Shown here: positions 1-64,000 of the stretch, one piece after another | Numbering within the stretch: position 1 is the first letter of the stretch | Layout of the letters: each line of letters opens with the position of its first letter | Assembly (NCBI GenBank): GCA_027493935.1 | Contig: JAOSJV010000010.1 | Location: 814,483-878,482 of the forward strand | Direction: 5' to 3' | Length of the DNA: 64,000 nucleotides | Origin: Burkholderiales bacterium | Lineage (GTDB): Bacteria; Pseudomonadota; Gammaproteobacteria; Burkholderiales; SG8-39 | Translations under genes and position numbers: made by a program | The notes under the pieces: model-generated | The model's input: the letters and a program-made list of their open reading frames with translations, nothing else | Databases searched by the model: none | What the model was told of the DNA's origin: nothing

Positions 1-544
1 CGAGCGCGACCGCGCCGGCCGGCTGCTCGAGCGGCTGCTATTTCGCGAGCTCTTCGAGTTCCGCCTCATGCAGACCGACCCGAACTTCGCCAACTACCTG
101 TACGACCCCGCCGGCCGCCGCATCGTGCTGCTAGACTTCGGCTCGGCGCGTGAATTCAGCCCGGCGTTCGTCGCGAGCTACCGCGAGGTCTGCCGTGCGG
201 TGCTCGCCGGCGACCGCGCCGGCGTGCGCCGCGGCGCGACGGCGATCGGCTACCTTCAGCCCGGGGACCCCGCGCCGCGCGTGCGGGCAGTGGTCGACGT
301 GATCATGCTGGTGTGCGAGCCGCTGCGGCATCGCGGCCGCTACGACTTCGCCGCCTCCGACCTGCCCGCGCGTGCGCGCGACCTCGGCATCGATCTTCTC
401 TTCCGGCGCGGGCTGCTGCGCGCGCCGCCGCCGGAAACGCTCTTTCTGCACCGCAAGCTGATCGGCTCCTACCAGCTCTGCGCGCGCGTCGGCGCGCGCG
501 TGGACGTGAATGCGCTGATCAAGCCGTTCTTGACGACCGATTGA
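1..544 (+). CDS. ABC1/UbiB (AarF/ADCK) family atypical kinase, C-terminal part; 5' end is upstream of the window
   Basis: The frame is open from base 2 to the stop at 542-544. The translation ...MQTDPNFANYLYDPAGRRIVLLDFGSAREF... matches the catalytic-loop and DFG region typical of ABC1 kinases. Confidence 0.7.
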   Translation, partial: ERDRAGRLLERLLFRELFEFRLMQTDPNFANYLYDPAGRRIVLLDFGSAREFSPAFVASYREVCRAVLAGDRAGVRRGATAIGYLQPGDPAPRVRAVVDVIMLVCEPLRHRGRYDFAASDLPARARDLGIDLLFRRGLLRAPPPETLFLHRKLIGSYQLCARVGARVDVNALIKPFLTTD

Positions 545-675
545 CACTTGATGCCGAACGCCCGGCGCAGTCACCGCCGATGACGCACGCATCGCCGGGC
601 TGCGAACACGCGGGTGCGAACCCGCGCACGGCATGGCGCGTCGGCCGGGCGCCAGCCCGGCCCGCCTGCCGAGGT

Positions 676-1818
676 TCAACCCGCCGGCTCGAGCCGCGCG
701 AGCACGCCGTCCGACTCGTCGGTGAGCAGGTAGAGGTGGCCGTCGGGGCCCTGGCGCACGTCGCGGATCCGTCCGAGCGTGCCCTGCAGCATCCGTTCCT
801 CCTTGACGACTTTCTCGCCGTCGAGGCGCAGGCGCACCAGCATCCGGTCGCGCAGTGCGCCGACGAAGAGATCGCCGCGCCAGCGCGGGAACCTGTCGGC
901 GTCGTAGAACGCCATGCCCGAGGGCGCGATCGACGGCACCCAGTAGTGCAGCGGCTGCGCCATCCCGGGCTTGTGCGAGCCCTCGCCGATCTGCGTGCCG
1001 ATGCCGTAGTTCACGCCGTAGGTGACCACCGGCCAGCCGTAGTTCACGCCGGCGCGGATCACGTTCACCTCGTCGCCGCCCTGCGGCCCGTGCTCGTGCG
1101 TCCAGAGCGCCCCGGTCTCGGGATGCAGCGCCGCGCCCTGCATGTTGCGGTTGCCGAGCGTGTACTTCTCCGGCTTGAAGCCCGGTCGGCCCACGAACGG
1201 GTTGTCCTGCGGCACGCGGCCGTCGTCGTGCAGCCGGATTACCGAGCCGGCGTGGTCGCCGGGCCTCTGCGCGCGCGCCATCTCGCCGCGGTCGCCAAGC
1301 GTGAGGAACACGAACCCCGCGCGATCGAATACGATGCGACCGCCGAAGTGACGGCCGGTGCGGCCCTTCGGCTGCTGCCGGAAGAGGAGCTCGACCGTTT
1401 CGAGCCGGTAGCTCCCCGGAGCGCCGGCGAGCCGGCCGCGGGCGAGTTCGGTGCCGTAGCCGTCCGCGCCCTTGCCGGCGAAGGCGAAGTAGACCAGCCC
1501 ATTCTGCGCGAAACGCGGATGCGGCACCACGTCGAAGAGGCCGCCCTGGCCGTACGGTTCGATCGCCGGCAGGCCGGACACCGGCCGCGGCTCGAGCGTG
1601 CCGTCGCGGGCGACGACGCGCAGCCGCCCCGGACGCTCGGTGACGAGCATGCGCCCGTCGGGCAGCCAGGCAACACTCCAGGGGTGATCGAGGCCGCGCG
1701 CCACGATCGAGACGCGCACTGCGTGCTCCTCCGTGGCAATGGTGGGCTGCGCCAGCACGCCCGCCCCGGGCGACGCCGAGGTGCCTGCCGCGACTGCGCA
1801 CGCGAGAACATAGCGCAC
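676..1818 (-). CDS. PQQ-dependent soluble sugar (aldose/sorbosone) dehydrogenase, YliI-like, secreted
   Basis: Family motifs: HPWSVAWLPDGRMLVTERPGRLRVV, GGLFDVVPHPRF, GNRNMQGAALHPETGALWTHEHGPQGGDEVNVIRAGVNYGWP. I place the start at GTG 1818, just before a signal-peptide-like VRYVLACAVAAGTSASPGAG. The listed ORF extends to 2328, but the extra N-terminus is low-complexity. Confidence 0.85.
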   Translation of the reverse strand: MRYVLACAVAAGTSASPGAGVLAQPTIATEEHAVRVSIVARGLDHPWSVAWLPDGRMLVTERPGRLRVVARDGTLEPRPVSGLPAIEPYGQGGLFDVVPHPRFAQNGLVYFAFAGKGADGYGTELARGRLAGAPGSYRLETVELLFRQQPKGRTGRHFGGRIVFDRAGFVFLTLGDRGEMARAQRPGDHAGSVIRLHDDGRVPQDNPFVGRPGFKPEKYTLGNRNMQGAALHPETGALWTHEHGPQGGDEVNVIRAGVNYGWPVVTYGVNYGIGTQIGEGSHKPGMAQPLHYWVPSIAPSGMAFYDADRFPRWRGDLFVGALRDRMLVRLRLDGEKVVKEERMLQGTLGRIRDVRQGPDGHLYLLTDESDGVLARLEPAG

Positions 1819-2136
1819 TGTCGCTCGGTCTGCGGGGGAATCGCATCGCTCGGTCTCCGGGTTCTCGCGGCGAACGGCCGCGCCCGACGGTGAGCGCCCG
1901 ATGACCGCAACCGTCTTTGGCCGCACGAAGCGGCCCGAGTTCCCGCGCCCGGCCGCGACGCCGCGCGCAGCCCCCCCGGCCGCCGCGCGCCCCGGCGCGA
2001 CCGCAGTCCTAACCGCTTGGCCGCGCCCGACGGCCCGCTCTGTCCCTTCGCGACGCCCTGGGGAGCGTGCTCGCGCTTCTGCCCGCGCTCCCGCTGCGCG
2101 GCCGGCTTGTCGGTCTTCGACTGGCTCAGCTTCTTG

Positions 2137-2190
2137 GCCTTTGCCTGTTTCTTCGCCTTTGCCTGTTTCTTCGCCTTTGCCTGTTTCTTC
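2137..2190. repeat. Perfect 18-bp tandem repeat x3 (GCCTTTGCCTGTTTCTTC)
   Basis: Read directly: identical copies at 2137-2154, 2155-2172 and 2173-2190. On the minus strand they encode (KKQAKA)x3 in the frame that starts at GTG 2219. Confidence 0.95.
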
Positions 2191-2296
2191 GCGTTCGTCT
2201 CCCGCTTCGCTTTGCGCACGCAGGCGCAGGCCGATCCCGATGCGTGGGATAATCCGCCGGTCTGCTACCCAACACGGCCCGCGGGGCCCTGACGTC

Positions 2297-2695
2297 ATGG
2301 CCACACCCAATCCTGCAACCGAAATCAAGATGGACGCCTCGGCGCTCTATCGCGAGGAGCTCTACACCGATCGGAAGATGGGCACGATCCGCGTGCTCGC
2401 GCCGGTCGGCGCCGACGGCGCGACCGACGCGAGCCGCGCGGTGCTCTTCGTCGGCGAGGCGCAGATCCTCACGCCGATGGGGGCGATCCCGCTCTCGTTC
2501 CAGATCGACGCCACCTCGCTCGCCGATGCGATCGCAAAGTTCGGCGACGCGGCCAAGGTCGCGGTCGAGCGCACCGCGCGCGAACTGCAGGAGCTGCGGC
2601 GCGAAGCCGCGTCCTCGATCGTGATCCCGGACCGCATCCCGCCCGGCATGGGCGGCGGCGGGCTCGGCGGCGGCGGCAAGATCCAGCTGCCCTGA
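2297..2695 (+). CDS. Hypothetical protein (132 aa) with a Gly-rich C-terminus
   Basis: ATG 2297 lies inside listed ORF 1901..2695. The part upstream of 2297 is Pro/Arg/Ala junk. From MATPNPATEIKMDASALYREELYTDRKMGTIRVL... onward the composition is protein-like. No family recognised. Confidence 0.55.
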   Translation: MATPNPATEIKMDASALYREELYTDRKMGTIRVLAPVGADGATDASRAVLFVGEAQILTPMGAIPLSFQIDATSLADAIAKFGDAAKVAVERTARELQELRREAASSIVIPDRIPPGMGGGGLGGGGKIQLP

Positions 2696-2795
2696 CCCGC
2701 GGCGCGCGCCGGCGTTCGCGCCGGTCCCGCGCTCGCAGTGACGCGACAGCGGCCGCACCGCCGCTTCCTACGGGACAATGCCACCGTCCACTGCT

Positions 2796-3494
2796 TCACA
2801 TGATCCTGAATCGCACCGGCAGCAGGATCGTCTTGTTCGCGCTGGATGGTCCGAGCGTCCCCACCTTGCGCACGGCGCGTAGCGCCGCTGCGTCGAGCTC
2901 CGGATGGCCCGAGCCGCTCGCGATCGACGCATCCAGAATGCGCCCGGTCTCGCCGAGTTCGACGAGGACCACCACCTCGCCCTCCAGCCCGCGCCTCAGG
3001 GCCTCCGGCGGATAGAGCATCTCCTCGGACAGCCGGCCCAGCGTCTCGCGCAGCGCCTCGGGCGGCAGCTGCTCGGCCGCACGCGGCCGCAGACCAGCGC
3101 CGCTCCGCTCGGGCGGCGGCAGGCGCAGGTCGAGTCCGCGCCGCTCCGGCGGTGCGCTCGCCCTCTCGCCGGGCGACCGCGCAATCGGCGGCGCCGTCGC
3201 GGCAGCCGACTTCGGCTTACGTGTCCGCTGCACGCGGCGCTTTGGCTCGATCGGATCCGCGAGCGGCTTCGCGTGCGGCGGGTCGAGCGTGTTTTTCAGT
3301 ACTTCCGGCGGCGCCCCCAACCGGGCCGCGGGAGGCACGAGCCGCGCTTGCAGCGCGGCCTGCGGCGCCTGCGGGGTGCGGACCGCGACGCCGGGCTCGA
3401 CCTCGAGCGCGACGAGCGCGTACACGTGCAGCCCAAGCGAGAGACCGAGCGACCAGCCGAGCGGGCCGCGCGTGCGCGCGTGCGCGGGCTTCAT
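2796..3494 (-). CDS. TonB-family energy transducer (TonB C-terminal domain protein)
   Basis: N-terminal TM segment WSLGLSLGLHVYALVALEV, a Pro-rich linker, and a C-terminal TonB domain YPPEALRRGLEGEVVVLVELGETGRILDASIASGSGHPELDAAALRAV. ATG 3494 is preferred; an alternative upstream start is at 3557. Confidence 0.75.
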   Translation of the reverse strand: MKPAHARTRGPLGWSLGLSLGLHVYALVALEVEPGVAVRTPQAPQAALQARLVPPAARLGAPPEVLKNTLDPPHAKPLADPIEPKRRVQRTRKPKSAAATAPPIARSPGERASAPPERRGLDLRLPPPERSGAGLRPRAAEQLPPEALRETLGRLSEEMLYPPEALRRGLEGEVVVLVELGETGRILDASIASGSGHPELDAAALRAVRKVGTLGPSSANKTILLPVRFRIM

Positions 3495-3614
3495 GCGCGC
3501 TCCCAAGGCCGCTTCGACCTGCACCCGGCAGCTTGGCATGCCTGCGCCTTTTGACAATCGGCCATGGTTCTCGGACTATGAGGGTCTCGACCGCCGGATG
3601 ACAAGCGCATCGTC

Positions 3615-4648
3615 GTGAAACCGCAACACCGCGGCGCTGTCCGCCGCCTGCTGTTGTTGTCCCTGCAACGTGGTGCCGCCGCCGCCCTCGCCGCACTTGC
3701 GCTGGCGTCGACGCCTGCGGCAGGCCGCGCCGAGAGCGAGCTGCCCGATCCAGTGCGCTTCGGCGTGGCGATCGAGTCCGGCGACATCGCTCGCGCGCGC
3801 GAGTGGCTCTCCGCCGGTCTACCGCCGGACTTCCTCGCCGACCGCATCGGCACCGGCATGATGATCGGCGCGTGGGAAGGCAACATCCCTATGATGGCAC
3901 TGTTCCTCTCGCACGGCGCCGACATCAATGCGGCCAACCGGCTCGGCGAGCAGGCGATCATGCACGCCGCCTGGCGCGGCCACGTCGACGCGGTGCGCTG
4001 GCTGATCGAGCGCGGCGCCGAGGTCAGCCGCGAGGGGCTCGCCTGGTCGGCGCTTCACTATGCAGTCTTCGCCGGCAAGCGCGTAGTCGCGGAGCTGCTG
4101 ATCCGGCACGGCGCCGACGTCAACGCGCGCTCCACCAATGGCTCCTCGCCGCTGATGATGGCGGCGCGCGAAGGCCACGCGGAGCTCGCCAGGCTGCTGC
4201 TCGGCGTCGGTGCGGACACGACGATCCGCAACGACTGGGGCGATGATGCGCTCGCCTGGGCGATGCGCAACGGGCACGCGCGCATCGGCCGGATGGTCGC
4301 CCGGCCGGACGAGTTCGCCGCCGCCGCGCGCGCCCCGAGCAGTTCGGTCCGCCGACCCGGTCGCTGCCGCCGCCGGAGCGGCTGGACGCTCTGCATCGCA
4401 AGATTCGCGAGGCGCAGGCACTCGGCTACCTGACCGACGACCTCGAGCGCGAGTACGCGGCGGCCCTGGACGAGATTCGCGAGGCGTGGGAAGGCGAGGC
4501 CGCCGCCGCGGCGGCGGTGGCGCGGCGCAACATGCCCTCGGCGCTCGAGATCCGCGCGCGCCGCGACGCGCCCGGCCGCGAGGACGCGCGGTTCGTCTAC
4601 GAGCACGGCGCGCCGGTGGCCCCGGCGCCGGACGCAGTGGATCCCTGA
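3615..4648 (+). pseudogene. Secreted ankyrin-repeat protein, reading frame broken once (C-run 4333-4336)
   Basis: GTG 3615 and a signal peptide (LAALALASTPAAGRA), then ANK repeats (GNIPMMALFLSHGADINAAN, GHVDAVRWLIERGAEV, SALHYAVFAGKRVVAELLIRHGADVNA, SPLMMAAREGHAELARLLLGVGAD). After ...PDEFAAAARAP the listed frame turns into Arg/Cys junk. The -1 frame continues protein-like (EQFGPPTRSLPPPERLDALHRKIREAQALGYLTDDLEREYAAALDEIREAW...) to TGA 4646-4648. Confidence 0.7.
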
Positions 4649-4651
4649 GGC

Positions 4652-5527
4652 GTGAGCGCGCGCGGCATCTCGAGGTTCGACGCGGCATCGCTCGGCGGCG
4701 GCTTCCGCCACGGCATGGTGCCGGCGGGCGACGTGGCGCTGCATGTCGTGCGCGGCGGCAGCGGCGATCCGCTTGTCCTGCTCGCCGGCTGGCCGCAGTC
4801 GTGGTACGCCTGGCGCAAGGTGATGCCGCGGCTCGCCGAGCGCTACGCGGTCTGCGCAATCGACCTGCCGGGCATGGGCGACTCGCAACGCCCGGCCGCG
4901 GACTACGACGTCGCCGCAGTGGCGCGGCGCGTGCGCCAGGCGCTCGCCGCGCTCGGCATCGAGCGCTGCCTGCTCGTCACGCACGACATCGGCACCTGGG
5001 TGGCGTTCCGGTTCGCGCACGAGTACCGCGCGGTGGTGCGCAAGGTCGTGCTGATGGATGCCGCCATCCCGGGCCTCTACGCGCCGCCGCCGGATCCCAA
5101 GCTGTGGCATTTCGGCTTCAACCAGCAGCGCGGGCTCGCCGAGGCGCTCACCGAGGGGCGCGAGCGGGTCTTCCTCGAATGGTTCTTCCGCAACCGCGCG
5201 CTCGTGACCAACGCGATCGGCGAGGCGGATCTCGACGAGTACGAGCGCGTGTACGGCGCTCCCGGCGCCATGCAGGCGGGCTTCGAGTACTACCGCGCGA
5301 TGCCGGTCTCGGCAGAGCAGAACCGCGCCCTGGCCGCACGCGGTCGGCTCACGCTGCCGGTCGCGGTGTTCGGCAGCGACACCGCGCTCGGCGCGGTCAT
5401 GATCGAGGCGATGCGCGCGCTCGCCGACGACGTGCTCGCCGAGATCGTCCCCGGCAGCGGCCACTACATCCCGGAGGAGAAGCCCGACCACCTGCTCGCG
5501 CGGCTCGCCGGGTTCCTGCCCGGCTGA
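4652..5527 (+). CDS. Alpha/beta-fold hydrolase (epoxide hydrolase / dehalogenase-like)
   Basis: LLAGWPQSWYAWRKV (HGxP-W-type motif), nucleophile elbow VTHDIGTWVA, C-terminal GSGHYIPEEKPD with the catalytic His. Confidence 0.8.
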   Translation: MSARGISRFDAASLGGGFRHGMVPAGDVALHVVRGGSGDPLVLLAGWPQSWYAWRKVMPRLAERYAVCAIDLPGMGDSQRPAADYDVAAVARRVRQALAALGIERCLLVTHDIGTWVAFRFAHEYRAVVRKVVLMDAAIPGLYAPPPDPKLWHFGFNQQRGLAEALTEGRERVFLEWFFRNRALVTNAIGEADLDEYERVYGAPGAMQAGFEYYRAMPVSAEQNRALAARGRLTLPVAVFGSDTALGAVMIEAMRALADDVLAEIVPGSGHYIPEEKPDHLLARLAGFLPG

Positions 5528-5593
5528 CGCGTCGATGGTAAGGTAGCGCCTGCGCGCGGCCGCGCGCAGGCATCCACCCTTCGGAAAGTAGCG

Positions 5594-6466
5594 ATGAAGC
5601 GAATCTTCCTGTTCCTCGCCACCAACATCGCCGTGCTCGCGGTGATCATGATCGTCGTGAGCGTGCTCGGCGTCGACCGCTTCCTCACCGAGGAGGGCAT
5701 CGACCTCGGCATGCTGCTCGCCTTCTCTGCCGTCGTCGGCTTTGCCGGCGCGATCATCTCGCTGCTCGTCTCCAAGCCGATGGCCAAGTGGTCGACCGGC
5801 GCCAAGGTGATCGATTCGCCGCGCGGCGAAGCCGAGCAGTGGCTGCTCGCCACGGTCAAGCGGCTCGCCGACCGGGCGCAGATCGGCATGCCGGAGGTTG
5901 CGGTGTACGAAGGCGCGCCGAACGCCTTCGCCACCGGCGCGTTCAAGAACTCGTCCCTCGTCGCCGTCTCGACCGGTCTGCTGCAATCGATGAGCAAGGA
6001 GGAGGTCGAGGCGGTGCTCGCCCACGAGGTCGCACACGTGGCCAACGGCGACATGGTGACGCTCACGCTGATCCAGGGCGTGGTCAACACGTTCGTGATC
6101 TTCCTGTCGCGCGTCGCCGGGTTCCTCGTCGACCGTGTCGTGTTCAAGACCGAGCGCGGTGTCGGTCCGGGCTTCTACATCACCTCGATCGTCTTCCAGA
6201 TCCTGTTCGGCATCCTGGCGGCGCTGATCGTGGCGTGGTTCTCGCGGCAGCGCGAGTTTCGCGCCGATCGCGGCTCCGTGGAGTATCTCGGATCCAGCAG
6301 GCCGATGATCAACGCGCTCGCCCGGCTCGGCGGAGCGGAGCCCGGCGCGCTGCCGGAGTCGATGCGCGCGATGGGTATCGCCGACCGGCCCGGCTGGATG
6401 GGGCTCTTCGCGAGCCACCCGCCGATCGAGCGCCGCATCGCCGCGCTGCAGGCGCTCGGGCGTTGA
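5594..6466 (+). CDS. htpX: Membrane zinc metalloprotease HtpX
   Basis: Colinear with HtpX: [15 protein letters not shown]..., [14 protein letters not shown], the HExxH motif in [14 protein letters not shown], and a C-terminal ...[14 protein letters not shown]. Confidence 0.95.
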
Positions 6467-6501
6467 CCTGCATTGCGCGACATCCCACAGGAGGCCTCCA
6501 C

Positions 6502-7431
6502 GTGATCCGCATGATTCTCGCCGCCGCGCTCGCAGCGGCCGGCGCCGCGCACGCCGCCGACATGCCGCTGCCCAAGGTCTTCCGAGACGGCGGTTTCCAG
6601 CGGGGCCAGTGGCGCATGGAGATCCTCGAGATGCGCGCCAAGGGCGTCGAGCAGGCCGGCGGCCCCATGCGCGCGATGTCGATGTGCCTGGACAGCGCCG
6701 AGAAGATGGCGCGCGGCAGCGACCGCGGCACCCGCGATTGCAGCTTCCGCCTGCTCAAGGACACCGCCACCGAGGCCGAGATGGAAGTCGTCTGCAAGGA
6801 CGGCACTACGGTGAGCCGGATCACGCGCGAGGCGGACCGGCGCTTCCTGATGCAGGCCACCACGACGCGCGGCGGCGAGACGATGTCGATGAGGGCGCGC
6901 TATGGGTACGAGGGCCCGTGCCGGGAAGGGCAGGGGGCAGGACCGGGCTCGATCTCCATGGGCAGGCAGGACCCACGCTGCCAGCAGGCGCTCGCACGCG
7001 CCGCGCAGATGGATCCGGCCGTGATGTGCGCCAATGCCGGCGCGCAGCGTGCCATGTGCGAGGAGCAGATGCGCAAGTCGCGCGCGCAGATCCAGTCGAT
7101 AGTGCCCGTGACGCCGCGCCGGCGGCGCGCTCAGGCGCCCCGGCGAACCAGCGGCGCGAGTCCGACCAGGCCGGCGAGCGGGCCGGGCAGCAGCAGCCAC
7201 GCGACGCTTGCGCCGAGGTCGCCGAGGCTCGCCGACGCGACCGTGATCGCGACCACGGTGATGAGGAAGCCGATGCTGTTCTGGATCGCGAGCGCGCTAC
7301 CCACGAGCTCGGGCGGGCACGCGCGCGCCGAGAGCGCAGAGAACTGCGGCGAGTCGGCGACCACTGCGACGCCCCAGAAGAGGAGCAGCGCCAGCAGCGC
7401 CGCAGCCGGCAGGCCCTGCGCGAGCGGATAG
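6502..7431 (+). CDS. DUF3617-like secreted/lipoprotein; 3' end unreliable
   Basis: GGAGG at 6490-6494 precedes GTG 6502. A signal peptide ([17 protein letters not shown]) is followed by QRGQWRMEI...[10 protein letters not shown]...[43 protein letters not shown]..., typical of DUF3617. No in-frame stop occurs until 7431, about 300 bp into the convergent MFS gene. Confidence 0.5.
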
Positions 7432-8303
7432 GCGAGGCACGCCGCGCCCGAGCCCGCGAGCGCCAGTGCAGCGACGCGTGCCCCGCCGATGCGCCGGGAG
7501 AGCCGCCCACCGAGGATGCAGCCGAGGCCGCCGGCGCCGATCACCGCGAACGCCCACGCCGAAACCACGAGCGGCGAGCGCATCCCGGCCTCGGCCAGCA
7601 CCGGGACGAGCAGGAACGGCACGATCGTCCAGAAGGCGTAGAGCTCCCACATGTGCCCGAAGTAGCCGAACGCCGCGGCGCGGTAGGCGGGAATGCGGAA
7701 TGCGCGCGCGACCGATCCCCATCCCGGGCGCAGGGCGGCGCCCGCCTTCAGGTGCGGCCCGTCGCCGAGCCGGAACACGATCACCGCGGCGCCGAGCGCC
7801 AGCACCGAGCTTGCGAGCACGACGTGCGTCCACGGCCAGCCGCTGCCGGCGGCGCGCACCGCGTGCGGCAGCGCGGTGCCGAAGGTGAGCATGCCGACCA
7901 GCCAGCCGAGCGCCTCGCCGGCGCGCCCGGGCGCCCAGCTCACGACGAGCTTCATGCCGAGCGGGTACACGCCGGCGAGTGCGAGGCCGGTCACGAACCG
8001 GTAGATCCACGCATCGGCGAGCCCGGTCGCAAGGAGCGCGAAGCCGGCGTTCGAGACCGCCCCTAGCACGGCGCACGCCGCGACGATGCGGCTCGCCGGG
8101 AAGCGGTCGGCGAGCCCCGACAGCGCGAAGAAAAGCGTGCCGGCGATGAAGCCGAGCTGCACCGCGCTGGTGAGCGCCCCGATGTCGGCCGCGGTGAGCC
8201 CCCAGGTGCGCGCGAGGTCGTCGGCCGCGGCGTTCGCGCTGAACCACAGCGACGTCCCGAGGAGCTGCGCCAGGACGATGGCGGGGATCGGGTGGCGGCG
8301 CAT
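7131..8303 (-). CDS. MFS transporter
   Basis: Multi-span hydrophobic protein with MFS features ([41 protein letters not shown]). ATG 8303; an alternative GTG start is at 8330. Confidence 0.8.
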
Positions 8304-8408
8304 GTTCGCGACGGTGACGTCGTGCTTCACCCGCCGGCCCGGGACCGGCGCGCGACCCGATCGCGCACGCTATCCCGGGGCGCGCGGCCGCGCGGCGGCG
8401 GGCGCGCG

Positions 8409-9950
<1,542 letters not shown>

Positions 9951-10162
9951 GGCGGGTGGCCTCCTCTGCCCCGCGCCGGGGCGCAGGCGCGACGAAAGTG
10001 CGAAAGTATACGCCTGCGCACGCGGCCGGCCGGTCGGCCGCTCGTGGTGCATTGCCGCATGCGCGGCTGCCGCGGCGGTGCTGCGCGCACCGGACGCGCC
10101 GGGCTCAACTAATCATGTGATAAATTGCGGTAGCGCGGCGCGAAGACCGGAAGGAGGCACGA

Positions 10163-10741
10163 ATGCAGGGCAGTGACTCGCGCGAGCTGCGCGTGTGGAC
10201 GCACGACGAGATGCTGAAGCGCGTGGCCCGCTTCGAGGACCTCACGGGCTCCGATGGTGGGCGCCCCGACAGCGACGTTCCGGAATGCCGGCGCACGCGC
10301 TTCGCCGTGATCGGCTCCCGGCCGCGCGCGGACAGGCGCAACGAGGCCACCGCTTCGCCGGTGGGCGACAAGGCCTCGGCGACGCCGGCGATCCGGATCG
10401 CCGAGGGCCTCAACCCCGGCTGCTGCAAGGCGATGCCCGGCAAGGGCCCGCTGGCGCACAACCACGACACCAACGAGACTTTCGTCGCGATGAGCGGACG
10501 CTGGCGCTGCGAGTGGAACGAAGGCGAAGCCAGGGAGTCGGTCGACCTCGAGCCGCTCGATGTGGTCTCGTTCCCGGTCGGTGTCGCGCGGCGCTTCATG
10601 AACGTCACCTACGAGGAGCTCGACAAGGAGCACGACCTGATGTTCGTGATCGGCGGCAACGAGCCGCAGGCGGAATTCACGCCGCAGGCGATGCGCCGCT
10701 GCGAGGAGTGGCAAGCGCAGAAGGATGCCAAGGGCAGCTAG
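10163..10741 (+). CDS. Cupin-domain protein
   Basis: GGAAGGAGG RBS before ATG 10163. Cupin core GPLAHNHDTNETFVAMSGRWRCEW...LDVVSFPVGVARRFMN. The stop TAG 10739-10741 is rebuilt by the IS630 target TA plus the first base of the IS. Confidence 0.7.
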   Translation: MQGSDSRELRVWTHDEMLKRVARFEDLTGSDGGRPDSDVPECRRTRFAVIGSRPRADRRNEATASPVGDKASATPAIRIAEGLNPGCCKAMPGKGPLAHNHDTNETFVAMSGRWRCEWNEGEARESVDLEPLDVVSFPVGVARRFMNVTYEELDKEHDLMFVIGGNEPQAEFTPQAMRRCEEWQAQKDAKGS

Positions 10742-11898
10742 TGTTCTGATGCATTAATTAGTGGCACTTTTATGACGCCTGTTTGTCTCATGGTAAGTTC
10801 ATTACCAGGAGACAGTGATGGGTCGTGGAAGAGCGCTGCCGAAGCTGGAACTGACCCTCGAGGAGAGCAACCGCTTGGTCGAGTGGGCGCGCCGGCGCAC
10901 CACGGCGCTGGCGCTGCGGGCGCGCATCGTGCTCGGTTGCGCGCAAGGGGGCGAACAATACGCAAGTGGCGCAACGCTTGGGGGTGAAGCAGCAGACGGT
11001 AGGCAAGTGGCGGGGGCGTTTCGTCGCGCAGCGGCTCGATGGTTTGCTCGATGCGCCTCGTCCCGGACAGCCGCGCAAGATCAGCGACGCGAAGATCGAG
11101 GAGGTGCTGGCAATGACCCTTGAGCGTCGGCCCAAGCAGGCCACGCACTGGAGCACGCGGCTGATGGCCAAGGCGAGCGGCTTGAACCAGACGGCGGTGC
11201 TGCGCATTTGGCGGGCTTTCGGGTTGCAGCCGCATCGGGCCGAGACCTTCAAGCTCTCGACCGATCCGCTGTTCATCGACAAGGTGCGTGACATCGTCGG
11301 CCTGTACTTGGCCCCGCCGACCCATGCGGTGGTGCTGTGCGTGGACGAGAAGTCGCAGATCCAGGCCCTGGATCGCACCCAACCGCTGTTGCCGCTGTCC
11401 TTTGGGGTGCCCGAGCGGCGCAGCCATGACTATGTGCGCTACGGCACCACCACCTTGTTCGCGGCGCTCGATCTGGCCACCGGCAAGGTCATCGGCGAGT
11501 TGCATCGACGTCATCGCAGCAGCGAGTTCCTGAAGTTCTTGCGCACCATCGAGCAGAGCGTGCCCGCGCAGCTCGACATTCACCTGGTCATGGATAACTA
11601 CGGCACCCACAAGTCCCCGACGGTCAAGGCGTGGTTCGCCCGCCACCGCCGCTACCACCTGCACTTCACCCCGACCTCCGGATCGTGGCTCAACCTCGTG
11701 GAGCGCTGGTTCGCCATCCTGAGCCAACGCCAGATCAAACGCGGATCGCATCGCAGCACCCTCGAGCTCGAGAGGGCGATCCGCAACTTCCTCGACCTTC
11801 ACAATCAAGACCCCAAGCCATTCGTGTGGCACAAGAGCGCCGACGAGATCATCGAGTCAGTCGGCCGCTTTTGTACGCGAATTAACGAATCAGTACAC
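10741..11898 (+). mobile_element. IS630-family insertion sequence (1158 bp) with imperfect terminal inverted repeats and a TA target duplication
   Basis: Left end GTGTTCTGATGCATTAATTAG. The reverse complement of the right end is GTGTACTGATTCGTTAATTCG. It is flanked by TA (10739-10740) and TA (11899-11900). It encodes a DDE transposase of IS630 type. Confidence 0.9.
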
Positions 11899-11901
11899 TA
11901 G
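10818..11901 (+). pseudogene. IS630-family transposase, split into two frames at G5 run 10946-10950
   Basis: Frame A: [44 protein letters not shown]. Frame B continues ..[24 protein letters not shown] (HTH) ...[15 protein letters not shown]...[18 protein letters not shown]...[19 protein letters not shown] (DDE). Removing one G joins them. Confidence 0.85.
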
Positions 11902-11950
11902 CGGCCGCCGCACGCATCCACGCGAGCAAGCACACCCGAGGAGGCCTCAC

Positions 11951-14056
11951 GTGCCACAGTATCTCGTCGGCATCGACATCGGCGGGACGTTCACCGACTG
12001 CGTGATCGTCGACGACCGCGGGCGCATGCTGTCCACCAAGGTTCCGTCGACCCCGGACGACTTCGCGCAGGGCATGATGGACTCGATGCGCGTCGGTGCG
12101 GAGGCGCTAGGCATCGGCCTGGAGGCGTTCTGCCGCGCGATCCGGTTCCTCTCGCACGGGACCACCGTCGGCACCAACACGATCATCCAGAAGCGCGGCG
12201 CGCGGGTCGGCCTGATCACGACCAAGGGCCACGAGGACGCGATCCACATCATGCGCGGCTCGCGCGGCCACACCGGCAGGGACATCCGCAAGGTGGTGCA
12301 CTTCCCGGAGACCGCCAAGCCCGCGCCGATCGTTCCGAAGCGGCTGATCCGCGGCGTGTCCGAGCGGGTCGACTGCTTCGGTGAGATCGTCGTGGCGCTG
12401 AACGAGGCCGAGACCGAGCGCGCGATCCGCGCGCTCGTCGAGGCGGGCGTGGAGGCGGTCGCGATCTGCTTCCTGTGGTCGTTCCGCAACCCGCGTCACG
12501 AGCGGCGTGTCGCGGAGATGGTGAAATCCATCGCGCCCGGACTGTTCGTGACGTGCTCGGTCGACATCGCCCCGCGCTGGGGCGAGTACGAGCGGGTGAC
12601 CGCGACCGCGCTGAACGCCTATCTCGGCCCGATCATGACCGGCTACCTGGCGCGCCTCGACGGCGTGCTGACGAAGCTCGGCTACCATCACGGCCTGCAG
12701 ATCACCCAGTGCGGCGGCGGCACGATCTCGGTCGCGCGCGCGACCGAGGCGCCGCTGCTCACGCTCGACTCCGGTCCGGTGGCGGGCGTCACCGCCTCGC
12801 TGTACCTCGGCGGGGCGATGGGCGACCGCAACATCATCACCACCGACATGGGCGGCACGTCGTTCGACGTGTCGATCGTCCACGAGGGCAAGCCGGCCTA
12901 TTCGTTCATCAGCAACACCGACCAGTACGAGTACTTCCTGCCCAAGGTGGACATCCAGGCGATCGGCTCCGGCGGCGGCAGCCTGGTGCGCGTCGACCCT
13001 GCGGCGCGCGCCATGAAGGTGGGCCCGGACAGCGCCGGCGCGTTCCCCGGCCCGGTCGCCTACCAGCGCGGCGGCACGGTGCCCACGGTCACCGACGCCC
13101 AACTCGTGCTCGGCTACCTCGACCCGGACAAGTTCGCCGGCGGACGCATGAAGCTGGATCGGGGCGCCGCGATGCGCGCGATCGAGACGATCGCCAAGCC
13201 GCTCGGCATGGACGCGGTCGAGTGCGCGGCCGGCATCTGCCGCATCGTCGAGCTGCAGATGGCCGATATCATCCGCAAGGTCACCGTCGAGAAGGGCTAC
13301 GATCCGCGAGATTTCGTGCTCTATGCGTTCGGCGGCGCCGGCCCCGCGCACGCCGGCGTGTTCGCCTACGAGCTCGGCATCCGCAAGGTGATCATACCGC
13401 AGCGCAGGGTCGCCTCGACCTGGTGCGCGTTCGGGGCCGCGGCGGCCGACGTGCTGCACATCTACGAGCACACCGAGATTCTGCCGACGCCGGTGCCGGC
13501 CGAGCACATCAACCGCAACCTCGCCCGGCTCGAGGCCGAGGCGCGCCGGCGCATGGCAGCCGAGGGCATCGCGCGCCCCCGCCAGCGCCTCGAGTTCTCG
13601 CTCGACGTGCGCCACAAGGGGCAAATCAACGAGGTCGAGGTACCGCTCGCGGCGCGCCGGCTGCCAGCGCGCTACGAGCCGCGGCTAAGGGCCGATTTCG
13701 TCAAGCGCTATGAGCAGCTCTACGGGCGCGGCGCCGCGCTGCCCGGCGCGCAGCTCGAGATCGTCGCCTGCCGCCTGCGCGCGCGCGCGCTCACGCCGCG
13801 ACCCAAGCTCGTGCGCTCGAAGAAGGCCACCGCCGCGATTCCGCGCGCCGCGGTCCGGCCCGCACGCCAGATCTACTGGTCAGACCTCGAGCGCTACCGC
13901 CGGACCCCGGTGTACGACGGCGAGCGCCTCGCGGCGGGCAACCGCATCGCCGGACCGGCGATCGTCGAGACCGCGGACACGACCGTCGTGGTCCATCCCG
14001 GCCGCCGGCTGCGGGTCGATCCGCTCGGCAACTTCGAGATCACCTTCGGCAAGTGA
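11951..14056 (+). CDS. Hydantoinase A / oxoprolinase family protein (acetone-carboxylase beta-like subunit)
   Basis: GAGGAGG RBS and GTG 11951. N-terminal ASKHA signature YLVGIDIGGTFTDCVIVDD, then TDMGGTSFDVS and GSGGGS. 701 aa, intact. Confidence 0.9.
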   Translation: MPQYLVGIDIGGTFTDCVIVDDRGRMLSTKVPSTPDDFAQGMMDSMRVGAEALGIGLEAFCRAIRFLSHGTTVGTNTIIQKRGARVGLITTKGHEDAIHIMRGSRGHTGRDIRKVVHFPETAKPAPIVPKRLIRGVSERVDCFGEIVVALNEAETERAIRALVEAGVEAVAICFLWSFRNPRHERRVAEMVKSIAPGLFVTCSVDIAPRWGEYERVTATALNAYLGPIMTGYLARLDGVLTKLGYHHGLQITQCGGGTISVARATEAPLLTLDSGPVAGVTASLYLGGAMGDRNIITTDMGGTSFDVSIVHEGKPAYSFISNTDQYEYFLPKVDIQAIGSGGGSLVRVDPAARAMKVGPDSAGAFPGPVAYQRGGTVPTVTDAQLVLGYLDPDKFAGGRMKLDRGAAMRAIETIAKPLGMDAVECAAGICRIVELQMADIIRKVTVEKGYDPRDFVLYAFGGAGPAHAGVFAYELGIRKVIIPQRRVASTWCAFGAAAADVLHIYEHTEILPTPVPAEHINRNLARLEAEARRRMAAEGIARPRQRLEFSLDVRHKGQINEVEVPLAARRLPARYEPRLRADFVKRYEQLYGRGAALPGAQLEIVACRLRARALTPRPKLVRSKKATAAIPRAAVRPARQIYWSDLERYRRTPVYDGERLAAGNRIAGPAIVETADTTVVVHPGRRLRVDPLGNFEITFGK

Positions 14057-14066
14057 GGAGGCACGC

Positions 14067-16376
14067 ATGAACGCTCCGCTCCCCAAGCTCTCCGAGATGG
14101 CGCCCGAGCGCTTCGACGGGCGCCGCTCCGGCTACGTGCCGCCGAAGAAGCTGCGCCTGTCGCCGAAGCTCAGGCTGCACCGCAAGTGGGCGCGCAGCAT
14201 CGACCCGGTGACCTACGAGGTGGTGCGCCACGCGCTGTGGAACGTGAACGAGGAGCACGGCTCGACGATCCAGCGCCTCTCGGGTTCGCCAGTGGCCATG
14301 TACGCGCTCGACCTCAACCCGTCGATCCTCACCGAGGACGCCGAGTTCGTGTTCTTCGGCCCATACATGCAATACATGTCCGGCGTCACCGACACCCAGG
14401 TCAAGTGGACGCTCGAGCATCGCGCCGACAACCCGGGCATCCGGCCCGGCGACATGTTCATCGCCAATGACCCGTGGGTCGGCGCGGCGCACCAGATGGA
14501 CGTCATGCTGCTGTGCCCGGTGTTCTGGAAGAACGAGCTGTTCTGCTGGGTCACGAACTGCCTCCATCAGTACGACATCGGCGGCATCACCCCCGGGCAG
14601 CTTCTGCCCGGGCGCGCGCGACGCGTTCGACGAGGGGATCCTGATCCCGCCGACCAAGATCGTGGAGGGCGACGAGGTGCGGCGCGACATCGAGGAGCTC
14701 TACCTGCGCTCCTCTCGCAAGCCTTCCGCGGTGGCGCTCGACTTCCGCGCCCAGCTTGCCGGCAACATCACCGCGCGCGACCGGGTGCTTGCGCTCATCC
14801 GCCGCTACGGCGCCGAGACGGTCAAGGGCGTGATGAAGAAGATCATCGACGACGGCGAGCGCGCGTTCCTGGCGAAGCTCGCCCGGCTGCCCGACGGCGT
14901 GTGGCGCGACCGCACCTACATCGAGTGCGCGCGGCCCGGCGACCGCTCCACCCACCGCGTGATGATCACGTTGCGCAAGCACGGAAGGAAGCTCGTGTTC
15001 GAGAACGAGGGCACCGCGGCGCAGACCGGCGCGATCAACGCCACCTACTCCGGCTGGCGCGGCTCGATCATGGTCGCGCTGAACGAGCTCCTGTGCTGGG
15101 ACCAGTACTACGCGGTAGGCGGCGCGCTGCGCCACGTCGATTTCAACCCGACGCCGGGGACGCTGAACTGCGCCGACTTCCCGGCCTCGGTGTCCACCGC
15201 ACCGGTGCAATGCATGGAGATCTCGCTCTACCCGGCCTACAACGTGATCTCGAAGATGATGCACGCCGACCCGGCGATGCGCAACGACACCATGTGCATC
15301 GGCGGCACCAGCCAGTGGCCGGCCACCATCTTCCGGAGGCATCGACCAATGGGGCGAGCGCTACGGCTACCTGCTGGTCGACCCGATCGGAGGCGCGATC
15401 GGCGCGTTCTCGCACGCCGACGGCATATCGACCGGAGGCCAGTCGCGCACGCCGATCTGCAGGCTGCCCAACGTCGAGCACACCGAGCAGACGTTCCCGC
15501 TGCTGTTCCTCTACCGCAAGGAGATGCCCGACTCCGGCGGCGCCGGCAAGTTCCGCGGCGGGCTCTCGGCCGAGTCTTGCTTCATCCCGCACCGCACCGA
15601 CCGCATCACCCAGGACACGCTTTCCTCGGGCAACGCGCTGCCGACCTCGACCGGCATGATGGGCGGCTATCCCGGCGCGGTGAACCGCTACCGCTTCATG
15701 CGCAACACCGACATCGCCGAGCGCATGCGCCGCGCGGAGCTGCCGGCGGACATCAGCGAGGTCGCGGGCGACTGGGAGGAACTGCAGCTGCGCCAGCAGG
15801 ACTTCGTGCAGCACCCGACCGACGTCTACGCCGTGCTGTGGTCGGCGGCGGGCGGTTTTGGCGATCCGCTCGAGCGCGACCCGGCCAGGGTTGCGGCCGA
15901 CGTCGAGAACACCGACGTCACGCCGTCCGCCGCCCGCGAGGTATACGGCGTCGTGATCGGCGCGCACGGCACGGCCGATCTCGCGGCGACCGGGCGCCTG
16001 CGCGGCGAGATGCGCGCGGCACGCATCGCGCGCGGGCGCCGTCCCGCGGGCGAGACCGGCAAGACGGGCGGGAAGCGGCGCCTGCTCGCCACCGCGAGCC
16101 TCGCCGTGCACGACACCCCCGGCCGGGCCGCGGCATGCGTGCGCCAAGTGCGAGACCGACCTCGGGCCGGTCGACGCGAATTACAAGGAGCACTGCGTCC
16201 GCGACGACCGCGCCATCCAGGCGTCGAATCCCATCGTCGGCGATCCGGCGCGCTTTCTCGACGTGACGCCGGTCTTCCGCCAGTTCTACTGCCCCGGCTG
16301 CGGCCTCGCCATCGAGAACGAGATCGCGGTGTCGGACGAACCGCTGCTGCGCGACGTGGAGCTGCGCTTGACGTGA
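14067..16376 (+). pseudogene. Hydantoinase B / oxoprolinase family protein with a fused acetone-carboxylase-gamma-like Zn-ribbon C-terminus; three +1 frame breaks as sequenced
   Basis: The protein-like signal passes through frames 0, 1, 2 and back to 0. The segments are: ...DPWVGAAHQMDVMLLCPVFWKNELFCWVTNCLHQYDIGGITPG | SFCPGARDAFDEGILIPPTKIVEGDEV...SQWPATIFR | GIDQWGERYGYLLVDPIGGAIGAF...MPDSGGAGKFRGG...AVHDTP | GPRHACAKCETDLGPVDANYKEHCV...FRQFYCPGCGLAIENE...LRLT*. The breaks are at C5 14590-14594, near 15337, and at C5 16116-16120. Confidence 0.8.
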
Positions 16377-16482
16377 CGGTGGACAGCGGGCAGTTGGCGG
16401 TTGGCAACTGGCGGCCCGCGGCAGGAGCGTTGCGGGTGGCGTCGCGCGGCCCGCGGCACACTGCCGACCGTTACGTACCGAC
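16377..16482. repeat. Heptad-armed palindromic intergenic element, copy a (hyuB/tetR convergent gap)
   Basis: Left arm GGTGGACAGCGGGCAGTTGGCGGTTGGCAACTGGCGG. Internal direct repeat GGCCCGCGGCA x2. A weaker right arm CACTGCCGACCGTTACG overlaps the tetR stop. Confidence 0.6.
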
Positions 16483-17211
16483 TTTCCGCAGCTTGGTGGG
16501 CTTCTTCTGCTTGCCGACTACGCGTCGCAGCGCGCCCGGTGCACCTTCCAGCAGCGCGTCGACCGCGATCTCGATCGCCCTCGCGGCGTTGACGCGCATC
16601 TTCATGCGGTAGACGTACTTGCGCACGCCGTAATAGAAGATCGCCGACTGCAGGACGAAGACGAGCTCTAGCTCCTCGTCGCCGAGCGGTACTGCCTCGG
16701 GCGCGGGCAGTCCGAACTCGTGGCGCAATTCGCGCCCGATGCGCTTCAGCACGCGGTGCTCGAGGCGCGCGATGTAGCGGCGGTTGAACCCCACCCCGAC
16801 CAGGCCCGAGTGGAGGTAGATCCGCAGCCACTGTGGGCTGAAAATCGCGCGCGTGTAGCGCGCGTAGAATGCGATCAGGCGCCGGCGCAGCGGAATCGCG
16901 CGATCCTCGAGCAGCCGCTCCCATTCCGGATCCCAGCGGTCGATGTAGACCTGGCGGTAGACGCGCTCGATCAGATCCTGCTTGGACGGAAAGTAGCGGT
17001 AAAGCAGCGGCTGGGTGATGCCGAGCCGGCGCGAGAGCTCGCGCGTGCGGCCGCCGAAGCCGGCCTCGGCGAAGAAATCGATCGCCGCCGCGACGATCTG
17101 CCGCTCACGCTCGTCCGGCGCGAGCCGCCGCCGCGGCCGCCCTTGCGCGCCGGGATGGCCGTCGCCGCACGCGGCGGTCGTGCGGCCCGGGCGGCGGTCG
17201 GCGGATGGCAA
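16471..17211 (-). CDS. TetR/AcrR-family transcriptional regulator
   Basis: HTH region RERQIVAAAIDFFAEAGFGGRTRELSRRLGITQPLLYRYFPSKQDLI. The only available start is TTG 17211, 10 nt after the upstream gene's stop. Confidence 0.8.
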   Translation of the reverse strand: MPSADRRPGRTTAACGDGHPGAQGRPRRRLAPDERERQIVAAAIDFFAEAGFGGRTRELSRRLGITQPLLYRYFPSKQDLIERVYRQVYIDRWDPEWERLLEDRAIPLRRRLIAFYARYTRAIFSPQWLRIYLHSGLVGVGFNRRYIARLEHRVLKRIGRELRHEFGLPAPEAVPLGDEELELVFVLQSAIFYYGVRKYVYRMKMRVNAARAIEIAVDALLEGAPGALRRVVGKQKKPTKLRKVGT

Positions 17212-17220
17212 GGCGGTCGC

Positions 17221-18096
17221 TCAGGCCGCTGAGGCCTGCAGGTACCAGTCGAGAATCTGCTCGCCGGTCCAGAAAAGCACGCCGGGCCGGGCGGCGATGT
17301 GCTCGTAGAGCCGCTCGACGTAGCCGATGCGGTGCGGCACCCCGCTCAGGTACGGGTGCACGCTGATCGACATCACTCGCGTGATGCGCGCGCTCTCGTC
17401 GTAGAGCCGGTCGAACTGATCGCGCCCGCGGCGCAGGAACTCTTCCGACGAGTGCTGCTGCACCGCCATCACCGCGACGTCGTTCACCTCGACGGTGTAC
17501 GGGACCGACACGACCGGACCGTGCGCGGTGGCGATCGACATCGGCTGATCGTCGAGCACCCAGTCGGCGACGTACTCGATCCCTTCGGCGGCGAGCAGGT
17601 CGAGCGTCTCGCCCGTCTCGGTGAGCCCTGGGCTTTCCCAGCCGCGCGGCGCGCGGCCGGCGGCTGCGCGGATCGCGGCCAGCGTGTCGCGGATCGCCGC
17701 GCCCTGGTCCTCGACGTGGTGCATCGGGCCCTGCACGTAGCCGTGCCCCATGAACTCCCAGCCGGCGTCGCGCGCGGCCTGGACGATGCGCGGATAGGTG
17801 CGGCAGACCGCACCGTTCGTTGCGAGCGTCGGCGTCACGCCGAAGCGCTGCATGCACTCGGCGATGCGCCAGAAACCCACGCGCATGCCGTACTCGTGCC
17901 ACGCCCAGTTCGGCAGGTCCGGCAGCAGGGGCTGCCCCATCGGCGGCGGCAGCACCGTGCGCGGCATCGGCCGCTCGATCGCCCATTCCTCTACGTTGAC
18001 GATCGTCCACACGACGATGCGCGCGCCCTCGGGCAGCGCGAGCGGCGGACGGTCGACGATCGCGGAATAAGGCAAGCGCTCGCGCGGGGTCGGCAT
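17221..18096 (-). CDS. Polysaccharide deacetylase family protein (PuuE/allantoinase-like divergent deacetylase)
   Basis: 291 aa, ATG 18096. Sequence ...RIVVWTIVNVEEW...NWAWHEYGMRVGFWRI...GWEFMGHGY...SISVHPYLSGVPHRIGY... matches the NodB-fold PuuE-like family. Confidence 0.8.
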   Translation of the reverse strand: MPTPRERLPYSAIVDRPPLALPEGARIVVWTIVNVEEWAIERPMPRTVLPPPMGQPLLPDLPNWAWHEYGMRVGFWRIAECMQRFGVTPTLATNGAVCRTYPRIVQAARDAGWEFMGHGYVQGPMHHVEDQGAAIRDTLAAIRAAAGRAPRGWESPGLTETGETLDLLAAEGIEYVADWVLDDQPMSIATAHGPVVSVPYTVEVNDVAVMAVQQHSSEEFLRRGRDQFDRLYDESARITRVMSISVHPYLSGVPHRIGYVERLYEHIAARPGVLFWTGEQILDWYLQASAA

Positions 18097-18120
18097 GGGC
18101 TTACTCGGCCGGGGTAAGAG

Positions 18121-18256
18121 AATGACCGTGGGCAGTGGGCAGTAGACAGTGGACAGTGGCCGGCAAGCGTAGAAGGTGGGCAGTCAACGCTTCTCCGGCG
18201 CCCACGCGGCACGCCCTACTGCCCATCGCTCACTGCTCATTTCCCGCTATCCACTC
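18121..18256. repeat. Heptad-armed palindromic intergenic element, copy b
   Basis: Left arm GTGGGCAGTGGGCAGTAGACAGTGGACAGTGGCC (tandem 7-mers) plus GGTGGGCAGTC. Right arm CTACTGCCCATCGCTCACTGCTCATTTCCCGCTATCCACTC overlaps the lutB stop at 18237. Confidence 0.75.
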
Positions 18257-19652
18257 TCCTTCTGGCGTACAGCTCGCGGAACGTCCTGCCTTCCGGCGCC
18301 GGCATGTCGCGCCCCCGGGTCCAGGCGCCGCCGAAAGGCAGGCGGCTGATCCTCCGCCGGCCGCCGCCCAGAAACCGCAGGTAGCGCGCGGCCATGCGCG
18401 TCACGGACGCGTAGAGCCGCGGCCGCTGCGCAAGCCAAGACCAGGCGCGGATGGCGAGCACCTCGCTCCGCGGCCGCAAGCCGCGGTCGACCTGCTTCTC
18501 GCGCAGTTTGCGCAGGAGCTCCGGCAGCGGGATCTTCACCGGGCACACGACGCCGCACTCGCCGCAGAGCGTCGAGGCGTGCGGCAGATCGAGCGCATTC
18601 TCTAGTCCGAGGTAGGACGGGGTGAGCACCGAGCCCATCGGCCCCGGATACACCCAGCCGTAGGCGTGGCCGCCGATTGTCTGATACACCGGGCAGTGGT
18701 TCATGCACGCCCCGCAGCGGATGCAACGCAGCATCTCGTGCAGGTCGCCGCCAATGAGGTTGGTGCGGCCATTGTCGACCAGGATGAAATACATGTGCTC
18801 CGGGCCGTCGCGGTCGCCGGGCGCGCGCACCCCGGTCGCCACGGTGAAGTAGTTCGAGATCGACTGCCCGGTCGCCGAGCGCGGCAGCAGCCGCATGACG
18901 AGCGCGAGATCCTCGAGCGTCGGCAGCACCTTCTCGATGCCGGTGATGCATACGTGCACCCTGGGCAGCGTCGTCACCATGCGCCCGTTGCCCTCGTTCG
19001 TCACCAGCGCCACCGAACCGGTCTCGGCGATCAGGAAGTTGCCGCCGGAGATGCCCATGTCGGCGCTGAGGAAGTGGCCGCGCAGCACCTCGCGCGCCTC
19101 GCGCGTCATCTGCGGGATGTCGAGCGTTCGCGGGCGCCCGTGCGCGCGCTCGAAGAGGTCGGCCACCTGCTCCTTGCTCTTGTGGATCGCGGGCGCGATG
19201 ATGTGCGACGGCGGCTCCCCGGCGAGCTGCAGGATGTACTCGCCGAGGTCGGTTTCGACCGCCTGCACGCCGGCAGCCTCCAGGCGCTGGTTGAGCGATG
19301 CCTCCTCCGAGAGCATCGACTTCGACTTCGTCACCTTGCGCACGCCGTGGTGGCGGCAGAGCTCGATCACGAGGCGCGCGACCTCCTCGCCGGTCTCGGC
19401 GAAGAGCACACTTGCGCCGCGGCGCTTCGCCTCGCGTTCGAAGCGCTCGATCCAGACGTCGAGGTTTTCGAGCGCGCGGTCGCGCGCCGCCGCCGCGGCG
19501 GTGCGCGTGCCCTCGAAATCGTCGAGCTCGCCGATCACCTTGGCGCGCGCGGCGACGAAGCGCCCACCGAAGCGGCGCATGTTCGACTGCAGCTGCGCGT
19601 TGGCGAGCTCGGCCGCGGCGCGGCGCTTGAAGTGGGCGGACTGAGGTTGCAT
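18237..19652 (-). CDS. lutB: Lactate utilization protein B (LutB, Fe-S / LUD-domain oxidoreductase)
   Basis: 471 aa, intact. Two ferredoxin-type Cys clusters (CIRCGACMNHCPVY and CGECGVVCPVKIP) and a LUD/DUF162 region (GISGGNFLIAETGSVALVTNEGNGR). Confidence 0.9.
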   Translation of the reverse strand: MQPQSAHFKRRAAAELANAQLQSNMRRFGGRFVAARAKVIGELDDFEGTRTAAAAARDRALENLDVWIERFEREAKRRGASVLFAETGEEVARLVIELCRHHGVRKVTKSKSMLSEEASLNQRLEAAGVQAVETDLGEYILQLAGEPPSHIIAPAIHKSKEQVADLFERAHGRPRTLDIPQMTREAREVLRGHFLSADMGISGGNFLIAETGSVALVTNEGNGRMVTTLPRVHVCITGIEKVLPTLEDLALVMRLLPRSATGQSISNYFTVATGVRAPGDRDGPEHMYFILVDNGRTNLIGGDLHEMLRCIRCGACMNHCPVYQTIGGHAYGWVYPGPMGSVLTPSYLGLENALDLPHASTLCGECGVVCPVKIPLPELLRKLREKQVDRGLRPRSEVLAIRAWSWLAQRPRLYASVTRMAARYLRFLGGGRRRISRLPFGGAWTRGRDMPAPEGRTFRELYARRRVDSGK

Positions 19653-19790
19653 GGAGGAAAGTGGACAGTGGGCAGTGGACCGTTAGCGGCGGACCCTCGT
19701 CGCTGTCGCGCAGCAGCTGCGTGAATCGCGGACTGCGCCGCACGGTCTGCTGCCCACTGCCCCCTGCCCGCTGTTCACTGCCCTGTCTCG
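19653..19790. repeat. Heptad-armed palindromic intergenic element, copy c (lutA-lutB spacer)
   Basis: Left arm GTGGACAGTGGGCAGTGGACCGTTAGCGGCGG. Right arm CTGCTGCCCACTGCCCCCTGCCCGCTGTTCACTGCCCTGTC covers the lutA stop at 19775. The arms are mutually complementary (CAGTGGGCAG / CTGCCCACTG). Confidence 0.8.
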
Positions 19791-20521
19791 CTTCCCGCGA
19801 GTACCTCGGCCACGTGCAGCACCCGCGTGCGCTCGTCGCCGCCGCGGCGCAGCCGCCCCTCGATGTTCAGCATGCAGCCGAGGTCGCCGAGCACCACCGC
19901 GTCGGCGCCGCTCGCCGCGATGTTCGCGCACTTCTTCTCCGCCATCGCGGCCGAGACGTCGCCGAACTTGATCGAAAAGGTGCCGCCGAAGCCGCAGCAC
20001 GCCGTGGCGTCCTTCATCTCCGCGAGCTCGAGGCCAGCGACCCTGGGGGGCGCCCCCCCGGGGCCCCCCCCCCCGCCCCCCCCCCCCCCGAGCTCGCGCA
20101 GCCCCGAGCAGCTGTCGTGGTAGGTCACCGTGCCCTCGAAGGCCCCGGGCACCGCATCGAGCTTCGCCACGTTCGCCAGGAAGTCCGTGAGCTCGTAGGT
20201 CTTGGCGCACAGGCGGCCGATCCGGTCCAGCGTGACAGGCTCGTCGCCGAACAGATCCGGATAGTGCGTGCGGATCATTCCGGCGCAGGAGCCCGACGGC
20301 GCGACCACGTAGTCGAAGCCCTCGAACTCCTCGAGCACCTTGCGCGCGAGTGCCCGGGCCGATGCGCGGTCGCCCGAGTTGTAGCCGGGCTGTCCGCAGC
20401 AGGTCTGGGTCGCCGGCACGGCGACCTCGCAGCCGGCAGCCTCGAGCAGCCGCAGCGCCGCGAAGCCGATCCGCGGACGCACGAGGTCGACGAGACAGGT
20501 GACGAACAGTCCGACGCGCAT
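19775..20521 (-). CDS. lutA: Lactate utilization protein A (LutA, CCG-domain Fe-S oxidoreductase) containing an anomalous homopolymer block
   Basis: ATG 20521 (MRVGLFVTCLVD...). CCG motifs: TQTCCGQPGYNSG and ATACCGFGGTFSIKF. The ORF is intact, but residues LRELGGGGGGGGGPGGAPPRVAGLE derive from the poly-C/G block at 20045-20089. Confidence 0.85.
   Translation of the reverse strand: MRVGLFVTCLVDLVRPRIGFAALRLLEAAGCEVAVPATQTCCGQPGYNSGDRASARALARKVLEEFEGFDYVVAPSGSCAGMIRTHYPDLFGDEPVTLDRIGRLCAKTYELTDFLANVAKLDAVPGAFEGTVTYHDSCSGLRELGGGGGGGGGPGGAPPRVAGLELAEMKDATACCGFGGTFSIKFGDVSAAMAEKKCANIAASGADAVVLGDLGCMLNIEGRLRRGGDERTRVLHVAEVLAGSETGQ
20045..20089. repeat. Compound homopolymer block G6-CG-C7-G4-C11-G-C14 inside lutA
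   Basis: Read directly: GGGGGGCGCCCCCCCGGGGCCCCCCCCCCCGCCCCCCCCCCCCCC. No other run in the window comes close to this length. Confidence 0.95.
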
Positions 20522-20648
20522 CGGGGGAAGCGGTTGTTCGAATCTTCGTCGACGCCACGCCCGGGCGCCGGCCGTCGGCGGATGGTAGCACGCGGCCGGC
20601 GTCGCCCTGCCGGGCGGCCGCCGTTCGGTTTCGGATGGCGGGTTACAA

Positions 20649-21482
20649 TTGCGCCATCTGGCAGAATGGCGAGCCTCTGGCGTGGCCACCCGCCCACACA
20701 GCAAGGAGTCGAAGAGCTCGATCCAGGTGATCGAGCGCATGTCGAAGTTGATCGGCGTGCTCGGCGAGTCGCCGAACGCGGTCGGGCTGAAGCAGATCGC
20801 GGCGGCGGCCGGGTTGCATCCGTCCACCGCGCACCGCATTCTCACCGCGCTGGTGAACGATCGCCTGGTCGAGCGCGTCGACCAGGGCAGCTACCGGCTC
20901 GGGCTGCGCCTGCTCGAGCTCGGCAACCTGGTGAAATCGCGCATCAGCGTGCGCGAGCACGCGCTGCCGCTGATGCGCGAGCTGCATGCCGCGACCGGCG
21001 AGGCGGTGAACCTCTCGGTGCGGCGCGACGACGAGATCGTCTACATCGAGCGCACCTCGAGCGGCCGCTCCCTCATGCGCGTGGTGAATATCATCGGCGC
21101 GCGCGCGCCGCTGCACCTGACGGCGGTGGGCAAGCTCTTTCTCGCCGAGGAGGCGCCCGCGGGCGTCGCGGGCTACGCGGCGCGCACCGGTCTGCCCGCC
21201 TTCACGCGCAACTCCCTGCACACCCTCCCGGCGATCGAGAAGGAGCTCGAGAAGGTCCGCAAGCAGGGATACGCCACCGACAACGAGGAAGCCGAAATCG
21301 GCGTGCGCTGCATCGCGGCCGGGATTCGCGACGACGCGTGCCAGCTGGTCGCGGGCCTGTCGCTGTCGGCGCCGGCCGAGCGGATGAAGCCGCAGTGGGC
21401 CTGGCTCGTCCGGGAAACCGCGGAGCAGATCTCGCGCGCGATCGGCGCACCACCGGCCCGTCCCTTAGCCGGTGGACGGTAG
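20649..21482 (+). CDS. IclR-family transcriptional regulator
   Basis: wHTH region SIQVIERMSKLIGVLGESPNAVGLKQIAAAAGLHPSTAHRILTALV and an IclR effector domain (...GEAVNLSVRRDDEIVYIER...LHLTAVGKLFLA...GYATDNEEAEIGVRCIAAGI). The start is uncertain: TTG 20649 or GTG 20685. Confidence 0.85.
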   Translation: MRHLAEWRASGVATRPHSKESKSSIQVIERMSKLIGVLGESPNAVGLKQIAAAAGLHPSTAHRILTALVNDRLVERVDQGSYRLGLRLLELGNLVKSRISVREHALPLMRELHAATGEAVNLSVRRDDEIVYIERTSSGRSLMRVVNIIGARAPLHLTAVGKLFLAEEAPAGVAGYAARTGLPAFTRNSLHTLPAIEKELEKVRKQGYATDNEEAEIGVRCIAAGIRDDACQLVAGLSLSAPAERMKPQWAWLVRETAEQISRAIGAPPARPLAGGR

Positions 21483-21525
21483 AATGAGGGCATGATCGTT
21501 GCCAACGCGCCGGCAGGACCGTACG

Positions 21526-21894
21526 ATGTCTTTTGACGTCCGCGTCGTGACCGCGGCCGATTTCCTGCGTACCGACCCGCGCGGCGAGCTTGACGTCGAG
21601 CCGAGCCGCCGCGCGCTAGAGGACGTCATACGCGGCTGCGCCGGCCGGCCGCGCCACCACGTGCTGATCGACTGGCGCGAGGCGAACGGCGCGCTCTCGC
21701 TCTCGGATCTGTTCGAGCTCGCGGCCGACCTCGAGGTGCCGGAGGTGACGAGCGACCAGCGAATCGCGTCGCTGCATCCGAGTGCCGATGAGCTGAACCT
21801 CGGGCGCTACTTCGAGGTCTTCGCCGCCGCCCGCGGCTTCCGGTTCCAGCCGTTTACCGACGCCGCCGCCGCGCTCGCGTGGCTGGGCGAATAG
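21526..21894 (+). CDS. Hypothetical protein (122 aa)
   Basis: ATG 21526 (MSFDVRVVTAADFLRTDPRGELDVEPSRRALEDVIRG...). Protein-like composition. It sits 44 nt after the iclR-family gene. No family recognised. Confidence 0.5.
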   Translation: MSFDVRVVTAADFLRTDPRGELDVEPSRRALEDVIRGCAGRPRHHVLIDWREANGALSLSDLFELAADLEVPEVTSDQRIASLHPSADELNLGRYFEVFAAARGFRFQPFTDAAAALAWLGE

Positions 21895-21951
21895 CCCCGA
21901 TCCCCCCGCCCGGGCGTCGGTCCGCCACCGTCGGCGCCCGCGGCCCGCGCG

Positions 21952-22950
21952 TCAGACTGCGATCAGCAGGTGCACCGCGAACAGCCGGTCGGCGTCGGTC
22001 CACACGTGCAGCGGCTCGAAGCGCGCACGCCGCGCGAGCGCCTGAAACTCCTCCACCGAGTACTTGCACGAGATCTCGGTGTGGATGGTCTCGCCGGGAC
22101 GGAAGTCGAACCGCCGGCCGCCGAGGTGCACGAACTGCGCGTAGCGGCTCTCGAGGTGCATCTCGATGCGGCCGAGCGCCTCGTCGTAGAACGCCTTGTG
22201 CCGGAAGCGCTCGGGCCGGAAATCGCCGCCGAGCTCGCGGTTGATGCGCGCGAGGAGATTCAGGTTGAAGCGCGCGGTCACGCCCTGCGCGTCGTCGTAG
22301 GCCGCCTCCAGCATGCGCTTGTCCTTCTTGAGGTCGACGCCGATCAGGAGCCTCGCGCCGGTGCCGGCCAAGTCGCGCACGCCGCGCAGAAGCGCCACCG
22401 CCTCGCCGGGCGTGAAGTTGCCGATGGTGGAGCCGGGAAAATAGACCACCCTCAGCTTGAACGGAAACCCGATGAAGCTCGGCAGGCGCAGCGGCCGGGT
22501 GAAGTCGGCGCGCACCGCGCAGATGTTGAGCCAGGGGAACAGCGCGGCGATCTCGTCCGCGGCCGAGCGGAGCTGACGCTCGGCGATGTCGATCGGCACG
22601 TAGAGCGCAGGACGCGTCTGCGCGATGAGCAGCCGGGTCTTGACGCTCGCCCCCGAACCGAGCTCGATCAGCTCGGTGTCGGGCCCCACCATGCGCGCGA
22701 CCTCGGCAACGCTCGCCTCCATGATCGCCATCTCGGTGCGCGTCGGGTAGTACTCGGGCAGCGCGCAGATCTCCTCGAAGAGCTGCGAGCCCACATGATC
22801 GTAGAAGTACTTGGGCGAGAGCGCTTTCTGCGGCGCGGACAGTCCGCGCAGGCAGTCCTCGAGGAAGGACGCCTCGCCGGCGAGGCAGTCGTAGAACCGC
22901 ACGATCCCGAAGCGCCCCGCATGGGGGCGCCTCGCCCGCGGGGGCCTCAC
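21952..22950 (-). CDS. egtD: L-histidine N-alpha-methyltransferase EgtD (ergothioneine biosynthesis)
   Basis: SPKYFYDHVGSQLFEEICALPEYYPTRTEMAIM, ELGSGASVKTRLL, YFPGSTIGNF, AYDDAQGVTARFNLNLLARINRELG and HTEISCKYS are EgtD hallmarks. GTG 22950 overlaps the pbpG stop as GTGA; an alternative TTG start is at 22953. Confidence 0.9.
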   Translation of the reverse strand: MRPPRARRPHAGRFGIVRFYDCLAGEASFLEDCLRGLSAPQKALSPKYFYDHVGSQLFEEICALPEYYPTRTEMAIMEASVAEVARMVGPDTELIELGSGASVKTRLLIAQTRPALYVPIDIAERQLRSAADEIAALFPWLNICAVRADFTRPLRLPSFIGFPFKLRVVYFPGSTIGNFTPGEAVALLRGVRDLAGTGARLLIGVDLKKDKRMLEAAYDDAQGVTARFNLNLLARINRELGGDFRPERFRHKAFYDEALGRIEMHLESRYAQFVHLGGRRFDFRPGETIHTEISCKYSVEEFQALARRARFEPLHVWTDADRLFAVHLLIAV

Positions 22951-23924
22951 CAATAGCTGGTCGGGCTCGGGAACTGGACACGCACGCGGCTTCCGTAGCG
23001 GGAGCCGCTATCGTACGCCGTGCGCGCATTTGCTGCCCAGACCGGGTCCGGGCGCCGTACGCCGCCGTCCGCGCCTTCGACGCCGAGCGAGTCCTCGAGC
23101 CACGTGCGCAGCCGGTTCGCGTCACCGATCCGCGTGTACTTGCCGACCGAATCGAGCAGCACGATCACGAGCGGCCGCGCGGCGATGTTCGCCTGCATCA
23201 CCAGACAGCGCCCGGCAGCGCGGATGAATCCGGTCTTCTGCACGCCGATCGCCCAACTCGGGCTCGAGACCAGGCGGTTCGTGTTGCGGTAGGCGACCTT
23301 GCGCTTGCCGATCCGAACCTCGTGCGAACTCGCGGTCGAGTACTCGCGGATCAGCGGCTGGCGCGCGGACGCCTCGACCAGCCGGACGAGATCGCCCGCG
23401 CTGGAGACGTTCTCGGGCGAGAGCCCGGTCGGTTCGATGAAGCGCGAGTCGCTCATGCCGATCAGCTGGGCTCGCGCGTTCATCGCCTCGACGAACGCCT
23501 CGAGGCCGCCCGGATACGAGCGGCCGAGCGCCGCTGCGGCGCGGTTCTCCGAGGACATCAGCGCAAGCCGAAGCAGGTCGCGGCGGGTGAGCGTGACGCC
23601 GGACCGCAGCGACGAGCGCGCACGCGAGCCCCCGGCGATCGCCAGGTCCGCCTTGGTGATCGTGATCTCCTCGTCGAGCGGCAGGCTGGCGTCGAGGGTG
23701 ACGAGCGCCGTCATGAGCTTGGTGATCGAGGCGATCGGCACGACCGCGTCCTCGTTCTTGCTGTAGAGGACCTCGCGGGTCTCCTGATCCATCACGAGTA
23801 CCGCGGCGGAGCGCATCCTGGGACCGTCGGCGGCGGCGCGCGCCGGCTCCCGGGCAGCGACCGGGGCGCTCGCCGCGGCGACCAGAACGCTCGCCGCAAT
23901 CGCGTGCAGGAAACGCCCCGTCAT
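22947..23924 (-). CDS. pbpG: D-alanyl-D-alanine endopeptidase (peptidase S11, PBP7/PbpG-like)
   Basis: Signal peptide, then SxxK (PIASITKLMTA), SxN (MSSENRAA) and KTG (VQKTGFI) motifs in the correct order. Confidence 0.85.
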   Translation of the reverse strand: MTGRFLHAIAASVLVAAASAPVAAREPARAAADGPRMRSAAVLVMDQETREVLYSKNEDAVVPIASITKLMTALVTLDASLPLDEEITITKADLAIAGGSRARSSLRSGVTLTRRDLLRLALMSSENRAAAALGRSYPGGLEAFVEAMNARAQLIGMSDSRFIEPTGLSPENVSSAGDLVRLVEASARQPLIREYSTASSHEVRIGKRKVAYRNTNRLVSSPSWAIGVQKTGFIRAAGRCLVMQANIAARPLVIVLLDSVGKYTRIGDANRLRTWLEDSLGVEGADGGVRRPDPVWAANARTAYDSGSRYGSRVRVQFPSPTSYW

Positions 23925-24153
23925 GATCGGCCACCCCTTCCCTGAGAGTGTCCAGTGTAGCGGTGATGGCGGGGTTCGACAACGAAAATAACAGGATACG
24001 TGAACAAGCTCACATTAGGTGTCGGTTTTGATTGAATTCCGACGCCGACGCTTATGACCGCGGCATGGCGGCCGTTCGATCCGCAGCGCGGCGGAGGGTT
24101 CCGGGTGCCCGGCCGGCCGGAGCGCCCCCGGCGGCCCGGGCTAGAATCGCGCT

Positions 24154-24864
24154 GTGACGCAAGGCCAGACCGCGCTCGAGCTCGCCCCGCTCGTCCTCGC
24201 CATGCTCGGATTCGTCGGCGGCCATTTCGTGCTCTCGTGGCCCGTCGTGCGTGGCCGGCTGGTCGCCGCGCTCGGCGAGACGCCGTTCCTCGTCGTGTAC
24301 TCGCTCGTCGCCGCCGCCTTCCTGGTCTGGACGGTCGTCGCGTACCGCGCGGCGCCCTACATCGCGCTGTGGGAGCTCGGCGCGGCCGGGCGCGCGTTCG
24401 CGCTCGTGGTGATGCCCTTGGCGCTCGTACTGGCCGTGGTCGGGCTCGCGAGCCCGAGCCCGACCGCCGTCGGCGGCGAGCGCGCGCGCGATCTCGGGCG
24501 CGCCGTGCGCGGCATCACGACCATCACGCGCCACCCGTTCCTCTGGGGTGCCGCGCTTTGGGCGCTCGCCCATCTCGCCGCGAACGGGGATGCGGCGGCG
24601 CTGATTCTCTTCGGCGGCATGCTGGTCCTCGCGCTCGCCGGCATGGCGGCGATCGACCACAGGCGCGCGGCGCGGCTGGGCGAAGGCTGGCGTGCGTTCG
24701 CCGATCGCACCTCGGCGACGCCGTTCGCCGCGGCGGCGGCCGGACGCGTCGCGGTCGACTGGCGGGGCATCGGATGGGCGCGCCCGGCCGCGGGGCTCGT
24801 ACTCTACGCAGTGCTCCTCTATGCGCACCGGTGGCTGTTCGGCGTGCCCGTCCTCGCCGGCTGA
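24154..24864 (+). CDS. NnrU-family membrane protein
   Basis: GTG 24154. Polytopic protein with GITTITRHPFLWGAALWALAHLAANGD and AAIDHRRA, as in NnrU. Confidence 0.75.
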   Translation: MTQGQTALELAPLVLAMLGFVGGHFVLSWPVVRGRLVAALGETPFLVVYSLVAAAFLVWTVVAYRAAPYIALWELGAAGRAFALVVMPLALVLAVVGLASPSPTAVGGERARDLGRAVRGITTITRHPFLWGAALWALAHLAANGDAAALILFGGMLVLALAGMAAIDHRRAARLGEGWRAFADRTSATPFAAAAAGRVAVDWRGIGWARPAAGLVLYAVLLYAHRWLFGVPVLAG

Positions 24865-24897
24865 TTCAGGCAGGCGGGCGCACGTTCGCAAAGGCCC

Positions 24898-26781
<1,884 letters not shown>

Positions 26782-27010
26782 GGGCGGTTCTCCCGAAAGG
26801 TGCCCGGCGGCCGGGCTGCGCGCGCCGGGCGCCCCCGCCTGGTCGGCCGACCGCGGTCTCCCGTTGCAGCACGCAACCGGTTAGAAGGGGGATTCTAAAG
26901 CTTGGGCCACAAGCCCGAAATTCAAGTATTCCCAGGCATTTACCGTTCGCCTGCCGGCCTGGCCGGCAATGTCCGCGATCGACATCGGGTTGACATCCGC
27001 GGATGTATGG

Positions 27011-27028
27011 TTCAAACAGTCGTTTGAA
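27011..27028. promoter_or_regulatory. Perfect palindrome TTCAAAC-AGTC-GTTTGAA, candidate PsrA-type TetR operator
   Basis: Read directly, 26 nt upstream of the tetR ATG at 27054. It matches the published PsrA half-site pattern (C/G)AAAC-N2-4-GTTT(G/C). Confidence 0.6.
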
Positions 27029-27053
27029 CGACGAGCGATCGCGCGACCAGAGC

Positions 27054-27878
27054 ATGTTGAAAGCGACGTCCGCCCACGAGGCCCGCAACGGCGCCGATAC
27101 CCGCGAGCGGATCTTCGACGCGGCCGAAGCCCTGTTCCTCGAGCACGGCTTCGACGGCACCAGTATGCGCATGGTGACCGCGCGCGCGGGCGCCAACCTC
27201 GCCGCCGTGAACTACCACTTCGGCGGCAAGGAGGGGCTGTTCCGCGAGATGCTCGCGCGCCGACTCGACCCGCTGCACGAGGCGCGCCTCGCGTTGCTCG
27301 GCGAGCGCCGCCGCGGAGCACGTGGCCGGAGCCTCGGCTGCGCGGAGGTGCTCGCCGCGATGTTCATCCCGGCGCTCGCGCTCGCGCGCGATCGGGCGCG
27401 CGGCGGCCGCGACTTCCTGCGGCTGCTCGGCCGCGCGTACGTCGATCCCTCGCCGGTGCTGCGCGAGTTCCTATCGAACCGCTATGCGCCGACGATCGAG
27501 ACGTTCAAGGAGGCGTTCGCCGCAGCGCTGCCGGCCATCCCGCGGCAGGAGCTCGCCTGGCGGCTGCACTTCACGCTGGGCGCGCTCGCCTACACGCTCG
27601 CCGGCGCCGACGCCTGGCGGCTGATCGCGGCGCTCGATCCGCCGCCGTGTTCGTTGGCCGCCCCGTCTGCGGACGCGCGCGACACCGCGGACGACGAACG
27701 CCTGCTCGCCCGCCTGGCGCCGTATCTGATCGCGGGGCTGCAGGCGCCGCTGCCCGAGCTCGATGGCCGGACGGCGGCGCGCGCCGCGAGCGAATCCACC
27801 GCCCGCGCCGCGACGTACACCGGCGGGGACGGCCTGAGCCGGCACCGCACGCAACAGCAGCAAGGAGCAATGCAATGA
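27054..27878 (+). CDS. TetR-family regulator (PsrA/fatty-acid-responsive type) heading the beta-oxidation operon
   Basis: HTH region TRERIFDAAEALFLEHGFDGTSMRMVTARAGANLAAVNYHFGGKEGLF. The stop TGA 27876-27878 overlaps the fadE ATG 27875 (ATGA). Confidence 0.85.
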   Translation: MLKATSAHEARNGADTRERIFDAAEALFLEHGFDGTSMRMVTARAGANLAAVNYHFGGKEGLFREMLARRLDPLHEARLALLGERRRGARGRSLGCAEVLAAMFIPALALARDRARGGRDFLRLLGRAYVDPSPVLREFLSNRYAPTIETFKEAFAAALPAIPRQELAWRLHFTLGALAYTLAGADAWRLIAALDPPPCSLAAPSADARDTADDERLLARLAPYLIAGLQAPLPELDGRTAARAASESTARAATYTGGDGLSRHRTQQQQGAMQ

Positions 27879-30347
27879 CCGCAGCCGCCTGGATCGTCGG
27901 ATTCGCCGCGCTCGCGCTGGCGCTCGCCTACGCGGCGGCGCCGGGATGGCTGTGGACCGCGGCGGTCGGCGGCTTCCTGCTTGCGCTTGCGGCCGCCACC
28001 GCGATGCCGGTATGGGCGGCGGCGATCATGCTCGCCGCGTTCGCGATCGCCGCCGTGGCGCTGAACATCACGCCCATCAGGCGCCGGCTCCTGAGCGACC
28101 GGCTGCTCGCGATATTCCGCACGATCGCGCCGCCGATGTCGCAGACCGAGTCCGAGGCGCTGAACGCGGGAACGGTGTGGTGGGACGGCGACCTCTTCTC
28201 GGGCCGGCCCGACTGGGCGAAGCTGCTCGGCTTCCCGCAGCCGAAGCTCACCGCCGAGGAGCAGGCCTTCCTCGGCAACGAGTGCGAGGAGCTCTGCGCG
28301 ATGTCGAACGACTGGGAGCAGACGCATCACAACTACGATATGCCGCCCGAGGTGTGGCAGTACATCAAGGACAAGGGCTTCCTCGGCATGATCATCCCGA
28401 AGCGCTACGGCGGCAAGGAGTTCTCGGCGTACGCGCACTCGCAGGTGATCATGAAGCTCTCCACGCGCTGCAGCGCCACCGCGGTCACGGTGATGGTGCC
28501 GAACTCGCTCGGCCCGGCCGAGCTGCTGCTGCACTACGGCACCGAGGAGCAGAAGCGTCACTACCTGCCGCGCCTCGCGAAGGGGCTCGAGATCCCGGCG
28601 TTTGCGCTGACCAGCCCGCACGCCGGTTCGGACGCCGCCTCGATCCCGGACCGCGGCGTCGTGTGCAAGGGCACGTGGCAGGGCCGGGAGATCGTCGGCA
28701 TGCGCGTGACCTGGGACAAGCGCTACATCACGCTCGGCCCGGTCGCGACGCTGCTTGGCCTCGCGTTCCGGCTCTACGACCCGGACCACCTGCTCGGCTC
28801 CGAGGAGGACGTCGGCATCACCTGCGCGCTCGTTCCGACCGACACGCCGGGCGTCAACATCGGGCGGCGCCACATGCCGCTGAACGCGGTGTTCCAGAAC
28901 GGGCCGAACTGGGGCGAGGACGTCTTCATGCCGCTCGACTGGATCATCGGCGGGTCGAAGATGGCCGGCCAGGGCTGGCGCATGCTGATGGAGTCGCTCG
29001 CCGCCGGCCGCTCGATCTCGCTGCCCTCCTCCAACGTCGGCATGTCGAAGATGGCCGCGCGTACCACCGGCGCCTACTCCCGCGTGCGCGTGCAGTTCCG
29101 CACGCCGATCGGCAAGTTCGACGGCGTCGAGGAGCCGCTCACGCGCATCGGCGCCAACCTCTACATGATGGACGCGGCACGGGTGCTGACCGCCGGCGCG
29201 GTCGACCTCGGCGAGAAGCCCTCGGTGCTCTCGGCGATCGTCAAGTACCACGTCACCGAGCGCAACCGGCAGAACGTCAACGACGCGATGGACGTCCTCG
29301 GCGGCAAGGGCATCTGCCTCGGGCCGTCGAACTTCCTCGGCCGCGCCTACCAGCAGGTGCCGGTCTCGATCACCGTCGAGGGCGCGAACATCCTGACGCG
29401 CAGCATGATCATCTTCGGCCAGGGCGCGATCCGCTGCCACCCGTACGTGCTGAAGGAGATGGAGGCCACGCGCGAGCCGGACCGTCTCAAGGCGTCGGTG
29501 CAGTTCGACCGCGCGCTGTTCGGTCACATCGGGTTCATGGTCTCGAACGCAGTGCGCACGCTGATGATGGGGATGACCGGCTCGCACTGGGTGCGCGTTC
29601 CCGACGTCGCGCCGGAGACGCGCCGCTACTACCAGCAGCTCACGCGCTTCTCGAGCGCCTTCGCCTTCCTCGCCGACGTCTCGATGCTGGTGATCGGCGG
29701 CGCGCTCAAGCGCCGCGAGAAGCTCTCGGCGCGGCTCGGCGACATCCTATCGCTGATGTACCTCTGCTCGGCGACCCTCAAGCGCTACGAGAGCGAGGGC
29801 CGCCAGCCGGCCGACGCACCGCTCATGCACTGGGCGATCTGGGACGCGATGTTCAAGGCGCAGAACGCGTTCGAGGGCGTGATCGCGAACTTCCCGTCGC
29901 GACCCGTGCGGTGGTTGCTGCGCCGCTTCATCTTCCCGCTCGGGCGGCCGTACGTGGTGCCCTCCGACCGGCTCGGCCACGCGGCGGCGAAGCTGCTGAT
30001 CGAACCCACCGCGACGCGCGACCGCCTGACCGCCGGCATGTACCTGCCGAAGGACGAGGCCGACCCGCTCGGCTGCCTCGAGGCCGCGCTCGACGCCGCG
30101 ATCCGGGGCGAGGGCGTCGAGGCCCGCATCCGCGCCGCGCAGAAGTCCGGCGAAATCGCCGGCGAAACGCCCGAGGCGCTGGCGCGCGCCGCGCTCGAGA
30201 AAGGGGGTGATCGACGGCGCCGAGCACGCGGCGCTCGCGCGGGCACACGAGTTGCGCGAGCGCGTGATCCGCGTGGACGATTTCCCGCAGGATTTCGGGC
30301 TGTCGGAGTTCGTGAGCCGCCCGGCGCTCCGCAAGGCCGCGGCATGA
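27875..30347 (+). pseudogene. fadE: Large membrane-anchored acyl-CoA dehydrogenase FadE; one frame break at G5 30203-30207, 48 codons before the stop
   Basis: N-terminal TM helices, then GFLGMIIPKRYGGKEFSAYAHSQVIMKLS, ALTSPHAGSDAAS, GQGWRMLMESLAAGRSISLP and TVEGANILTRSMIIFGQGAIRCHPY, as in E. coli FadE. After ...ALARAALEKG the conserved tail (VIDGAEHAALARAHELRERVIRVDDFPQDF...RKAAA*) continues in the +1 frame to TGA 30345-30347. Confidence 0.9.
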
Positions 30348-30628
30348 CCGGCCGGTTGACGAACGCGGGCTGGCGACGGCGCGCCGCGCTGCTGCTGCTC
30401 GCGCTGCTCGCGCCGCTCGCGGCCCTCGGCGCCTGCTCGGTCACGCCGGACCACGAGAGCGTCGAGATCATCGATCGCTTCAAGGTCGGCCCGGTCGCGC
30501 TGCCGGCGTGCGTTGCGGCGGCGAAGCGCGCGAGCTACTGGTGCGGCCGCCGCATTCCGTCCGGCGACCAGTTCTACGCCGCCAAGTGCCTCGAGGCGGA
30601 GTGGGAGTACGCGCGCGCCTGCAATTGA
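30344..30628 (+). CDS. Small lipoprotein (94 aa)
   Basis: The ATG overlaps the fadE stop (ATGA). Signal peptide with lipobox LAALGAC, and a Cys-rich mature part (CVAAAKRASYWCGRR...AAKCLEAEWEYARAC). Confidence 0.6.
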   Translation: MTGRLTNAGWRRRAALLLLALLAPLAALGACSVTPDHESVEIIDRFKVGPVALPACVAAAKRASYWCGRRIPSGDQFYAAKCLEAEWEYARACN

Positions 30629-30677
30629 GGCGCGCGGAACCCGGCCGCAGCCGCACGCCGGACAAGGAGACTTCGAG

Positions 30678-31988
30678 ATGACCCGCAAGACCATCTACGT
30701 CGTCGACGGGGCGCGCACGCCGTTCCTCAAGGCGCGCAACCGCCCCGGGCCGTTTTCCGCGAGCGACCTCGCGACCCAGGCCGGCAAGCAGCTGCTCGCC
30801 CGCCAGCCATTCGCCCCCGACGAGCTCGACGAGGTGATCCTCGGGTGCGCCGCGCCGGCGGTCGACGAGGTGAACATCGGGCGCGTCGTCGCGCTGCGCA
30901 TGGGCTGCGGCCAGAAGGTGCCGGGCTGGACCGTGATGCGCAACTGCGCGTCGGGCATGCAGGCGCTCGACTCGGCCATCGCGAACATGGAAGTGGGACG
31001 CTCCGAGCTCGTGCTCGCCGGCGGCGTCGACGCGCTCTCGCGCGCGCCGCTGCTCCTCTCCGAGGCGATGGTCAACTGGCTCTCCGATTTCTATGCCGCG
31101 AGGACGCTGCCGCGCAAGGCGGCGGTCGTGGCGAAGCTGCGCCTGGCCTACCTCGCGCCGGTGCTCGGCATCATGAAGGGCCTCACCGACCCGAACGTCG
31201 GCCTCATCATGGGGCAGACCGCGGAGAACCTCGCCTACCGGTTCGGCCTCTCGCGCACGCAGCAGGACGAGTACGCGGTGCGCAGCCATCAGCGCGTCGC
31301 GCGCGCGCAGGACGAGGGCTGGTTCGCGGGCGACCCGCAGCACGGCCTCGCGGCCGAAGTCGCGCCGATCTTCGACGAGGCCGGCAAGCTGTACAAGGAC
31401 GACGACGGTCTGCGGCGCGACTCGTCGATCGAGAATCTCGCCAAGCTGAAGCCGTTCTTCGACCGCAAGTACGGCACGGTGACCGCGGGCAACAGCTCGC
31501 AGGTCACCGACGGCGCGGCGTGGCTCGTCCTCGCCACCGAGGACGCCGTGAAGCGCCACGGCCTCGCGCCGGTGGGCCGCATCGCCGACTCGCAGTGGGC
31601 GGCGCTCGACCCGGCGCAGATGGGGCTCGGGCCGGTGCACGCGGCGACGCCGATCCTGCGACGCCACCGCCTCGCGCTGAATGACCTCGACCTGTGGGAG
31701 ATCAACGAGGCCTTCGCCGCGCAGGTGCTCGCCTGCCTCGAGGCATGGAAGAGCGACGAGTACTGCACGACGCAGCTCGGGCTCGACGCCGCCGCGGGCG
31801 AGCTCGACGTGGACAGGCTCAACATCGACGGCGGCGCGATCGCGCTCGGCCACCCGGTCGGCTCGTCGGGCGCGCGGATCGTGTTGCACCTCGTGCACGC
31901 GCTCAAGCGCACCGGCGGCAGAAAGGGCATCGCCTCGATCTGCATCGGCGGCGGCCAGGGCGGCGCGATGCTGGTCGAGACAGTCTGA
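30678..31988 (+). CDS. Acetyl-CoA C-acyltransferase (thiolase)
   Basis: AAGGAGA RBS and ATG 30678. Active-site Cys in VMRNCASGMQAL, then NEAFAAQVL, and a C-terminal GGAIALGHPVGSSGARI...ICIGGGQGGAMLVE. Confidence 0.9.
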   Translation: MTRKTIYVVDGARTPFLKARNRPGPFSASDLATQAGKQLLARQPFAPDELDEVILGCAAPAVDEVNIGRVVALRMGCGQKVPGWTVMRNCASGMQALDSAIANMEVGRSELVLAGGVDALSRAPLLLSEAMVNWLSDFYAARTLPRKAAVVAKLRLAYLAPVLGIMKGLTDPNVGLIMGQTAENLAYRFGLSRTQQDEYAVRSHQRVARAQDEGWFAGDPQHGLAAEVAPIFDEAGKLYKDDDGLRRDSSIENLAKLKPFFDRKYGTVTAGNSSQVTDGAAWLVLATEDAVKRHGLAPVGRIADSQWAALDPAQMGLGPVHAATPILRRHRLALNDLDLWEINEAFAAQVLACLEAWKSDEYCTTQLGLDAAAGELDVDRLNIDGGAIALGHPVGSSGARIVLHLVHALKRTGGRKGIASICIGGGQGGAMLVETV

Positions 31989-31999
31989 AGGAGAGCACG

Positions 32000-33955
32000 A
32001 TGAAACCCGTGGACAACCTCTCCCCGGTCGAGGAGTACAGGCACTTCCGCCTGGAGACCGACCGCGACGGCATCGCGTGGCTGACATTCGACCGCGCCGG
32101 CAGCTCGACCAACACCTTCTCGACCGAGGTGATGCGGGAGCTGAACACCGTCCTCGACGTGCTCGCCACGCGAAAGCCGCGCGGACTCGTGATCCGCTCG
32201 GGGAAGAGTTCGGGCTTCATCGCCGGCGCCGACGTCGAGGAGTTCACCCGCATCGAGTCGACCGCCGACGCGCTCGCGATCGTGCGGCGCGGGTGGGATA
32301 CCCTGAACAAGCTCGCCGCGATGCCGTTTTCGACCGTGGCCCTGGTGCGCGGTTTCTGCATGGGCGGCGGACTCGAGCTCGCACTCGCCTGCCGCTACCG
32401 CATCGCGGTCGACGAGCCGGGCACGCGCTTCGCGCTGCCCGAGGTCACGCTCGGTATCCTGCCCGGCTGGGGCGGCGTGATGCGGCTGCCGCGCGTGATC
32501 GGCCCGAACGCCGCGCTCGACATGATGATGACCGGGCGCTCGGTGGACGCGCGGCGCGCGAAACGCATGGGGCTGGTCGACGCCAGCGTTCCGACGCGCG
32601 TGATGGACAACAGCGCGCGCATCATGGTGCTGGAGGCGCCGAAGCCCCGCGAGCTGCCGCTCAAGGACCGGCTGATGAACGGCCGGCTCAAGACGCTCGT
32701 CGCGAAGATCGCGCTGCGCCAGCTCGAGAAGAAGGCGCGCCGCGAGCACTACCCGGCGCCGTACGCGATCCTCGAGCTGTGGCTGAAGCACGACGGCGAT
32801 CCGTTCGCGCCGCCGGAGGGCGATCCGGCTTCGATCGCCTGCCTCGCGCAGCATCCGACCACCCGCAGCCTGATCCGCATCTTCGGGCTGCAGGAGCGCA
32901 TGAAGTCGCTCGGAAAGGAGAGCGACTTCGCCGCCAAGCGGGTGCACGTGGTCGGCGCGGGCACGATGGGCGGCGACATCGCCGCGGTGTGCGCGATGCG
33001 TGGGCTCACCGTGACGCTGCAGGACCAGAGCGCCGAGCGCCTGGCGCCGGCGATGAAGCGCGCCGCCGCGCTCTTCGGCAAGCGGGTCCGAGACAAGCTG
33101 CGCGCGCGCGACGCGATGGACCGGTTGATCCCGGACGTGTCGGGCGACGGCGCGCGCCATGCCGACGTGATCATCGAGGCGATCTTCGAGAATTTGGAGG
33201 CGAAGCGCGCGCTCTTCGCGCGGCTCGAGAAGATCGCGCGGCCGACGGCGATCCTCGCCACCAACACCTCGAGCCTGAAGCTCGCCGATATCGGCGAGGC
33301 GCTCGCCGATCCGGCGCGCCTCGTCGGCCTGCACTTCTTCAACCCGGTGCCGCAGCTGCAGCTGGTCGAGGTGGTCGCCGGCGAGCGGACCGGTCGGGAG
33401 TGGGCCAAGAAGGGCGCAGCGTTCGTGCGCCAGATCGACAAGCTGCCGCTGCCCGTGAAGGACTCGCCCGGGTTCCTGGTGAACCGCGTGCTCGGGCCGT
33501 ACCTGCTGCAGGCGTTCAAGCTCGTCGACGAGGGTGTCGCCAAGGAGACAGTCGACGCCGCCGCAACGCGCTTCGGGATGCCCATGGGCCCGATCGAGCT
33601 CGCTGACACGGTGGGCCTGGATATCTGCGCAGCCGCCGGCAAGTCGCTCGCCGGCGGGGACGCCGCGATGCCGAAAAGCCTCGCGACGCTGATCGACGCC
33701 GGCAAGCTCGGCAAGAAGTCGGGCGAAGGCTTCTACCGCTGGGTCGACGGCAAGCCGCGGAAAGGGCCCGGCGGCGAGCCGAGCGATGCGCTGGCGAACC
33801 GCCTGATCGAGCCCTATCTCGCCGAGGCGAAGAAGGCGGTCGAGGAAGGTGTCGTCGCCGACGCCGACCTCGCCGACGCGGGGCTCGTCTTCGGCACCGG
33901 ATTCGCGCCCTTCCGCGGCGGGCCATTGCATTACATGGCCCGGCGCGGATCGTAA
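32000..33955 (+). CDS. Bifunctional enoyl-CoA hydratase / 3-hydroxyacyl-CoA dehydrogenase (FadB/FadJ-like)
   Basis: Crotonase part FIAGADVEEF...GFCMGGGLELALACRYRI. NAD-binding site VHVVGAGTMGGDIA, and HAD part ATNTSSL...GLHFFNPVPQLQLVEVV...SPGFLVNRVL. 651 aa, intact. Confidence 0.9.
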   Translation: MKPVDNLSPVEEYRHFRLETDRDGIAWLTFDRAGSSTNTFSTEVMRELNTVLDVLATRKPRGLVIRSGKSSGFIAGADVEEFTRIESTADALAIVRRGWDTLNKLAAMPFSTVALVRGFCMGGGLELALACRYRIAVDEPGTRFALPEVTLGILPGWGGVMRLPRVIGPNAALDMMMTGRSVDARRAKRMGLVDASVPTRVMDNSARIMVLEAPKPRELPLKDRLMNGRLKTLVAKIALRQLEKKARREHYPAPYAILELWLKHDGDPFAPPEGDPASIACLAQHPTTRSLIRIFGLQERMKSLGKESDFAAKRVHVVGAGTMGGDIAAVCAMRGLTVTLQDQSAERLAPAMKRAAALFGKRVRDKLRARDAMDRLIPDVSGDGARHADVIIEAIFENLEAKRALFARLEKIARPTAILATNTSSLKLADIGEALADPARLVGLHFFNPVPQLQLVEVVAGERTGREWAKKGAAFVRQIDKLPLPVKDSPGFLVNRVLGPYLLQAFKLVDEGVAKETVDAAATRFGMPMGPIELADTVGLDICAAAGKSLAGGDAAMPKSLATLIDAGKLGKKSGEGFYRWVDGKPRKGPGGEPSDALANRLIEPYLAEAKKAVEEGVVADADLADAGLVFGTGFAPFRGGPLHYMARRGS

Positions 33956-34069
33956 TCCGGTCGCGGCGGGCCATTGCATCGCATGGCCCGGCGCGGATCG
34001 TAATCCGGTCGCGGCGGGCCATTGCATCGCATGGCCCGGCGCGGATCGTAATCCGGTCGCGGCGGGCCA
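33913..34069. repeat. 48-bp tandem repeat, about 3.2 copies, first copy being the fadB 3' end
   Basis: The GGCC phase marker recurs at 33921, 33969, 34017 and 34065. The unit is GGGCCATTGCAT(TA/CG)CATGGCCCGGCGCGGATCGTAATCCGGTCGCGGC. Every full copy carries GGCCAT..ATGGCC and the TAA. Confidence 0.95.
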
Positions 34070-34119
34070 CGCGCACTGCCGCGCACCGCGCGGCGCGCGT
34101 GCGCGGCTACAATCGCGCC

Positions 34120-34515
34120 ATGAGCGACCCGATCCAGCTCCCGCGCGACAGGGAGCCCGTCCTGCGCGTGGTGCCGATGCCCGCGGACGTGAATGTCCAC
34201 GGCGACATCTTCGGCGGCTGGATCATGGCGCAGGTCGATCTCGCGGGCGGTGTGGCGGCAATGCAGCGCGCGCGCGGGCGCGTGGCGACAGTCGCCGTGA
34301 ACGCGTTTCAGTTCAAGGAACCTGTGTATATGGGCGACCTCCTCTCCTTCTACGCGGACGTGGTGCGGGTCGGCAACACCTCTCTCACGATCAAGGTCGA
34401 GGTGTACGCCCAGCGCAGCCCGGTCGACGTCGAGGTGGTCAAGGTGACCGAGGCGACGCTCACCTACGTTGCGACGGACGAGAATCGGCAGCCGCGGCCT
34501 GTGCCGCGCGGGTAG
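34120..34515 (+). CDS. Acyl-CoA thioesterase, YciA-type hotdog fold
   Basis: MPADVNVHGDIFGGWIMAQVDLAGGVAA...VATVAVNAFQFKEPVYMGDLLSFYADVVRVGNTSLTIKVEV matches YciA-like thioesterases. ATG 34120; an alternative GTG start is at 34099. Confidence 0.85.
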   Translation: MSDPIQLPRDREPVLRVVPMPADVNVHGDIFGGWIMAQVDLAGGVAAMQRARGRVATVAVNAFQFKEPVYMGDLLSFYADVVRVGNTSLTIKVEVYAQRSPVDVEVVKVTEATLTYVATDENRQPRPVPRG

Positions 34516-34519
34516 TTGA

Positions 34520-34670
34520 GCGGGGCTCCTCTGGCGGGGTTGCTCGGAAGGTGTCGGCGGGCACGCTAGGCCGGCGCTTCTCCGCGAAAAGGAGGCGCCG
34601 CCGCGCCTTCGGCGCGACCGGCGCGGCTGCTAGCGCGGGCACACCGCTCCTCGACGAGGAGGGGCTGCGG
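34520..34670. repeat. Probable degenerate member of the SD/anti-SD hairpin element family (copy D)
   Basis: This convergent intergenic region contains GGCGGGGTTGC (compare GGCGGGGTGGTTGC), CGCGAAAAGGAGGCGCC, and GGGCACACCGCTCCTCGACGAGGAGGGGCTGC (compare GGCACCCCTCCTTGAAAAGGAGGGGAC). Confidence 0.35.
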
Positions 34671-34674
34671 CGCC

Positions 34675-35448
34675 CTACGCGCCCGAGCGCCCCCCGCCGA
34701 GCGCCTGCTTGACCGCGCCGAAGACGTCGACCGGCAGCGGAAAGACGATCGTGTTCGACTTGTCGCCCGCGATCGCGGCCAGCGTCTGCATGTAGCGCAG
34801 CTGCATCGCCTCGGGCTGGCGCGCGAGCTGCTGCGCGGCCTGCAGGAGCTTCTCCGCGGCCTGCAGCTCGCCCTCGGCGTGGATCACCTTCGCGCGCCGG
34901 TCGCGTTCGGCCTCGGCCTGCTTGGCGATCGCCCGCACCATCGACTCGTCGATGTCGACATGCTTGATCTCGACGTTCGACACCTTGATGCCCCAGGCGT
35001 CGGTCTGCGCGTCGAGCACCTGCTGGATGTCGAGGTTCAGCTTCTCGCGCTCGGCGAGCATCTCGTCGAGCTCGTGCTTGCCGAGCACGGCGCGCAGCGT
35101 GGTCTGCGCGAGCTGGCTCGTCGCCGAGAGGTAGTTCTCGACCTGGATGATCGCCTTCTCCGGGTCGACTACCCGGAAGTAGACCACCGCGTTCACCTTC
35201 ACCGAGACGTTGTCGCGCGAGATCACATCCTGGCTCGGCACGTCGAGTACCAGCGTACGCAGGTCGACCCGCACCATCTGCTGGATGCCGGGGATGATGA
35301 CGATCAGGCCGGGGCCCTTGACCCGCCAGAACCGGCCGAGCAGGAACACGACGCCGCGCTCGTACTCGCGCAGGATGCGTAGCGACGCGGCGATCGCGAT
35401 GACGATGAACGCGAGGATGCCTGCGTAGCCGATGTTCCATTCGGTCAT
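34675..35448 (-). CDS. SPFH/band-7 (stomatin-like, slipin) membrane protein
   Basis: ATG 35448 ([40 protein letters not shown]...). Sequence [23 protein letters not shown]...[16 protein letters not shown] is typical of prokaryotic stomatins. Confidence 0.9.
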
Positions 35449-36894
35449 GTCTTCTCTCCTTGGCTTGCCTGCTGCTCCGGTTCGACCTCGAGCACGAGGC
35501 CCTTGGTGCCCTTTGACCCGCACGCGCTCGCCCTTGGCGAGCGGCACGGTGCTGACCGCGCGCCACAGCTCGCCGCGCGTGCGCACCCAGCCTTCGCCGG
35601 CGAAGTCGTCGACCACGACGCCGGCGCTGCCGGCGATCTCCTCGCGCCCGGCGAGCACCGGCCGGCTGCGCGCCCGGACCGCGAGCCCGACGATCGCAAA
35701 GACCAGCAACGCGCTCACCACGCCGAGCGTCACGATGAACGCGACCGGCACGCCGAAGCCGGGGAGATCGGTGTCGATCAGCATCAGCCCGCCGAACACG
35801 AACGCGGCCACGCCGCCGATGCCGAGCGCGCCGAAGCTCGGCAGGAAGGCCTCGGCCACCATGAACGCGAGCCCGAGCAGCATCAGCGCGAGGCCGGCGT
35901 AGTTCACCGGCAGGAGCTGCAGCGCGAAAAGCCCGAGCAGAAGGGAGATCGCGCCGACCACGCCCGGCAGCACGAAACCGGGGTTCGAGAACTCGAAGAA
36001 AAGCCCGTAGATCCCGATCATCATCAGGATCAGGGCGACGCTCGGATTGGTGATCACCGCGAGGAGCTCGGTGCGCCAGTCGGGCCGGACGAACTCGGTC
36101 GCCGCGCCGCGCAGCGCGAGCGTGCGCTCGACGCCCTGCACCGTCACCTTGCGGCCGTTCAGCTTGGCGATCAAGTCGGCAACGTCGGTTGCGATGATGT
36201 CGATCACCTTCTGCTCGAGCGCCTCCCTGGACGACAGGCTCACGGCCTCGCGCACCGCACGCTCGGCCCATTCGGCGTTGCGCCCCCTGAGCTGCGCGAG
36301 ACCGCGGATGTAGGCCGAGGCGTCGTGGATCTGCTTGCGCGAGAGCGCGTCCTGCGGCGCGGGCGCCTTCGTCTTGGCGCTCCGGTCCTCGGCCGCATCC
36401 CTCTTCGCGCTCTTCTTCGGATCCTGCTTCGCGTCGCTCTTCTCGTGCGCCTTCTCGGGTCTCTCGTCCGGCTTGTCCTCGCCGCCCGGCCGCGCGCCGC
36501 CGATGCCGATCGCGACCGGCGTCGCCGCGCCGAGATTCGTGGCCGGCGCCATCGCGGCGAAATGGCTCGCGTAGAGGATGTAGGTGCCCGCGCTCGCCGC
36601 GCGCGCGCCGCTCGGGCCGACGAATACCGCCACCGGCACGGTCGAGGCGAGGATCTGCTTGATGATGTCGCGCATCGACGTGTCGAGCCCGCCGGGCGTG
36701 TCCATCTGGATGACGGTCAGCGCGGCGCCACCCTCGGCGGCACGCCGCATGCCCCGCACGAGATAGTCCGAGATGGCCGGCGTGACGGCGCCCTCGAACG
36801 AGAGCACGACCACCTTCGCCGCAGAGGCTGCCGCCTTGTCCTCGGCAGTGGCCGGGAGCTGCGAGCCGACGAGCAACGCCGCGCCCGCGAGCAC
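35445..36894 (-). pseudogene. NfeD-family membrane-bound ClpP-class serine protease; frame break at 35512-35514 fuses it in silico to the SPFH gene
   Basis: [22 protein letters not shown]...IQMDTPGGL...[32 protein letters not shown], then TM helices and the OB-fold tail [22 protein letters not shown]. The natural tail [20 protein letters not shown] lies in the -1 frame and ends at TGA 35445-35447, overlapping the SPFH ATG (ATGA). The N-terminus is uncertain (GTG 36894, or an upstream ATG via another run miscount). Confidence 0.8.
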
Positions 36895-37242
36895 GAAAGC
36901 GCCGGCGCCGCGCGGGCGGCAGCACGCCGTGCGCCGCAGATCGCCCCTGCACTGCGTATGGGTACCATGCGTCGGCTAGGTCCTGGCGATGCCCTCTCGT
37001 GACGACGAGGATACGCGCTGCCCAGCACGGGATCAATGGATCGCTACCGCCGAAAAAGTTCCCGCATCTTGCCGCCGCGCCGCGCGCGTCCTGCGCGCCG
37101 GCGCACCAGGCGCGCGCATGTGCGACCATCGCGGTTGCGGCGCGAACCCACGCCGGCGGCGGGTGTCCATCGGAGTGTCCGATTCCTCGCGGACGCGGCA
37201 AGCGGCACCGTCGCGACACCCGATCGAACCCAGGAGCCCGAA

Positions 37243-39960
37243 GTGCGCGACCCGGCACCGACCGCCATTCTGCTGAAGGACTACGCTCCGCCCGCGTTCC
37301 TCGTCGACACGATCGACCTCGACATCGCGATCTTCGACGACCACGCGCGCGTGCGCGCGACCCTCGCGGTGCGCCGCAATCCGACCGCGCGCGGCGTGCC
37401 GGCGGCGCCGCTCGCACTCGACGGCGACGAGCTTTCCCTCGTCTCGGTCGCGCTCGACGGCCGCGCGCTCGCCGCGGCCGAGTATGCGGTCGCGCCCGAC
37501 CGCCTCACGGTCCATGCGGTGCCCGACGCCTTCACGCTCGCGACCGAAGTGCGCATCGAGCCGCAGAAGAACACCAAGCTCATGGGTCTCTACGCGTCGA
37601 AGGACGGCTACTTCACGCAGTCCGAGGCCGAGGGCTTCCGCCGCATCACCTACTTCATCGACCGGCCGGACGTGATGGCGCGCTACACGTGCACGATTCG
37701 CGCCGATCGCGAACGCTGCCCGCACCTGCTCTCGAACGGCAATCCGGTGGCGGCTGGATTTGAACCACCCCGCCCTGCTGCGCAGGGCACCCTCCTTCCC
37801 AAGGGGGGATCAACCGCCCCGCCTTGAAAAGGAGGGGAAGGGACGGCGCTGGGTGCGCTGGGAAGACCCGTTCCCGAAGCCCTCCTACCTCTTCGCGGTG
37901 GTCGCAGCGAAACTCGACCGCCTGGAGGATAGCTTCGTCACGATGTCGGGCAAGCACGCGAAGCTCGAGATCTACGTCGAGCCCGGCAAGCTCGAGGAGG
38001 CGCGCTTCGCGATGGCGGCGCTCAAGCGCGCGATGAAGTGGGACGAGGAGATGTTCGGTCTCGAGCTCGACCTCGACCACTACATGATCGTCGCGGTCGG
38101 CGATTTCAACATGGGCGCGATGGAGAACAAGGGGCTCAACATCTTCAACACGAAGTACGTGCTCGCGCGGCCGGAGACGGCGACCGACGTCGATTACCAG
38201 AATATCGACCGCGTCGTCGCGCACGAGTATTTCCACAACTGGACCGGCAACCGGGTGACCTGCCGCGACTGGTTCCAGCTCTCGCTCAAGGAGGGGCTGA
38301 CCGTGTTCCGCGACCAGGAGTTCGGCGCGGACACGTACTCGCGCGCGGTGAGCCGGATCCGCGAGGTGCGCAACCTGCGCCTCAGCCAGTTCCCGGAGGA
38401 CGCCGGCCCGATGGCGCACCCGGTGCGCCCGCAGTCCTATATCGAGGTCACGAACTTCTACACCGCCACGGTGTACGAGAAGGGCGCCGAGGTCGTGCGC
38501 ATGCTCCGCACGCTGCTCGGCAAGGACGCGTTCCGGCGCGGCATGGACCTCTACTTCGAGCGCCACGACGGCCAGGCAGTGACCTGCGACGACTTCGTGC
38601 GTGCGATGGCCGATGCCGCGGGCGCCGACCTCGGGCAGTTCATGCGTTGGTACGACCAGGCGGGCACGCCCGTGATCACCGCCTCGGCAGCGTACGACGC
38701 GGCGACGCGACGCTACACACTCGAGCTCGCGCAGTCCTGCCCGCCGACGCCCGGCCAGCCGGTCAAGCTGCCGTTCCACATCCCGGTGGCCGTCGGCCTG
38801 GTCGGTCCGGACGGGCGCGACGTGCCGCTCAGGCTCGAGGGCGAGCCGGCGCCGGCCGGGACGACGCGTGTGCTATCGCTCGAGGCCGAGCGCGAGCGCT
38901 ACACCTTCGTGGACGTGCCGGGCGCGCCGGTGCCCTCGCTCTTGCGCGACTTCTCGGCGCCGGTGATCCTCAGGCACGACTACGACGAGGCGGCGCTCGC
39001 GCGGCTGATGGCGCACGACTCGGATCCGTTCAACCGCTGGGAGGCCGGCCAGCGGCTCGCGACGGGGCTGCTGATGCAGGGCGTCGCGACCCATCAGGCC
39101 GGGCGGCCTTTCGAGGTTCCTGACGCCATCGTGTCCGCGTTCGCGCGGGTGCTCGCCGACGCGCCGCGCGACCCCGCTTTCGCGGCCGAGGCGCTCACGC
39201 TCCCCCCGAGATCTTCCTCGCCGAGCAAATGGACGCGGTCGACCCGGACGCGATCCACGCGGCGCGCAACGCGCTCGCCGCGTACCTCGCGCGCGCGCTG
39301 CGGCGCGAGCTCGCCGCCGCCTACCGCGCGTACGCGGTGCCCGGGCCCTACAGCCCGGACGCCGCGAGCGCCGGCAAGCGCGCGCTGCGCAACCTGTGCC
39401 TCGCCTATCTGATGGAGCTCGCCGACGACGAGGCGCGCGCGCTGGCGATGGCGCAGTTCGAGCGCGCCGACAACATGACCGACGCCATGGCCGCGCTCGG
39501 CGCGCTCGCGCACTGCGACTGCCCCGAGCGCCTCGCGGCGCTCGATGCGTTCTACGCGCGCTGGCGAGGCGAGCCGCTGGTGGTGGACAAATGGCTGCGC
39601 GTGCAGTCGACCTCACGCCTGCCGGGCACGCTCGCCGGGGTCCGGCGGCTGCTTGCGCACCCGGCCTTCTCGCTCAAGAACCCGAACAAGGTCTATGCGC
39701 TCGTCGGCGGCTTCACGCTGGCGAACCACGTGCGCTTCCACGCCGCCGACGGCGGGGGCTATGCGTTCCTGGCCGACCAGGTGATCGCGCTCGATCGGCT
39801 CAACCCGCAGGTCGCCGCGCGCATGGCGCGCGCCTTCGACCGCTGGCGCAAGTTCGACGGCGGGCGTCAGGCTCATGCGCGCGCTGCGCTAGAGCGGGTG
39901 CGCGACACCGAGGGGCTCTCGAAGGACGCCACCGAGGTGGTGACGAAGGCGCTCGCGTAG
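37243..39960 (+). pseudogene. pepN: Aminopeptidase N (PepN); carries an intragenic repeat element and two frame breaks (G6 37803-37808, C6 39202-39207)
   Basis: AGGAG RBS and GTG 37243. Colinear with E. coli PepN: LLSNGN..., WVRWEDPFPKPSYLFA, GAMENKGLNIFN, HEYFHNWTGNRVTCRDWFQLSLKEGLTVFRDQEF, down to ...VVTKALA*. The coding signal runs through listed ORFs 37036..37827, 37760..39412 and 39229..39960. Confidence 0.9.
37757..37845. repeat. SD/anti-SD hairpin element, copy A (half element plus partial duplication) inside pepN
   Basis: AACCACCCCGCC-CTGCTGCGCA-GGGCACCCTCCTTCCCAAGGGGGGA-TC-AACCGCCCCGCC-TTGAAAAGGAGGGGA. This aligns with the right arm of copy C (AACCACCCCGCCGCTCCTCCGCGCGGCACCCCTCCTTGAAAAGGAGGGGA). 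Confidence 0.75.
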
Positions 39961-40124
39961 AGGCGCCCGTCCGGCGCGTACGCCGCAGCTCCCGCCGGCC
40001 ATCGCCGCGCGGGCGCCTGCGCGCGGACCGCGGACGCGTGTTGCCAAACCGGCCGCGAGGGAGTGCAATGCCCGGGTGTGCCGGCCGGCATGGCGCCGGC
40101 CGGCGAAGACGGGAGGAGCAGCGC

Positions 40125-41138
40125 ATGGGAGATCGACTGCCGAAGCTGAAGGCGGCCGCGGTGCAGGCCGCGCCGGTGTTTCTCGACCGCGAGGCGAGCG
40201 TCGCGAAGGCCTGCCGGCTGATCGACGAGGCGGGCGCGCACGGCGCCGAGCTCGTCGTCCTGCCCGAGGTATTCGTCCCCGGCGGACCGTACTGGGCCTG
40301 GCACATGGGCATGCGCCGCGGCCTCGCGTTCTCGACCGAGCTCTACCTCAACTCGGTCGAGGTGCCGAGCGATGCGGTCGCACGCGTCGGCGACGCGGCG
40401 CGGCGCAACCGCTGCCACGTCGTGCTCGGCGTGAACGAGCGCGACAACAAGACGATCTACAACACGCTGCTCTTCTACGACCGCGGCGGCGAGCTCCTCG
40501 GCAAGCATCGCAAGCTGAAGGCGACCGGGGCAGAGAAGCTCGTCTGGGGCGAAGGCGACGGCAGCACACACCGCGTGTACGAGACCGACATCGGCCGCAT
40601 CGGCGGCCTGATCTGCGGCGAGCACACCCAGGTGCTGCCCGGCTACACGCTGGCGGCAATGGGCGAGCAGATCCACGTCGCCTCGTGGGTCGGCTTTGCG
40701 TTCGCCGACACCTCGCTCACCGAGATCTGCTCGCGCTACCACGCGATCGCGTACAACGCCTTCGTCGTATGCTCACAATCGGTGGTCGAGCCCGCCGTCG
40801 GCGAGCGGCTCGGCATCGATCTCGCGCCGGGCGGCGCCTGGACAGCGATCATCGAGGCGGGCTCGGGACGCGTCATGGCCGGACCGCTTGCCCCCACCGA
40901 GGAGGGGATCGTCTACGCCGAGATCGACCTCAACGCCGCCGTGCCGCACTACTTCCTGCACGAGACCACCGGCCATTACTGGCCGAAGCAGTTCGAGGTC
41001 CGGTTCGACGCGCGCGAGGCGCGCCCGGTGCACGTCGTGCGCGACGCCGCGCCGATGCGGGCGGAAGCCGGCGACGACGAGAGCCGCGCGCAGGACACCT
41101 CCCCCGGCCCGGCGCTCAAGCGCGCGGGCGCGCCCTGA
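40125..41138 (+). CDS. Nitrilase / carbon-nitrogen hydrolase family protein
   Basis: GGGAGGAG RBS and ATG 40125. Glu-Lys-Cys triad context: VVLPEVFVPG, HRKLKATGAEK, GGLICGEH. Confidence 0.85.
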   Translation: MGDRLPKLKAAAVQAAPVFLDREASVAKACRLIDEAGAHGAELVVLPEVFVPGGPYWAWHMGMRRGLAFSTELYLNSVEVPSDAVARVGDAARRNRCHVVLGVNERDNKTIYNTLLFYDRGGELLGKHRKLKATGAEKLVWGEGDGSTHRVYETDIGRIGGLICGEHTQVLPGYTLAAMGEQIHVASWVGFAFADTSLTEICSRYHAIAYNAFVVCSQSVVEPAVGERLGIDLAPGGAWTAIIEAGSGRVMAGPLAPTEEGIVYAEIDLNAAVPHYFLHETTGHYWPKQFEVRFDAREARPVHVVRDAAPMRAEAGDDESRAQDTSPGPALKRAGAP

Positions 41139-41513
41139 GCAGGCCCCGGAGCGTTCGGGCCGGCGTCGGTTCCTCGCGGGCCGGAACGGCTCAGCGCTCG
41201 CGGACGCGCGGCGTCGCGGTTCGCCCGTCCGTCGCGGCGCTCTGCGCAAGACGGCGGATGCGAAAGCGCGGCCCCCGGCGGCCGCGGTGAGCTCGGCCGC
41301 GCCGATCGCGATCCTGACGACACCGCGGCACCCGATGACCGGCGCGCGGCGTTCCCCATCCCGGCGGGCAGTTTGTCCGCGGTCGCGGCCGCCGAAGCGA
41401 TCCCCGTTATTTCCGATCGAGTAGAATGCCGCGCGCGCCGGGTGGGCGCGGATGCGCAACCCGGTTGCGCGCGCCGTCGGCCCGGCACCGCTCTTCCCTG
41501 CCACGGAGTCCCG

Positions 41514-42053
41514 ATGCAGCCCGACCGATATCATCCGCTGCAAGCCGTGCTGCACTGGCTCTCGGCCGCTGCGATTCTCTTCGCGCTCTTCATGGGAATG
41601 TTCTCGTTATCGAGGATCCCGAACGCCGAGACGGCGAACAAGATCTTCGCGCTGCGCGGGCACATGGCGCTCGGGATCGTGATCGGCGCGATCATGCTGT
41701 TGCGGCTCGCGCTGCGGCTCACGCTCGCCCAGCCGGCACCCGCCCGCAGCGGAAGCATCTGGCGGGACCGGCTTGCGCGCACGGTCCACTACGGCATGTA
41801 TCTCGCGGCGCTCGGCATGGCGGCGAGCGGCATCGCGATGGCGCTGCAGACCGGGCTTCCGGGGATCGTCTACGCAGGCTCTGGCGCAGCGCTGCCGGAG
41901 AGCTTCGACGCTCTCGTGCCGCGGCGCGCGCACGGCGTGTTCGCACGCGCGCTGTTCGTGCTCGTCGCGCTGCACCTGGCCGGCGCCCTGTATCACCAGC
42001 TCGTCCGCCGCGACCGGCTCATGGCGCGCATGCGCCTCGGCAGGCGCGCCTGA
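41514..42053 (+). CDS. Cytochrome b561 family protein (CybB-like)
   Basis: ATG 41514 (MQPDRYHPLQAVLHWLSAAAILFAL...). Four TM helices with His ligands (HWL, GHMALG, VHYGMY, HLAGALYH), as in cytochrome b561. Confidence 0.8.
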   Translation: MQPDRYHPLQAVLHWLSAAAILFALFMGMFSLSRIPNAETANKIFALRGHMALGIVIGAIMLLRLALRLTLAQPAPARSGSIWRDRLARTVHYGMYLAALGMAASGIAMALQTGLPGIVYAGSGAALPESFDALVPRRAHGVFARALFVLVALHLAGALYHQLVRRDRLMARMRLGRRA

Positions 42054-42314
42054 CGCGATCGGCCGCTCGACCCCCGGTCAGCGCTGCTTGCGTTCGTCGC
42101 CTGGCCGGGGCGCCGCGGGCGCCCCGTCGCGCCGGTTCACGTTCTTGCTCTCGTCGGCGAACACGAAACGCCCGGCGAGGATGCACCCTTCATGCCGAGC
42201 TCGCAGCGGCGGCCGCGCACGCGCGCGCACGTGTCGTCGGCATTGAGGTGCGGACAGCTCCAGGCACTCATCGGTCGGCTCCCTGCCAGCGATGCGCCAG
42301 CTGGCCCGCCCTAG

Positions 42315-43506
42315 GGAAACTCTGAAAAACCCATCACTTCGTCATCCCGATGAAGGCATAGACGTTGAATCGGCATGGGACGACGGAGCGAAGAGAAGAT
42401 GAAACAGATCTCGATGTCGATGACCGGCTACTTCGACAAGGGCAAGAGGACGCGCCGAGAGCGCTTCCTGGCCGAGATGGAGCAGGTGGTGCCCTGGGGG
42501 CGTCTTTGCGCGCTGATCGAGCCGCGTTACCCCAAGGGCAGTGCGGCAGGCGGTCGTCCGCCGCTGCCCCTGGAGCGCATGTTTCGCATCTACTGCCTGC
42601 AGCAGTGGTACGACCTGTCTGATCCGGGTGCCGAAGAAGCCCTCTACGACTCGATCACGATGCGTCGGTTCGCCGGCGTGAGCACCGATGAGGACGTGAT
42701 TCCTGATGAGACCTCGATCCTCAACTTTCGCCGGCTGCTGGAGAAGCATCAGTTGACCGAGCGGCTGCTCGCCGAGATTAACGCGCACCTCTCGGAGCGC
42801 GGGCTGTTCGTGGGCAAGGGCACGATCGTCGATGCCACGATCATCAATGCGCCGTCTTCGACGAAGAATGCCAAGAAGCAGCGCGACCCGCAGATGCACC
42901 AGACGAGAAAGGGCAAGCAGTGGTACTTCGGCATGAAGGTGCACACCGGAACCGATGCCGACTCGGGGCTGGTGCACACGGTGAAAGGCACCGCGGCCAA
43001 TGTCGCCGATGTGAACGTTCTGGGCGAACTGCTGCATGGGCACGAAGAGCGCCTGCATGGTGATTCGGCCTATCACTCCAAAGAACTCAAGGCCCAGGCC
43101 GAGGCCAGTGGGATCGAGTTTGCGGTCAACCAGCGCGGCACCAAGACTCGCCCGCTCACCCAGGCGCAGCGGCTTCGCAACCGGCGCCTGTCGCGGATTC
43201 GCGCGGTGGTCGAGCATCCGTTCCTGGTGGTCAAGCGCCTGTGGGGGCATGCGAAGGTGCGCTACCGCGGAATCGCCAAGAATCTCGCGCAGATGAACAC
43301 CTTGTTCGGGCTGGCCAACCTGTACCGGGTTCGATACCGGTTGTTGAGTCCATAGGAGAGGTGCGTCCATGATCGGCGCAAATGGCAGCAAGCGGGTTCA
43401 GAAAGGCAACCAAACGAGACGCGGATCGCCTTCGTGCCGCACCTCGAACCTCGATACCGCAATGTGCAATCACTGTCGTCTCTAAACCCGGAAATTCAGA
43501 GCTTCC
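42315..43506 (+). mobile_element. IS5-family insertion sequence (1192 bp) with a CTAG target duplication
   Basis: Terminal IRs GGAAACTCTGAA... and (reverse complement of the right end) GGAAGCTCTGAA.... Flanked by CTAG at 42311-42314 and 43507-43510. Confidence 0.9.
42399..43355 (+). CDS. IS5-family DDE transposase
   Basis: Colinear with the IS5 transposase: RERFLAEMEQVVPW...GRPPLPLERMFRIYCLQQWYDLSDPGAEEALYDS...ILNFRRLLEKHQL...GTIVDATIINAPSSTKN...RDPQMHQTRKGKQWYFGMKVHTGTDADSGLVH...HGDSAYH...VEHPFLVVKRLWGHAKVRYRGIAKN. An alternative ATG start is at 42375. Confidence 0.9.
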   Translation: MKQISMSMTGYFDKGKRTRRERFLAEMEQVVPWGRLCALIEPRYPKGSAAGGRPPLPLERMFRIYCLQQWYDLSDPGAEEALYDSITMRRFAGVSTDEDVIPDETSILNFRRLLEKHQLTERLLAEINAHLSERGLFVGKGTIVDATIINAPSSTKNAKKQRDPQMHQTRKGKQWYFGMKVHTGTDADSGLVHTVKGTAANVADVNVLGELLHGHEERLHGDSAYHSKELKAQAEASGIEFAVNQRGTKTRPLTQAQRLRNRRLSRIRAVVEHPFLVVKRLWGHAKVRYRGIAKNLAQMNTLFGLANLYRVRYRLLSP

Positions 43507-44837
43507 CTAGGCAAGCGCGCAGGTGCGAAAGCCCGCATACACATCGTTGCGATGCGGCGGGAAGTAGTTGCGCAGGGTGTTGCGGGTGAAGCGCGGCCGC
43601 GTCGCCCACGCGCCGCCCTTCAGCACCTTGCGGTAGCCGAACCACGGCGCCGAGTACTCCTTGTACGGGAAATCGATCACGAATCCCGGATACGGGTAGA
43701 AAGGCGTCGCGGTCCACTCCCACACGTTGCCGATCATCTGGCGGCAGCCGTGCGCGCTGTCGCCGGCGGCGAAGGCAGCGACGTCGGCGCAGCCCATGGT
43801 CGGCGCGTCCAGATTGGCTCGCGCGACGTCCGGGTCGGCGTCGCCCCACGGGTACCTTCGCTTGCTCGCCTCGGCACCGGCGGCATCTGCCGTGGCGCTC
43901 GCGGCGAACTCCCACTCGGCCTCGGTCGGCAACCGCCGCCCGGCCCAGTTGCAGTAAGCCTCGGCCTCGTACCACGTGACGTGGGCCACCGGAGCGTGCG
44001 GCTCGAGCTCGCGCATGCGGTCGAAATCGCGGCGCAACCACCCGCCGTCGCTGCGCTGCCAGTACACCGGGTGCTGCGCTCCGGTTCGGGCGCGCCAGCC
44101 CCAGCCCTGGCGGCTCCACAGCGCGCGCTTCAAATACCCGCCGTCCTCGACGAACGCGCAGAACTCGGCATTGGTCACCGGCGCGCGCGCGATCCGGAAC
44201 GGCGCCACCTCGACCGGGTGCGCCCACTTCTCGTTGTCGAACACGAACGGCGCGTCCTGGCTGGCACCGAGCGCGAAAGCGCCGCCGGCAATCATCGCGT
44301 CGCCGGGCAAGGGCCCCGCCTCCTTCATCGGCGGCGCATTGCCGCCGGCGCGGAAGCGCGGCGCCGGGTAGCCGAGCGTCTGGCGCATGTAGGTGAACGC
44401 CTCGCAGTGCATGTCGGAGTGTGCGAGCGCGAGAAGGTGCAAGTAGGTCTCGACCCGGATCCTCGGCGGCGTGCGCGAGACGCTCGAGCACCGCGTCCTT
44501 CACCCGCTCCATGTACTCGAGCGTGCCGCGCCGGTCGGGCAGGTCGAGCCGCCAGCGCTCGTCGTGGTCCACGCTGAACGAATCGTACAGATCATCGCCC
44601 CGGGCCATGATCGGCGGCCGCCGCGCGTCGAGCAAGCGCAGCACGAACACGTCGTAGAAGAACGCGCAGTGGCCGAGCTCCCCAGCGGAAGGGGTTCACC
44701 ACCTCGAGCAGCGGCACCTCGAGCTGCGCATCGTGCAGGTCGGCGATGCAGCCGAGCGTGCGCTCGTGCGCCTCGGCGACCATCTCCGCCAGGCGCTCTG
44801 GCGGGAGCGTGAAGCGCTTGTCCGCGAGTCGTTCCAT
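43507..44837 (-). pseudogene. egtB: Ergothioneine biosynthesis sulfoxide synthase EgtB (DinB-like plus FGE-sulfatase domains); two frame breaks
   Basis: It reads across three listed minus-strand ORFs. The segments are: MERLADKRFTL...LEVVNPFRW | (ELGHCAF)FYDVFVLRLLDARRPPIMARGDDLYDSFSVDHDERW...LAHAAEDP | ..ETYLHLLALAHSDMHCEAFTYMRQTL...NAEFCAFV...HVTWYEAEAYCNWAGRRLPTEAEWEFAA...GNVWEWTATPF...KVLKGGAWAT. The breaks are at C4 44680-44683 and around 44454-44458. Confidence 0.85.
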
Positions 44838-44964
44838 CCTCCGCCTCCTGCCTGGGCGCCAAACTTTTCAGTGTTGCGCATGCGGGTCGCCCGGTCTGTG
44901 ATCTCGGTCGTCCGGCGCGGCCGCGGCGGCGCGCGGCCCGCAACCCAACGGGAAGTGCTAGTAT

Positions 44965-45200
44965 GCCCCGGTCGCGGGGAAGAGTGCGGCCCCGGGGTTC
45001 CCGAGCAGCCGCCGCCGAAGGCGCAAGCGCCCGCAATCGCTCAGGCGAGAGTACTCCACGACCGGGGGCGGCGTTCGCCCCGCAACTCTGGAGAGCGGCG
45101 AGCCGGGGCTCGCCCACCGAAGGGGCACGCGGCGCGCGGCCGGTGGTGATCCCGGCCGGTGGTGCGACCGTAAACTCTCAGGTCAAAGGACAGAGGGGTG
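44965..45200 (+). promoter_or_regulatory. Tandem glycine riboswitch (two aptamers) in the gcvT leader
   Basis: Aptamer 1: GGGAAGAG...GCCGCCGAAGGCGCAA...CTCAGGCGAGAGTAC. Aptamer 2: CTCTGGAGAG...CACCGAAGGGGCA...CTCTCAGGTCAAAGGACAGAG. These match the conserved GGAGAG / ACCGAAGGGGCAA / CUCAGGCAAAAGGAC cores, upstream of gcvTHP as in many bacteria. Confidence 0.8.
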
Positions 45201-45228
45201 ATCCGGGAAGACCGGCATCGCCCCTTTT
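45195..45228 (+). terminator. Riboswitch expression platform: GC-rich hairpin plus T4 (intrinsic terminator)
   Basis: GGGGTGATCCGG-GAAGA-CCGG(C)ATCGCCCC followed by TTTT. The 5' arm overlaps the 3' end of aptamer 2 (ACAGAGGGG), consistent with a glycine-ON switch. Confidence 0.6.
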
Positions 45229-45237
45229 CGTTCGCGG

Positions 45238-46349
<1,112 letters not shown>

Positions 46350-46364
46350 ACCCCGGCCCGCTCT

Positions 46365-46531
46365 TTCCCCCTCTTCAAGGGGTGCCGGCGAAGCCGGCGG
46401 GGTGGTTGCTGCGATTGCAGTTTGCAGGGCGCGCACCACCCCGGCCGCTCGCGCGGCCACCCATCCTCGGGGAGGAAGGGACAGAAACGCACGGCGCGTC
46501 GCAGCACGGCACCCCTCGGAGAGGAGGGGAC
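46365..46531. repeat. SD/anti-SD hairpin palindromic element, copy B (gcvT-gcvH spacer)
   Basis: Left arm TTTCCCCCTCTTCAAGGGGTGCCGGCGAAGCCGGCGGGGTGGTTGC. Right arm GCGCACCACCCCGGCCGCTCGCGCGGCCACCCATCCTCGGGGAGGAAGGGA. An extra hairpin CGGCACCCCTCGGAGAGGAGGGGAC follows. Confidence 0.75.
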
Positions 46532-46559
46532 TCAGATCGCCCTACGTCGGAGACCAGCA

Positions 46560-46952
46560 ATGAACGTACCCGAGAACTTGAAGTACACCCCCGAGCACGA
46601 ATGGGTCCGCGCCGAAGCCGATGGCACGGTGACCGTCGGCATCACCGACCATGCGCAGAGCGCGCTGGGCGACCTCGTCTTCGTCGAGGTGCCGGAGGTG
46701 GGACGCACGCTGGCTGCGAACGAGGCGTGCTGCGTGGTCGAGTCGGTCAAGGCCGCCTCCGACGTCTACTCGCCGATCGCGGGCGAGGTGGTCGACTCGA
46801 ACGCCGCCATCGCCGACGCGCCGGAGAAAGTGAACCAGGATCCCTACAACGCGTGGCTCTTCAGGCTGAAGCCCGCCGACGAGGGCGACGTGGCGAAGCT
46901 GCTCGACGCCGCGGCATACCGGAAGGCAGTCGCAGCGGGCGGGGAAGGCTGA
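46560..46952 (+). CDS. gcvH: Glycine cleavage system H protein
   Basis: ATG 46560 ([17 protein letters not shown]...). Lipoyl-lysine motif [20 protein letters not shown]. Confidence 0.95.
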
Positions 46953-46953
46953 G

Positions 46954-49848
<2,895 letters not shown>

Positions 49849-49872
49849 GCGGGCGCGGGCAGCACCGCACGC

Positions 49873-50778
49873 GTGCCCGGGCGCAGTCAGCGAAGCGCAC
49901 CGCGGCCGCGTGGCGCCGCGGGCCCGCTCTTCCTCGGCGTGGACTTCACTTCCGCGCCGCGCCGCGCGAAGCCGATCACGGTCGCCCGCGGGCGCCTGGC
50001 GGGCGATGCGCTCGCCATCGATGCGATCGAGCGGCTCCCCGACTGGGCAAGCTTCGAGCAGCTGCTCGCGCGCCCCGGCCCGTGGGTCGGCGGCTTAGAC
50101 TTTCCGTTCGGCCTGCCGCGCGAGCTGGTGCGCGATCTCGGCTGGCCGCGAACGTGGCCCGCGCTCGTGCGCCACTGCGCCGCGCTCGGGCGCGAGCGCT
50201 TTCGCGCGGCGCTCGACGCGTACCGGATGCGCCGGCCGGCGGGCGCCAAGTACGCGCACCGCGCGACCGACGTTCCGGCGCGCTCGTCGAGCCCGATGAA
50301 GCTCGTCAACCCGCCGGTCGGGCTGATGTTCTTCGAGGGCGCGCCGCGCCTGCTCGCCGCGGGTCTTGCCATCCCGACGCTCGCGCCGGGCCGCCGGTCA
50401 GCCGACGCACGCCGCGTCGCGCTCGAGACCTATCCCGGACTCCTCGCCCGCGCGATCACTCGCGCACCGTACAAGAACGACGCCCCGGCGATGCAGACGG
50501 CGGAGCGTGCTGCGGCGCGGCGCCGCATCCTCGCCACGATCCGTTCGAATGCGAGCCCGCTCGGCATCCGGCTCGAGGCGAGCCGCACCCTCCTGCGGGC
50601 GATGCGCGCGGACGCGACCGGCGACACCCTGGACGCGGCGCTCTGCGCGCTCCTCGCCGCGTGGGGCTGGCGCCGCCGGCGTGCGAACTACGGCATGCCG
50701 CACCACGTCGACCCGCTCGAGTGCTGGATCATCGGCGCGGGCGCGCGCTGGACGCGCCCGCCGGCGGCCCGATCCTGA
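49873..50778 (+). CDS. DUF429-like hypothetical protein
   Basis: GTG 49873. Sequence FLGVDFTSAP...VGGLDFPFGLPRELV...ETYPGLLAR resembles the DUF429 (predicted RNase H-fold) family. Confidence 0.55.
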   Translation: MPGRSQRSAPRPRGAAGPLFLGVDFTSAPRRAKPITVARGRLAGDALAIDAIERLPDWASFEQLLARPGPWVGGLDFPFGLPRELVRDLGWPRTWPALVRHCAALGRERFRAALDAYRMRRPAGAKYAHRATDVPARSSSPMKLVNPPVGLMFFEGAPRLLAAGLAIPTLAPGRRSADARRVALETYPGLLARAITRAPYKNDAPAMQTAERAAARRRILATIRSNASPLGIRLEASRTLLRAMRADATGDTLDAALCALLAAWGWRRRRANYGMPHHVDPLECWIIGAGARWTRPPAARS

Positions 50779-50872
50779 TCGAGCGGCCGCTCGTCGTGAA
50801 AGACGCGCACCGCCGTCGGCCGCCCGCCGGAGAAGGTGCTCGAGGTGCTGTGAAGCGGTCGCGCCAGCGCGA

Positions 50873-51334
50873 TCAGCGGCCGGCGGTGCGGAACTTCTTG
50901 AGGAAGGCCTCGCGCGCCGCGCCGCTCGGGATCTTCTCGGCCAGCCGCTGGACGAAGTCGCGCGGCCCCGATGCCCGCCCGGTCTCGAGCACCACCAGCC
51001 CGCGGGCGTACATCGCAAACGCCTCGAGCAGCGCCTCGCGCGCGCGGCGCTCGGTCGCCGAATCGACCGGCCGCGGCCGGCCGGCGTCGCGCCGGTCGAA
51101 CGGCGCCTTCGGCAGCCCGGCCGCGCCGTAGGCGCGACGCAGGAAGTCGCGCCGGCTCTCGTCGTCGTTGATGCGCGCGGCCACCGCGTGACACAGGCCC
51201 TGCGGGTCCTTCGCCGCGCGCGTGGCGCGCCGGACCATCGTGAGCGCGTACGCTCCCGCGTAGGGCGTCAAGATCTGCGCGAGGCGCTCGATCAGCGCCG
51301 CGTCGAACGTCTTCTGTGCCTGTGCCTCGCTCAT
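50873..51334 (-). CDS. Hypothetical protein (153 aa) with an apparent internal duplication
   Basis: ATG 51334 (MSEAQAQKTFDAALIERL...). Two segments look similar by eye: ..YAGAYALTMVRRATRAAKDPQGLCHAVAARINDDESRRDFLRRA and ..YARGLVVLETGRASGPRDFVQRLAEKIPSGAAREAFLKKF. No family recognised. Confidence 0.5.
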   Translation of the reverse strand: MSEAQAQKTFDAALIERLAQILTPYAGAYALTMVRRATRAAKDPQGLCHAVAARINDDESRRDFLRRAYGAAGLPKAPFDRRDAGRPRPVDSATERRAREALLEAFAMYARGLVVLETGRASGPRDFVQRLAEKIPSGAAREAFLKKFRTAGR

Positions 51335-51513
51335 GGTGCGCGTTCCTCCCCGGGCGCGCCGGTGGCCCGACATCGGACACGCGGCCGCAGCAACGGATTG
51401 TCCGATCGCCGGACGGAGCCGTCCACTGCAATACGTCACACGCGCTGCTTCGGAACAGCCCCGGGGTGCGGCGTTCGTCCGCCTGGCACGGGGCAAGGTC
51501 TTATCATTGGCGC

Positions 51514-51822
51514 ATGCCGGAGCCGGTCGACGCGCTGCGGATGGCGCTGCTCAGCGTGTGCCGCGACACGCATGCGCCGCTGCATATGATCCACGTCCAC
51601 GTCGAGGACTGGCTCGCCCGGCCGCTCGCGCCGGGCGAGCTCGAGCAGGCGATCGGCGAGCTCGCGCGGGCCGGCCTGCTCGGCGCCTACCGCCGCGAGC
51701 GCTCGGGGTGGACCGCGTTCAGCCTGCCCGAGGCCGCGCCGCTGGAAGAGCTGCGGTTCCTGACCACCGCGGCCGGCGCGGCGGCCGCCTACGCCGCCTG
51801 GCGGCGGTTTTTCGAGGAGTGA
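51514..51822 (+). CDS. Hypothetical protein (102 aa)
   Basis: ATG 51514 (MPEPVDALRMALLSVCRDTHAPLHMIHVHVEDWLARPL...). Protein-like composition. Divergent from the previous gene. No family recognised. Confidence 0.45.
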   Translation: MPEPVDALRMALLSVCRDTHAPLHMIHVHVEDWLARPLAPGELEQAIGELARAGLLGAYRRERSGWTAFSLPEAAPLEELRFLTTAAGAAAAYAAWRRFFEE

Positions 51823-51826
51823 CGCA

Positions 51827-52050
51827 ATGAAAGCGTTCGCGGAGCGCGTTGCGGTGATCACCGGCACGGCGGGCGGTCTGGTCCGCGCGTTCGCTTTCCG
51901 CTTCGCGCGCGAGCGCATGCGGCCCGTGCTCGCCGGAGCCGACTGGCGCTGGGCGTCAACCTGTAGGGCGTGATCCACTTCCCGGACGCGAACAGGCTGA
52001 ACGCGCGGCGGCGCGCGCCGCGGCTCGCGCCGAGCCGGACCTTCGATTCG
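51827..52050 (+). pseudogene. Decayed short-chain dehydrogenase/reductase (SDR) remnant
   Basis: ATG 51827 gives MKAFAERVAVITGTAGGLVRAFAFRFARE (Rossmann TGxxxGxG region). About 100 nt later another frame reads LALGVNL*GVIHF (the SDR NNAG-region motif with an in-frame TAG). The intervening roughly 50 residues and the catalytic YxxxK are missing. Confidence 0.5.
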
Positions 52051-52126
52051 TTTGATCAGCCGCGTAGCGCGAGGCCGCGCGATCGTGCAGACTCCGCGCG
52101 TCCGATTCCGAACGAAGGAGGACCCA

Positions 52127-53101
52127 GTGAAGCGGATCTTCACCCTGCTGACCGCGCTCGCGCTGCTCGCCTGCGCCAACCTCGCCGCGGCGCAGCCCGG
52201 ATTCCCGTCGCGGCCGCTGCGCATCTACGTGCCCTTCCCGCCGGGCGGCGGCACCGACGTGGCTGCGCGCGCGCTCGGCATCGAGCTCGGCAAGAGCCTC
52301 GGCCAGCCGGTCGTGGTGGAGAACCGGCCGGGCGGCAACTCCGTGATCGCCACCGACATCGTCGCCAAGGCGGCGCCGGACGGCCATTCGCTGCTGCTCA
52401 CCACCGACTTTCACGCGATCAACGCGGCGTTCGGCATCCCGCTGCCGTACGATTCGCTCAAGGACTTCACCTTCGTCGCGCGCGTGAGCACCTCGCCGCT
52501 GATGCTCGTCGCGCACCCGTCGACCGGCGCGAAGACGCTCGCCGGGCTCGTCGCCGCGGCCAGGGCGCGCCCCGACCACTACAGCTTCGCCTCGCTCGGC
52601 ACGAGCAGTCCGCACCATCTCGGCTTCGAGTGGTTCAAGTCGCTCGCCGGGATCGGCCTGCTCGACGTGCCGTACAAGGGCGGCGGGCCGGCCTCGGCCG
52701 ACGTGCTGGGCGGCCAGGTGGATCTCATGTTCATCGTCGCAGCGAACGGCATCCGCCACGCGCGCGCCGGCAAGCTCGTCGCGCTCGCGGTGACCGGCCC
52801 GACGCGCGCCACCGCGGCACCCGAGACGCCGACCTTCGCCGAGTCGGGCTACCCCGACTTCGTGATGCTCAACTGGTACGGCATACTCGCGCCGGCCGGC
52901 ACGCCGCCCGAGGTCGTGAAGCGCCTGAACGCCGAGATCGTGAAGGCGCTCGGCGTGCCCGAGGTCGCGCGGCGGCTCGCCGGGGTCGGCGTCGACGCGG
53001 CGCCCACCACGCCGGAGGGGCTCGAAGCGTTCGTGCGAAGCGACATCGACAAGTACCGCCGCATCATCGCGCGCGTCGGCGCGAAGGCCGAGGGGCGGTA
53101 G
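52127..53101 (+). CDS. Bug-family (TctC-like) tripartite tricarboxylate transporter substrate-binding protein
   Basis: AAGGAGG RBS and GTG 52127. A signal peptide, then FPSRPLRIYVPFPPGGGTDVAARAL...VVVENRPGGN...APDGHSLLL...LDVPYKGGGPA, the canonical Bug signature. Confidence 0.9.
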   Translation: MKRIFTLLTALALLACANLAAAQPGFPSRPLRIYVPFPPGGGTDVAARALGIELGKSLGQPVVVENRPGGNSVIATDIVAKAAPDGHSLLLTTDFHAINAAFGIPLPYDSLKDFTFVARVSTSPLMLVAHPSTGAKTLAGLVAAARARPDHYSFASLGTSSPHHLGFEWFKSLAGIGLLDVPYKGGGPASADVLGGQVDLMFIVAANGIRHARAGKLVALAVTGPTRATAAPETPTFAESGYPDFVMLNWYGILAPAGTPPEVVKRLNAEIVKALGVPEVARRLAGVGVDAAPTTPEGLEAFVRSDIDKYRRIIARVGAKAEGR

Positions 53102-53149
53102 ACCGCCGATCGGTCGCGAGGCGGGCTCGCACTGCGGCGCCGGCCGTCG

Positions 53150-53339
53150 ACCACGCAGCCGAGCGCGCGTGGTGCCGGTTGCCGCGGCTGACGCCGAGCG
53201 CGGCGAGCCCGGCGGTGAGGCGACGCGCGTCGCCGGCGAGCCGCGCTTGACCGACTGGCCGTTCGCGGTCGAAGAGCGCCAGCGCGTCCAGGTGCGCCGC
53301 CGCGCGCGCATCGATAAACGCGGCGAGAGTCGCGGCCAT
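53150..53339 (-). pseudogene. N-terminal remnant of an AMP-dependent acyl-CoA synthetase/ligase
   Basis: MAATLAAFIDARAAAHLDALALFDRERPVGQARLAGDARRLTAGLAALGVSRGNR matches the first roughly 55 residues of AMP-binding enzymes (..TyaeL...a.rlAaaL.alGv..Gd.V). It then degenerates. No AMP-binding core follows. Confidence 0.45.
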
Positions 53340-53360
53340 GCCCGGCGGCGCGCGCTACTG

Positions 53361-54011
53361 CTACTTCTTGCGCAGCGCCTCGGCCGCGGTCTTCCGGTCC
53401 GCCGCGACCCGCTGGAACGCCGGCCGCTCGCCGAGCGCCTTCAGGTAGGTCTTCGCCTGAGGCAGCAGCTCGTCGACCAGGTCGCGGCCCAGGACGAGCC
53501 GCGTCACGGTCGCCACGAGCGGCAGGTGGACGAAGGCGCAGACGTCGGCGAGCGTGAGCTCCGCGCCGGCGATCATCGGCGCGAACTTCGCGAGCCGGGC
53601 GAGCGCCGCGAGCCCCTTCGCGAGCTCGCGCTCGACCTGGGCCTTCGATTCGTCCGACAGCGTGCCGCCGTAGAACGCCTGCTTGTGCAGGCGGCGGGAG
53701 ACGAGCTCGACGTGGAGCTCGACGTAGCTCACGAGTTCGCGCACCTTGGCGCGTTCCCACGGATCCCGCGGATAGAGCGGCCGCTCCGGGTAGACGTCCT
53801 CGAGGTACTCGCAGATCGCCTGCGACTCGGTGAGCGTGCGCCCGTCGACCTCGACCCAGGGCACCTTGCCCATCGCCGAGCGCTCGAGGTAGGCCGCGTC
53901 CTGCGACGGGACGCGGGCGTCGTCCTCCGCGAACTCGACGCCCTTCTCGAGGAGCGCGAGCCGCACCTTGTTGTGGTAGTTGCTGATCCGGACGCCGCAG
54001 AGCTTCAGCAT
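53361..54011 (-). CDS. Glutathione S-transferase
   Basis: 216 aa. N-terminal thioredoxin-like domain (MLKLCGVRISNYHNKVRLALLEKG...GKVPWVEVDGRTLTESQAICEYL) and a helical C-terminal domain. Confidence 0.85.
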   Translation of the reverse strand: MLKLCGVRISNYHNKVRLALLEKGVEFAEDDARVPSQDAAYLERSAMGKVPWVEVDGRTLTESQAICEYLEDVYPERPLYPRDPWERAKVRELVSYVELHVELVSRRLHKQAFYGGTLSDESKAQVERELAKGLAALARLAKFAPMIAGAELTLADVCAFVHLPLVATVTRLVLGRDLVDELLPQAKTYLKALGERPAFQRVAADRKTAAEALRKK

Positions 54012-54030
54012 GGCGGCTTGTTCTCCTCGG

Positions 54031-54112
54031 GGCCGTTGGCGGTTGGCGGTTCGACGAAGTCTGCACGCTGGCGCCGCGCCGCCTGCTGCCCGCTATCCAC
54101 GGTCAACTCACA
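54031..54112. repeat. Heptad-armed palindromic intergenic element, copy d
   Basis: Left arm GGCCGTTGGCGGTTGGCGGTTCGACG shares GTTGGCGGTTGGC with copy a. Right arm CCTGCTGCCCGCTATCCACGGTCAAC shares CTGCTGCCC and CCCGCTATCCAC with copies b and c. It overlaps the ACAD stop at 54108. Confidence 0.65.
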
Positions 54113-55322
54113 AGTACTTCCCCAGCTCGATCTTCGCGATCTGCGCCCGGTGCACCTCGTCGGGGCCGTCGGCGAGGCGCAGGCAGCGGTTCCAGGCGTA
54201 CATCCAGGCGAGCGGAAACTCCTGGCACACGCCGCCACCCCCGTGCGCCTGAATCGCCCAGTCGATCACCTGCTCGGCCATGTTGGGCGCGAGCACCTTG
54301 ATCATCGCGATCTCGGCGCGCGCGGCCTTGTTGCCGACCGTGTCCATCATGTGCGCCGCTTTCAGCGTGAGCAGCCGCGCCTGCTCGATCATGATGCGCG
54401 ACTCGGCGATGCGCTCGTGCCAGACGCCCTGCTCGGACACCGGCCGGCCGAACGCCACGCGGCTCTTGAGGCGCTTGCACATCAGTTCGAGCGCGCGCTC
54501 GGTCTGGCCGATGACGCGCATGCAGTGGTGGATGCGGCCGGGCCCGAGCCGGCCTTGCGCGATCTCGAAGCCGCGCCCATCGCCGAGCAGCATGTTGGCC
54601 GCCGGCACGCGCACGTCGCGCAGCACGATCTCCATGTGGCCATGCGGCGCGTCGTCGAAGCCGAACACCCGCAGCGCGCGGGTCACCTGCACCCCCGGCG
54701 TGTCGGCCGGCACCAGGATCATCGACTGCTGCTTGTGCCGGCTCGGGTTGTCCGGGTCGGTCTTGCCCATCACGATATAGATGCGGCAGCGCGGATCGCC
54801 GGCGCCCGAGGACCACCACTTGTGGCCATTGATCACGTACTCGCCGCCCTGCCGCTCGATGCGGCACTGGATGTTGGTCGCGTCCGACGAGGCGACGCCG
54901 GGTTCGGTCATCAGGAACGCGGAGCGTATCTCGCCCTCGAGGAGGGGGGCGAGCCACTTGCTCTGCTGCTCCGACGAGCCGTAGCGCAGCAGCACCTCCA
55001 TGTTCCCGGTGTCCGGCGCCGAGCAGTTGAAAACCTCCGGCGCCCAGGTGACGCGGCCCATGATCTCGCAGAGCGGCGCGTACTCGAGGTTCGAGAGCTC
55101 GCCGCCGTGGTCCTTCGGTCGCCACAGGTTCCACAGCCCCGCGGCGCGCGCCTTGGGCTTGAGCTCCTCGACGATGCGCGTCGGGATCCACGCGTTGCCT
55201 TTCGCGCGGTTCGCCTCGGCCTCCTCCCAGTAGCGGCTCTCGTTCGGACTGACGTGGCGTTCCATGAACGCGGCGAGCCTCGCCTGGAGCTCTTTCACCT
55301 TCGGGCTGAATTCGAAATCCAT
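54108..55322 (-). CDS. Acyl-CoA dehydrogenase (ACAD10/11-like)
   Basis: ATG 55322 ([24 protein letters not shown]...). Sequence [50 protein letters not shown], ...LADGPDEVH. Confidence 0.9.
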
Positions 55323-55341
55323 CGATCTCCGCTCCTCCTTG

Positions 55342-55469
55342 TTTCCCCTCCTCTTCGAGGAGAGGTGGCCGCGCAGCGGCCGGGGTGGTGCGCACGCGCC
55401 AGGAGGCGCGGTCGCCGAAACCACCCCGCCGCTCCTCCGCGCGGCACCCCTCCTTGAAAAGGAGGGGAC
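55342..55469. repeat. SD/anti-SD hairpin palindromic element, copy C (best-preserved)
   Basis: Left arm TTTCCCCTCCTCTTCGAGGAGAGGTGGCCGCGCAGCGGCCGGGGTGGTGC. Right arm AAACCACCCCGCCGCTCCTCCGCGCGGCACCCCTCCTTGAAAAGGAGGGGAC. The reverse complement of the right arm aligns with the left arm along its length. Confidence 0.8.
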
Positions 55470-55485
55470 GCCTGCTGCCGTCGCG

Positions 55486-56550
55486 CTATCCCAAGATCCG
55501 CTCCTCCACCAGCCGCCACCCCATCTCGGCGAGCGGGCGCGCGCGCCGGCCGGCGTCGAGCGCCTCCTGGCTCGCGGCGGTGCCGTCGAGCGCGCGCTTC
55601 ATGATCCCCTGCAGGATGGCCGACAGCCGGAACATGTTGTACGCGAGGTAGAAGTCCCAGTGCTCGATCCGCGCCCGTCGGGTGCGTGCACAGTACGCCG
55701 CGACGTACGCGGCCTCGCCGGGAATGCCGAGCGCCGCGAGGTCGAGCCCGCCGATACCGCGGAACCGCTCGGGCGGGATGTGCCAGCTCATGCAGTGGTA
55801 CGAGAAGTCAGCCAGCGGATGGCCGAGCGTCGAGAGCTCCCAGTCGAGCACCGCAAGCACGCGCGGCTCGGTCGGATGGAAGATGAGATTGTCCATGCGG
55901 TAATCGCCGTGCACCACCGCAGTCTCGTCGCCGGGCGGCACGTGCGCCGGCAGCCATTCGATCAGCCGGTCCATTGCCGCAATAGGCTCGGTCTGCGAGG
56001 CCTGGTACTGCTTCGACCAGCGCGCGATCTGGCGCGCGAGATAGTTGCCCGGCCTGCCGAAGTCGGCGAGGCCGACGGTGGCGTAGTCGACCGCGTGCAG
56101 CGCCGCGATCACGCGGTTCATCTCGTCGTAGATCGCGCGCCGCTCGCCGGGCGCCATGCCGGGCAGCGATTGCTCCCACAGCACGCGGCCCTCGACGTAC
56201 TCCATGACGAAGAACGCGCGGCCGATGACGCTCTCGTCCTCGCACAGGGCGAACGTGTGCGGCACCGGCACGCCCGTCCCGCCGAGCGCCGTGATCACGC
56301 GGTACTCGCGCTCGACCGCGTGGGCCGAGGGCAGGAGCTTCGCCGCCGGGCCGGGCTTCGCACGCATGACGTAGCGGCGGCCGCCGGCGCTCAGCAGGTA
56401 GGTCGGGTTCGACTGGCCGCCGCGGAACTGCTCGACGGCGAGCGCACCGGCGAAGCCTTGCACGCGTTCGCGCAGGTACTCCGCGAGCGCGCCGGCGTCG
56501 ATTCGATGCCGCTCGGCGACCGGCATCGTGCCGTCGAACTGCGCGCTCAT
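55486..56550 (-). CDS. Phosphotransferase (APH/choline-kinase fold) family protein, ACAD10-associated type
   Basis: ATG 56550 (MSAQFDG...). Sequence [19 protein letters not shown], and the catalytic [11 protein letters not shown]...[10 protein letters not shown]. Confidence 0.85.
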
Positions 56551-56720
56551 GCCAGGGCTCGGACCGGAAACGGCATTGGTGGGAATCCGCAAGCAATGCT
56601 ACCACGCACGCAACGCGATCAGACCCGGCGCCCGCCCGTGCGGCCCGCCGCGATGCTAAGCTCCCGCACGGCTGCCGCCGCACCGATCCACGCATCGCCC
56701 CGGAGCGCCAAGTCGAAAAG

Positions 56721-57554
56721 ATGAACGAAGCGAAGAGCCTCGGCGACGCGGTCGCCGCTGCGGCGACCGCCATCATGGATCGCGCGTTGGCCTATCTGCC
56801 GAGCGTTCTCGGCGCGGTCCTGCTGCTCGTCGCCGGCTGGCTGCTCGGGCGCATCCTGCGCGCGGTCACGGTGCGCGCGGTGCTCCTGCTCGACGCCCTG
56901 CTCGCGCGCATGACCCGATCCGCCGGCGCCGGGCGCCTGCGCTTCGACCGGTCCTCGACGATCCTCGGCACCATCGTCTTCTGGGTGGTGGTCCTCTTCT
57001 TCATCACGGCGGCGACTCACGTGCTCGGCCTGCAGAGCTTCACGCAGTGGCTCGCCCGCCTGCTCGACTACCTGCCGACGCTCGCCGCAGGCGTGCTGAT
57101 CCTGATCGGCGGCTACATCCTGTCGCGGTTCCTCGCCGATCTCGTGCGCGCGACCGCCGCGCGCCTCGCGCCTGCGCAGCGCGCCGCGCTCGCGCATATC
57201 GTGCAGGGCGCGGTGCTGGTGGCCGCGGTGCTCGTGGGCGCCGACCAGATCGGCATCCGGGTCACATTCCTGGTGATCCTGGTCGCCGCCGTGCTCGCGG
57301 CCGGTGTCGGCGGCGTGACCCTTGCGGTCGGCGTCGGCGCGCGCGACTACGTGGCCAACCTGATCGGCGCGCACTACCTGCGGCAGGTGTTCGAGGTCGG
57401 CCAGCGCGTGCGGATCGCCGGTCACGAGGGCCGGATCCTGGAGGTGACCGCGACCTCGATCGTGCTCGAGACCGACGTCGGCCGCGTCTCGCTGCCGGCG
57501 CGCGTCTATCACGAGCAGCCGATCGTGCTCGTCGCGCGCGCCGGCGATGGCTGA
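56721..57554 (+). CDS. Small MscS-like mechanosensitive channel family protein
   Basis: Several TM helices, then the beta-domain VGQRVRIAGHEGRILEVTATSIVLETDVGRVSLPARV (MscS GDxIxIxGxxGxVxxI...). The stop overlaps the next ATG (ATGGCTGA). Confidence 0.65.
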   Translation: MNEAKSLGDAVAAAATAIMDRALAYLPSVLGAVLLLVAGWLLGRILRAVTVRAVLLLDALLARMTRSAGAGRLRFDRSSTILGTIVFWVVVLFFITAATHVLGLQSFTQWLARLLDYLPTLAAGVLILIGGYILSRFLADLVRATAARLAPAQRAALAHIVQGAVLVAAVLVGADQIGIRVTFLVILVAAVLAAGVGGVTLAVGVGARDYVANLIGAHYLRQVFEVGQRVRIAGHEGRILEVTATSIVLETDVGRVSLPARVYHEQPIVLVARAGDG

Positions 57555-58398
57555 CGCCGCCGCGCTCACCCTCGCCTTTATCGAGGCGCACCCGGTCGAC
57601 GCGGCGCGCGTGCTCGAGACACTGCCAGCGCCCGAGTCCTCCGCGCTCTTCGCGCGCGTGCCGCCGCGGCTCGGCGCGCCGGTGCTCGCCGCGATGCTGC
57701 CGCCCACGGCGGCCCGCAACGTGCTCGCGCTCGACGACGAGCGCGGCATGGCGCTCCTCGCCGCCCTGGGCGCACAGGCGGCGGTCGCGGTGCTGCGCCA
57801 CGTGCCCGAGCCGCGCCGCTCGGCGCTGATCGACGGCCTGCCGACCGTGTCGGCGGTGGCCTCGCGCATGCTGCTCGGCTATCCGGAGGACTCGGTCGGC
57901 GCGTGGACCGATACCGACATCGTGGCTCTGCCGCCGGAGGCGCGCGCCGCCGACGCGCTCGCGCGGGTGCGCGCCGCGCGCGACGACGCCTCGGTCGTCC
58001 ACGTGGTCGGACCGGGCGAGCGCCTGCTCGGACTGGTCGACCTCGCGACGCTCGTGCGCGCGCCCGAAACGGCCGACATGGGCCAGCTCATGCGGCGGCC
58101 CGAGGCGGTGCTCGCCGCTGTCGCGCCGCTCGGAGGTGCGGCAAGCCATCGCGGCTGGCTCCGGTCGAGTGTGCTGCCCGTGGTCGAGCGCGGCGACCGG
58201 CTGGTCGGCGTCTTGCGGCGCGGGACCCTCGCGCGCGCGCTGGCGCGCGGCGGCGGCCGGGCGAGCGTCGTCGTCAGTGCCGGGCTCGCCGAGACGCTCG
58301 GGCGCGGGTACTGGGACGCGCTGTCCGGGATCATTTCGGCCGCGGTCACCCTGCTGCCGCCCGCGCAGCGCATCAAAGAGGACTCCGATGAGCACTGA
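57547..58398 (+). CDS. MgtE-N plus CBS-pair cytosolic protein lacking the MgtE membrane domain
   Basis: AAALTLAFIEAHPVDAARVLETLPAPESSALFARV... (MgtE intracellular N-domain pattern), then MLLGYPEDSVGAWTDTDIVAL...VVHVVGPGERLLGLVDLATL...LPVVERGDRLVGVLRR (CBS pair). The gene ends 11 nt inside mgtE. Confidence 0.65.
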   Translation: MADAAALTLAFIEAHPVDAARVLETLPAPESSALFARVPPRLGAPVLAAMLPPTAARNVLALDDERGMALLAALGAQAAVAVLRHVPEPRRSALIDGLPTVSAVASRMLLGYPEDSVGAWTDTDIVALPPEARAADALARVRAARDDASVVHVVGPGERLLGLVDLATLVRAPETADMGQLMRRPEAVLAAVAPLGGAASHRGWLRSSVLPVVERGDRLVGVLRRGTLARALARGGGRASVVVSAGLAETLGRGYWDALSGIISAAVTLLPPAQRIKEDSDEH

Positions 58399-59729
58399 CG
58401 CGGCGGATTCCCAGACTACGGCAACCGGCGCGGCGTCCGCGGTCGCGGCGCTCAACCGCCGCTTCCTGCTCGACTATCCGCATGAGGCGGCACGGCGCCT
58501 CGAGGCGATGCCGGTCGCGGACGCCGCCGAGCTCCTCGCGACGCAGCCGCCGCACGCCGCAGTGCGCGCCTGGCAGGCGCTCGCGGCCGATGTCGCCCGT
58601 GCCGTCCTCGAACACGTGCCCGACGCGCTCGCGCAGCGGCTGCTCAGCGACGCCGAGCCGGCGGCGAGCGCGGCGGTGCTCGCGCAGCTCGACCAGGCGG
58701 CGCGGGCGGTACGCCTCGCCGCGCTCGATCCGCAGGTCGCGCAGGAGCTGCGCGAGCTGCTCGCCTATCCGGAGGACTCCGCCGGCCGGCTGATGGACCC
58801 GCAGGTCAGCCCGCTCCGGGCGCAGCTCAGCGTGGCCGAGGCGCTCGCCCGGCTGCGCACGATCAAGCGCCGCGGCCTGCGCGAGCTCTTCGTGGTGGAC
58901 GACGCGGGTCGCCTGACCGGCCGCGTCGAGATCCAGGACCTCGCGGTCGCCGGCGAGGCGCTACCGCTGCGCGAGATCACGCGCGGGCTGATCGCGGCAG
59001 TGCGGGACCTCGATCTGCGCGAGGACGTGGTCGCGGCGCTGCAGCAGCAGCCGATCACCGAGCTGCCGGTGGTGACGAGCGAGGGCCGTTTCGTCGGCGT
59101 GATCCGGCAGGCCGCGCTCGTCTCGGCGGTCGCGCAGGAGGCGAGCCTCGACATCCAGACGATGGTCGGCGCGAGCCGCGACGAGCGCGCGCTCTCCGGG
59201 CCGCTCTTCGCGGTGCGCAAGCGCCTGCCCTGGCTGCAGATCAACCTCCTCACCGCGTTCCTCGCCGCGGCGGTCGTCGGCCTGTTCGAGAGCACCATCG
59301 CGAAGTTCACCGCGCTCGCGGTGCTGCTGCCGGTGGTGGCCGGCCAATCCGGCAACGCCGGCGCGCAGGCGCTGGCGGTAACCATGCGCGGGCTCTTCCT
59401 GCGCGAGATCAGCCTGCGGCACTGGCCGCGCATGGTGTGGAAGGAGGCGAGCATCGGCTTCGTGAACGGCATCGCGGTGGCAGCCACCACTGCGGTCGGC
59501 GTCTGGGTGTGGAGCGGCTCCGTGGGGCTCGTGCTGGTGATCTCGAGCGCGATGGTGATCGCGATGGTGATCGCCGGGGTCGCCGGCGCGGCGGTGCCGA
59601 TCGTGCTGCGCCGCTTCGGCCAGGACCCGGCGCAGTCCCTCCTCGATCGTGCTCACCACCGTCACCGACGTCGCCGGCTTCTTTTCGTTCCTCGGCATAG
59701 CGACGCTGCTCGCCGGCATGCTCGGCTGA
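58388..59729 (+). pseudogene. mgtE: Magnesium transporter MgtE; one frame break at C3 59637-59639, about 30 codons before the stop
   Basis: MgtE-N, then LLAYPEDSAGRLMDPQV and a CBS pair, then the TM domain LLPVVAGQSGNAGAQALAVTMRGL. After ...RRFGQDPAQS the conserved tail (SSIVLTTVTDVAGFFSFLGIATLLAGMLG*) continues in the +1 frame to TGA 59727-59729. Confidence 0.9.
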
Positions 59730-59750
59730 AGCGGCGCGGCGCCGGCGGCG

Positions 59751-61478
59751 TCAGGCGCTCGCGGCTTCGTGCACGGCGGCGCTGCGGCCCTGCGCCTCGG
59801 CCTGCAGACGCTTCAGCCGGTACGCAAGCTGCGCTCGGGTGAGCCCGAGCATGCGCGCGGCCGAGGAGAGATTTCCGCGCGCGCGGCTCACCGCCGTCTC
59901 GATCAGCCTCGCCTCGACCTGATCGAGCGTCATCGCGCCGGAGAGCACGGCTTCGCAAACCGCGTCACCCTCGTCGCTGCCGCGCACGTCTAGCGACCCA
60001 TAGCGGTCGATGCCGATCTCGCCCGCCTTCCCGCCGTCCCACGAAGTGAACAGATGCTCGATCTCCATGCGCCCGCCGTGCGGGGCCAGGATGACGCCGC
60101 GCTCCACGGTGTTCTGCAGCTCGCGGATGTTCCCCGGCCAGGAGTAGGCGAGCAGCGCCTTCTTCGCCTTGTCGGTGATTCCCGCGATCTTCTTGCCGTG
60201 GATCACCGAGTACTTCTCGACCAGCCGCTTGAAGAGGAGCCGGGTGTCCTCCGGACGCTCGCGCAGCGGCGGGATGTGGATCTGGTACGCGTTCAGCCGG
60301 TAATAGAGATCCGAGCGGAACTTACCCTGCGCGACGAGCTCCTGCAGGTTGCGATTGGTCGCCGCCACCAGCCGGACGTTGACCTTGCGCGTGCGATGAT
60401 CGCCGAGGCGCTCCACCTCCCCGTCCTGCAGTACGCGCAGCAGCTTGGCCTGCGCCGCGAGCGGCAGGTCGCCGACCTCGTCGAGGAAGAGCGTCCCGCC
60501 GTGCGCGCGCTCGAACCGGCCAGGGCGTGAGGCCTGCGCGCCGGTGTAGGCGCCTTTCTCGACGCCGAAGAGCTCCGACTCCACGAGCTCCTGGGGAATC
60601 GCGGCGCAGTTCACCGCCACGAGCGGCTCGCTGGCGCGCGGCCCCATCTCGTGCAGGCGCCGCGCGAACATCTCCTTGCCCACCCCGGTTTCGCCGAGCA
60701 GCAGCACGGTGATGTGCGTGCCGGCGGCCTTCTTCAACAGCTCGTAGGCGAGGCGGAAGCCCGGCGAGTCGCCCACCATGTCCCCGGGCAGCCGCTCCTT
60801 CTCGCCGATCGTCGAGCGCAGCTCCGCGACCTGCGCCTGCAGGTCGAGCAGCTGGTTCGCGATCGACTCGGACTTGAAGTAGCGCATGTCGGCCTCGGCG
60901 TCGTTCCACTCCTCGACCGGCTTGCCGACGATCATGCAGTGGCTGTCGCCCGCACCGCTGCACTCGGTCTCCTTGTACAGGATCGGTCGCCCCATGAAGG
61001 CCGACGTGTAGCCGCACGCGTAGCCGATCTGGGTCCAGCAGACCGGTTCGTGGTGGATGCCGAAGTCGCGCCGGTGCGTCTGGCCCTCCCACGAGTTCTC
61101 CCACAGGAACTCGCCGTAGAACCGGCCGCGCGCGCGGTCGACCTCGAGCTTGATCGGCGTCACCAGCACGATGCCCTCGAGCGTGTGCAGCTGCGGCCCG
61201 GTCATGAACGCCTCCAGGTCGCTCTTGCACGCGGTGCGGCTCCGCGCGAGCTCGGCGTCGCGCACCCCCGACGCGTAGCCCATGCGCGTGAGCAGCCCGC
61301 GCGCGCGCGCGAGCCCGAGCGTGTCGATCAGCTCCTTGCGCAGCGACGCCTGCGCGTCCGCGTGCACGAGCAGCATGCGGTGCTCGTGCAGCCAGATGTG
61401 CCCGGTTTCGGCGCAGAAATGGACGTGCGAGCGCAGATCGCCCGCATCGGGCTGCGCCATTTTCTTCAATCGAGCCAT
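59751..61478 (-). CDS. Sigma-54-dependent XylR/DmpR-class transcriptional activator (PdeR-like phenol-responsive regulator)
   Basis: 575 aa. N-terminal XylR_N/V4R-type sensor (FLWENSWEG...[41 protein letters not shown]). AAA+ core ([49 protein letters not shown]). C-terminal Fis-type HTH ([22 protein letters not shown]). Confidence 0.9.
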
Positions 61479-61763
61479 GGCCCCCCTGCCGACCGCGACG
61501 GATACGCCCGATGGCCCCGCTTCTTCTCGGTAACAGGACGTACGGAATTTACGAATTGATTAAAGCATAAACCGCAGAAGTCGCGATAGGTGCCTAAATT
61601 CATCAAATAATCATGTTGCGCTGCGGCGTAAGTCGGGCGATTCGGCACCGTGCCGCCTCAGGCGCCGAGCGGCCGTGACCTCGACCGAGCGGCTCACCTG
61701 ACTCGTGTCCGCAGGCGTAGTCGCGCGCAACCCGCGGGTGAGCGACGGTATTGTGCGCCGCGA

Positions 61764-61779
61764 TGGCACACCGCTTGCA
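61764..61779 (+). promoter_or_regulatory. Sigma-54 (-24/-12) promoter TGGCAC-N5-TTGCA of ppsA
   Basis: Read directly: TGGCAC (61764-61769), ACCGC, TTGCA (61775-61779). The GG-N10-GC spacing is exact. It lies 55 nt upstream of the ppsA ATG and faces away from the activator gene. Confidence 0.85.
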
Positions 61780-61833
61780 GTCAGACTCCTCTATCCGGGC
61801 GCATCGCCGTACCGGACCCGGAGAGGAGGAGCT

Positions 61834-63666
61834 ATGCCGACGTTTCCGAACCCGCACGACATCAAGACCATTCCGGGCACCGAAGGCTGGGAGCGGATGT
61901 ACCCGTACCAGTACCAGTTCGTCACCGACGACCCCGAGCGCAAGGCCTACGAGGAGCAGACCTTCTGGTTCTACGACGGGCTGCACTACCCCGAGCCGCT
62001 CTACCCGTTCGACACGATCTGGGACGAGGCGTGGTTCCTCGCGCTCTCGCAGTACAACAACCGCATCTTCCAGGTCCCGCCGGTACGCGGCGTCGACCAC
62101 CGCATCATCAACGGCTACGTGTACATCTCGCCGGTCCCGGTGAAGAACCCCGCCGACATCGAGGCGCGCGCGCCGCACTTCATGGAGCGCGCCGGCTATT
62201 ACTACAAGAACTGGGACGCGCTGGAAGAGAAGTGGAAGCAGAAGATGAAGAACACGATCGCCGAGCTCGAAGCGCTTGCGATCCCGACGCTGCCCGACAT
62301 GGAGGACCTACGCGTAGTGACCGACGGCCTCGGCGAATCGAAGGGCTTCCACCTGCTCAAGGCCTACGACGACCTGATCAACCTCGGCATCAAGTGCTGG
62401 CAGTACCACTTCGAGTTCCTGAACCTCGGCTACGCCGCGTACGTCTTCTTCCTCGACTTCGTGCAGAAGCAGTTCCCGAGCATCCCGGTGCAGCGCGTGA
62501 CGCAGATGATCTCCGGCATCGACGTCATCATGTATCAGTCCGACGAGGAGCTGAAGAAGCTCGCCCGCAAGGCGATCGAGCTCGGCGTGGAGCAGGCCGT
62601 CACGTTCAGCCAGGAGTGGAGCGAGGTCGAGCCGGCGCTGAAGAAGCTGCCGAAGGGCAAGGAGTGGCTCGCCGCGCTCGACAAGGCGCGCGACCCGTGG
62701 TTCTACATCTCGACCGGCACCGGCTGGTACCACCACGACCGATGCTGGAACGACGCGATGAACGTGCCGCTCTCGGGCATCGCCACCTACATCGGCAAGC
62801 TCAAGCAGGGCGTGAACATCGAGCGGCCGATGGACCAGGTGCGCGCCGAGCGCGACCGCATCGTCAAGGAATACCGCGACCTGATCGAGCGCGACGAGGA
62901 CCGCAAGACATTCGACGAGCTGCTCGGCACAGCGAAGACCGTGTTTCCGTACGTCGAGAACCACCTCTTCTACGTCGAGCACTGGTTCCACTCGATCTTC
63001 TGGAACAAGGTGCGCGAGGTGGCAGCGATCCTGAAGGAGCACGGCCTGATCGGCGACATCGAGGACGTATGGTACCTGCGGCGCGACGAGGTGAAGTCGG
63101 CGCTGTGGGACGTCGTCACCGCATGGGCGACCGGCACCACGCCGCGCGGCACCAGGACCTGGCCGAAGGAGATCGAGTGGAGGAAGGGCGTGATGCAGAA
63201 GTTCCGCGAGTGGAGCGCCCCGCCCGCCATCGGCACTGCGCCGGAGGTGATCCAGGAGCCCTTCACCATCGTGCTCTGGGGCGTGACCAACAAGTCGCTC
63301 GCCGACTGGGCGGCGGTGCAGCAGGTGAAGGATCCCTCGACGATCAGCGTGCTGAACGGCTTCGCCGGCAGCCCCGGCGTGATCGAGGGCCGCGCGCGCG
63401 TGTGCCGGACGGTGGACGAGGTGCGCCAGCTCGAGGAAGGCGAGATCCTGGTGGCGCCGACCACGTCGCCCTCGTGGGCGCCGGCGTTCGCCAAGATCAA
63501 GGCGTGCGTGACCGACGTCGGCGGGGTGATGAGCCACGCCGCGATCGTCTGCCGCGAGTACGGGATGCCGGCGGTGGTCGGAACCGGGCACGCGACCAAG
63601 GTGATCAAGACGGGCATGCTCCTGCGCGTCGACGGCTCGACCGGCGCGGTGAATATCGCCCGGTAG
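61834..63666 (+). CDS. ppsA: Phenylphosphate synthase alpha subunit (PEP-utilizing enzyme family, His-carrier subunit)
   Basis: GGAGAGGAGG RBS and ATG 61834. 610 aa. N-terminus MPTFPNPHDIKTIPGTEGWERMYPYQYQFVTDDPERK...FWFYDGLHYPEPLYPFDTIWDEAW and a C-terminal swivel His domain ILVAPTTSPSWAPAFAKIKACVTDVGGVMSHAAIVCREYGMPAVVGTG. From memory this is colinear with Thauera aromatica PpsA. Confidence 0.85.
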   Translation: MPTFPNPHDIKTIPGTEGWERMYPYQYQFVTDDPERKAYEEQTFWFYDGLHYPEPLYPFDTIWDEAWFLALSQYNNRIFQVPPVRGVDHRIINGYVYISPVPVKNPADIEARAPHFMERAGYYYKNWDALEEKWKQKMKNTIAELEALAIPTLPDMEDLRVVTDGLGESKGFHLLKAYDDLINLGIKCWQYHFEFLNLGYAAYVFFLDFVQKQFPSIPVQRVTQMISGIDVIMYQSDEELKKLARKAIELGVEQAVTFSQEWSEVEPALKKLPKGKEWLAALDKARDPWFYISTGTGWYHHDRCWNDAMNVPLSGIATYIGKLKQGVNIERPMDQVRAERDRIVKEYRDLIERDEDRKTFDELLGTAKTVFPYVENHLFYVEHWFHSIFWNKVREVAAILKEHGLIGDIEDVWYLRRDEVKSALWDVVTAWATGTTPRGTRTWPKEIEWRKGVMQKFREWSAPPAIGTAPEVIQEPFTIVLWGVTNKSLADWAAVQQVKDPSTISVLNGFAGSPGVIEGRARVCRTVDEVRQLEEGEILVAPTTSPSWAPAFAKIKACVTDVGGVMSHAAIVCREYGMPAVVGTGHATKVIKTGMLLRVDGSTGAVNIAR

Positions 63667-63672
63667 CGGCGC

Positions 63673-63706
63673 CACGCCCCGCGGCGGGCAGCCGCCGCGG
63701 GGCGTG
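63673..63706 (+). other. Perfect 15-bp-stem hairpin between ppsA and ppsB
   Basis: CACGCCCCGCGGCGG-GCAG-CCGCCGCGGGGCGTG, read directly. No T-tract follows, so it is an intercistronic stem-loop rather than a canonical terminator. Confidence 0.7.
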
Positions 63707-63721
63707 CGCGGTCCAAGCGAA

Positions 63722-64000
63722 ATGGAACGCTACATGGCGGAAACCGCTCCGGCGACCGCGGCCGGGCCTGCGTCCGGCGCCGCGGCCGAACTCGTCTGGT
63801 TCCAGGAAGTGGACAAAGGCGCGGTCGCCCTGGTGGGCGGCAAGTGCGCCTCGCTCGGCGAGCTCATCAACGCCGGCGTGCGCGTGCCGCCGGGGTTTGC
63901 GCTCACCACCGCGGGCTATCGGCGCTTCGTGCACGAGGGCGGCATCGCGTCGGCGATCCGCGAGCTCACCGCCGGCATCGATCCGCAGGACATCGACGCG
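63722..64000 (+). CDS. ppsB: Phenylphosphate synthase beta subunit (PEP synthase N-terminal ATP-grasp-like), 5' part; continues beyond the window
   Basis: ATG 63722 or 63734. The sequence ...VWFQEVDKGAVALVGGKCASLGELINAGVRVPPGFALTTAGYRRF... matches the PEP/pyruvate-binding domain start (GGKxAxLGE). The frame is open to base 64000. Confidence 0.8.
   Translation, partial: MERYMAETAPATAAGPASGAAAELVWFQEVDKGAVALVGGKCASLGELINAGVRVPPGFALTTAGYRRFVHEGGIASAIRELTAGIDPQDIDA

Follow-up and report, generated by a model that had tools for sequence, protein, structure and literature searches.

In-frame palindromic repeats within bacterial genes are known as the RPEs of Rickettsia and as REPs in several phyla (PMC10969869, PMC3733652). 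For the RPEs, in-frame insertion into genes for proteins was described by Ogata et al. 2000 (via PMC10969869, PMC3733652), and Di Nocera et al. 2013 (PMC3733652) reported intragenic REPs 'decorating' proteins from several phyla, one example being the betaproteobacterium Thauera. Inverted REP doublets constitute the REPINs (Bertels and Rainey, discussed in PMC8049555), and intragenic ERIC/MITE insertions can make in-frame fusions (Delihas, cited in PMC10969869, PMC3184786). The repeat described here lies in the pepN gene of a free-living, uncultured Burkholderiales bacterium, within a window of 64,000 nucleotides (the whole stretch of DNA that was analysed). It is an event of a known kind: the first-pass annotation of the window had proposed an unusual example of a repeat within a bacterial enzyme, but Rickettsia RPEs and intragenic REPs already document such events (PMC10969869, PMC3733652). 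Considered as a whole, the observations are best explained by an ancestral in-frame insertion of the repeat, a loop that has been tolerated and a frameshift that is artefactual, and we regard this explanation as quite probable.

The pepN gene, encoding an aminopeptidase N of the M1 family, occupies positions 37243-39960 on the forward strand, starts with GTG and, as sequenced, passes through three frames by way of two 1-nt frameshifts. Once its frame is repaired, the protein has 905 amino acids, and its alignment with E. coli PepN spans 900 residues from one end to the other (E about 1e-262). The GAMEN exopeptidase motif and HEYFH are readable in the translation, and GAMEN, the HEYFHNWTGNRVTCRDWFQLSLKEG zinc site (HEXXH-X18-E) and the full-length colinearity together identify the protein as a PepN (M1). 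Its homologues carry the Pfam domains PF17900, PF01433, PF11940 and PF17432, and the closest of them (P0001-P0003) are 84-88% identical. The claim that the protein is colinear with E. coli PepN except at one spot is borne out by the full-length alignment, in which the only large gap separates ...LLSNGNPVAAG from GRRWVRWEDPF, a position occupied by ELEN in E. coli. PepN is a well-characterised enzyme with solved structures, among them 2HPT and 2DQ6 for the E. coli protein, and is dispensable in E. coli; the label of an 'essential-type' peptidase, which it had been given, is not justified.

The inserted segment, 85 nt as sequenced, extends from 37759 to 37843 on the forward strand, flanked by a Gly codon (37756-37758) and an Arg codon (37844-37846), and is positioned at a beta-hairpin turn of the PepN N-terminal domain. 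It is absent from E. coli PepN and from the empty-site orthologues P0006 and P0010/L084, in which the loop is 10 aa long. The extra DNA had been placed at 37757-37845, an extent that is corrected here to 37759-37843, with one full repeat unit followed by a second unit with a 21-nt deletion. Unit 1 (37762-37810, forward strand) consists of GAACCACCCCG, hairpin A (CCCTGC-TGC-GCAGGG), CACC, hairpin B (CCCTCCTT-CCCA-AGGGGGG) and AT. The unit 2 remnant (AACCGCCCCGCC / TTGAAAAGGAGGGGA; 37812-37838, forward strand) has a 21-nt in-frame internal deletion, which shows when it is aligned with the undeleted tandem dimers of L001 (10640-10740) and L002 (10517-10615). All three forward frames of the element are open, and the stop TGA at 37825-37827 comes from the unit-2 hairpin-B loop read in the wrong frame. 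A metagenome scan with the window-specific deletion junction CAACCGCCCCGCCTTGAAAAGGAGGGG gave no match, and thus that metagenome collection holds no independent sequence of the window's deletion allele.

The insert belongs to a family of repeats of ~49 nt, each unit containing two hairpins (A and B). The family was recovered with regular expressions and a covariance model (R1) built from seven intergenic copies only; a whole-window repeat finder missed it amid GC-rich noise. In the window, which has a GC content of 70.7%, an inverted doublet (46365-46408 on the reverse strand and 46433-46482 on the forward strand) and a degenerate third unit (46484-46531, forward) lie in the gcvT-gcvH spacer and match R1 at 53, 66 and 14 bits. 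The syntenic spacer also holds repeat copies in L001 (14567-14615) and L084 (14861-14970). A further intergenic inverted doublet, 55343-55391 (reverse) and 55418-55469 (forward), matches R1 at 72.6 and 61.6 bits. The same model matches unit 1 in the window pepN at 36.7 bits (E = 3e-6) and the unit 2 remnant partially and weakly at 37817-37837 (13.9 bits). Its scores for the copies within the orthologous pepN genes of L001, L002 and L083 are 39-70 bits; across the six pepN units of L001, L002, L083 and L091, the E-values are about 1e-9 to 1e-13 for five and about 1e-6 for unit 1 of L002. The 12-mer AACCACCCCGCC occurs, with at most one mismatch, four times in the window, where chance alone would give 0.22. 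These matches confirm the kinship that had been proposed between the pepN insert and the copies at 46365-46531 and 55343-55469. Altogether 27 repeat copies were found in 11 sources. Across 25 distinct copies 98.2% of cells are paired, a level reached by none of 500 shuffles; compensatory changes affect all six pairs of hairpin A, and eight pairs overall are altered on both sides. The palindromic character attributed to the element is thus well founded, with two hairpins per unit and covariation in hairpin A. No Rfam family matches the repeat. The only Rfam matches in the window are two glycine riboswitch aptamers.

When set beside the Rickettsia RPEs, the pepN repeat is similar in being a short, palindromic, multi-copy repeat, found both between genes and in ORFs, that would add an apparently tolerated in-frame segment to a conserved enzyme. 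However, RPEs are about 100-150 bp long, AT-rich and found in reduced intracellular genomes, whereas the pepN repeat is about 49 nt long and GC-rich, comprises two hairpins and occurs in a free-living Burkholderiales. A CGTC tag marks the repeats of R. conorii, among them the short RPE-4 and RPE-6; the pepN repeat has neither a CGTC nor a GTAG tag. The likeness to the intragenic REPs (PMC3733652) is also close, since those are monomers or dimers lying wholly inside ORFs and contributing about 20-30 extra amino acids, but they are defined by a terminal GTAG/CGTC tetranucleotide and linked to RAYT/TIRYT transposases. Among our 27 aligned copies, a GTAG/CTAC or CGTC/GACG tag is positionally conserved in none, its occurrences being sporadic and internal, and membership of the GTAG/CGTC REP superfamily was rejected on this ground. 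PepN is absent from the REP-carrying ORFs in the searchable supplementary files of PMC3733652, where the sole aminopeptidase is a 612-aa R. conorii protein. The intergenic copies resemble REPINs in forming inverted doublets with spacers of 12-26 nt (46365-46482 and 55343-55469 in the window, as well as L084, L089, L090 and L092); the pepN copies, in contrast, are singletons or direct tandem dimers and are therefore not REPINs. As with ERIC sequences and MITEs, the repeat is small and non-autonomous, has open reading frames, and can sit in genes and add a peptide segment. Yet a MITE is bounded by terminal inverted repeats, lies between target-site duplications and in most cases has a parent IS, whereas the pepN element is a hairpin pair that is not bounded by terminal inverted repeats, and a comparison of filled and empty sites revealed no target-site duplication at the pepN junctions. 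The description 'MITE-like' does not fit such a unit.

An alignment with orthologues from close relatives, as had been suggested earlier, proved informative: the element is present in frame in close relatives and the site is empty in the next-closest. At the same junction and with an intact frame, a dimer is found in P0001-P0003 and L091 and a monomer in P0004 and P0005/L083, all insert carriers being MAGs or metagenome contigs. The 5' junction is identical (GGA-YTC-GAA|CCACCCCG), in genes with an intact frame the insert length is divisible by three (monomer 51 nt, dimer about 102 nt), and the reading frame runs uninterrupted across the insert in six orthologues (P0001-P0005 and L091), whereas the window as sequenced has a +1 shift and the TGA at 37825. 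The site is empty in P0006-P0015 and L084. The presence of the same element in frame at the same junction in the closest orthologues implies that it predates the window strain and was tolerated in frame. One might instead take the segment for an old and conserved loop of PepN, or put its likeness to the intergenic repeats down to chance in a genome rich in GC. Nothing but the high overall GC content of the window speaks for such a view. The loop has 10 aa in E. coli, in Pseudomonas, in the next-closest orthologues and in most Proteobacteria among the matches listed in a contig search with the repaired PepN (best listed locus 70% identical), and the R1 E-values and the excess of the 12-mer leave chance a vanishingly small part. 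We thus rejected this explanation, and the segment is clearly not the ancient loop, dissimilar to the intergenic copies, that would have contradicted an inserted repeat.

The reading frame of pepN in the deposited sequence changes from frame 1 (ORF 37036-37827, ending at the TGA 37825-37827) to frame 2 (ORF 37760-39412), exactly as the first-pass annotation had it. This first site (37790-37808, forward strand) lies in hairpin B of unit 1 and involves a C3 run (37790-37792) and a G6 run (37803-37808), one base being extra or two missing. In blastn comparisons with L001 and L002 the window shows 1-nt deletions at 37790/37793 and 37805. Where the orthologues and the family consensus read C4, the window has C3 (37790-37792), and in place of GGAGGGG it has GGGGGG (37803-37808); both deviating stem positions are near-invariant in the other family copies. 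Restoring both bases gives GTPPSQGGDQ and a perfect hairpin B, identical to that of L083. The removal of one G from the G6 run, which had been put forward as the repair, does yield the continuous ORF quoted for it; the two-base restoration fits the family better, and the G5 version is probably not the true sequence. A frame-restored sequence at this site of the type CACCCCTCCTTCCCAAGGAGGGGAT would speak for an intact pepN. The shift reported earlier is therefore present, but it is not the only one: a second site, overlooked at that stage, lies in a C6 run at 39202-39207 (forward strand), where one base is missing with respect to L001 and L002 (LTLP-SE/PE-IFLAEQ).

These sites are part of a wider pattern. 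Judged against two intact syntenic relatives, nine uncompensated 1-nt indels fall in conserved coding sequences over about 17 kb (30200, 35512, 37790, 37805, 39202, 42186, 44453, 44680 and 46281), some of them outside long homopolymers (e.g. 44453); the affected neighbours of pepN include an acyl-CoA dehydrogenase gene, nfeD, gcvT and an FGE-sulfatase gene. An apparent NfeD-stomatin 'fusion' ORF was rejected as a real gene, being the product of the 1-nt insertion at 35512. When pepN is compared with that of L001, Ka/Ks amounts to 0.185 upstream of the insert, 0.172 in the part between the two frameshifts and 0.206 beyond the second; this range of 0.17-0.21 on both sides of the shifts shows no relaxed constraint and is indirect support for a functional, repeat-decorated protein. 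From these comparisons, the pepN frameshift is most likely an assembly artefact. The G6 run and the frameshift at 37790-37808 could be real, in which case an allele long carrying an in-frame repeat would recently have been inactivated by slippage in the hairpin C and G runs and in the C6 run at 39202-39207, leaving a young pseudogene. This is what the deposited sequence reads, its N-terminal fragment being annotated as a separate protein (MCZ7565528.1, 'hypothetical protein M5U08_18490', 194 aa); homopolymer runs within a hairpin are natural slippage sites; and two independent Logan contigs, 100% identical over 2.8 kb, bear out two stretches of the window at every base, which means that the assembly is not uniformly poor. 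The same strain is present in SRR22401806 and SRR28430726. However, none of the nine indel sites falls within the two Logan contigs, which thus neither confirm nor contradict them. Moreover, a recent inactivation would leave seven more single-base indels in neighbouring conserved genes to be accounted for, which is implausible in a free-living 70% GC genome with intact synteny; Ka/Ks is not raised after either shift, and pepN shows no stop-codon substitutions and no larger deletions. We consider a genuine inactivation improbable. Protein searches with insert-centred queries of 217 and 102 aa yielded nothing beyond the N-terminal fragment from the window itself (P0122) and broken pepN fragments that are unrelated to it; exact look-ups of the neighbouring small proteins gave no independent contig crossing any indel site, the 93-aa protein beside the 30200 site is not on record, and the look-up of P0122 gave no gene record.

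Returning to the favoured explanation, the insert is predicted to be a disordered Pro/Gly-rich loop. In an AlphaFold2 model of P0003, the insert residues 177-205 have pLDDT values below 50 and no secondary structure, between flanking strands at 166-172 and 208-214; as the model is moderate (mean pLDDT 77, with a poorly modelled catalytic domain), the assignment of a disordered surface loop rests on this low confidence and on homology to the E. coli fold. PepN appears to tolerate the loop without requiring it: the copy number of the insert varies among close relatives and the insert is absent in others, which fits neutral tolerance. Di Nocera et al. likewise argue against functional constraint on intragenic REPs (PMC3733652). 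The alternative first raised of an in-frame surface loop in a sequence with a homopolymer error thus agrees with the six intact orthologues, the indel density and the unrelaxed Ka/Ks, but its terms 'domestication' and 'exonisation' imply a gained function, which is not what a predicted disordered segment of variable copy number, missing from some relatives, suggests. We infer that the insert is translated and harmless; a translated loop would give junction-spanning peptides like ...GFEPPRPAAQGTPP....

A history consistent with these data can be proposed. A REP-like double-hairpin repeat of ~49 nt, which in this Burkholderiales lineage normally occurs as intergenic inverted doublets, probably inserted into an ancestral pepN coding sequence at a beta-hairpin turn of the N-terminal beta-domain, presumably on the surface. 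Translation of the element there would give the Pro/Gly-rich loop for which disorder is predicted. The open frames of the repeat and insert lengths in multiples of three would explain how the gene stayed intact. Later, in the window lineage, unit 2 would have lost 21 nt in frame; this order, insertion and then deletion, is the one that we infer. The +1 shift in the deposited sequence most likely stems from consensus errors in the hairpin-B C and G runs of an error-prone assembly, and the true product would probably read ...NPVAAG-FEPPRPAAQGTPPSQGGDQPPRLEKEGKG-RRWVRW... or a close variant. For annotation, this means that pepN is probably an intact, repeat-decorated gene, and should not be read as encoding a hypothetical protein of 194 aa or as having been destroyed by a mobile element. 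False pseudogenes arise from long-read consensus errors in just such sequences, GC-rich hairpins that contain runs of C and G. In-frame palindromic 'decoration' of enzymes, best known from Rickettsia, is extended here to free-living, GC-rich, uncultured Burkholderiales, and a single enzyme offers a natural series of empty site, monomer, dimer and deleted dimer.

What is new is the distribution of long inserts in PepN. Of 120 PepN homologues, 23 are longer by at least 8 residues at this turn, in a set that was retrieved with an insert-bearing query and may be enriched for inserts, and no other internal site of these proteins has an insert longer than 10 aa. At least three hairpin families were found at the turn in different lineages among the sampled inserts, each resembling intergenic repeats on its own contig, and the insert-bearing sequences are scattered among insert-free ones in the tree. 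The presence of different families at one turn provides a concrete way to ask whether target preference or structural tolerance is at work. The restriction of long inserts to a single turn, the diversity of families and the scattered carriers would all be expected if the loop were a targeted or selected site, either because REP-like elements integrate preferentially in pepN or because an extended flexible loop is favoured, as in a true domestication. We think this rather unlikely, because neither a target-site duplication nor a common target motif can be defined from the junctions, the insert protein sequences are not conserved between lineages, the copy number is variable in a loop predicted to be disordered, and the homologue set was gathered with an insert-bearing query; a uniquely permissive turn, with purifying selection elsewhere, predicts the same pattern. 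It is similarly doubtful that the turn is a true insertion hotspot, entered independently and repeatedly by unrelated REP-like families, always in frame and within the same few codons, in many Burkholderiales lineages. If it were, either elements would have to integrate site-specifically within coding DNA, or selection would have to favour a longer flexible loop on PepN. The recurrence of the pepN repeats concerns one loop of one protein in many lineages, whereas the RPEs recur in many genes of one genome.

In the window (70.7% GC), which comes from a MAG of an uncultured Burkholderiales, pepN extends on the forward strand from a GTG at 37243 to 39960 and is split into three frames as sequenced: a first part in frame 1 ending at TGA 37825-37827, a frame 2 stretch from within the insert to about 39205, and frame 1 again, taken up at about 39202 and kept as far as the natural stop. 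The database entry for the N-terminal fragment is MCZ7565528.1, named 'hypothetical protein M5U08_18490'; its contig measures 880,511 bp. Deletion of one G in the G6 run 37803-37808 and insertion of one C in the C6 run 39202-39207 yield a 905-aa PepN with GAMEN and HEXXH motifs. Since this protein can be aligned over its full length with that of E. coli (E about 1e-262), the one large gap falling after NPVAAG and before GRRWVRW, at the position of ELEN in E. coli, the first-pass annotation described the insertion of a repeat element at this place accurately; the second frameshift went unmentioned there.

The insert adds 85 nt (37759-37843) in two parts, both read on the forward strand. Repeat unit 1 (37762-37810) comprises, in order, GAACCACCCCG, hairpin A, CACC, hairpin B and A; what is left of unit 2 (37812-37838) is its initial 12 nt together with the 3' half of hairpin B. 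A covariance model (R1) drew solely on intergenic copies, seven in number: the window supplied four (46365-46408, 46433-46482, 55343-55391, 55418-55469), the related locus L001 one and L084 (the locus of the homologue P0010) two. It matched the window pepN unit with 36.7 bits (E = 3e-6) and the pepN units of relatives with 39-70 bits. Across 27 repeat copies (25 distinct), paired cells amount to 98.2%; the sequence of hairpin A varies, each of its 6 pairs showing compensatory changes, and hairpin B (CCCCTCCTT-NNNN-AAGGAGGGG) is nearly invariant. None of 500 shuffles matched the observed covariation, and pairing was lost when the 3' partners were slid. The pepN insert is a member of a repeat family also found between genes, where inverted doublets with 12-26 nt spacers are the typical arrangement. 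Neither a GTAG nor a CGTC tag is conserved in the family, and an Rfam search with the repeat gave no match. Clusters of several units or half-units occur on metagenome contigs (L093, 2581-2658 and upstream, where 5' arms of the GAACCAC type, devoid of hairpins, additionally form a run; L088, about 560-640), and the family thus forms arrays outside pepN too.

The three PepN proteins closest to that of the window, P0001 (88%), P0002 (85%) and P0003 (84%), contain the same repeat element at the corresponding position, in frame and as a complete direct tandem dimer, read as a 35-residue peptide or close variants; because of this dimer they measure 912-951 aa instead of the usual 880 or so. In the DNA of L001 and L002, the two canonical units are 52 nt apart, and a metagenome contig (L091) has another in-frame dimer in pepN. 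P0004 and P0005 (78%) have one 51-nt unit with an identical 5' junction, between GGA-YTC-GAA and CCACCCCG, and P0006-P0015 (about 75%) have an ordinary 10-residue loop. The pepN site of L084 is empty, yet its gcvT-gcvH spacer holds an inverted repeat doublet (14861-14970). The syntenic spacer is also occupied in L001 (14567-14615) and in the window (46365-46531, an inverted doublet plus a third, degenerate unit); this intergenic occupation therefore predates the pepN insertion. The distribution of repeat and insert among relatives likewise makes the whole family older than the pepN insertion, which, being at the same place in relatives, is itself older than the window's strain. Relative to L001 and L002, the window insert has an in-frame 21-nt deletion in unit 2 and lacks two bases in hairpin B of unit 1. 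On these sequence comparisons, the insertion is one kept in frame through considerable divergence.

The frameshift in the window is probably a sequencing or assembly artefact. Comparison with two syntenic relatives having intact genes revealed nine uncompensated single-base indels in conserved coding sequences over roughly 17 kb: at 30200 (acyl-CoA dehydrogenase), 35512 (an extra T in nfeD), 37790 and 37805 (pepN insert), 39202 (pepN), 42186 (a small ORF), 44453 and 44680 (FGE-sulfatase gene) and 46281 (gcvT C-terminus). Indel errors thus appear to be a weakness of the assembly, and pseudogene calls anywhere in the window therefore need read support. This density speaks against the unlikely alternative that the frameshifts are real and pepN is a young pseudogene in this strain, as do the pepN Ka/Ks values against L001 in three segments (0.185, 0.172 and 0.206), unrelaxed after either frameshift, and the two deviating hairpin B positions, near-invariant in other repeat copies. 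Counted against an artefact, and in favour of a pseudogene, is the 100% identity with the window of two Logan contigs that stem from other runs, over 1.3 kb and 1.5 kb; they overlap none of the nine indel sites and are thus uninformative on the indels either way. A metagenome scan, insert-centred protein searches and protein look-ups found no independent sequence of the window pepN allele. Restoring a C and an A in hairpin B gives CACCCCTCCTTCCCAAGGAGGGGA, identical to the hairpin of L083 (the locus of P0005), and the peptide GTPPSQGGDQ. This fits P0001 and P0002 much better than the originally suggested G5 repair, which gives GTLLPKGDQ and shortens the stem. The earlier alternative of in-frame translation, with the frameshift a probable sequence error, nevertheless gains support from indel density, Ka/Ks and the deviant hairpin B bases. 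A 739-aa NfeD-stomatin 'fusion' ORF (34675-36894, reverse strand) is spurious and results from the T inserted at 35512. In other MAGs, too, many short pepN fragments (60-115 aa; P0243, P0250, P0264, P0279, P0281, P0291) occur on very long contigs of 50 kb to 1.7 Mb; pepN is thus frequently interrupted by frameshifts across long-read MAG assemblies, beyond the one studied here.

In-frame insertion of a repeat into a gene, as seen here in pepN, is an already known kind of event. In-frame palindromic repeats within bacterial genes are established, the Rickettsia RPEs being the classic case, and a review calls in-frame fusions through intragenic MITEs 'not unusual' (PMC10969869). A catalogue by Di Nocera et al. 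lists REP monomers and dimers inside ORFs of several phyla, including Thauera, which add 20-30 residues, and its authors argued against functional constraint on them (PMC3733652); PepN is absent from the searchable supplementary files of that study. The pepN element behaves like the RPEs and intragenic REPs. We do not file it as a RAYT-REP, REPIN or MITE, because its family lacks the GTAG/CGTC tag of RAYT-REPs, its pepN copies are not in the inverted doublets of REPINs, and it shows no MITE hallmarks. The proposed 'domestication' of the element in PepN is not supported.

In an AlphaFold2 model of P0003, built from a 43-sequence alignment and of moderate quality (mean pLDDT 77, catalytic domain poorly modelled), residues 177-205 lack secondary structure, have a pLDDT of about 32 and lie between strands 166-172 and 208-214; in this model, the insert enlarges a beta-hairpin turn of the N-terminal beta-domain. 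When the window protein was aligned with 120 homologues, this turn was the only internal site with insertions of more than 10 residues; 23 of the 120 are longer by at least 8 residues at this place (maximum 41), with the caveat that the query used to collect the set itself bore an insert. The inserts vary between lineages and resemble translated palindromes: P0016 (L087) has the peptide EPLTPALSPAGGEG twice, with the DNA hairpin CCCTCTCCCCC-GCC-GGGGGAGAGGG; P0018 (L085, L086) has ...GTPFDKG twice, with CCCCCTT-TGAC-AAGGGGG; L003 has the hairpin CCCTCTCCC-AG-GGGGAGAGGG; and P0021, P0027, P0052/53, P0099 and others have diverse peptides. Similar repeats lie between genes on the same contigs (L086, 13259-13300; L087, 3947-3972). 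A neighbour-joining tree built after masking the loop shows insert bearers scattered among insert-free sequences. This pattern may reflect insertions that occurred independently and passed the filter of a uniquely permissive turn, or an old insertion renewed through gene conversion with the genome's own repeats. It may also reflect target-site preference, against which stands the lack of any definable target-site duplication or shared target motif at the junctions. This hotspot behaviour is the part that deserves follow-up.

Elsewhere in the window, the set of C runs in an extreme homopolymer tract at 20045-20089 (G6-CG-C7-GGGG-C11-G-C14) is by far the longest; the tract could have arisen in assembly or be prone to slippage. 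A 48-nt tandem repeat (33914-34069; 3.2 copies, 98% identical) starts about 25 nt upstream of the end of the fadB-like (ECH/3HCDH) gene in relatives and extends into the spacer. A Logan contig from SRR22401806 has a single copy and is otherwise 100% identical to the window, reflecting either collapse in short-k-mer assembly or real copy-number variation. Upstream of gcvT-gcvH-gcvP lies a tandem pair of glycine riboswitch aptamers (44967-45203; Rfam RF00504, 45 and 49 bits), the standard arrangement.

Follow-up and report, generated by a model that had tools for sequence, protein, structure and literature searches.

We report that the palindromic repeats in a 64,000-nucleotide stretch of a Burkholderiales genome (contig JAOSJV010000010.1, positions 814,483 to 878,482; hereafter the window) are, considering the evidence as a whole, probably non-autonomous, gene-less members of a widespread family of mobile elements that encode a DUF559 endonuclease. 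A full element is approximately 0.47 kb long and consists of a two-hairpin unit, the open reading frame (ORF) of a DUF559 (PF04480, Vsr-like) endonuclease, and an inverted unit; the unit is thus the terminal inverted repeat of the DUF559 element. A REP/MITE-type nature of the repeats had been proposed in a preliminary description of the window, and this reading is supported and sharpened in that the repeat arms are terminal inverted repeats of a DUF559-endonuclease element. Moreover, the unit is not lineage-specific, and units as well as full elements are found in frame within housekeeping genes.

Results

Two-hairpin units in the window

Inspection of four sites in the window and alignment of their arms revealed a shared unit of ≈48 nt with the layout T-CCCCTCC-loop-GGAGGGG-TG-(GC-rich covarying hairpin)-GGGGTGGTT. 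A covariance model, R1, was trained only on units from other genomes and used to scan the whole window (G+C content ≈71%) with the filters off. This resulted in five full units with E-values between 6e-18 and 1e-9, and the next full-length match scored 11.5 bits. The palindromic repeats described between gcvT and gcvH, between the acyl-CoA dehydrogenase (ACAD) and phosphotransferase genes, and in pepN were hence recovered, and their gene context was borne out by the coordinates and, for pepN, by Pfam. The features are as follows (positions in the window, strand, description):

34644-34664, no strand assigned: hairpin-1-like stem CCCCTCCTCGTCGAGGAGCGG (R1 12.9 bits, E 0.07, hairpin 1 only)
37036-39640, +: pepN, host of U6 and U7 (Pfam, homologues)
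37761-37810, -: U6, A-type unit inside the pepN coding sequence (R1 39.3 bits, E 1e-9)
37811-37845, -: U7, truncated unit with hairpin 1 and GGGGCGGTT, without hairpin 2 (alignment; R1 15.3 bits, hairpin 1 at 37817-37837)
45238-46349, +: gcvT, upstream of U1-U3, its reading frame broken at a C4 run near 46283
46365-46409, +: U1, A-type arm (TGCC..GGC-GGGGTGGTT), left half of the gcvT/gcvH dimer, hairpins seen on folding (R1 50.6 bits, E 6e-13)
46410-46431, no strand assigned: spacer between U1 and U2, arms tail-to-tail, tip of the long hairpin of the dimer (sequence inspection)
46432-46482, -: U2, B-type arm (TGGC..GCC-GGGGTGGTG) (R1 54.0 bits, E 6e-14)
46483-46531, -: U3, decayed unit (R1 9.4 bits, E 0.8; alignment)
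46560-46952, +: gcvH, downstream of U1-U3, with its own Shine-Dalgarno (SD) sequence GGAG at 46549-46552
54111-55322, -: ACAD gene, with its own SD sequence AGGAGGAG at 55332-55339 (-), just outside U4
55343-55392, +: U4, B-type arm ending GGGGTGGTG-CGC, left half of the APH/ACAD dimer (R1 67.5 bits, E 6e-18)
55393-55416, no strand assigned: spacer between U4 and U5, hairpin tip in the fold of the dimer (sequence inspection)
55417-55469, -: U5, A-type arm (R1 59.1 bits, E 2e-15)
55489-56592, -: gene of an APH-family phosphotransferase, the cistron upstream of U4/U5

The copy at 46365-46531 is real but had been taken as one palindrome, and it is composed of three units, U1(+), U2(-) and the decayed U3(-), the latter with a still recognisable hairpin 1 and a diverged 3' half. 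In pepN the repeat is present as well, but rather than a half palindrome it is a full unit (U6) followed in tandem by the truncated U7 in the same orientation. Since the hairpin-1-like stem at 34644-34664 is the sole support for the degenerate copy suggested at 34520-34670, this copy is weak, and it is doubtful that the stem belongs to the unit family. Approximately 450 nt upstream of this weak copy, at 33914-34069, there are 3.2 tandem copies (98% identity) of an unrelated 48-nt unit, CGCGGCGGGCCATTGCATCGCATGGCCCGGCGCGGATCGTAATCCGGT, with two short hairpins per copy.

The two dimers (46365-46482 and 55343-55469) are non-coding, are bounded by inverted arms of 45-53 nt, and each pairs one A and one B arm, as do the right and left arms of an Ottowia element described below. 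U5 is the window copy nearest to the family consensus. With respect to folding, the local CCCCTCC/GGAGGGG hairpin that had been assigned to each arm forms when single units are folded alone, but in the minimum-energy RNA folds of the dimers one arm pairs with the other (-110 and -115 kcal/mol, with z-scores of -6.6 and -4.0, respectively). By sequence inspection, no direct repeat that could represent a target-site duplication flanks the window copies.

The unit is present in many phyla

Searching one genome per species with a 19-base pattern, GGGTGCC-N(8-22)-GGCGGGGTGGTT, gave at least 117 loci. Among the matches listed, the full two-hairpin unit is present at 88 of the 117 loci (127 units), and the other listed matches are chance occurrences in actinobacterial coding DNA. 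The hosts belong to Patescibacteria, Bacteroidota, Acidobacteriota, Bacillota, Actinomycetota, Cloacimonadota and several proteobacterial classes. Specifically, they include low-G+C genomes (Patescibacteria, Kuenenbacteria and Gracilibacteria; G+C 0.36-0.42), Flavobacterium, Chitinophagaceae, Emticicia, Muribaculaceae and Marinilabiliaceae, Acidobacteria group 5, termite-gut Oscillospiraceae and other Clostridia, Coriobacteriales, Cloacimonadota, Desulfuromonadales, Rickettsiales and other Alphaproteobacteria, and Thiorhodospira. The units closest to those of the window are, among the matches listed, in several Burkholderiales metagenome-assembled genomes (MAGs). In viruses the unit is rare, with three true matches in 2.9 million viral contigs.

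The near-invariant parts of the unit are hairpin 1 (CCCCTCC/GGAGGGG) and two GGGGTG motifs, while in hairpin 2 the pairing is kept and the sequence varies (34 different stem arms). Support for the hairpins came from direct stem measurement and a gapless alignment: the mean uninterrupted stem of hairpin 2 is 5.4 bp vs 0.7 bp in shuffled sequences, and in the gapless alignment of 22 units 97.6% of the cells pair, with covariation above that of all 500 shuffles and all slid controls. The hairpin-2 loops are commonly GAA or GCA closed by a C-G pair, which we take to be the loop type of the very stable d(GCGNAGC) DNA mini-hairpin, a weak hint that the structure may matter in DNA. The Burkholderiales units fall into two subtypes, A (TGCC..GGC-GGGGTGGTT) and B (TGGC..GCC-GGGGTGGTG). 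Units are mostly stop-free, in keeping with the expectation from their composition; there are on average 5.0 of 6 open frames vs 4.7 in shuffles, and length modulo 3 is even, hence there is no real signal of stop-codon depletion.

Units occur singly, in tandem, head-to-head and tail-to-tail. Repeated units were seen in termite-gut Clostridia MAGs (loci L112, L099 and L048). L112 has an array of five units head-to-tail at 5507-5892 with a period of ≈59 nt, whereas Oscillospiraceae Hs463_bin105 has longer composite repeats within which units are paired head-to-head, and as many as five units are found there per 8 kb. When the ORFs of the 117 listed loci were clustered, common housekeeping families were the only recurrent ones and no recurrent transposase or RAYT was found near the units; the genes that abut units are unrelated to each other.

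A DUF559 endonuclease gene between inverted units

The coding partner was found through low-G+C genomes, in which real ORFs are easily seen and several units lie in frame in housekeeping genes. In Candidatus Enterousia (locus L075) queA contains two segments, each consisting of a (+) unit, a DUF559 domain of ≈115 codons and a (-) unit, and the two domains match PF04480 at E = 1e-25 and 2e-27. A second locus, L023, has the same layout with a free-standing DUF559 ORF that starts one base past GGGGTGGTT. In general, the DUF559 ORF of full elements is ≈125 codons long and begins within a few bases of GGGGTGGTT, and the second, inverted unit encodes the C-terminus of DUF559. An ORF positioned exactly between (+) and (-) units is also present in Ottowia caeni CP151080.1.

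From the protein side, metagenomes were scanned with two DUF559 peptide patterns only, which gave 29 loci; both arms are in the expected places at ≈23 of the 29, in agreement with R1. These loci are not independent because many of them represent two shared queA insertions in related gut Alphaproteobacteria. Among 8,000 protein clusters (90% identity) scored, at least 7,988 match the profile of this DUF559 clade at E ≤ 1e-10, and most of the matches are proteins of 120-190 aa. Named members (from Ottowia, Advenella, Desulfonatronum, Chrysiogenes, Planctomycetota and Rickettsiales) are ≈50-65% identical to the gut alphaproteobacterial query and share the start MR(N/K)TK.Y.SLP(F/Y)N. Moreover, the C-terminus corresponds to the translated right arm (for example ..TTPALRATPPEEGN or PPRPSGTPPEEGN) in 32 of the best 120, covering several phyla, by a motif test that undercounts.

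The arm and the nuclease change together, given that in more distant relatives, at 33-50% identity, arms are diverged or absent. At 39-50% identity (L143-L147) the arms flanking DUF559 keep the two-hairpin design in diverged form. Among viral contigs, canonical arms enclose the DUF559 gene of L168, a close relative (58% identity), and are absent from relatives at 33-41% identity. Close DUF559 relatives are rare on plasmids. In Neisseria gonorrhoeae (L167, 290-335) a 3hrl-like DUF559 gene has a diverged hairpin, CCCCTCTCCCTGTGGGAAAGAGTTAGAGAGAGGG, on its left and lacks a right arm, and may thus represent the decayed remains of an element from a sister clade.

Among solved structures, the DUF559 protein 3hrl is matched by the clade (E = 4e-26), while at E ≤ 0.01 no sequence-level match to the structure of I-Bth0305I was seen. 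Defence-system models gave no match. In the insertion-bearing proteins no domains were detected besides DUF559 and those of the host protein, and there was no intron or intein housing. DUF559 has been classed together with Vsr and a homing endonuclease family (PMC3424549, PMC9403480), and in an independent survey of predicted inversions between inverted repeats DUF559 genes were enriched among the affected genes, with an odds ratio of 14.3 (PMC9881135), which fits the inverted arms of the DUF559 elements.

Using hmmsearch, no DUF559 gene was detected in the 64-kb window or at ≈25 Burkholderiales loci with the unit subtype of the window. The link between this subtype and the nuclease therefore rests on the shared arms and on Ottowia, which belongs to the same order.

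Gene-less dimers in Ottowia are deletion derivatives

The complete genome of O. caeni (CP151080.1, locus L148) has 14 units at E ≤ 1e-6 within 6.4 kb and a full element at 2931-3401. The left arm of this element is B-like and its right arm A-like. Alignment to the full element revealed that three gene-less dimers of the unit array at 723-1389 keep both arms. Of the ORF region they preserve ≈45 nt at the 5' end and ≈17 nt at the 3' end, and the intervening ≈325 nt are missing. Since both ORF ends are retained, these dimers are internal-deletion derivatives; MITEs classically originate in this way, as shown here for the family in Ottowia. The B arms of the window end GGGGTG-GTG-CGC, and we infer that the GTG CGC could be the remnant of a start codon followed by an arginine codon.

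The Ottowia locus also bears on who mobilises the units. The unit might be an independent REP-like repeat moved by other machinery, with DUF559 as a homing endonuclease gene that parasitises the centre of the dimer (GGGGTGGTT..AACCACCCC). This would account for the ORF being always exactly at the dimer centre, for units that are single, tandem or head-to-head besides tail-to-tail, and for units vastly outnumbering the gene (DUF559 is present at 2 of 88 unit-bearing loci among the matches listed), and the Vsr/DUF559 group does include a known homing endonuclease family (PMC3424549, PMC9403480). However, the gene-less Ottowia dimers hold remnants of both ORF ends and are thus deletion products rather than virgin targets, which speaks against homing as the way in which dimers generally arise, no other recurrent gene lies beside the units at the listed loci, and the cross-phylum identity of a 48-nt repeat would be left without a mobiliser. 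We regard homing into the repeat as unlikely, and as the main rival, since a lone nuclease is not known as a transposase and no target could be defined.

The same locus has seven units in alternating orientation (- + - + - + -) at 723-1389. Such clusters, modules in the form of hairpins, and a nuclease gene placed between two inverted modules as at RAYT loci would be expected of an ordinary REP/BIME that owes its mobility to a RAYT (Y1 HUH transposase) gene at another place in the genome. We give this explanation hardly any weight: the flanked gene is in every case seen DUF559 and not a Y1 transposase, no transposase recurs near the units at the listed loci, each unit comprises two hairpins and lacks a GTAG-type 5' head, and REPs are lineage-specific whereas the unit is common to many phyla.

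In-frame insertions in protein-coding genes

Units or full elements are present in frame in queA, truB, ychF, iPGM and pepN. According to Pfam, the TruB domain is split in two by a 36-residue dimer insertion, iPGM contains a whole DUF559 domain in frame, QueA is split in three by two DUF559 elements, and the in-frame insertion in YchF was confirmed. In queA of gut Alphaproteobacteria (L075 and L119-L141) the DUF559 elements or their remnants are located at two hot sites, one following ..RDASRMLVV and the other ..GTTS.RTLESA, which are filled or empty in varying combinations among related genomes. GGTGGTT adjoins queA site 1 and GAACC is found at the pepN site, and neither is general. When queA and pepN sites with and without an insertion were compared, they were too diverged in sequence to reveal target-site duplications, and no consistent target sequence or target-site duplication could be defined.

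The pepN gene of the window, as assembled, loses its frame at the element (≈37790-37808) and regains it ≈1.35 kb further on at a C6 run (39200-39206). With C3 changed to C4 at ≈37790 and G6 to G7 at 37803-37808 the frame is restored and the protein reads continuously through ..GFEPPRPAAQGTPPSQGGDQPPRLEKEGKGRRWVRW... The lesions in pepN and gcvT are single missing bases in homopolymers, and this suggests that the frame losses (in gcvT near 46283) are due to an error-prone, perhaps long-read, assembly rather than to pseudogenes; some of the deviations of the window units from the consensus may have the same cause.

The closest PepN homologues (P0121 and P0122; 79-80% identity, 898 aa) are intact and have one unit at the pepN site of the window, corresponding to 17 extra residues with the peptide (E/L)EPPRPA(S/T)RGTPP(YK/SQ)GGE. 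A longer loop at this site, with 1-22 extra residues, is present in 28 of 113 comparable Burkholderiales-type PepN homologues (P0121-P0240). The loop lies between LLSNGN..G and RHW..DPFPKP, and several of the insertions resemble translations of other units, read in one or the other orientation. This loop may either attract insertions as a hotspot or be uniquely tolerant of them. Given the intact homologues with a unit and the unit-type loop peptides, the pepN insertion in all likelihood is translated and tolerated rather than inactivating.

Neighbouring genes and the Shine-Dalgarno-like sequence

The GGAGGGG of hairpin 1 is SD-like, and the preliminary description had raised the possibility that its sequestration regulates downstream cistrons. 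According to this explanation, the units would be cis-acting RNA regulators in which the SD/anti-SD hairpin tunes translation, ribosome loading or mRNA stability downstream. Two copies do lie between cistrons of operons and their transcripts are predicted to fold very stably, but gcvH and the ACAD gene both have separate SD sequences outside the element, that of gcvH 7 nt before the ATG and 17 nt past the element, which speaks against SD regulation of these genes. Neither terminator-like nor promoter-like sites were found at the gcvT/gcvH and APH/ACAD copies.

An orientation bias of the units relative to genes, which had been proposed as a check, was not found: the orientation with respect to flanking genes is mixed, both upstream (38 vs 27) and downstream (33 vs 32), and every dimer presents both strands. 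This, together with the in-frame units inside genes, argues against control of distal cistrons. The stem is near-invariant across phyla whatever the context, which argues against control of translation or ribosome loading, and identical sequence is present in frame within ORFs and in different phyla beside unrelated neighbours. Rfam 15 has no family for the units; in the window only glycine riboswitches pass the gathering score, and the best sub-threshold matches for units are generic long-hairpin miRNA models. With no Rfam match and no terminator-like site, we consider it very improbable that the units are RNA regulators. An SD-sequestering regulator is not supported, as orientation is mixed and the SD sequences of gcvH and ACAD lie outside the element. 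The SD-like sequence is a conserved part of the arm and not a local regulator, and a by-product effect of the very stable predicted hairpin on mRNA decay or processing is possible.

The glycine riboswitches constitute a tandem pair upstream of gcvT at 44967-45203 (+), with two RF00504 aptamers scoring 45 and 49 bits. The only other public contig that encodes exactly this GcvH, Logan contig SRR28430726_75130 (L001 1-127), ends inside U2, which is consistent with the repeat breaking short-read assemblies.

Discussion

A model for the DUF559 element family

If the window copies are gene-less members of the DUF559 family, as we find probable, a simple model can be outlined. The DUF559 nuclease would recognise the conserved hairpin 1 and the GGGGTG motifs, such that the SD-like sequence would be part of the nuclease recognition module. 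Breaks made by DUF559 could enable the copying of units and elements into new sites, possibly via microhomology or a transposition-like step. Gene-less dimers such as those at 46365-46482 and 55343-55469 would arise from the full element by internal deletion of the ORF, whereas recombination or additional rounds of spread would produce the single, tandem and alternating units. Because the units are short, GC-rich and mostly stop-free, those that insert into surface loops with a length of 3n could survive as in-frame peptides, as in pepN. Any effect on gcvH or ACAD expression would be a by-product of the stable transcript hairpin.

We know of no transposition role for a lone PD-(D/E)XK nuclease, hence the model leaves the spreading step unexplained. 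In addition, a simple terminal-inverted-repeat transposon does not predict single and tandem units, which counts against the model.

Comparison with known systems

The units share several features with known repeats and mobile elements. Like MITEs (Correia/NEMIS of Neisseria, ERIC and Nezha), they are short and non-coding, have inverted arms and many dispersed copies, are often located between cistrons and give long hairpins in transcripts. MITEs are what remains of a longer coding element once its interior has been deleted, as is the case in Ottowia. However, MITEs have a DDE transposase as partner, whereas here the partner is a Vsr-like endonuclease of ≈125 aa with PF04480 only. Furthermore, no target-site duplication could be defined at the sites compared here, and the arm is a two-hairpin module that also exists alone, in tandem and in alternation, with a sequence common to many phyla.

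As in REP/BIME systems, hairpin modules are found singly, as inverted pairs and in alternating clusters, the modules far outnumber the gene, and a gene for a small nuclease lies between two modules in inverted orientation. The differences are that REP/BIME systems rely on an HUH Y1 enzyme rather than a PD-(D/E)XK/Vsr-like PF04480 nuclease, that a REP is a single imperfect palindrome of 20-40 nt with a GTAG-type 5' head rather than two hairpins with GGGGTG 3' of each, and that REPs are lineage-specific and vertically inherited whereas the present units cross phyla.

Rickettsia palindromic elements (RPEs) are likewise palindromic repeats that persist in frame in housekeeping proteins. The likeness is one of behaviour, and it differs in that the unit family extends beyond Rickettsia and has an identifiable coding partner; to our knowledge, no enzyme has been tied to RPEs. 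The ORF of the full element shares the PF04480/Vsr-DUF559 group with 3hrl and with the Vsr-like/EDxHD homing endonucleases (I-Bth0305I), but it has no housing in a group I intron or an intein and is bracketed by 48-nt two-hairpin inverted repeats. Finally, IS200/IS605 elements and their PATE derivatives are also very small and have ends that are hairpins and not simple inverted repeats, and the left end of IS200 forms an SD-sequestering hairpin. They differ in enzyme and in end architecture, and no sign of single-strand transposition was seen here.

Implications

The window feature itself is of a known kind, a MITE-like or REP-like repeat, and what appears to be new is the enzyme partner, the spread across phyla and the RPE-like behaviour. 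In line with the preliminary description, in which the repeat was not recognised as a named element, no Rfam family was found for it. In the literature on DUF559 and Vsr-like nucleases, inverted repeats, mobile elements and RPEs, the coverage of which was incomplete, no earlier account of a DUF559 element was found, and a literature search by unit sequence gave unrelated primers only.

Taken together, and tentatively, the data raise the possibility of an unrecognised class of minimal mobile element, ≈0.47 kb long, with two-hairpin arms of 48 nt and DUF559 as its sole protein. Such a class would be present in at least 10 phyla, make both REP/BIME-like arrays and MITE-like dimers, and persist in frame, like RPEs, in essential proteins, sometimes with the whole nuclease domain; the DUF559 family might then largely comprise nucleases of selfish elements.

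For the annotation of genomes, the units appear to break short-read assemblies and to cause apparent frameshifts and odd insertions in annotated proteins, and they can be mistaken for regulatory RNAs. If the above reading is correct, it would give a biological role to a very large DUF family (at least 7,988 clusters at 90% identity) and add a nuclease class to the few enzymes that have been linked with bacterial palindromic repeats. A 125-aa enzyme and a 48-nt substrate would constitute a tractable system for studying how repeats move. Moreover, selfish DNA within coding genes would extend beyond Rickettsia, from bacteria of the candidate phyla radiation to Burkholderiales.

Follow-up and report, generated by a model that had tools for sequence, protein, structure and literature searches.

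A probable phenol-inducible phenylphosphate synthase operon head at the edge of a 64-kb Burkholderiales sequence

The end of the stretch of DNA analysed here (64,000 nt, hereafter the window) carries a regulator gene and, divergent from it, an operon that runs past the edge. Which reaction does this operon serve, and what switches it on? A sequence-only reading had placed here a 575-aa enhancer-binding protein with XylR_N and V4R domains, divergent from a 610-aa protein of the PEP-utilising family; both were found at these positions and confirmed by Pfam. As judged from sequence, the window edge very likely holds the start of a phenylphosphate synthase operon inducible by phenol, namely its regulatory head and first two genes; a mechanism is proposed below. 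This reading is supported by the family and identity of PpsA, its catalytic histidine, a sensor pocket identical to that of the Aromatoleum PheR orthologue, and the promoter. The gene identities, domains, catalytic and ligand residues and promoter are conserved across about 80 related loci.

The ppsA gene (phenylphosphate synthase alpha subunit, 610 aa; assigned by NCBIfam NF006152, Pfam and identity) occupies 61834..63666 on the + strand, with its ATG at 61834, preceded by GGAGAGGAGGAG, and its stop at 63666. The peptides quoted earlier for this protein (TIPGTEGWERMYPYQYQF..., FWFYDGLHYPEPLYPFDTIWDEAW and GGVMSHAAIVCREYG) all lie within the 610-aa ORF. PpsA appears to consist of a substrate domain of ∼500 aa at the N-terminus and, at the C-terminus, a swivel domain whose phospho-His is His568. 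The swivel domain, also claimed by the sequence-only reading, is borne out by a match to PEP-utilizers (PF00391) at residues 533-604 (9.1e-27) and by the alignment of His568, within GGVMSHAAIVCREYG, with His569 of the Aromatoleum orthologue, so that the catalytic His is kept. The N-terminal 500 aa had no sequence match among solved structures. Scored against the NF006152 equivalog, the window PpsA reached 1237.5 bits (cutoff 723) and the PpsA of the canonical Aromatoleum ppsABC-ppc cluster 1307.6 bits. NCBIfam names this model "hypothetical protein" only. The two proteins are 77.6% identical, the reference being an uncharacterised Aromatoleum sp. orthologue picked by its canonical pps-ppc gene cluster as a proxy for the characterised T. 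aromatica K172 protein. The nearest relative, from the SJ14 MAG, has a PpsA 97.5% identical to that of the window.

A 67-nt spacer separates ppsA from ppsB. It contains a perfect G+C-rich hairpin with a 14-bp stem (63674..63705, + strand), found by folding, with a minimum free energy of -50.8 kcal/mol (z = -4.9); none of 200 shuffled sequences folded as well, and no T-run follows the hairpin. The stem is identical in SJ14, has both arms changed with pairing kept in related locus L005, and is lacking in L008 and in the canonical Aromatoleum locus (L003). The 5' end of ppsB (beta subunit, ATP-grasp, PPDK_N) follows at 63734..64000 on the + strand, 89 codons to the window end, from an ATG at 63734 (an alternative in-frame ATG is at 63722). 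The 89-aa fragment contains ALVGGKCASLGELINAG and matches PPDK_N at 1.6e-14, in agreement with the PEP-synthase ATP-grasp N-terminus that had been claimed after ppsA. Over the aligned part it is 79.8% identical to the SJ14 PpsB (372 aa when complete) and 59% identical to the Aromatoleum protein.

The regulator gene (59751..61478, - strand) encodes a PheR/DmpR-type sigma-54 activator of 575 aa, assigned by similarity and by Pfam domains that all score above their cutoffs: XylR_N (1.1e-39), V4R (2.8e-11), Sigma54_activat (5.6e-70), AAA_lid_14 and, as the C-terminal Fis-type HTH, HTH_8. The AAA+ domain has a Walker A motif (GETGVGKE) at 262 and a GAYTGA loop at 309. Among PDB sequences, CapR (6iy8) matched residues 17-477 (E=1.5e-158, 532 bits), and the sensor domains of PoxR (E=2.5e-68) and MopR (E=2.5e-55) also matched. 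The regulator is 72.8% identical to its counterpart in the canonical Aromatoleum cluster. The phenol-anchoring His98 and Trp126 are kept relative to CapR and the Aromatoleum PheR orthologue, as are Cys147, Cys173, Cys181 and the Glu of KETEC, which align with the Zn-site region of CapR (KEVSC...DKC); the roles of these residues as His/Trp anchor and Cys3/Glu zinc site follow published work (PMC10715001). The ligand-pocket motifs, GYACGYTS included, are identical in the Aromatoleum PheR orthologue, and both proteins carry Thr at the position of MopR Ser166. In A. aromaticum, PheR is needed for ppsA1 expression and responds to 30-50 nM phenol, with no response to p-cresol or p-ethylphenol (PMC10715001).

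The regulator gene and ppsA are separated by a divergent control region of 355 bp (61479..61833), read from the sequence; this distance is ∼270-490 bp in most related loci. A predicted sigma-54 (-24/-12) promoter, TGGCACACCGCTTGCA (TGGCAC-ACCGC-TTGCA, an exact consensus match), is located at 61764..61779 on the + strand, 55 nt from the ppsA ATG. It is the sole exact match to TGGCAC-N5-TTGCA in the 64 kb, where 0.02 are expected, and at least one match was seen in 2 of 100 shuffled sequences. An equivalent element is present 49-120 nt upstream of ppsA in 61/80 related loci, the canonical Aromatoleum locus included. The promoter claimed by the sequence-only reading is thus both unique in the window and conserved. 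A candidate upstream activator site, AATTCATCAAAT, which differs at one position from the palindrome AATTGATCAAAT / ATTTGATCAAAT, was located ∼165 nt before the -24 element (61599..61610 on the + strand, approximate positions from offsets). Upstream of ppsA the most widespread 7-mer is TGATCAA (60/80 loci), and copies of TTGATCAAAT with at most one mismatch occur in 50 of the 61 loci with a recognisable promoter, mostly 140-290 nt before that promoter's -24 element and in a few cases at -100 to -130. The candidate site may resemble the upstream activator sites of XylR and DmpR.

In the mechanism that we propose, the divergent PheR/DmpR-type activator would bind phenol in its V4R pocket, assemble on the upstream site and open the sigma-54 promoter (61764-61779) at the expense of ATP, which would drive ppsA, ppsB and the genes past the window. 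PpsB would then move the beta,gamma-diphosphoryl group from ATP to His568 in the swivel domain of PpsA. Release of phosphate would leave a phosphoryl group for transfer to the hydroxyl of phenol, which the large N-terminal domain of the same subunit would hold, giving phenylphosphate, AMP and Pi. We infer this reaction (ATP + phenol to phenylphosphate + AMP + Pi), and phenol as the inducer, from the published Thauera and Aromatoleum biochemistry; the subunit roles and the reaction are as summarised in PMC6114531.

The downstream part of the operon is drawn from related loci, as the window ends at 64000, after 89 ppsB codons. By analogy with relatives, it would continue with a PpcB-like UbiD carboxylase, a UPF0261 gene of the MarK family, PpsC (CBS) and UbiX. 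The nearest relative, SJ14, and most of the 57-59 type-B loci have a single PpcB-like UbiD, a MarK-like UPF0261 kinase, PpsC and UbiX; in the 44 with enough sequence, XylR, ppsB and CBS were present in 44/44, UPF0261 in 41/44 and UbiX in 40/44. The only ppc gene in the type-B loci is beta-like (TIGR02724, 580 bits, cutoff 469), and no homologues of ppc alpha, gamma or delta were found in these loci even at E<=1; in the closest relatives, ppcA, ppcC and ppcD were not found within 10 kb. All four ppc subunits occur in 13 type-A loci, and the canonical Aromatoleum locus has the full set of CBS, UbiD beta, HAD, UbiD alpha, Phenyl_P_gamma, UbiD and UbiX. The PpcB-like protein of the relatives is 54% identical to Aromatoleum PpcB and their PpsC 58% identical to Aromatoleum PpsC. 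Their UPF0261 protein aligns with MarK over the full length (E=2.8e-49), with a basic Arg16 at the site of the activating E16K change in MarK. The full ppcBCAD set expected downstream by the sequence-only reading is probably not there, the closest relatives having PpcB-like and UPF0261 kinase-family genes only. This variant operon form is common and seems to be undescribed. If the operon continues as in the relatives, phenylphosphate would be converted to 4-hydroxybenzoate by a variant carboxylase that lacks alpha, gamma and delta subunits.

Could the two genes instead stand for a PEP synthase (pyruvate, water dikinase) split in two, or for a resistance enzyme of the rifampicin-phosphotransferase type, as many automatic annotations have it? 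Homologues carry source names such as "pyruvate, water dikinase" and "PEP-utilizing enzyme", and the top sequence hits in the PDB, entered there as "phosphoenolpyruvate synthase", are rifampicin phosphotransferases. However, the PDB and model matches span only the C-terminal swivel domain of ∼100 aa, the bit scores for PEP synthase and Rph models are 85-126 where 598-1700 would be needed to pass, and the N-terminal 500 aa have no sequence counterpart in either enzyme. The genes also lie behind a sigma-54 promoter with the gene of a phenol-type sensor beside them, and the relatives have UbiD, UbiX and PpsC downstream. With 1237.5 bits for NF006152 against at most 126 bits, the comparison set beforehand as a refutation test effectively refutes this identity. 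Nor are carboxylase genes absent downstream in the relatives: a UbiD-family gene follows ppsB wherever their sequence extends far enough. It is also improbable that the dikinase acts on a different phenolic or an aromatic amine. PpsAB homologues with other substrates do exist, some of them in aerobes: 4-cresol (CreHI), 4-hydroxyacetophenone/acetovanillone (HpeHI/AcvAB), catechol/hydroquinone and aniline (phenylphosphoamidate synthase) (PMC9618137; PMC7500099). The carboxylase part has diverged in the related clusters, as described above, and the sensor pocket differs from MopR at one position, Thr for Ser166. But this pocket, Thr included, is identical to that of the orthologue of the phenol-selective PheR; the kinases for phenol, alkylphenols and hydroxyphenylethanones form separate clades (PMC9618137); and no Hpe/Acv/Xcc-type biotin carboxylase genes were seen near any related locus. 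The 77.6% identity of the window PpsA to the canonical-cluster protein is to be set against the active phenol enzyme of D. anilini, just 42% identical to that of T. aromatica (PMC6114531).

The sequence-only reading had spoken of anaerobic phenol activation. Its phenylphosphate synthase module is supported by the NF006152 match, the PpsA identity and the sensor pocket; "anaerobic" was an assumption on which the 64 kb are silent. Phenylphosphate synthase is a known oxygen-independent route of phenol activation, and it is conceivable, though rather unlikely, that the module here activates phenol in an aerobic or facultative organism, with 4-hydroxybenzoate feeding aerobic or hybrid (CoA-dependent) routes, or serves detoxification. 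This alternative is about physiology alone and is compatible with the phenylphosphate synthase explanation. The same cluster occurs, with close homologues, in MAGs classified as Ramlibacter, Polaromonas, Ideonella, Rubrivivax, Janthinobacterium, Acetobacteraceae and Beijerinckiaceae, yet MAG taxonomy is a poor indicator of physiology. The module flanks are not conserved, and no adjoining 4-hydroxybenzoyl-CoA reductase-like genes were found at related loci; the window itself has no anaerobic aromatic genes (4-hydroxybenzoate-CoA ligase, 4-hydroxybenzoyl-CoA reductase or benzoyl-CoA reductase). On the other side, several loci have an ABC transporter and a gene of the benzoate-CoA ligase family (TIGR02262, 794 bits) next to the module, and the window contains a gene for NnrU (24154-24864), a family linked to denitrification. 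The canonical phenylphosphate carboxylase is oxygen-sensitive (PMC6114531).

Compared with known systems, the window regulator shares its domain order, His/Trp anchor and zinc-region Cys and Glu residues with DmpR, CapR, MopR and PoxR. These aerobic sensors govern oxygen-dependent phenol hydroxylase operons and have GAFTGA, whereas the window regulator adjoins ppsA-ppsB and belongs to a clade with GAYTGA (62/65 members); it scores below the NCBIfam MobR cutoff (595 vs. 999), as does the Aromatoleum regulator (622). The divergent XylR/DmpR-type activator, the sigma-54 promoter and the order of ppsA then ppsB are common to the window and the pps-ppc and PheR systems of T. aromatica and A. aromaticum EbN1. 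Those canonical hosts are Rhodocyclales, whereas the window host is an uncultured Burkholderiales lineage of ∼71% G+C; and unlike the canonical order, the closest relatives have the PpcB-like UbiD and UPF0261 genes between ppsB and ppsC. In its ppc content the operon of the relatives is like the clusters of G. metallireducens GS-15 and D. anilini, in which ppsA and ppsB accompany a ppcB (beta) homologue only, with no gamma, and for which a different carboxylase mechanism was suggested (PMC6114531; PMC1924859). Their PpsA proteins are far more distant, however, the papers cited here do not mention a UPF0261 gene in those clusters, and the clusters hold 4-hydroxybenzoyl-CoA ligase and reductase genes that the Burkholderiales module usually lacks. 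The UPF0261 gene of the relatives finds its likeness in the aromatic kinase MarK (Saro_1862; PDB 9mpy) of Novosphingobium aromaticivorans, at roughly one third identity as estimated by eye on the alignment. With ATP as donor and ADP as product, MarK phosphorylates the hydroxyl groups of phenolics (PMC12624787); it partners with a biotin carboxylase and a phosphatase, on acetovanillone, whereas the UPF0261 gene of the relatives sits by a UbiD gene.

The last 4.25 kb of the window carry three open reading frames (ORFs) whose G+C content by codon position (GC3 0.87-0.94) is that of genuine genes, and all the peptides quoted in the sequence-only reading were found in them. A 575-aa regulator is encoded on the minus strand (59751-61478). 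On the plus strand, a 610-aa PpsA-type protein runs from the ATG at 61834, with GGAGAGGAGGAG just ahead of it, to the stop at 63666, and a third ORF starts at the ATG at 63734 (or 63722) and continues past the window end. The 89 codons of this third ORF matched PPDK_N (E = 1.6e-14), which bears out the earlier placement of ppsB, which encodes phenylphosphate synthase's beta subunit, after ppsA.

The 610-aa protein scored 1237.5 bits on the NCBIfam equivalog NF006152 (cutoff 723), a family that NCBI names only "hypothetical protein". Its sole Pfam domain is the PEP-utilizers mobile domain (residues 533-604), and its PDB sequence matches were restricted to residues ∼500-608. PEP synthase, pyruvate phosphate dikinase and rifampicin phosphotransferase were rejected as identities, with scores of 85-126 bits vs. 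cutoffs of 598-1700 that came from the ∼100-residue swivel domain only. A database search returned thousands of homologues of the window PpsA. One of them, from Aromatoleum sp., lies in a cluster encoding a XylR-type regulator, PpsA, a PPDK_N protein, a CBS protein, UbiD, HAD, UbiD, Phenyl_P_gamma, UbiD and a flavoprotein, in which two UbiD proteins passed the curated models for the beta (1098 bits) and alpha (1158 bits) subunits of phenylphosphate carboxylase. The PpsA of this canonical cluster scored 1307.6 bits on NF006152 and shares 77.6% identity with the window protein, and its His569 aligned to the phospho-accepting His568 of the window PpsA in GGVMSHAAIVCREYG. Phenol, alkylphenol and hydroxyphenylethanone kinases form separate clades in published phylogenies (PMC9618137). 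The 77.6% identity groups the window protein with the phenol enzymes, and by this measure it belongs among the phenol kinases. For comparison, the alpha subunit of D. anilini, an organism whose extracts formed phenylphosphate in activity measurements, has only 42% identity to its T. aromatica counterpart (PMC6114531). The sequence evidence settles the PpsA family, and the identification made in the sequence-only reading was correct on every testable point.

Oxygen-independent phenol degradation begins with phenylphosphate synthase, which annotation routinely overlooks. Homologues of PpsA go under "PEP-utilizing enzyme", "pyruvate, water dikinase" or "hypothetical protein"; among the matches listed, just 1 of 120 PpsA homologues was called "phenol phosphorylase subunit alpha". 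One published analysis of MAGs counted ppsA as absent from Ca. Desulfobacillus (PMC8402940), although we found an 80%-identical PpsA homologue in a MAG assigned to that genus. The naming of PpsA is a systematic annotation gap. With the module recognised, an uncultured Burkholderiales lineage of high G+C content can be credited with the potential to degrade phenol.

In Thauera, the beta subunit moves the diphosphoryl group of ATP to a conserved His of the alpha subunit, the CBS-domain gamma subunit stimulates the reaction, and the products are phenylphosphate, AMP and Pi (PMC6114531). The alpha subunit alone carries out phenol/phenylphosphate exchange, and the phenol site is therefore placed in this subunit (PMC6114531). 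By analogy, PpsB of the window organism would pass the ATP diphosphoryl group to His568 of PpsA, PpsA would hold phenol and form phenylphosphate with release of AMP and Pi, and a CBS gamma subunit would stimulate phenylphosphate formation. The parts for PpsB-to-PpsA phosphotransfer and the phenol site are present and intact up to the window end, under the control of a phenol-type sensor and a sigma-54 promoter.

The regulator was earlier called a XylR-class activator, and its Pfam domains (XylR_N, V4R, Sigma54_activat, AAA_lid_14 and HTH_8) agree with that. Residues 17-477 matched CapR, the phenol sensor of P. putida (E = 1.5e-158), and the sensor domains of PoxR and MopR were also matched. 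The phenol-anchoring His and Trp (His98 and Trp126) and the zinc-site Cys/Glu positions (Cys147, Cys173, Cys181 and the Glu of KETEC) are kept; the roles of these residues in MopR-type sensors are listed in PMC10715001. The window regulator is 72.8% identical to its orthologue in the Aromatoleum cluster, with no difference in the pocket motifs including GYACGYTS. In A. aromaticum EbN1, deletion of pheR abolished ppsA1 expression, the response threshold was 30-50 nM phenol, and p-cresol and p-ethylphenol were non-inducers (PMC10715001). The AAA+ domain of the window regulator has a Walker A motif GETGVGKE and the loop GAYTGA, the latter common to 62 of 65 regulators of this clade.

The sigma-54 promoter predicted ahead of ppsA was located as TGGCACACCGCTTGCA at 61764-61779 (plus strand), 55 nt upstream of the ppsA ATG within the 355-bp divergent spacer. 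It is the sole exact TGGCAC-N5-TTGCA in 64 kb, vs. 0.02 expected from shuffled sequences. The motif TGGCAY-N5-TTGC was present 49-120 nt ahead of ppsA in 61 of 80 related loci, the canonical locus included, and 50 of these 61 loci also carry a palindrome around ATTTGATCAAAT, mostly 140-290 nt further upstream. The window copy, AATTCATCAAAT at about 61599-61610, is a candidate upstream site; the palindrome may resemble XylR/DmpR upstream activator sites. A scan of 59500-64000 found no sigma-70 promoter and a lone terminator-like site (61587-61571, minus strand) at chance level. The ppsA-ppsB spacer contains a perfect 14-bp G+C hairpin (63674-63705, plus strand; -50.8 kcal/mol, z -4.9). Its stem is the same in the nearest relative (the Burkholderiales MAG SJ14), has both arms altered with pairing kept in the related locus L005, and is missing in more distant loci. 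Since no T-run comes after it, the hairpin is probably not a terminator; a role in mRNA processing or stability is possible.

Statements on the DNA beyond base 64000 are drawn from relatives. The exact window PpsA product has no database record, and the window regulator was found only on a 2.3-kb Logan contig (SRR11288142). Exact-DNA scans of a metagenome collection gave nothing beyond the 5-kb contig WBZR01012854, and a scan of a genome collection gave a 98% relative. SJ14 (JADLAV010000084) has PpsA and regulator proteins 97.5% and 90.6% identical to those of the window, 84-92% nucleotide identity over shared genes, and the same APH, acyl-CoA dehydrogenase and GST genes upstream. Its operon encodes PpsA, PpsB, UbiD (503 aa), UPF0261 (419 aa), NUDIX, a CBS protein (232 aa), a 61-aa flavoprotein fragment and a metallophosphoesterase. 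The UbiD protein scored 580 bits on the "phenylphosphate carboxylase subunit beta" model (cutoff 469) with only 54% identity to Aromatoleum PpcB, and the CBS protein is 58% identical to PpsC.

We surveyed 80 loci from species-level genomes with PpsA of at least 79% identity. By two classifications, 57-59 loci had the SJ14-like layout of a single PpcB-like UbiD, as a rule with UPF0261, PpsC (CBS) and UbiX (type B), 13 had the canonical four-subunit ppc layout (type A), and the remainder were truncated. The window PpsA branches with type-B members. In 44 type-B loci the sequence reached 4.5 kb or more beyond the UbiD gene. All 44 of them had CBS, 41 had UPF0261 (usually ≤140 nt from the UbiD stop), 40 UbiX, 12 metallophosphoesterase and 9 NUDIX. 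No PpcA, PpcC or PpcD homologue was detected within 10 kb in any type-B locus, even at E ≤ 1. The sequence-only reading had expected ppsC and ppcBCAD downstream; the layout of the relatives corrects this, and the next genes most likely encode, in place of ppcBCAD, just one UbiD of the PpcB-like kind together with a MarK-family protein, PpsC and UbiX.

In four loci (L070, L073, L074 and L078; three among the 44, the fourth shorter) a 548-aa AMP-binding ligase replaces UPF0261 between the PpcB-like gene and ppsC. The regulator has moved to the far cluster end in L070, L074 and L078, and none was detected in L073. One of the four is assigned to Ca. Aalborgicola. In locus L027, the contig with the type-B cluster also has, upstream of that main cluster, another ppsA/ppsB pair, which is divergent (49 and 46% identity) and possibly encodes a paralogous aromatic dikinase for another substrate.

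Insertions set the window apart from the SJ14 contig (L001): an MscS-like gene and two MgtE-type genes separate APH from the regulator (56721-59727), and a TctC/Bug receptor gene (52052-53101) stands between the GST gene and a homologue of DUF8082 (50814-51314). One mgtE-like magnesium transporter gene (58436-59727, plus strand) changes frame near 59632-59640, just after ...GQDPAQS. One frame runs as Arg-rich nonsense up to 59842, overlapping the regulator 3' end, and the adjacent frame gives the expected ...SSIVLTTVTDVAGFFSFLGIATLLAGMLG* ending. A 1-nt indel in TCCCTCCTC accounts for the break and reflects an assembly error or a pseudogene. SJ14 has two more UbiD-family genes (549 and 501 aa) some 8-10 kb upstream of ppsA (L001 1-1699 and neighbours), along with genes for an IclR regulator and a radical-SAM/SPASM protein; none of these was found in the window. 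The 549-aa UbiD has about 31-33% identity to all Ppc-type UbiDs and scored under every curated cutoff; a 52%-identical copy adjoins the type-B cluster of L012.

A search of the rest of the window for genes of 4-hydroxybenzoate-CoA ligase and for ppc, hcr, bcr, box or pobA found housekeeping and unrelated functions only. The other ∼60 kb include glycine cleavage, fatty-acid oxidation, transporter, transposase, hydantoinase and NnrU genes. The NnrU family is linked to denitrification. A DDE_3/HTH_32 transposase gene (10966-11901, plus strand) lies in a lower-G+C patch (0.65 vs. ∼0.71), directly followed by a hydantoinase/oxoprolinase A-family gene (11951-14056, plus strand). Conservation does not extend to the flanks of related modules. 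The large ORFs next to related loci included no 4-hydroxybenzoyl-CoA reductase-like large subunits and encoded instead P-type ATPases, molybdopterin oxidoreductase, hydantoinase, DabA, FtsK and others; some loci adjoin a benzoate-CoA ligase family gene and an ABC transporter. Several of the host MAGs carry assignments to genera that are generally regarded as aerobes. The phenol activation chemistry is oxygen-independent; the window organism may use it with or without oxygen.

The first catalytic function in UPF0261 was reported in 2025 for N. aromaticivorans MarK, which phosphorylates phenolic hydroxyls with conversion of ATP to ADP (PMC12624787). The SJ14 UPF0261 aligned to MarK (PDB 9mpy) at E = 2.8e-49 and has Arg where MarK carries the activating E16K change. 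In the part of the literature searched, we found no description of a UPF0261-UbiD association or of a variant cluster of phenylphosphate genes in Burkholderiales. We tentatively propose, with more doubt than confidence, that the window operon continues with a PpcB-like UbiD, directly followed by a MarK-family UPF0261 kinase, PpsC and UbiX without PpcA, PpcC or PpcD, that UPF0261 replaces the role of the missing subunits, and that this is an undescribed, widespread phenol carboxylation, found also in lineages regarded as aerobic. UPF0261 might act at the carboxylase on the phosphoryl group that phenylphosphate carries, perhaps transferring it to ADP, which would avoid its waste by the delta-subunit phosphatase. 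Alternatively, UPF0261 could be a second, cheaper, ADP-forming phenol kinase. The module is present in many members of the Burkholderiales and in some of the Alphaproteobacteria, among them lineages considered aerobic; if the proposal is true, phosphorylation-dependent phenol carboxylation reaches beyond the classical anaerobic aromatic degraders.

The comparative result may outweigh the locus itself, as the Thauera-type four-subunit cluster is the minority (13) and the UbiD plus MarK-family cluster the majority (57-59) among species-level genomes with close PpsA. If the variant is functional, the scoring of phenol-carboxylation potential in metagenomes changes and the UPF0261 family gains a second physiological context. 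We concluded that the conserved and numerically dominant type-B layout is the part deserving follow-up. The module itself is a further member of the well-characterised phenylphosphate synthase system, in an uncultured Burkholderiales lineage. Geobacter and D. anilini have "ppcB only" clusters, which were taken as a hint of a different carboxylase mechanism (PMC6114531), and the type-B loci likewise have one PpcB-like gene.
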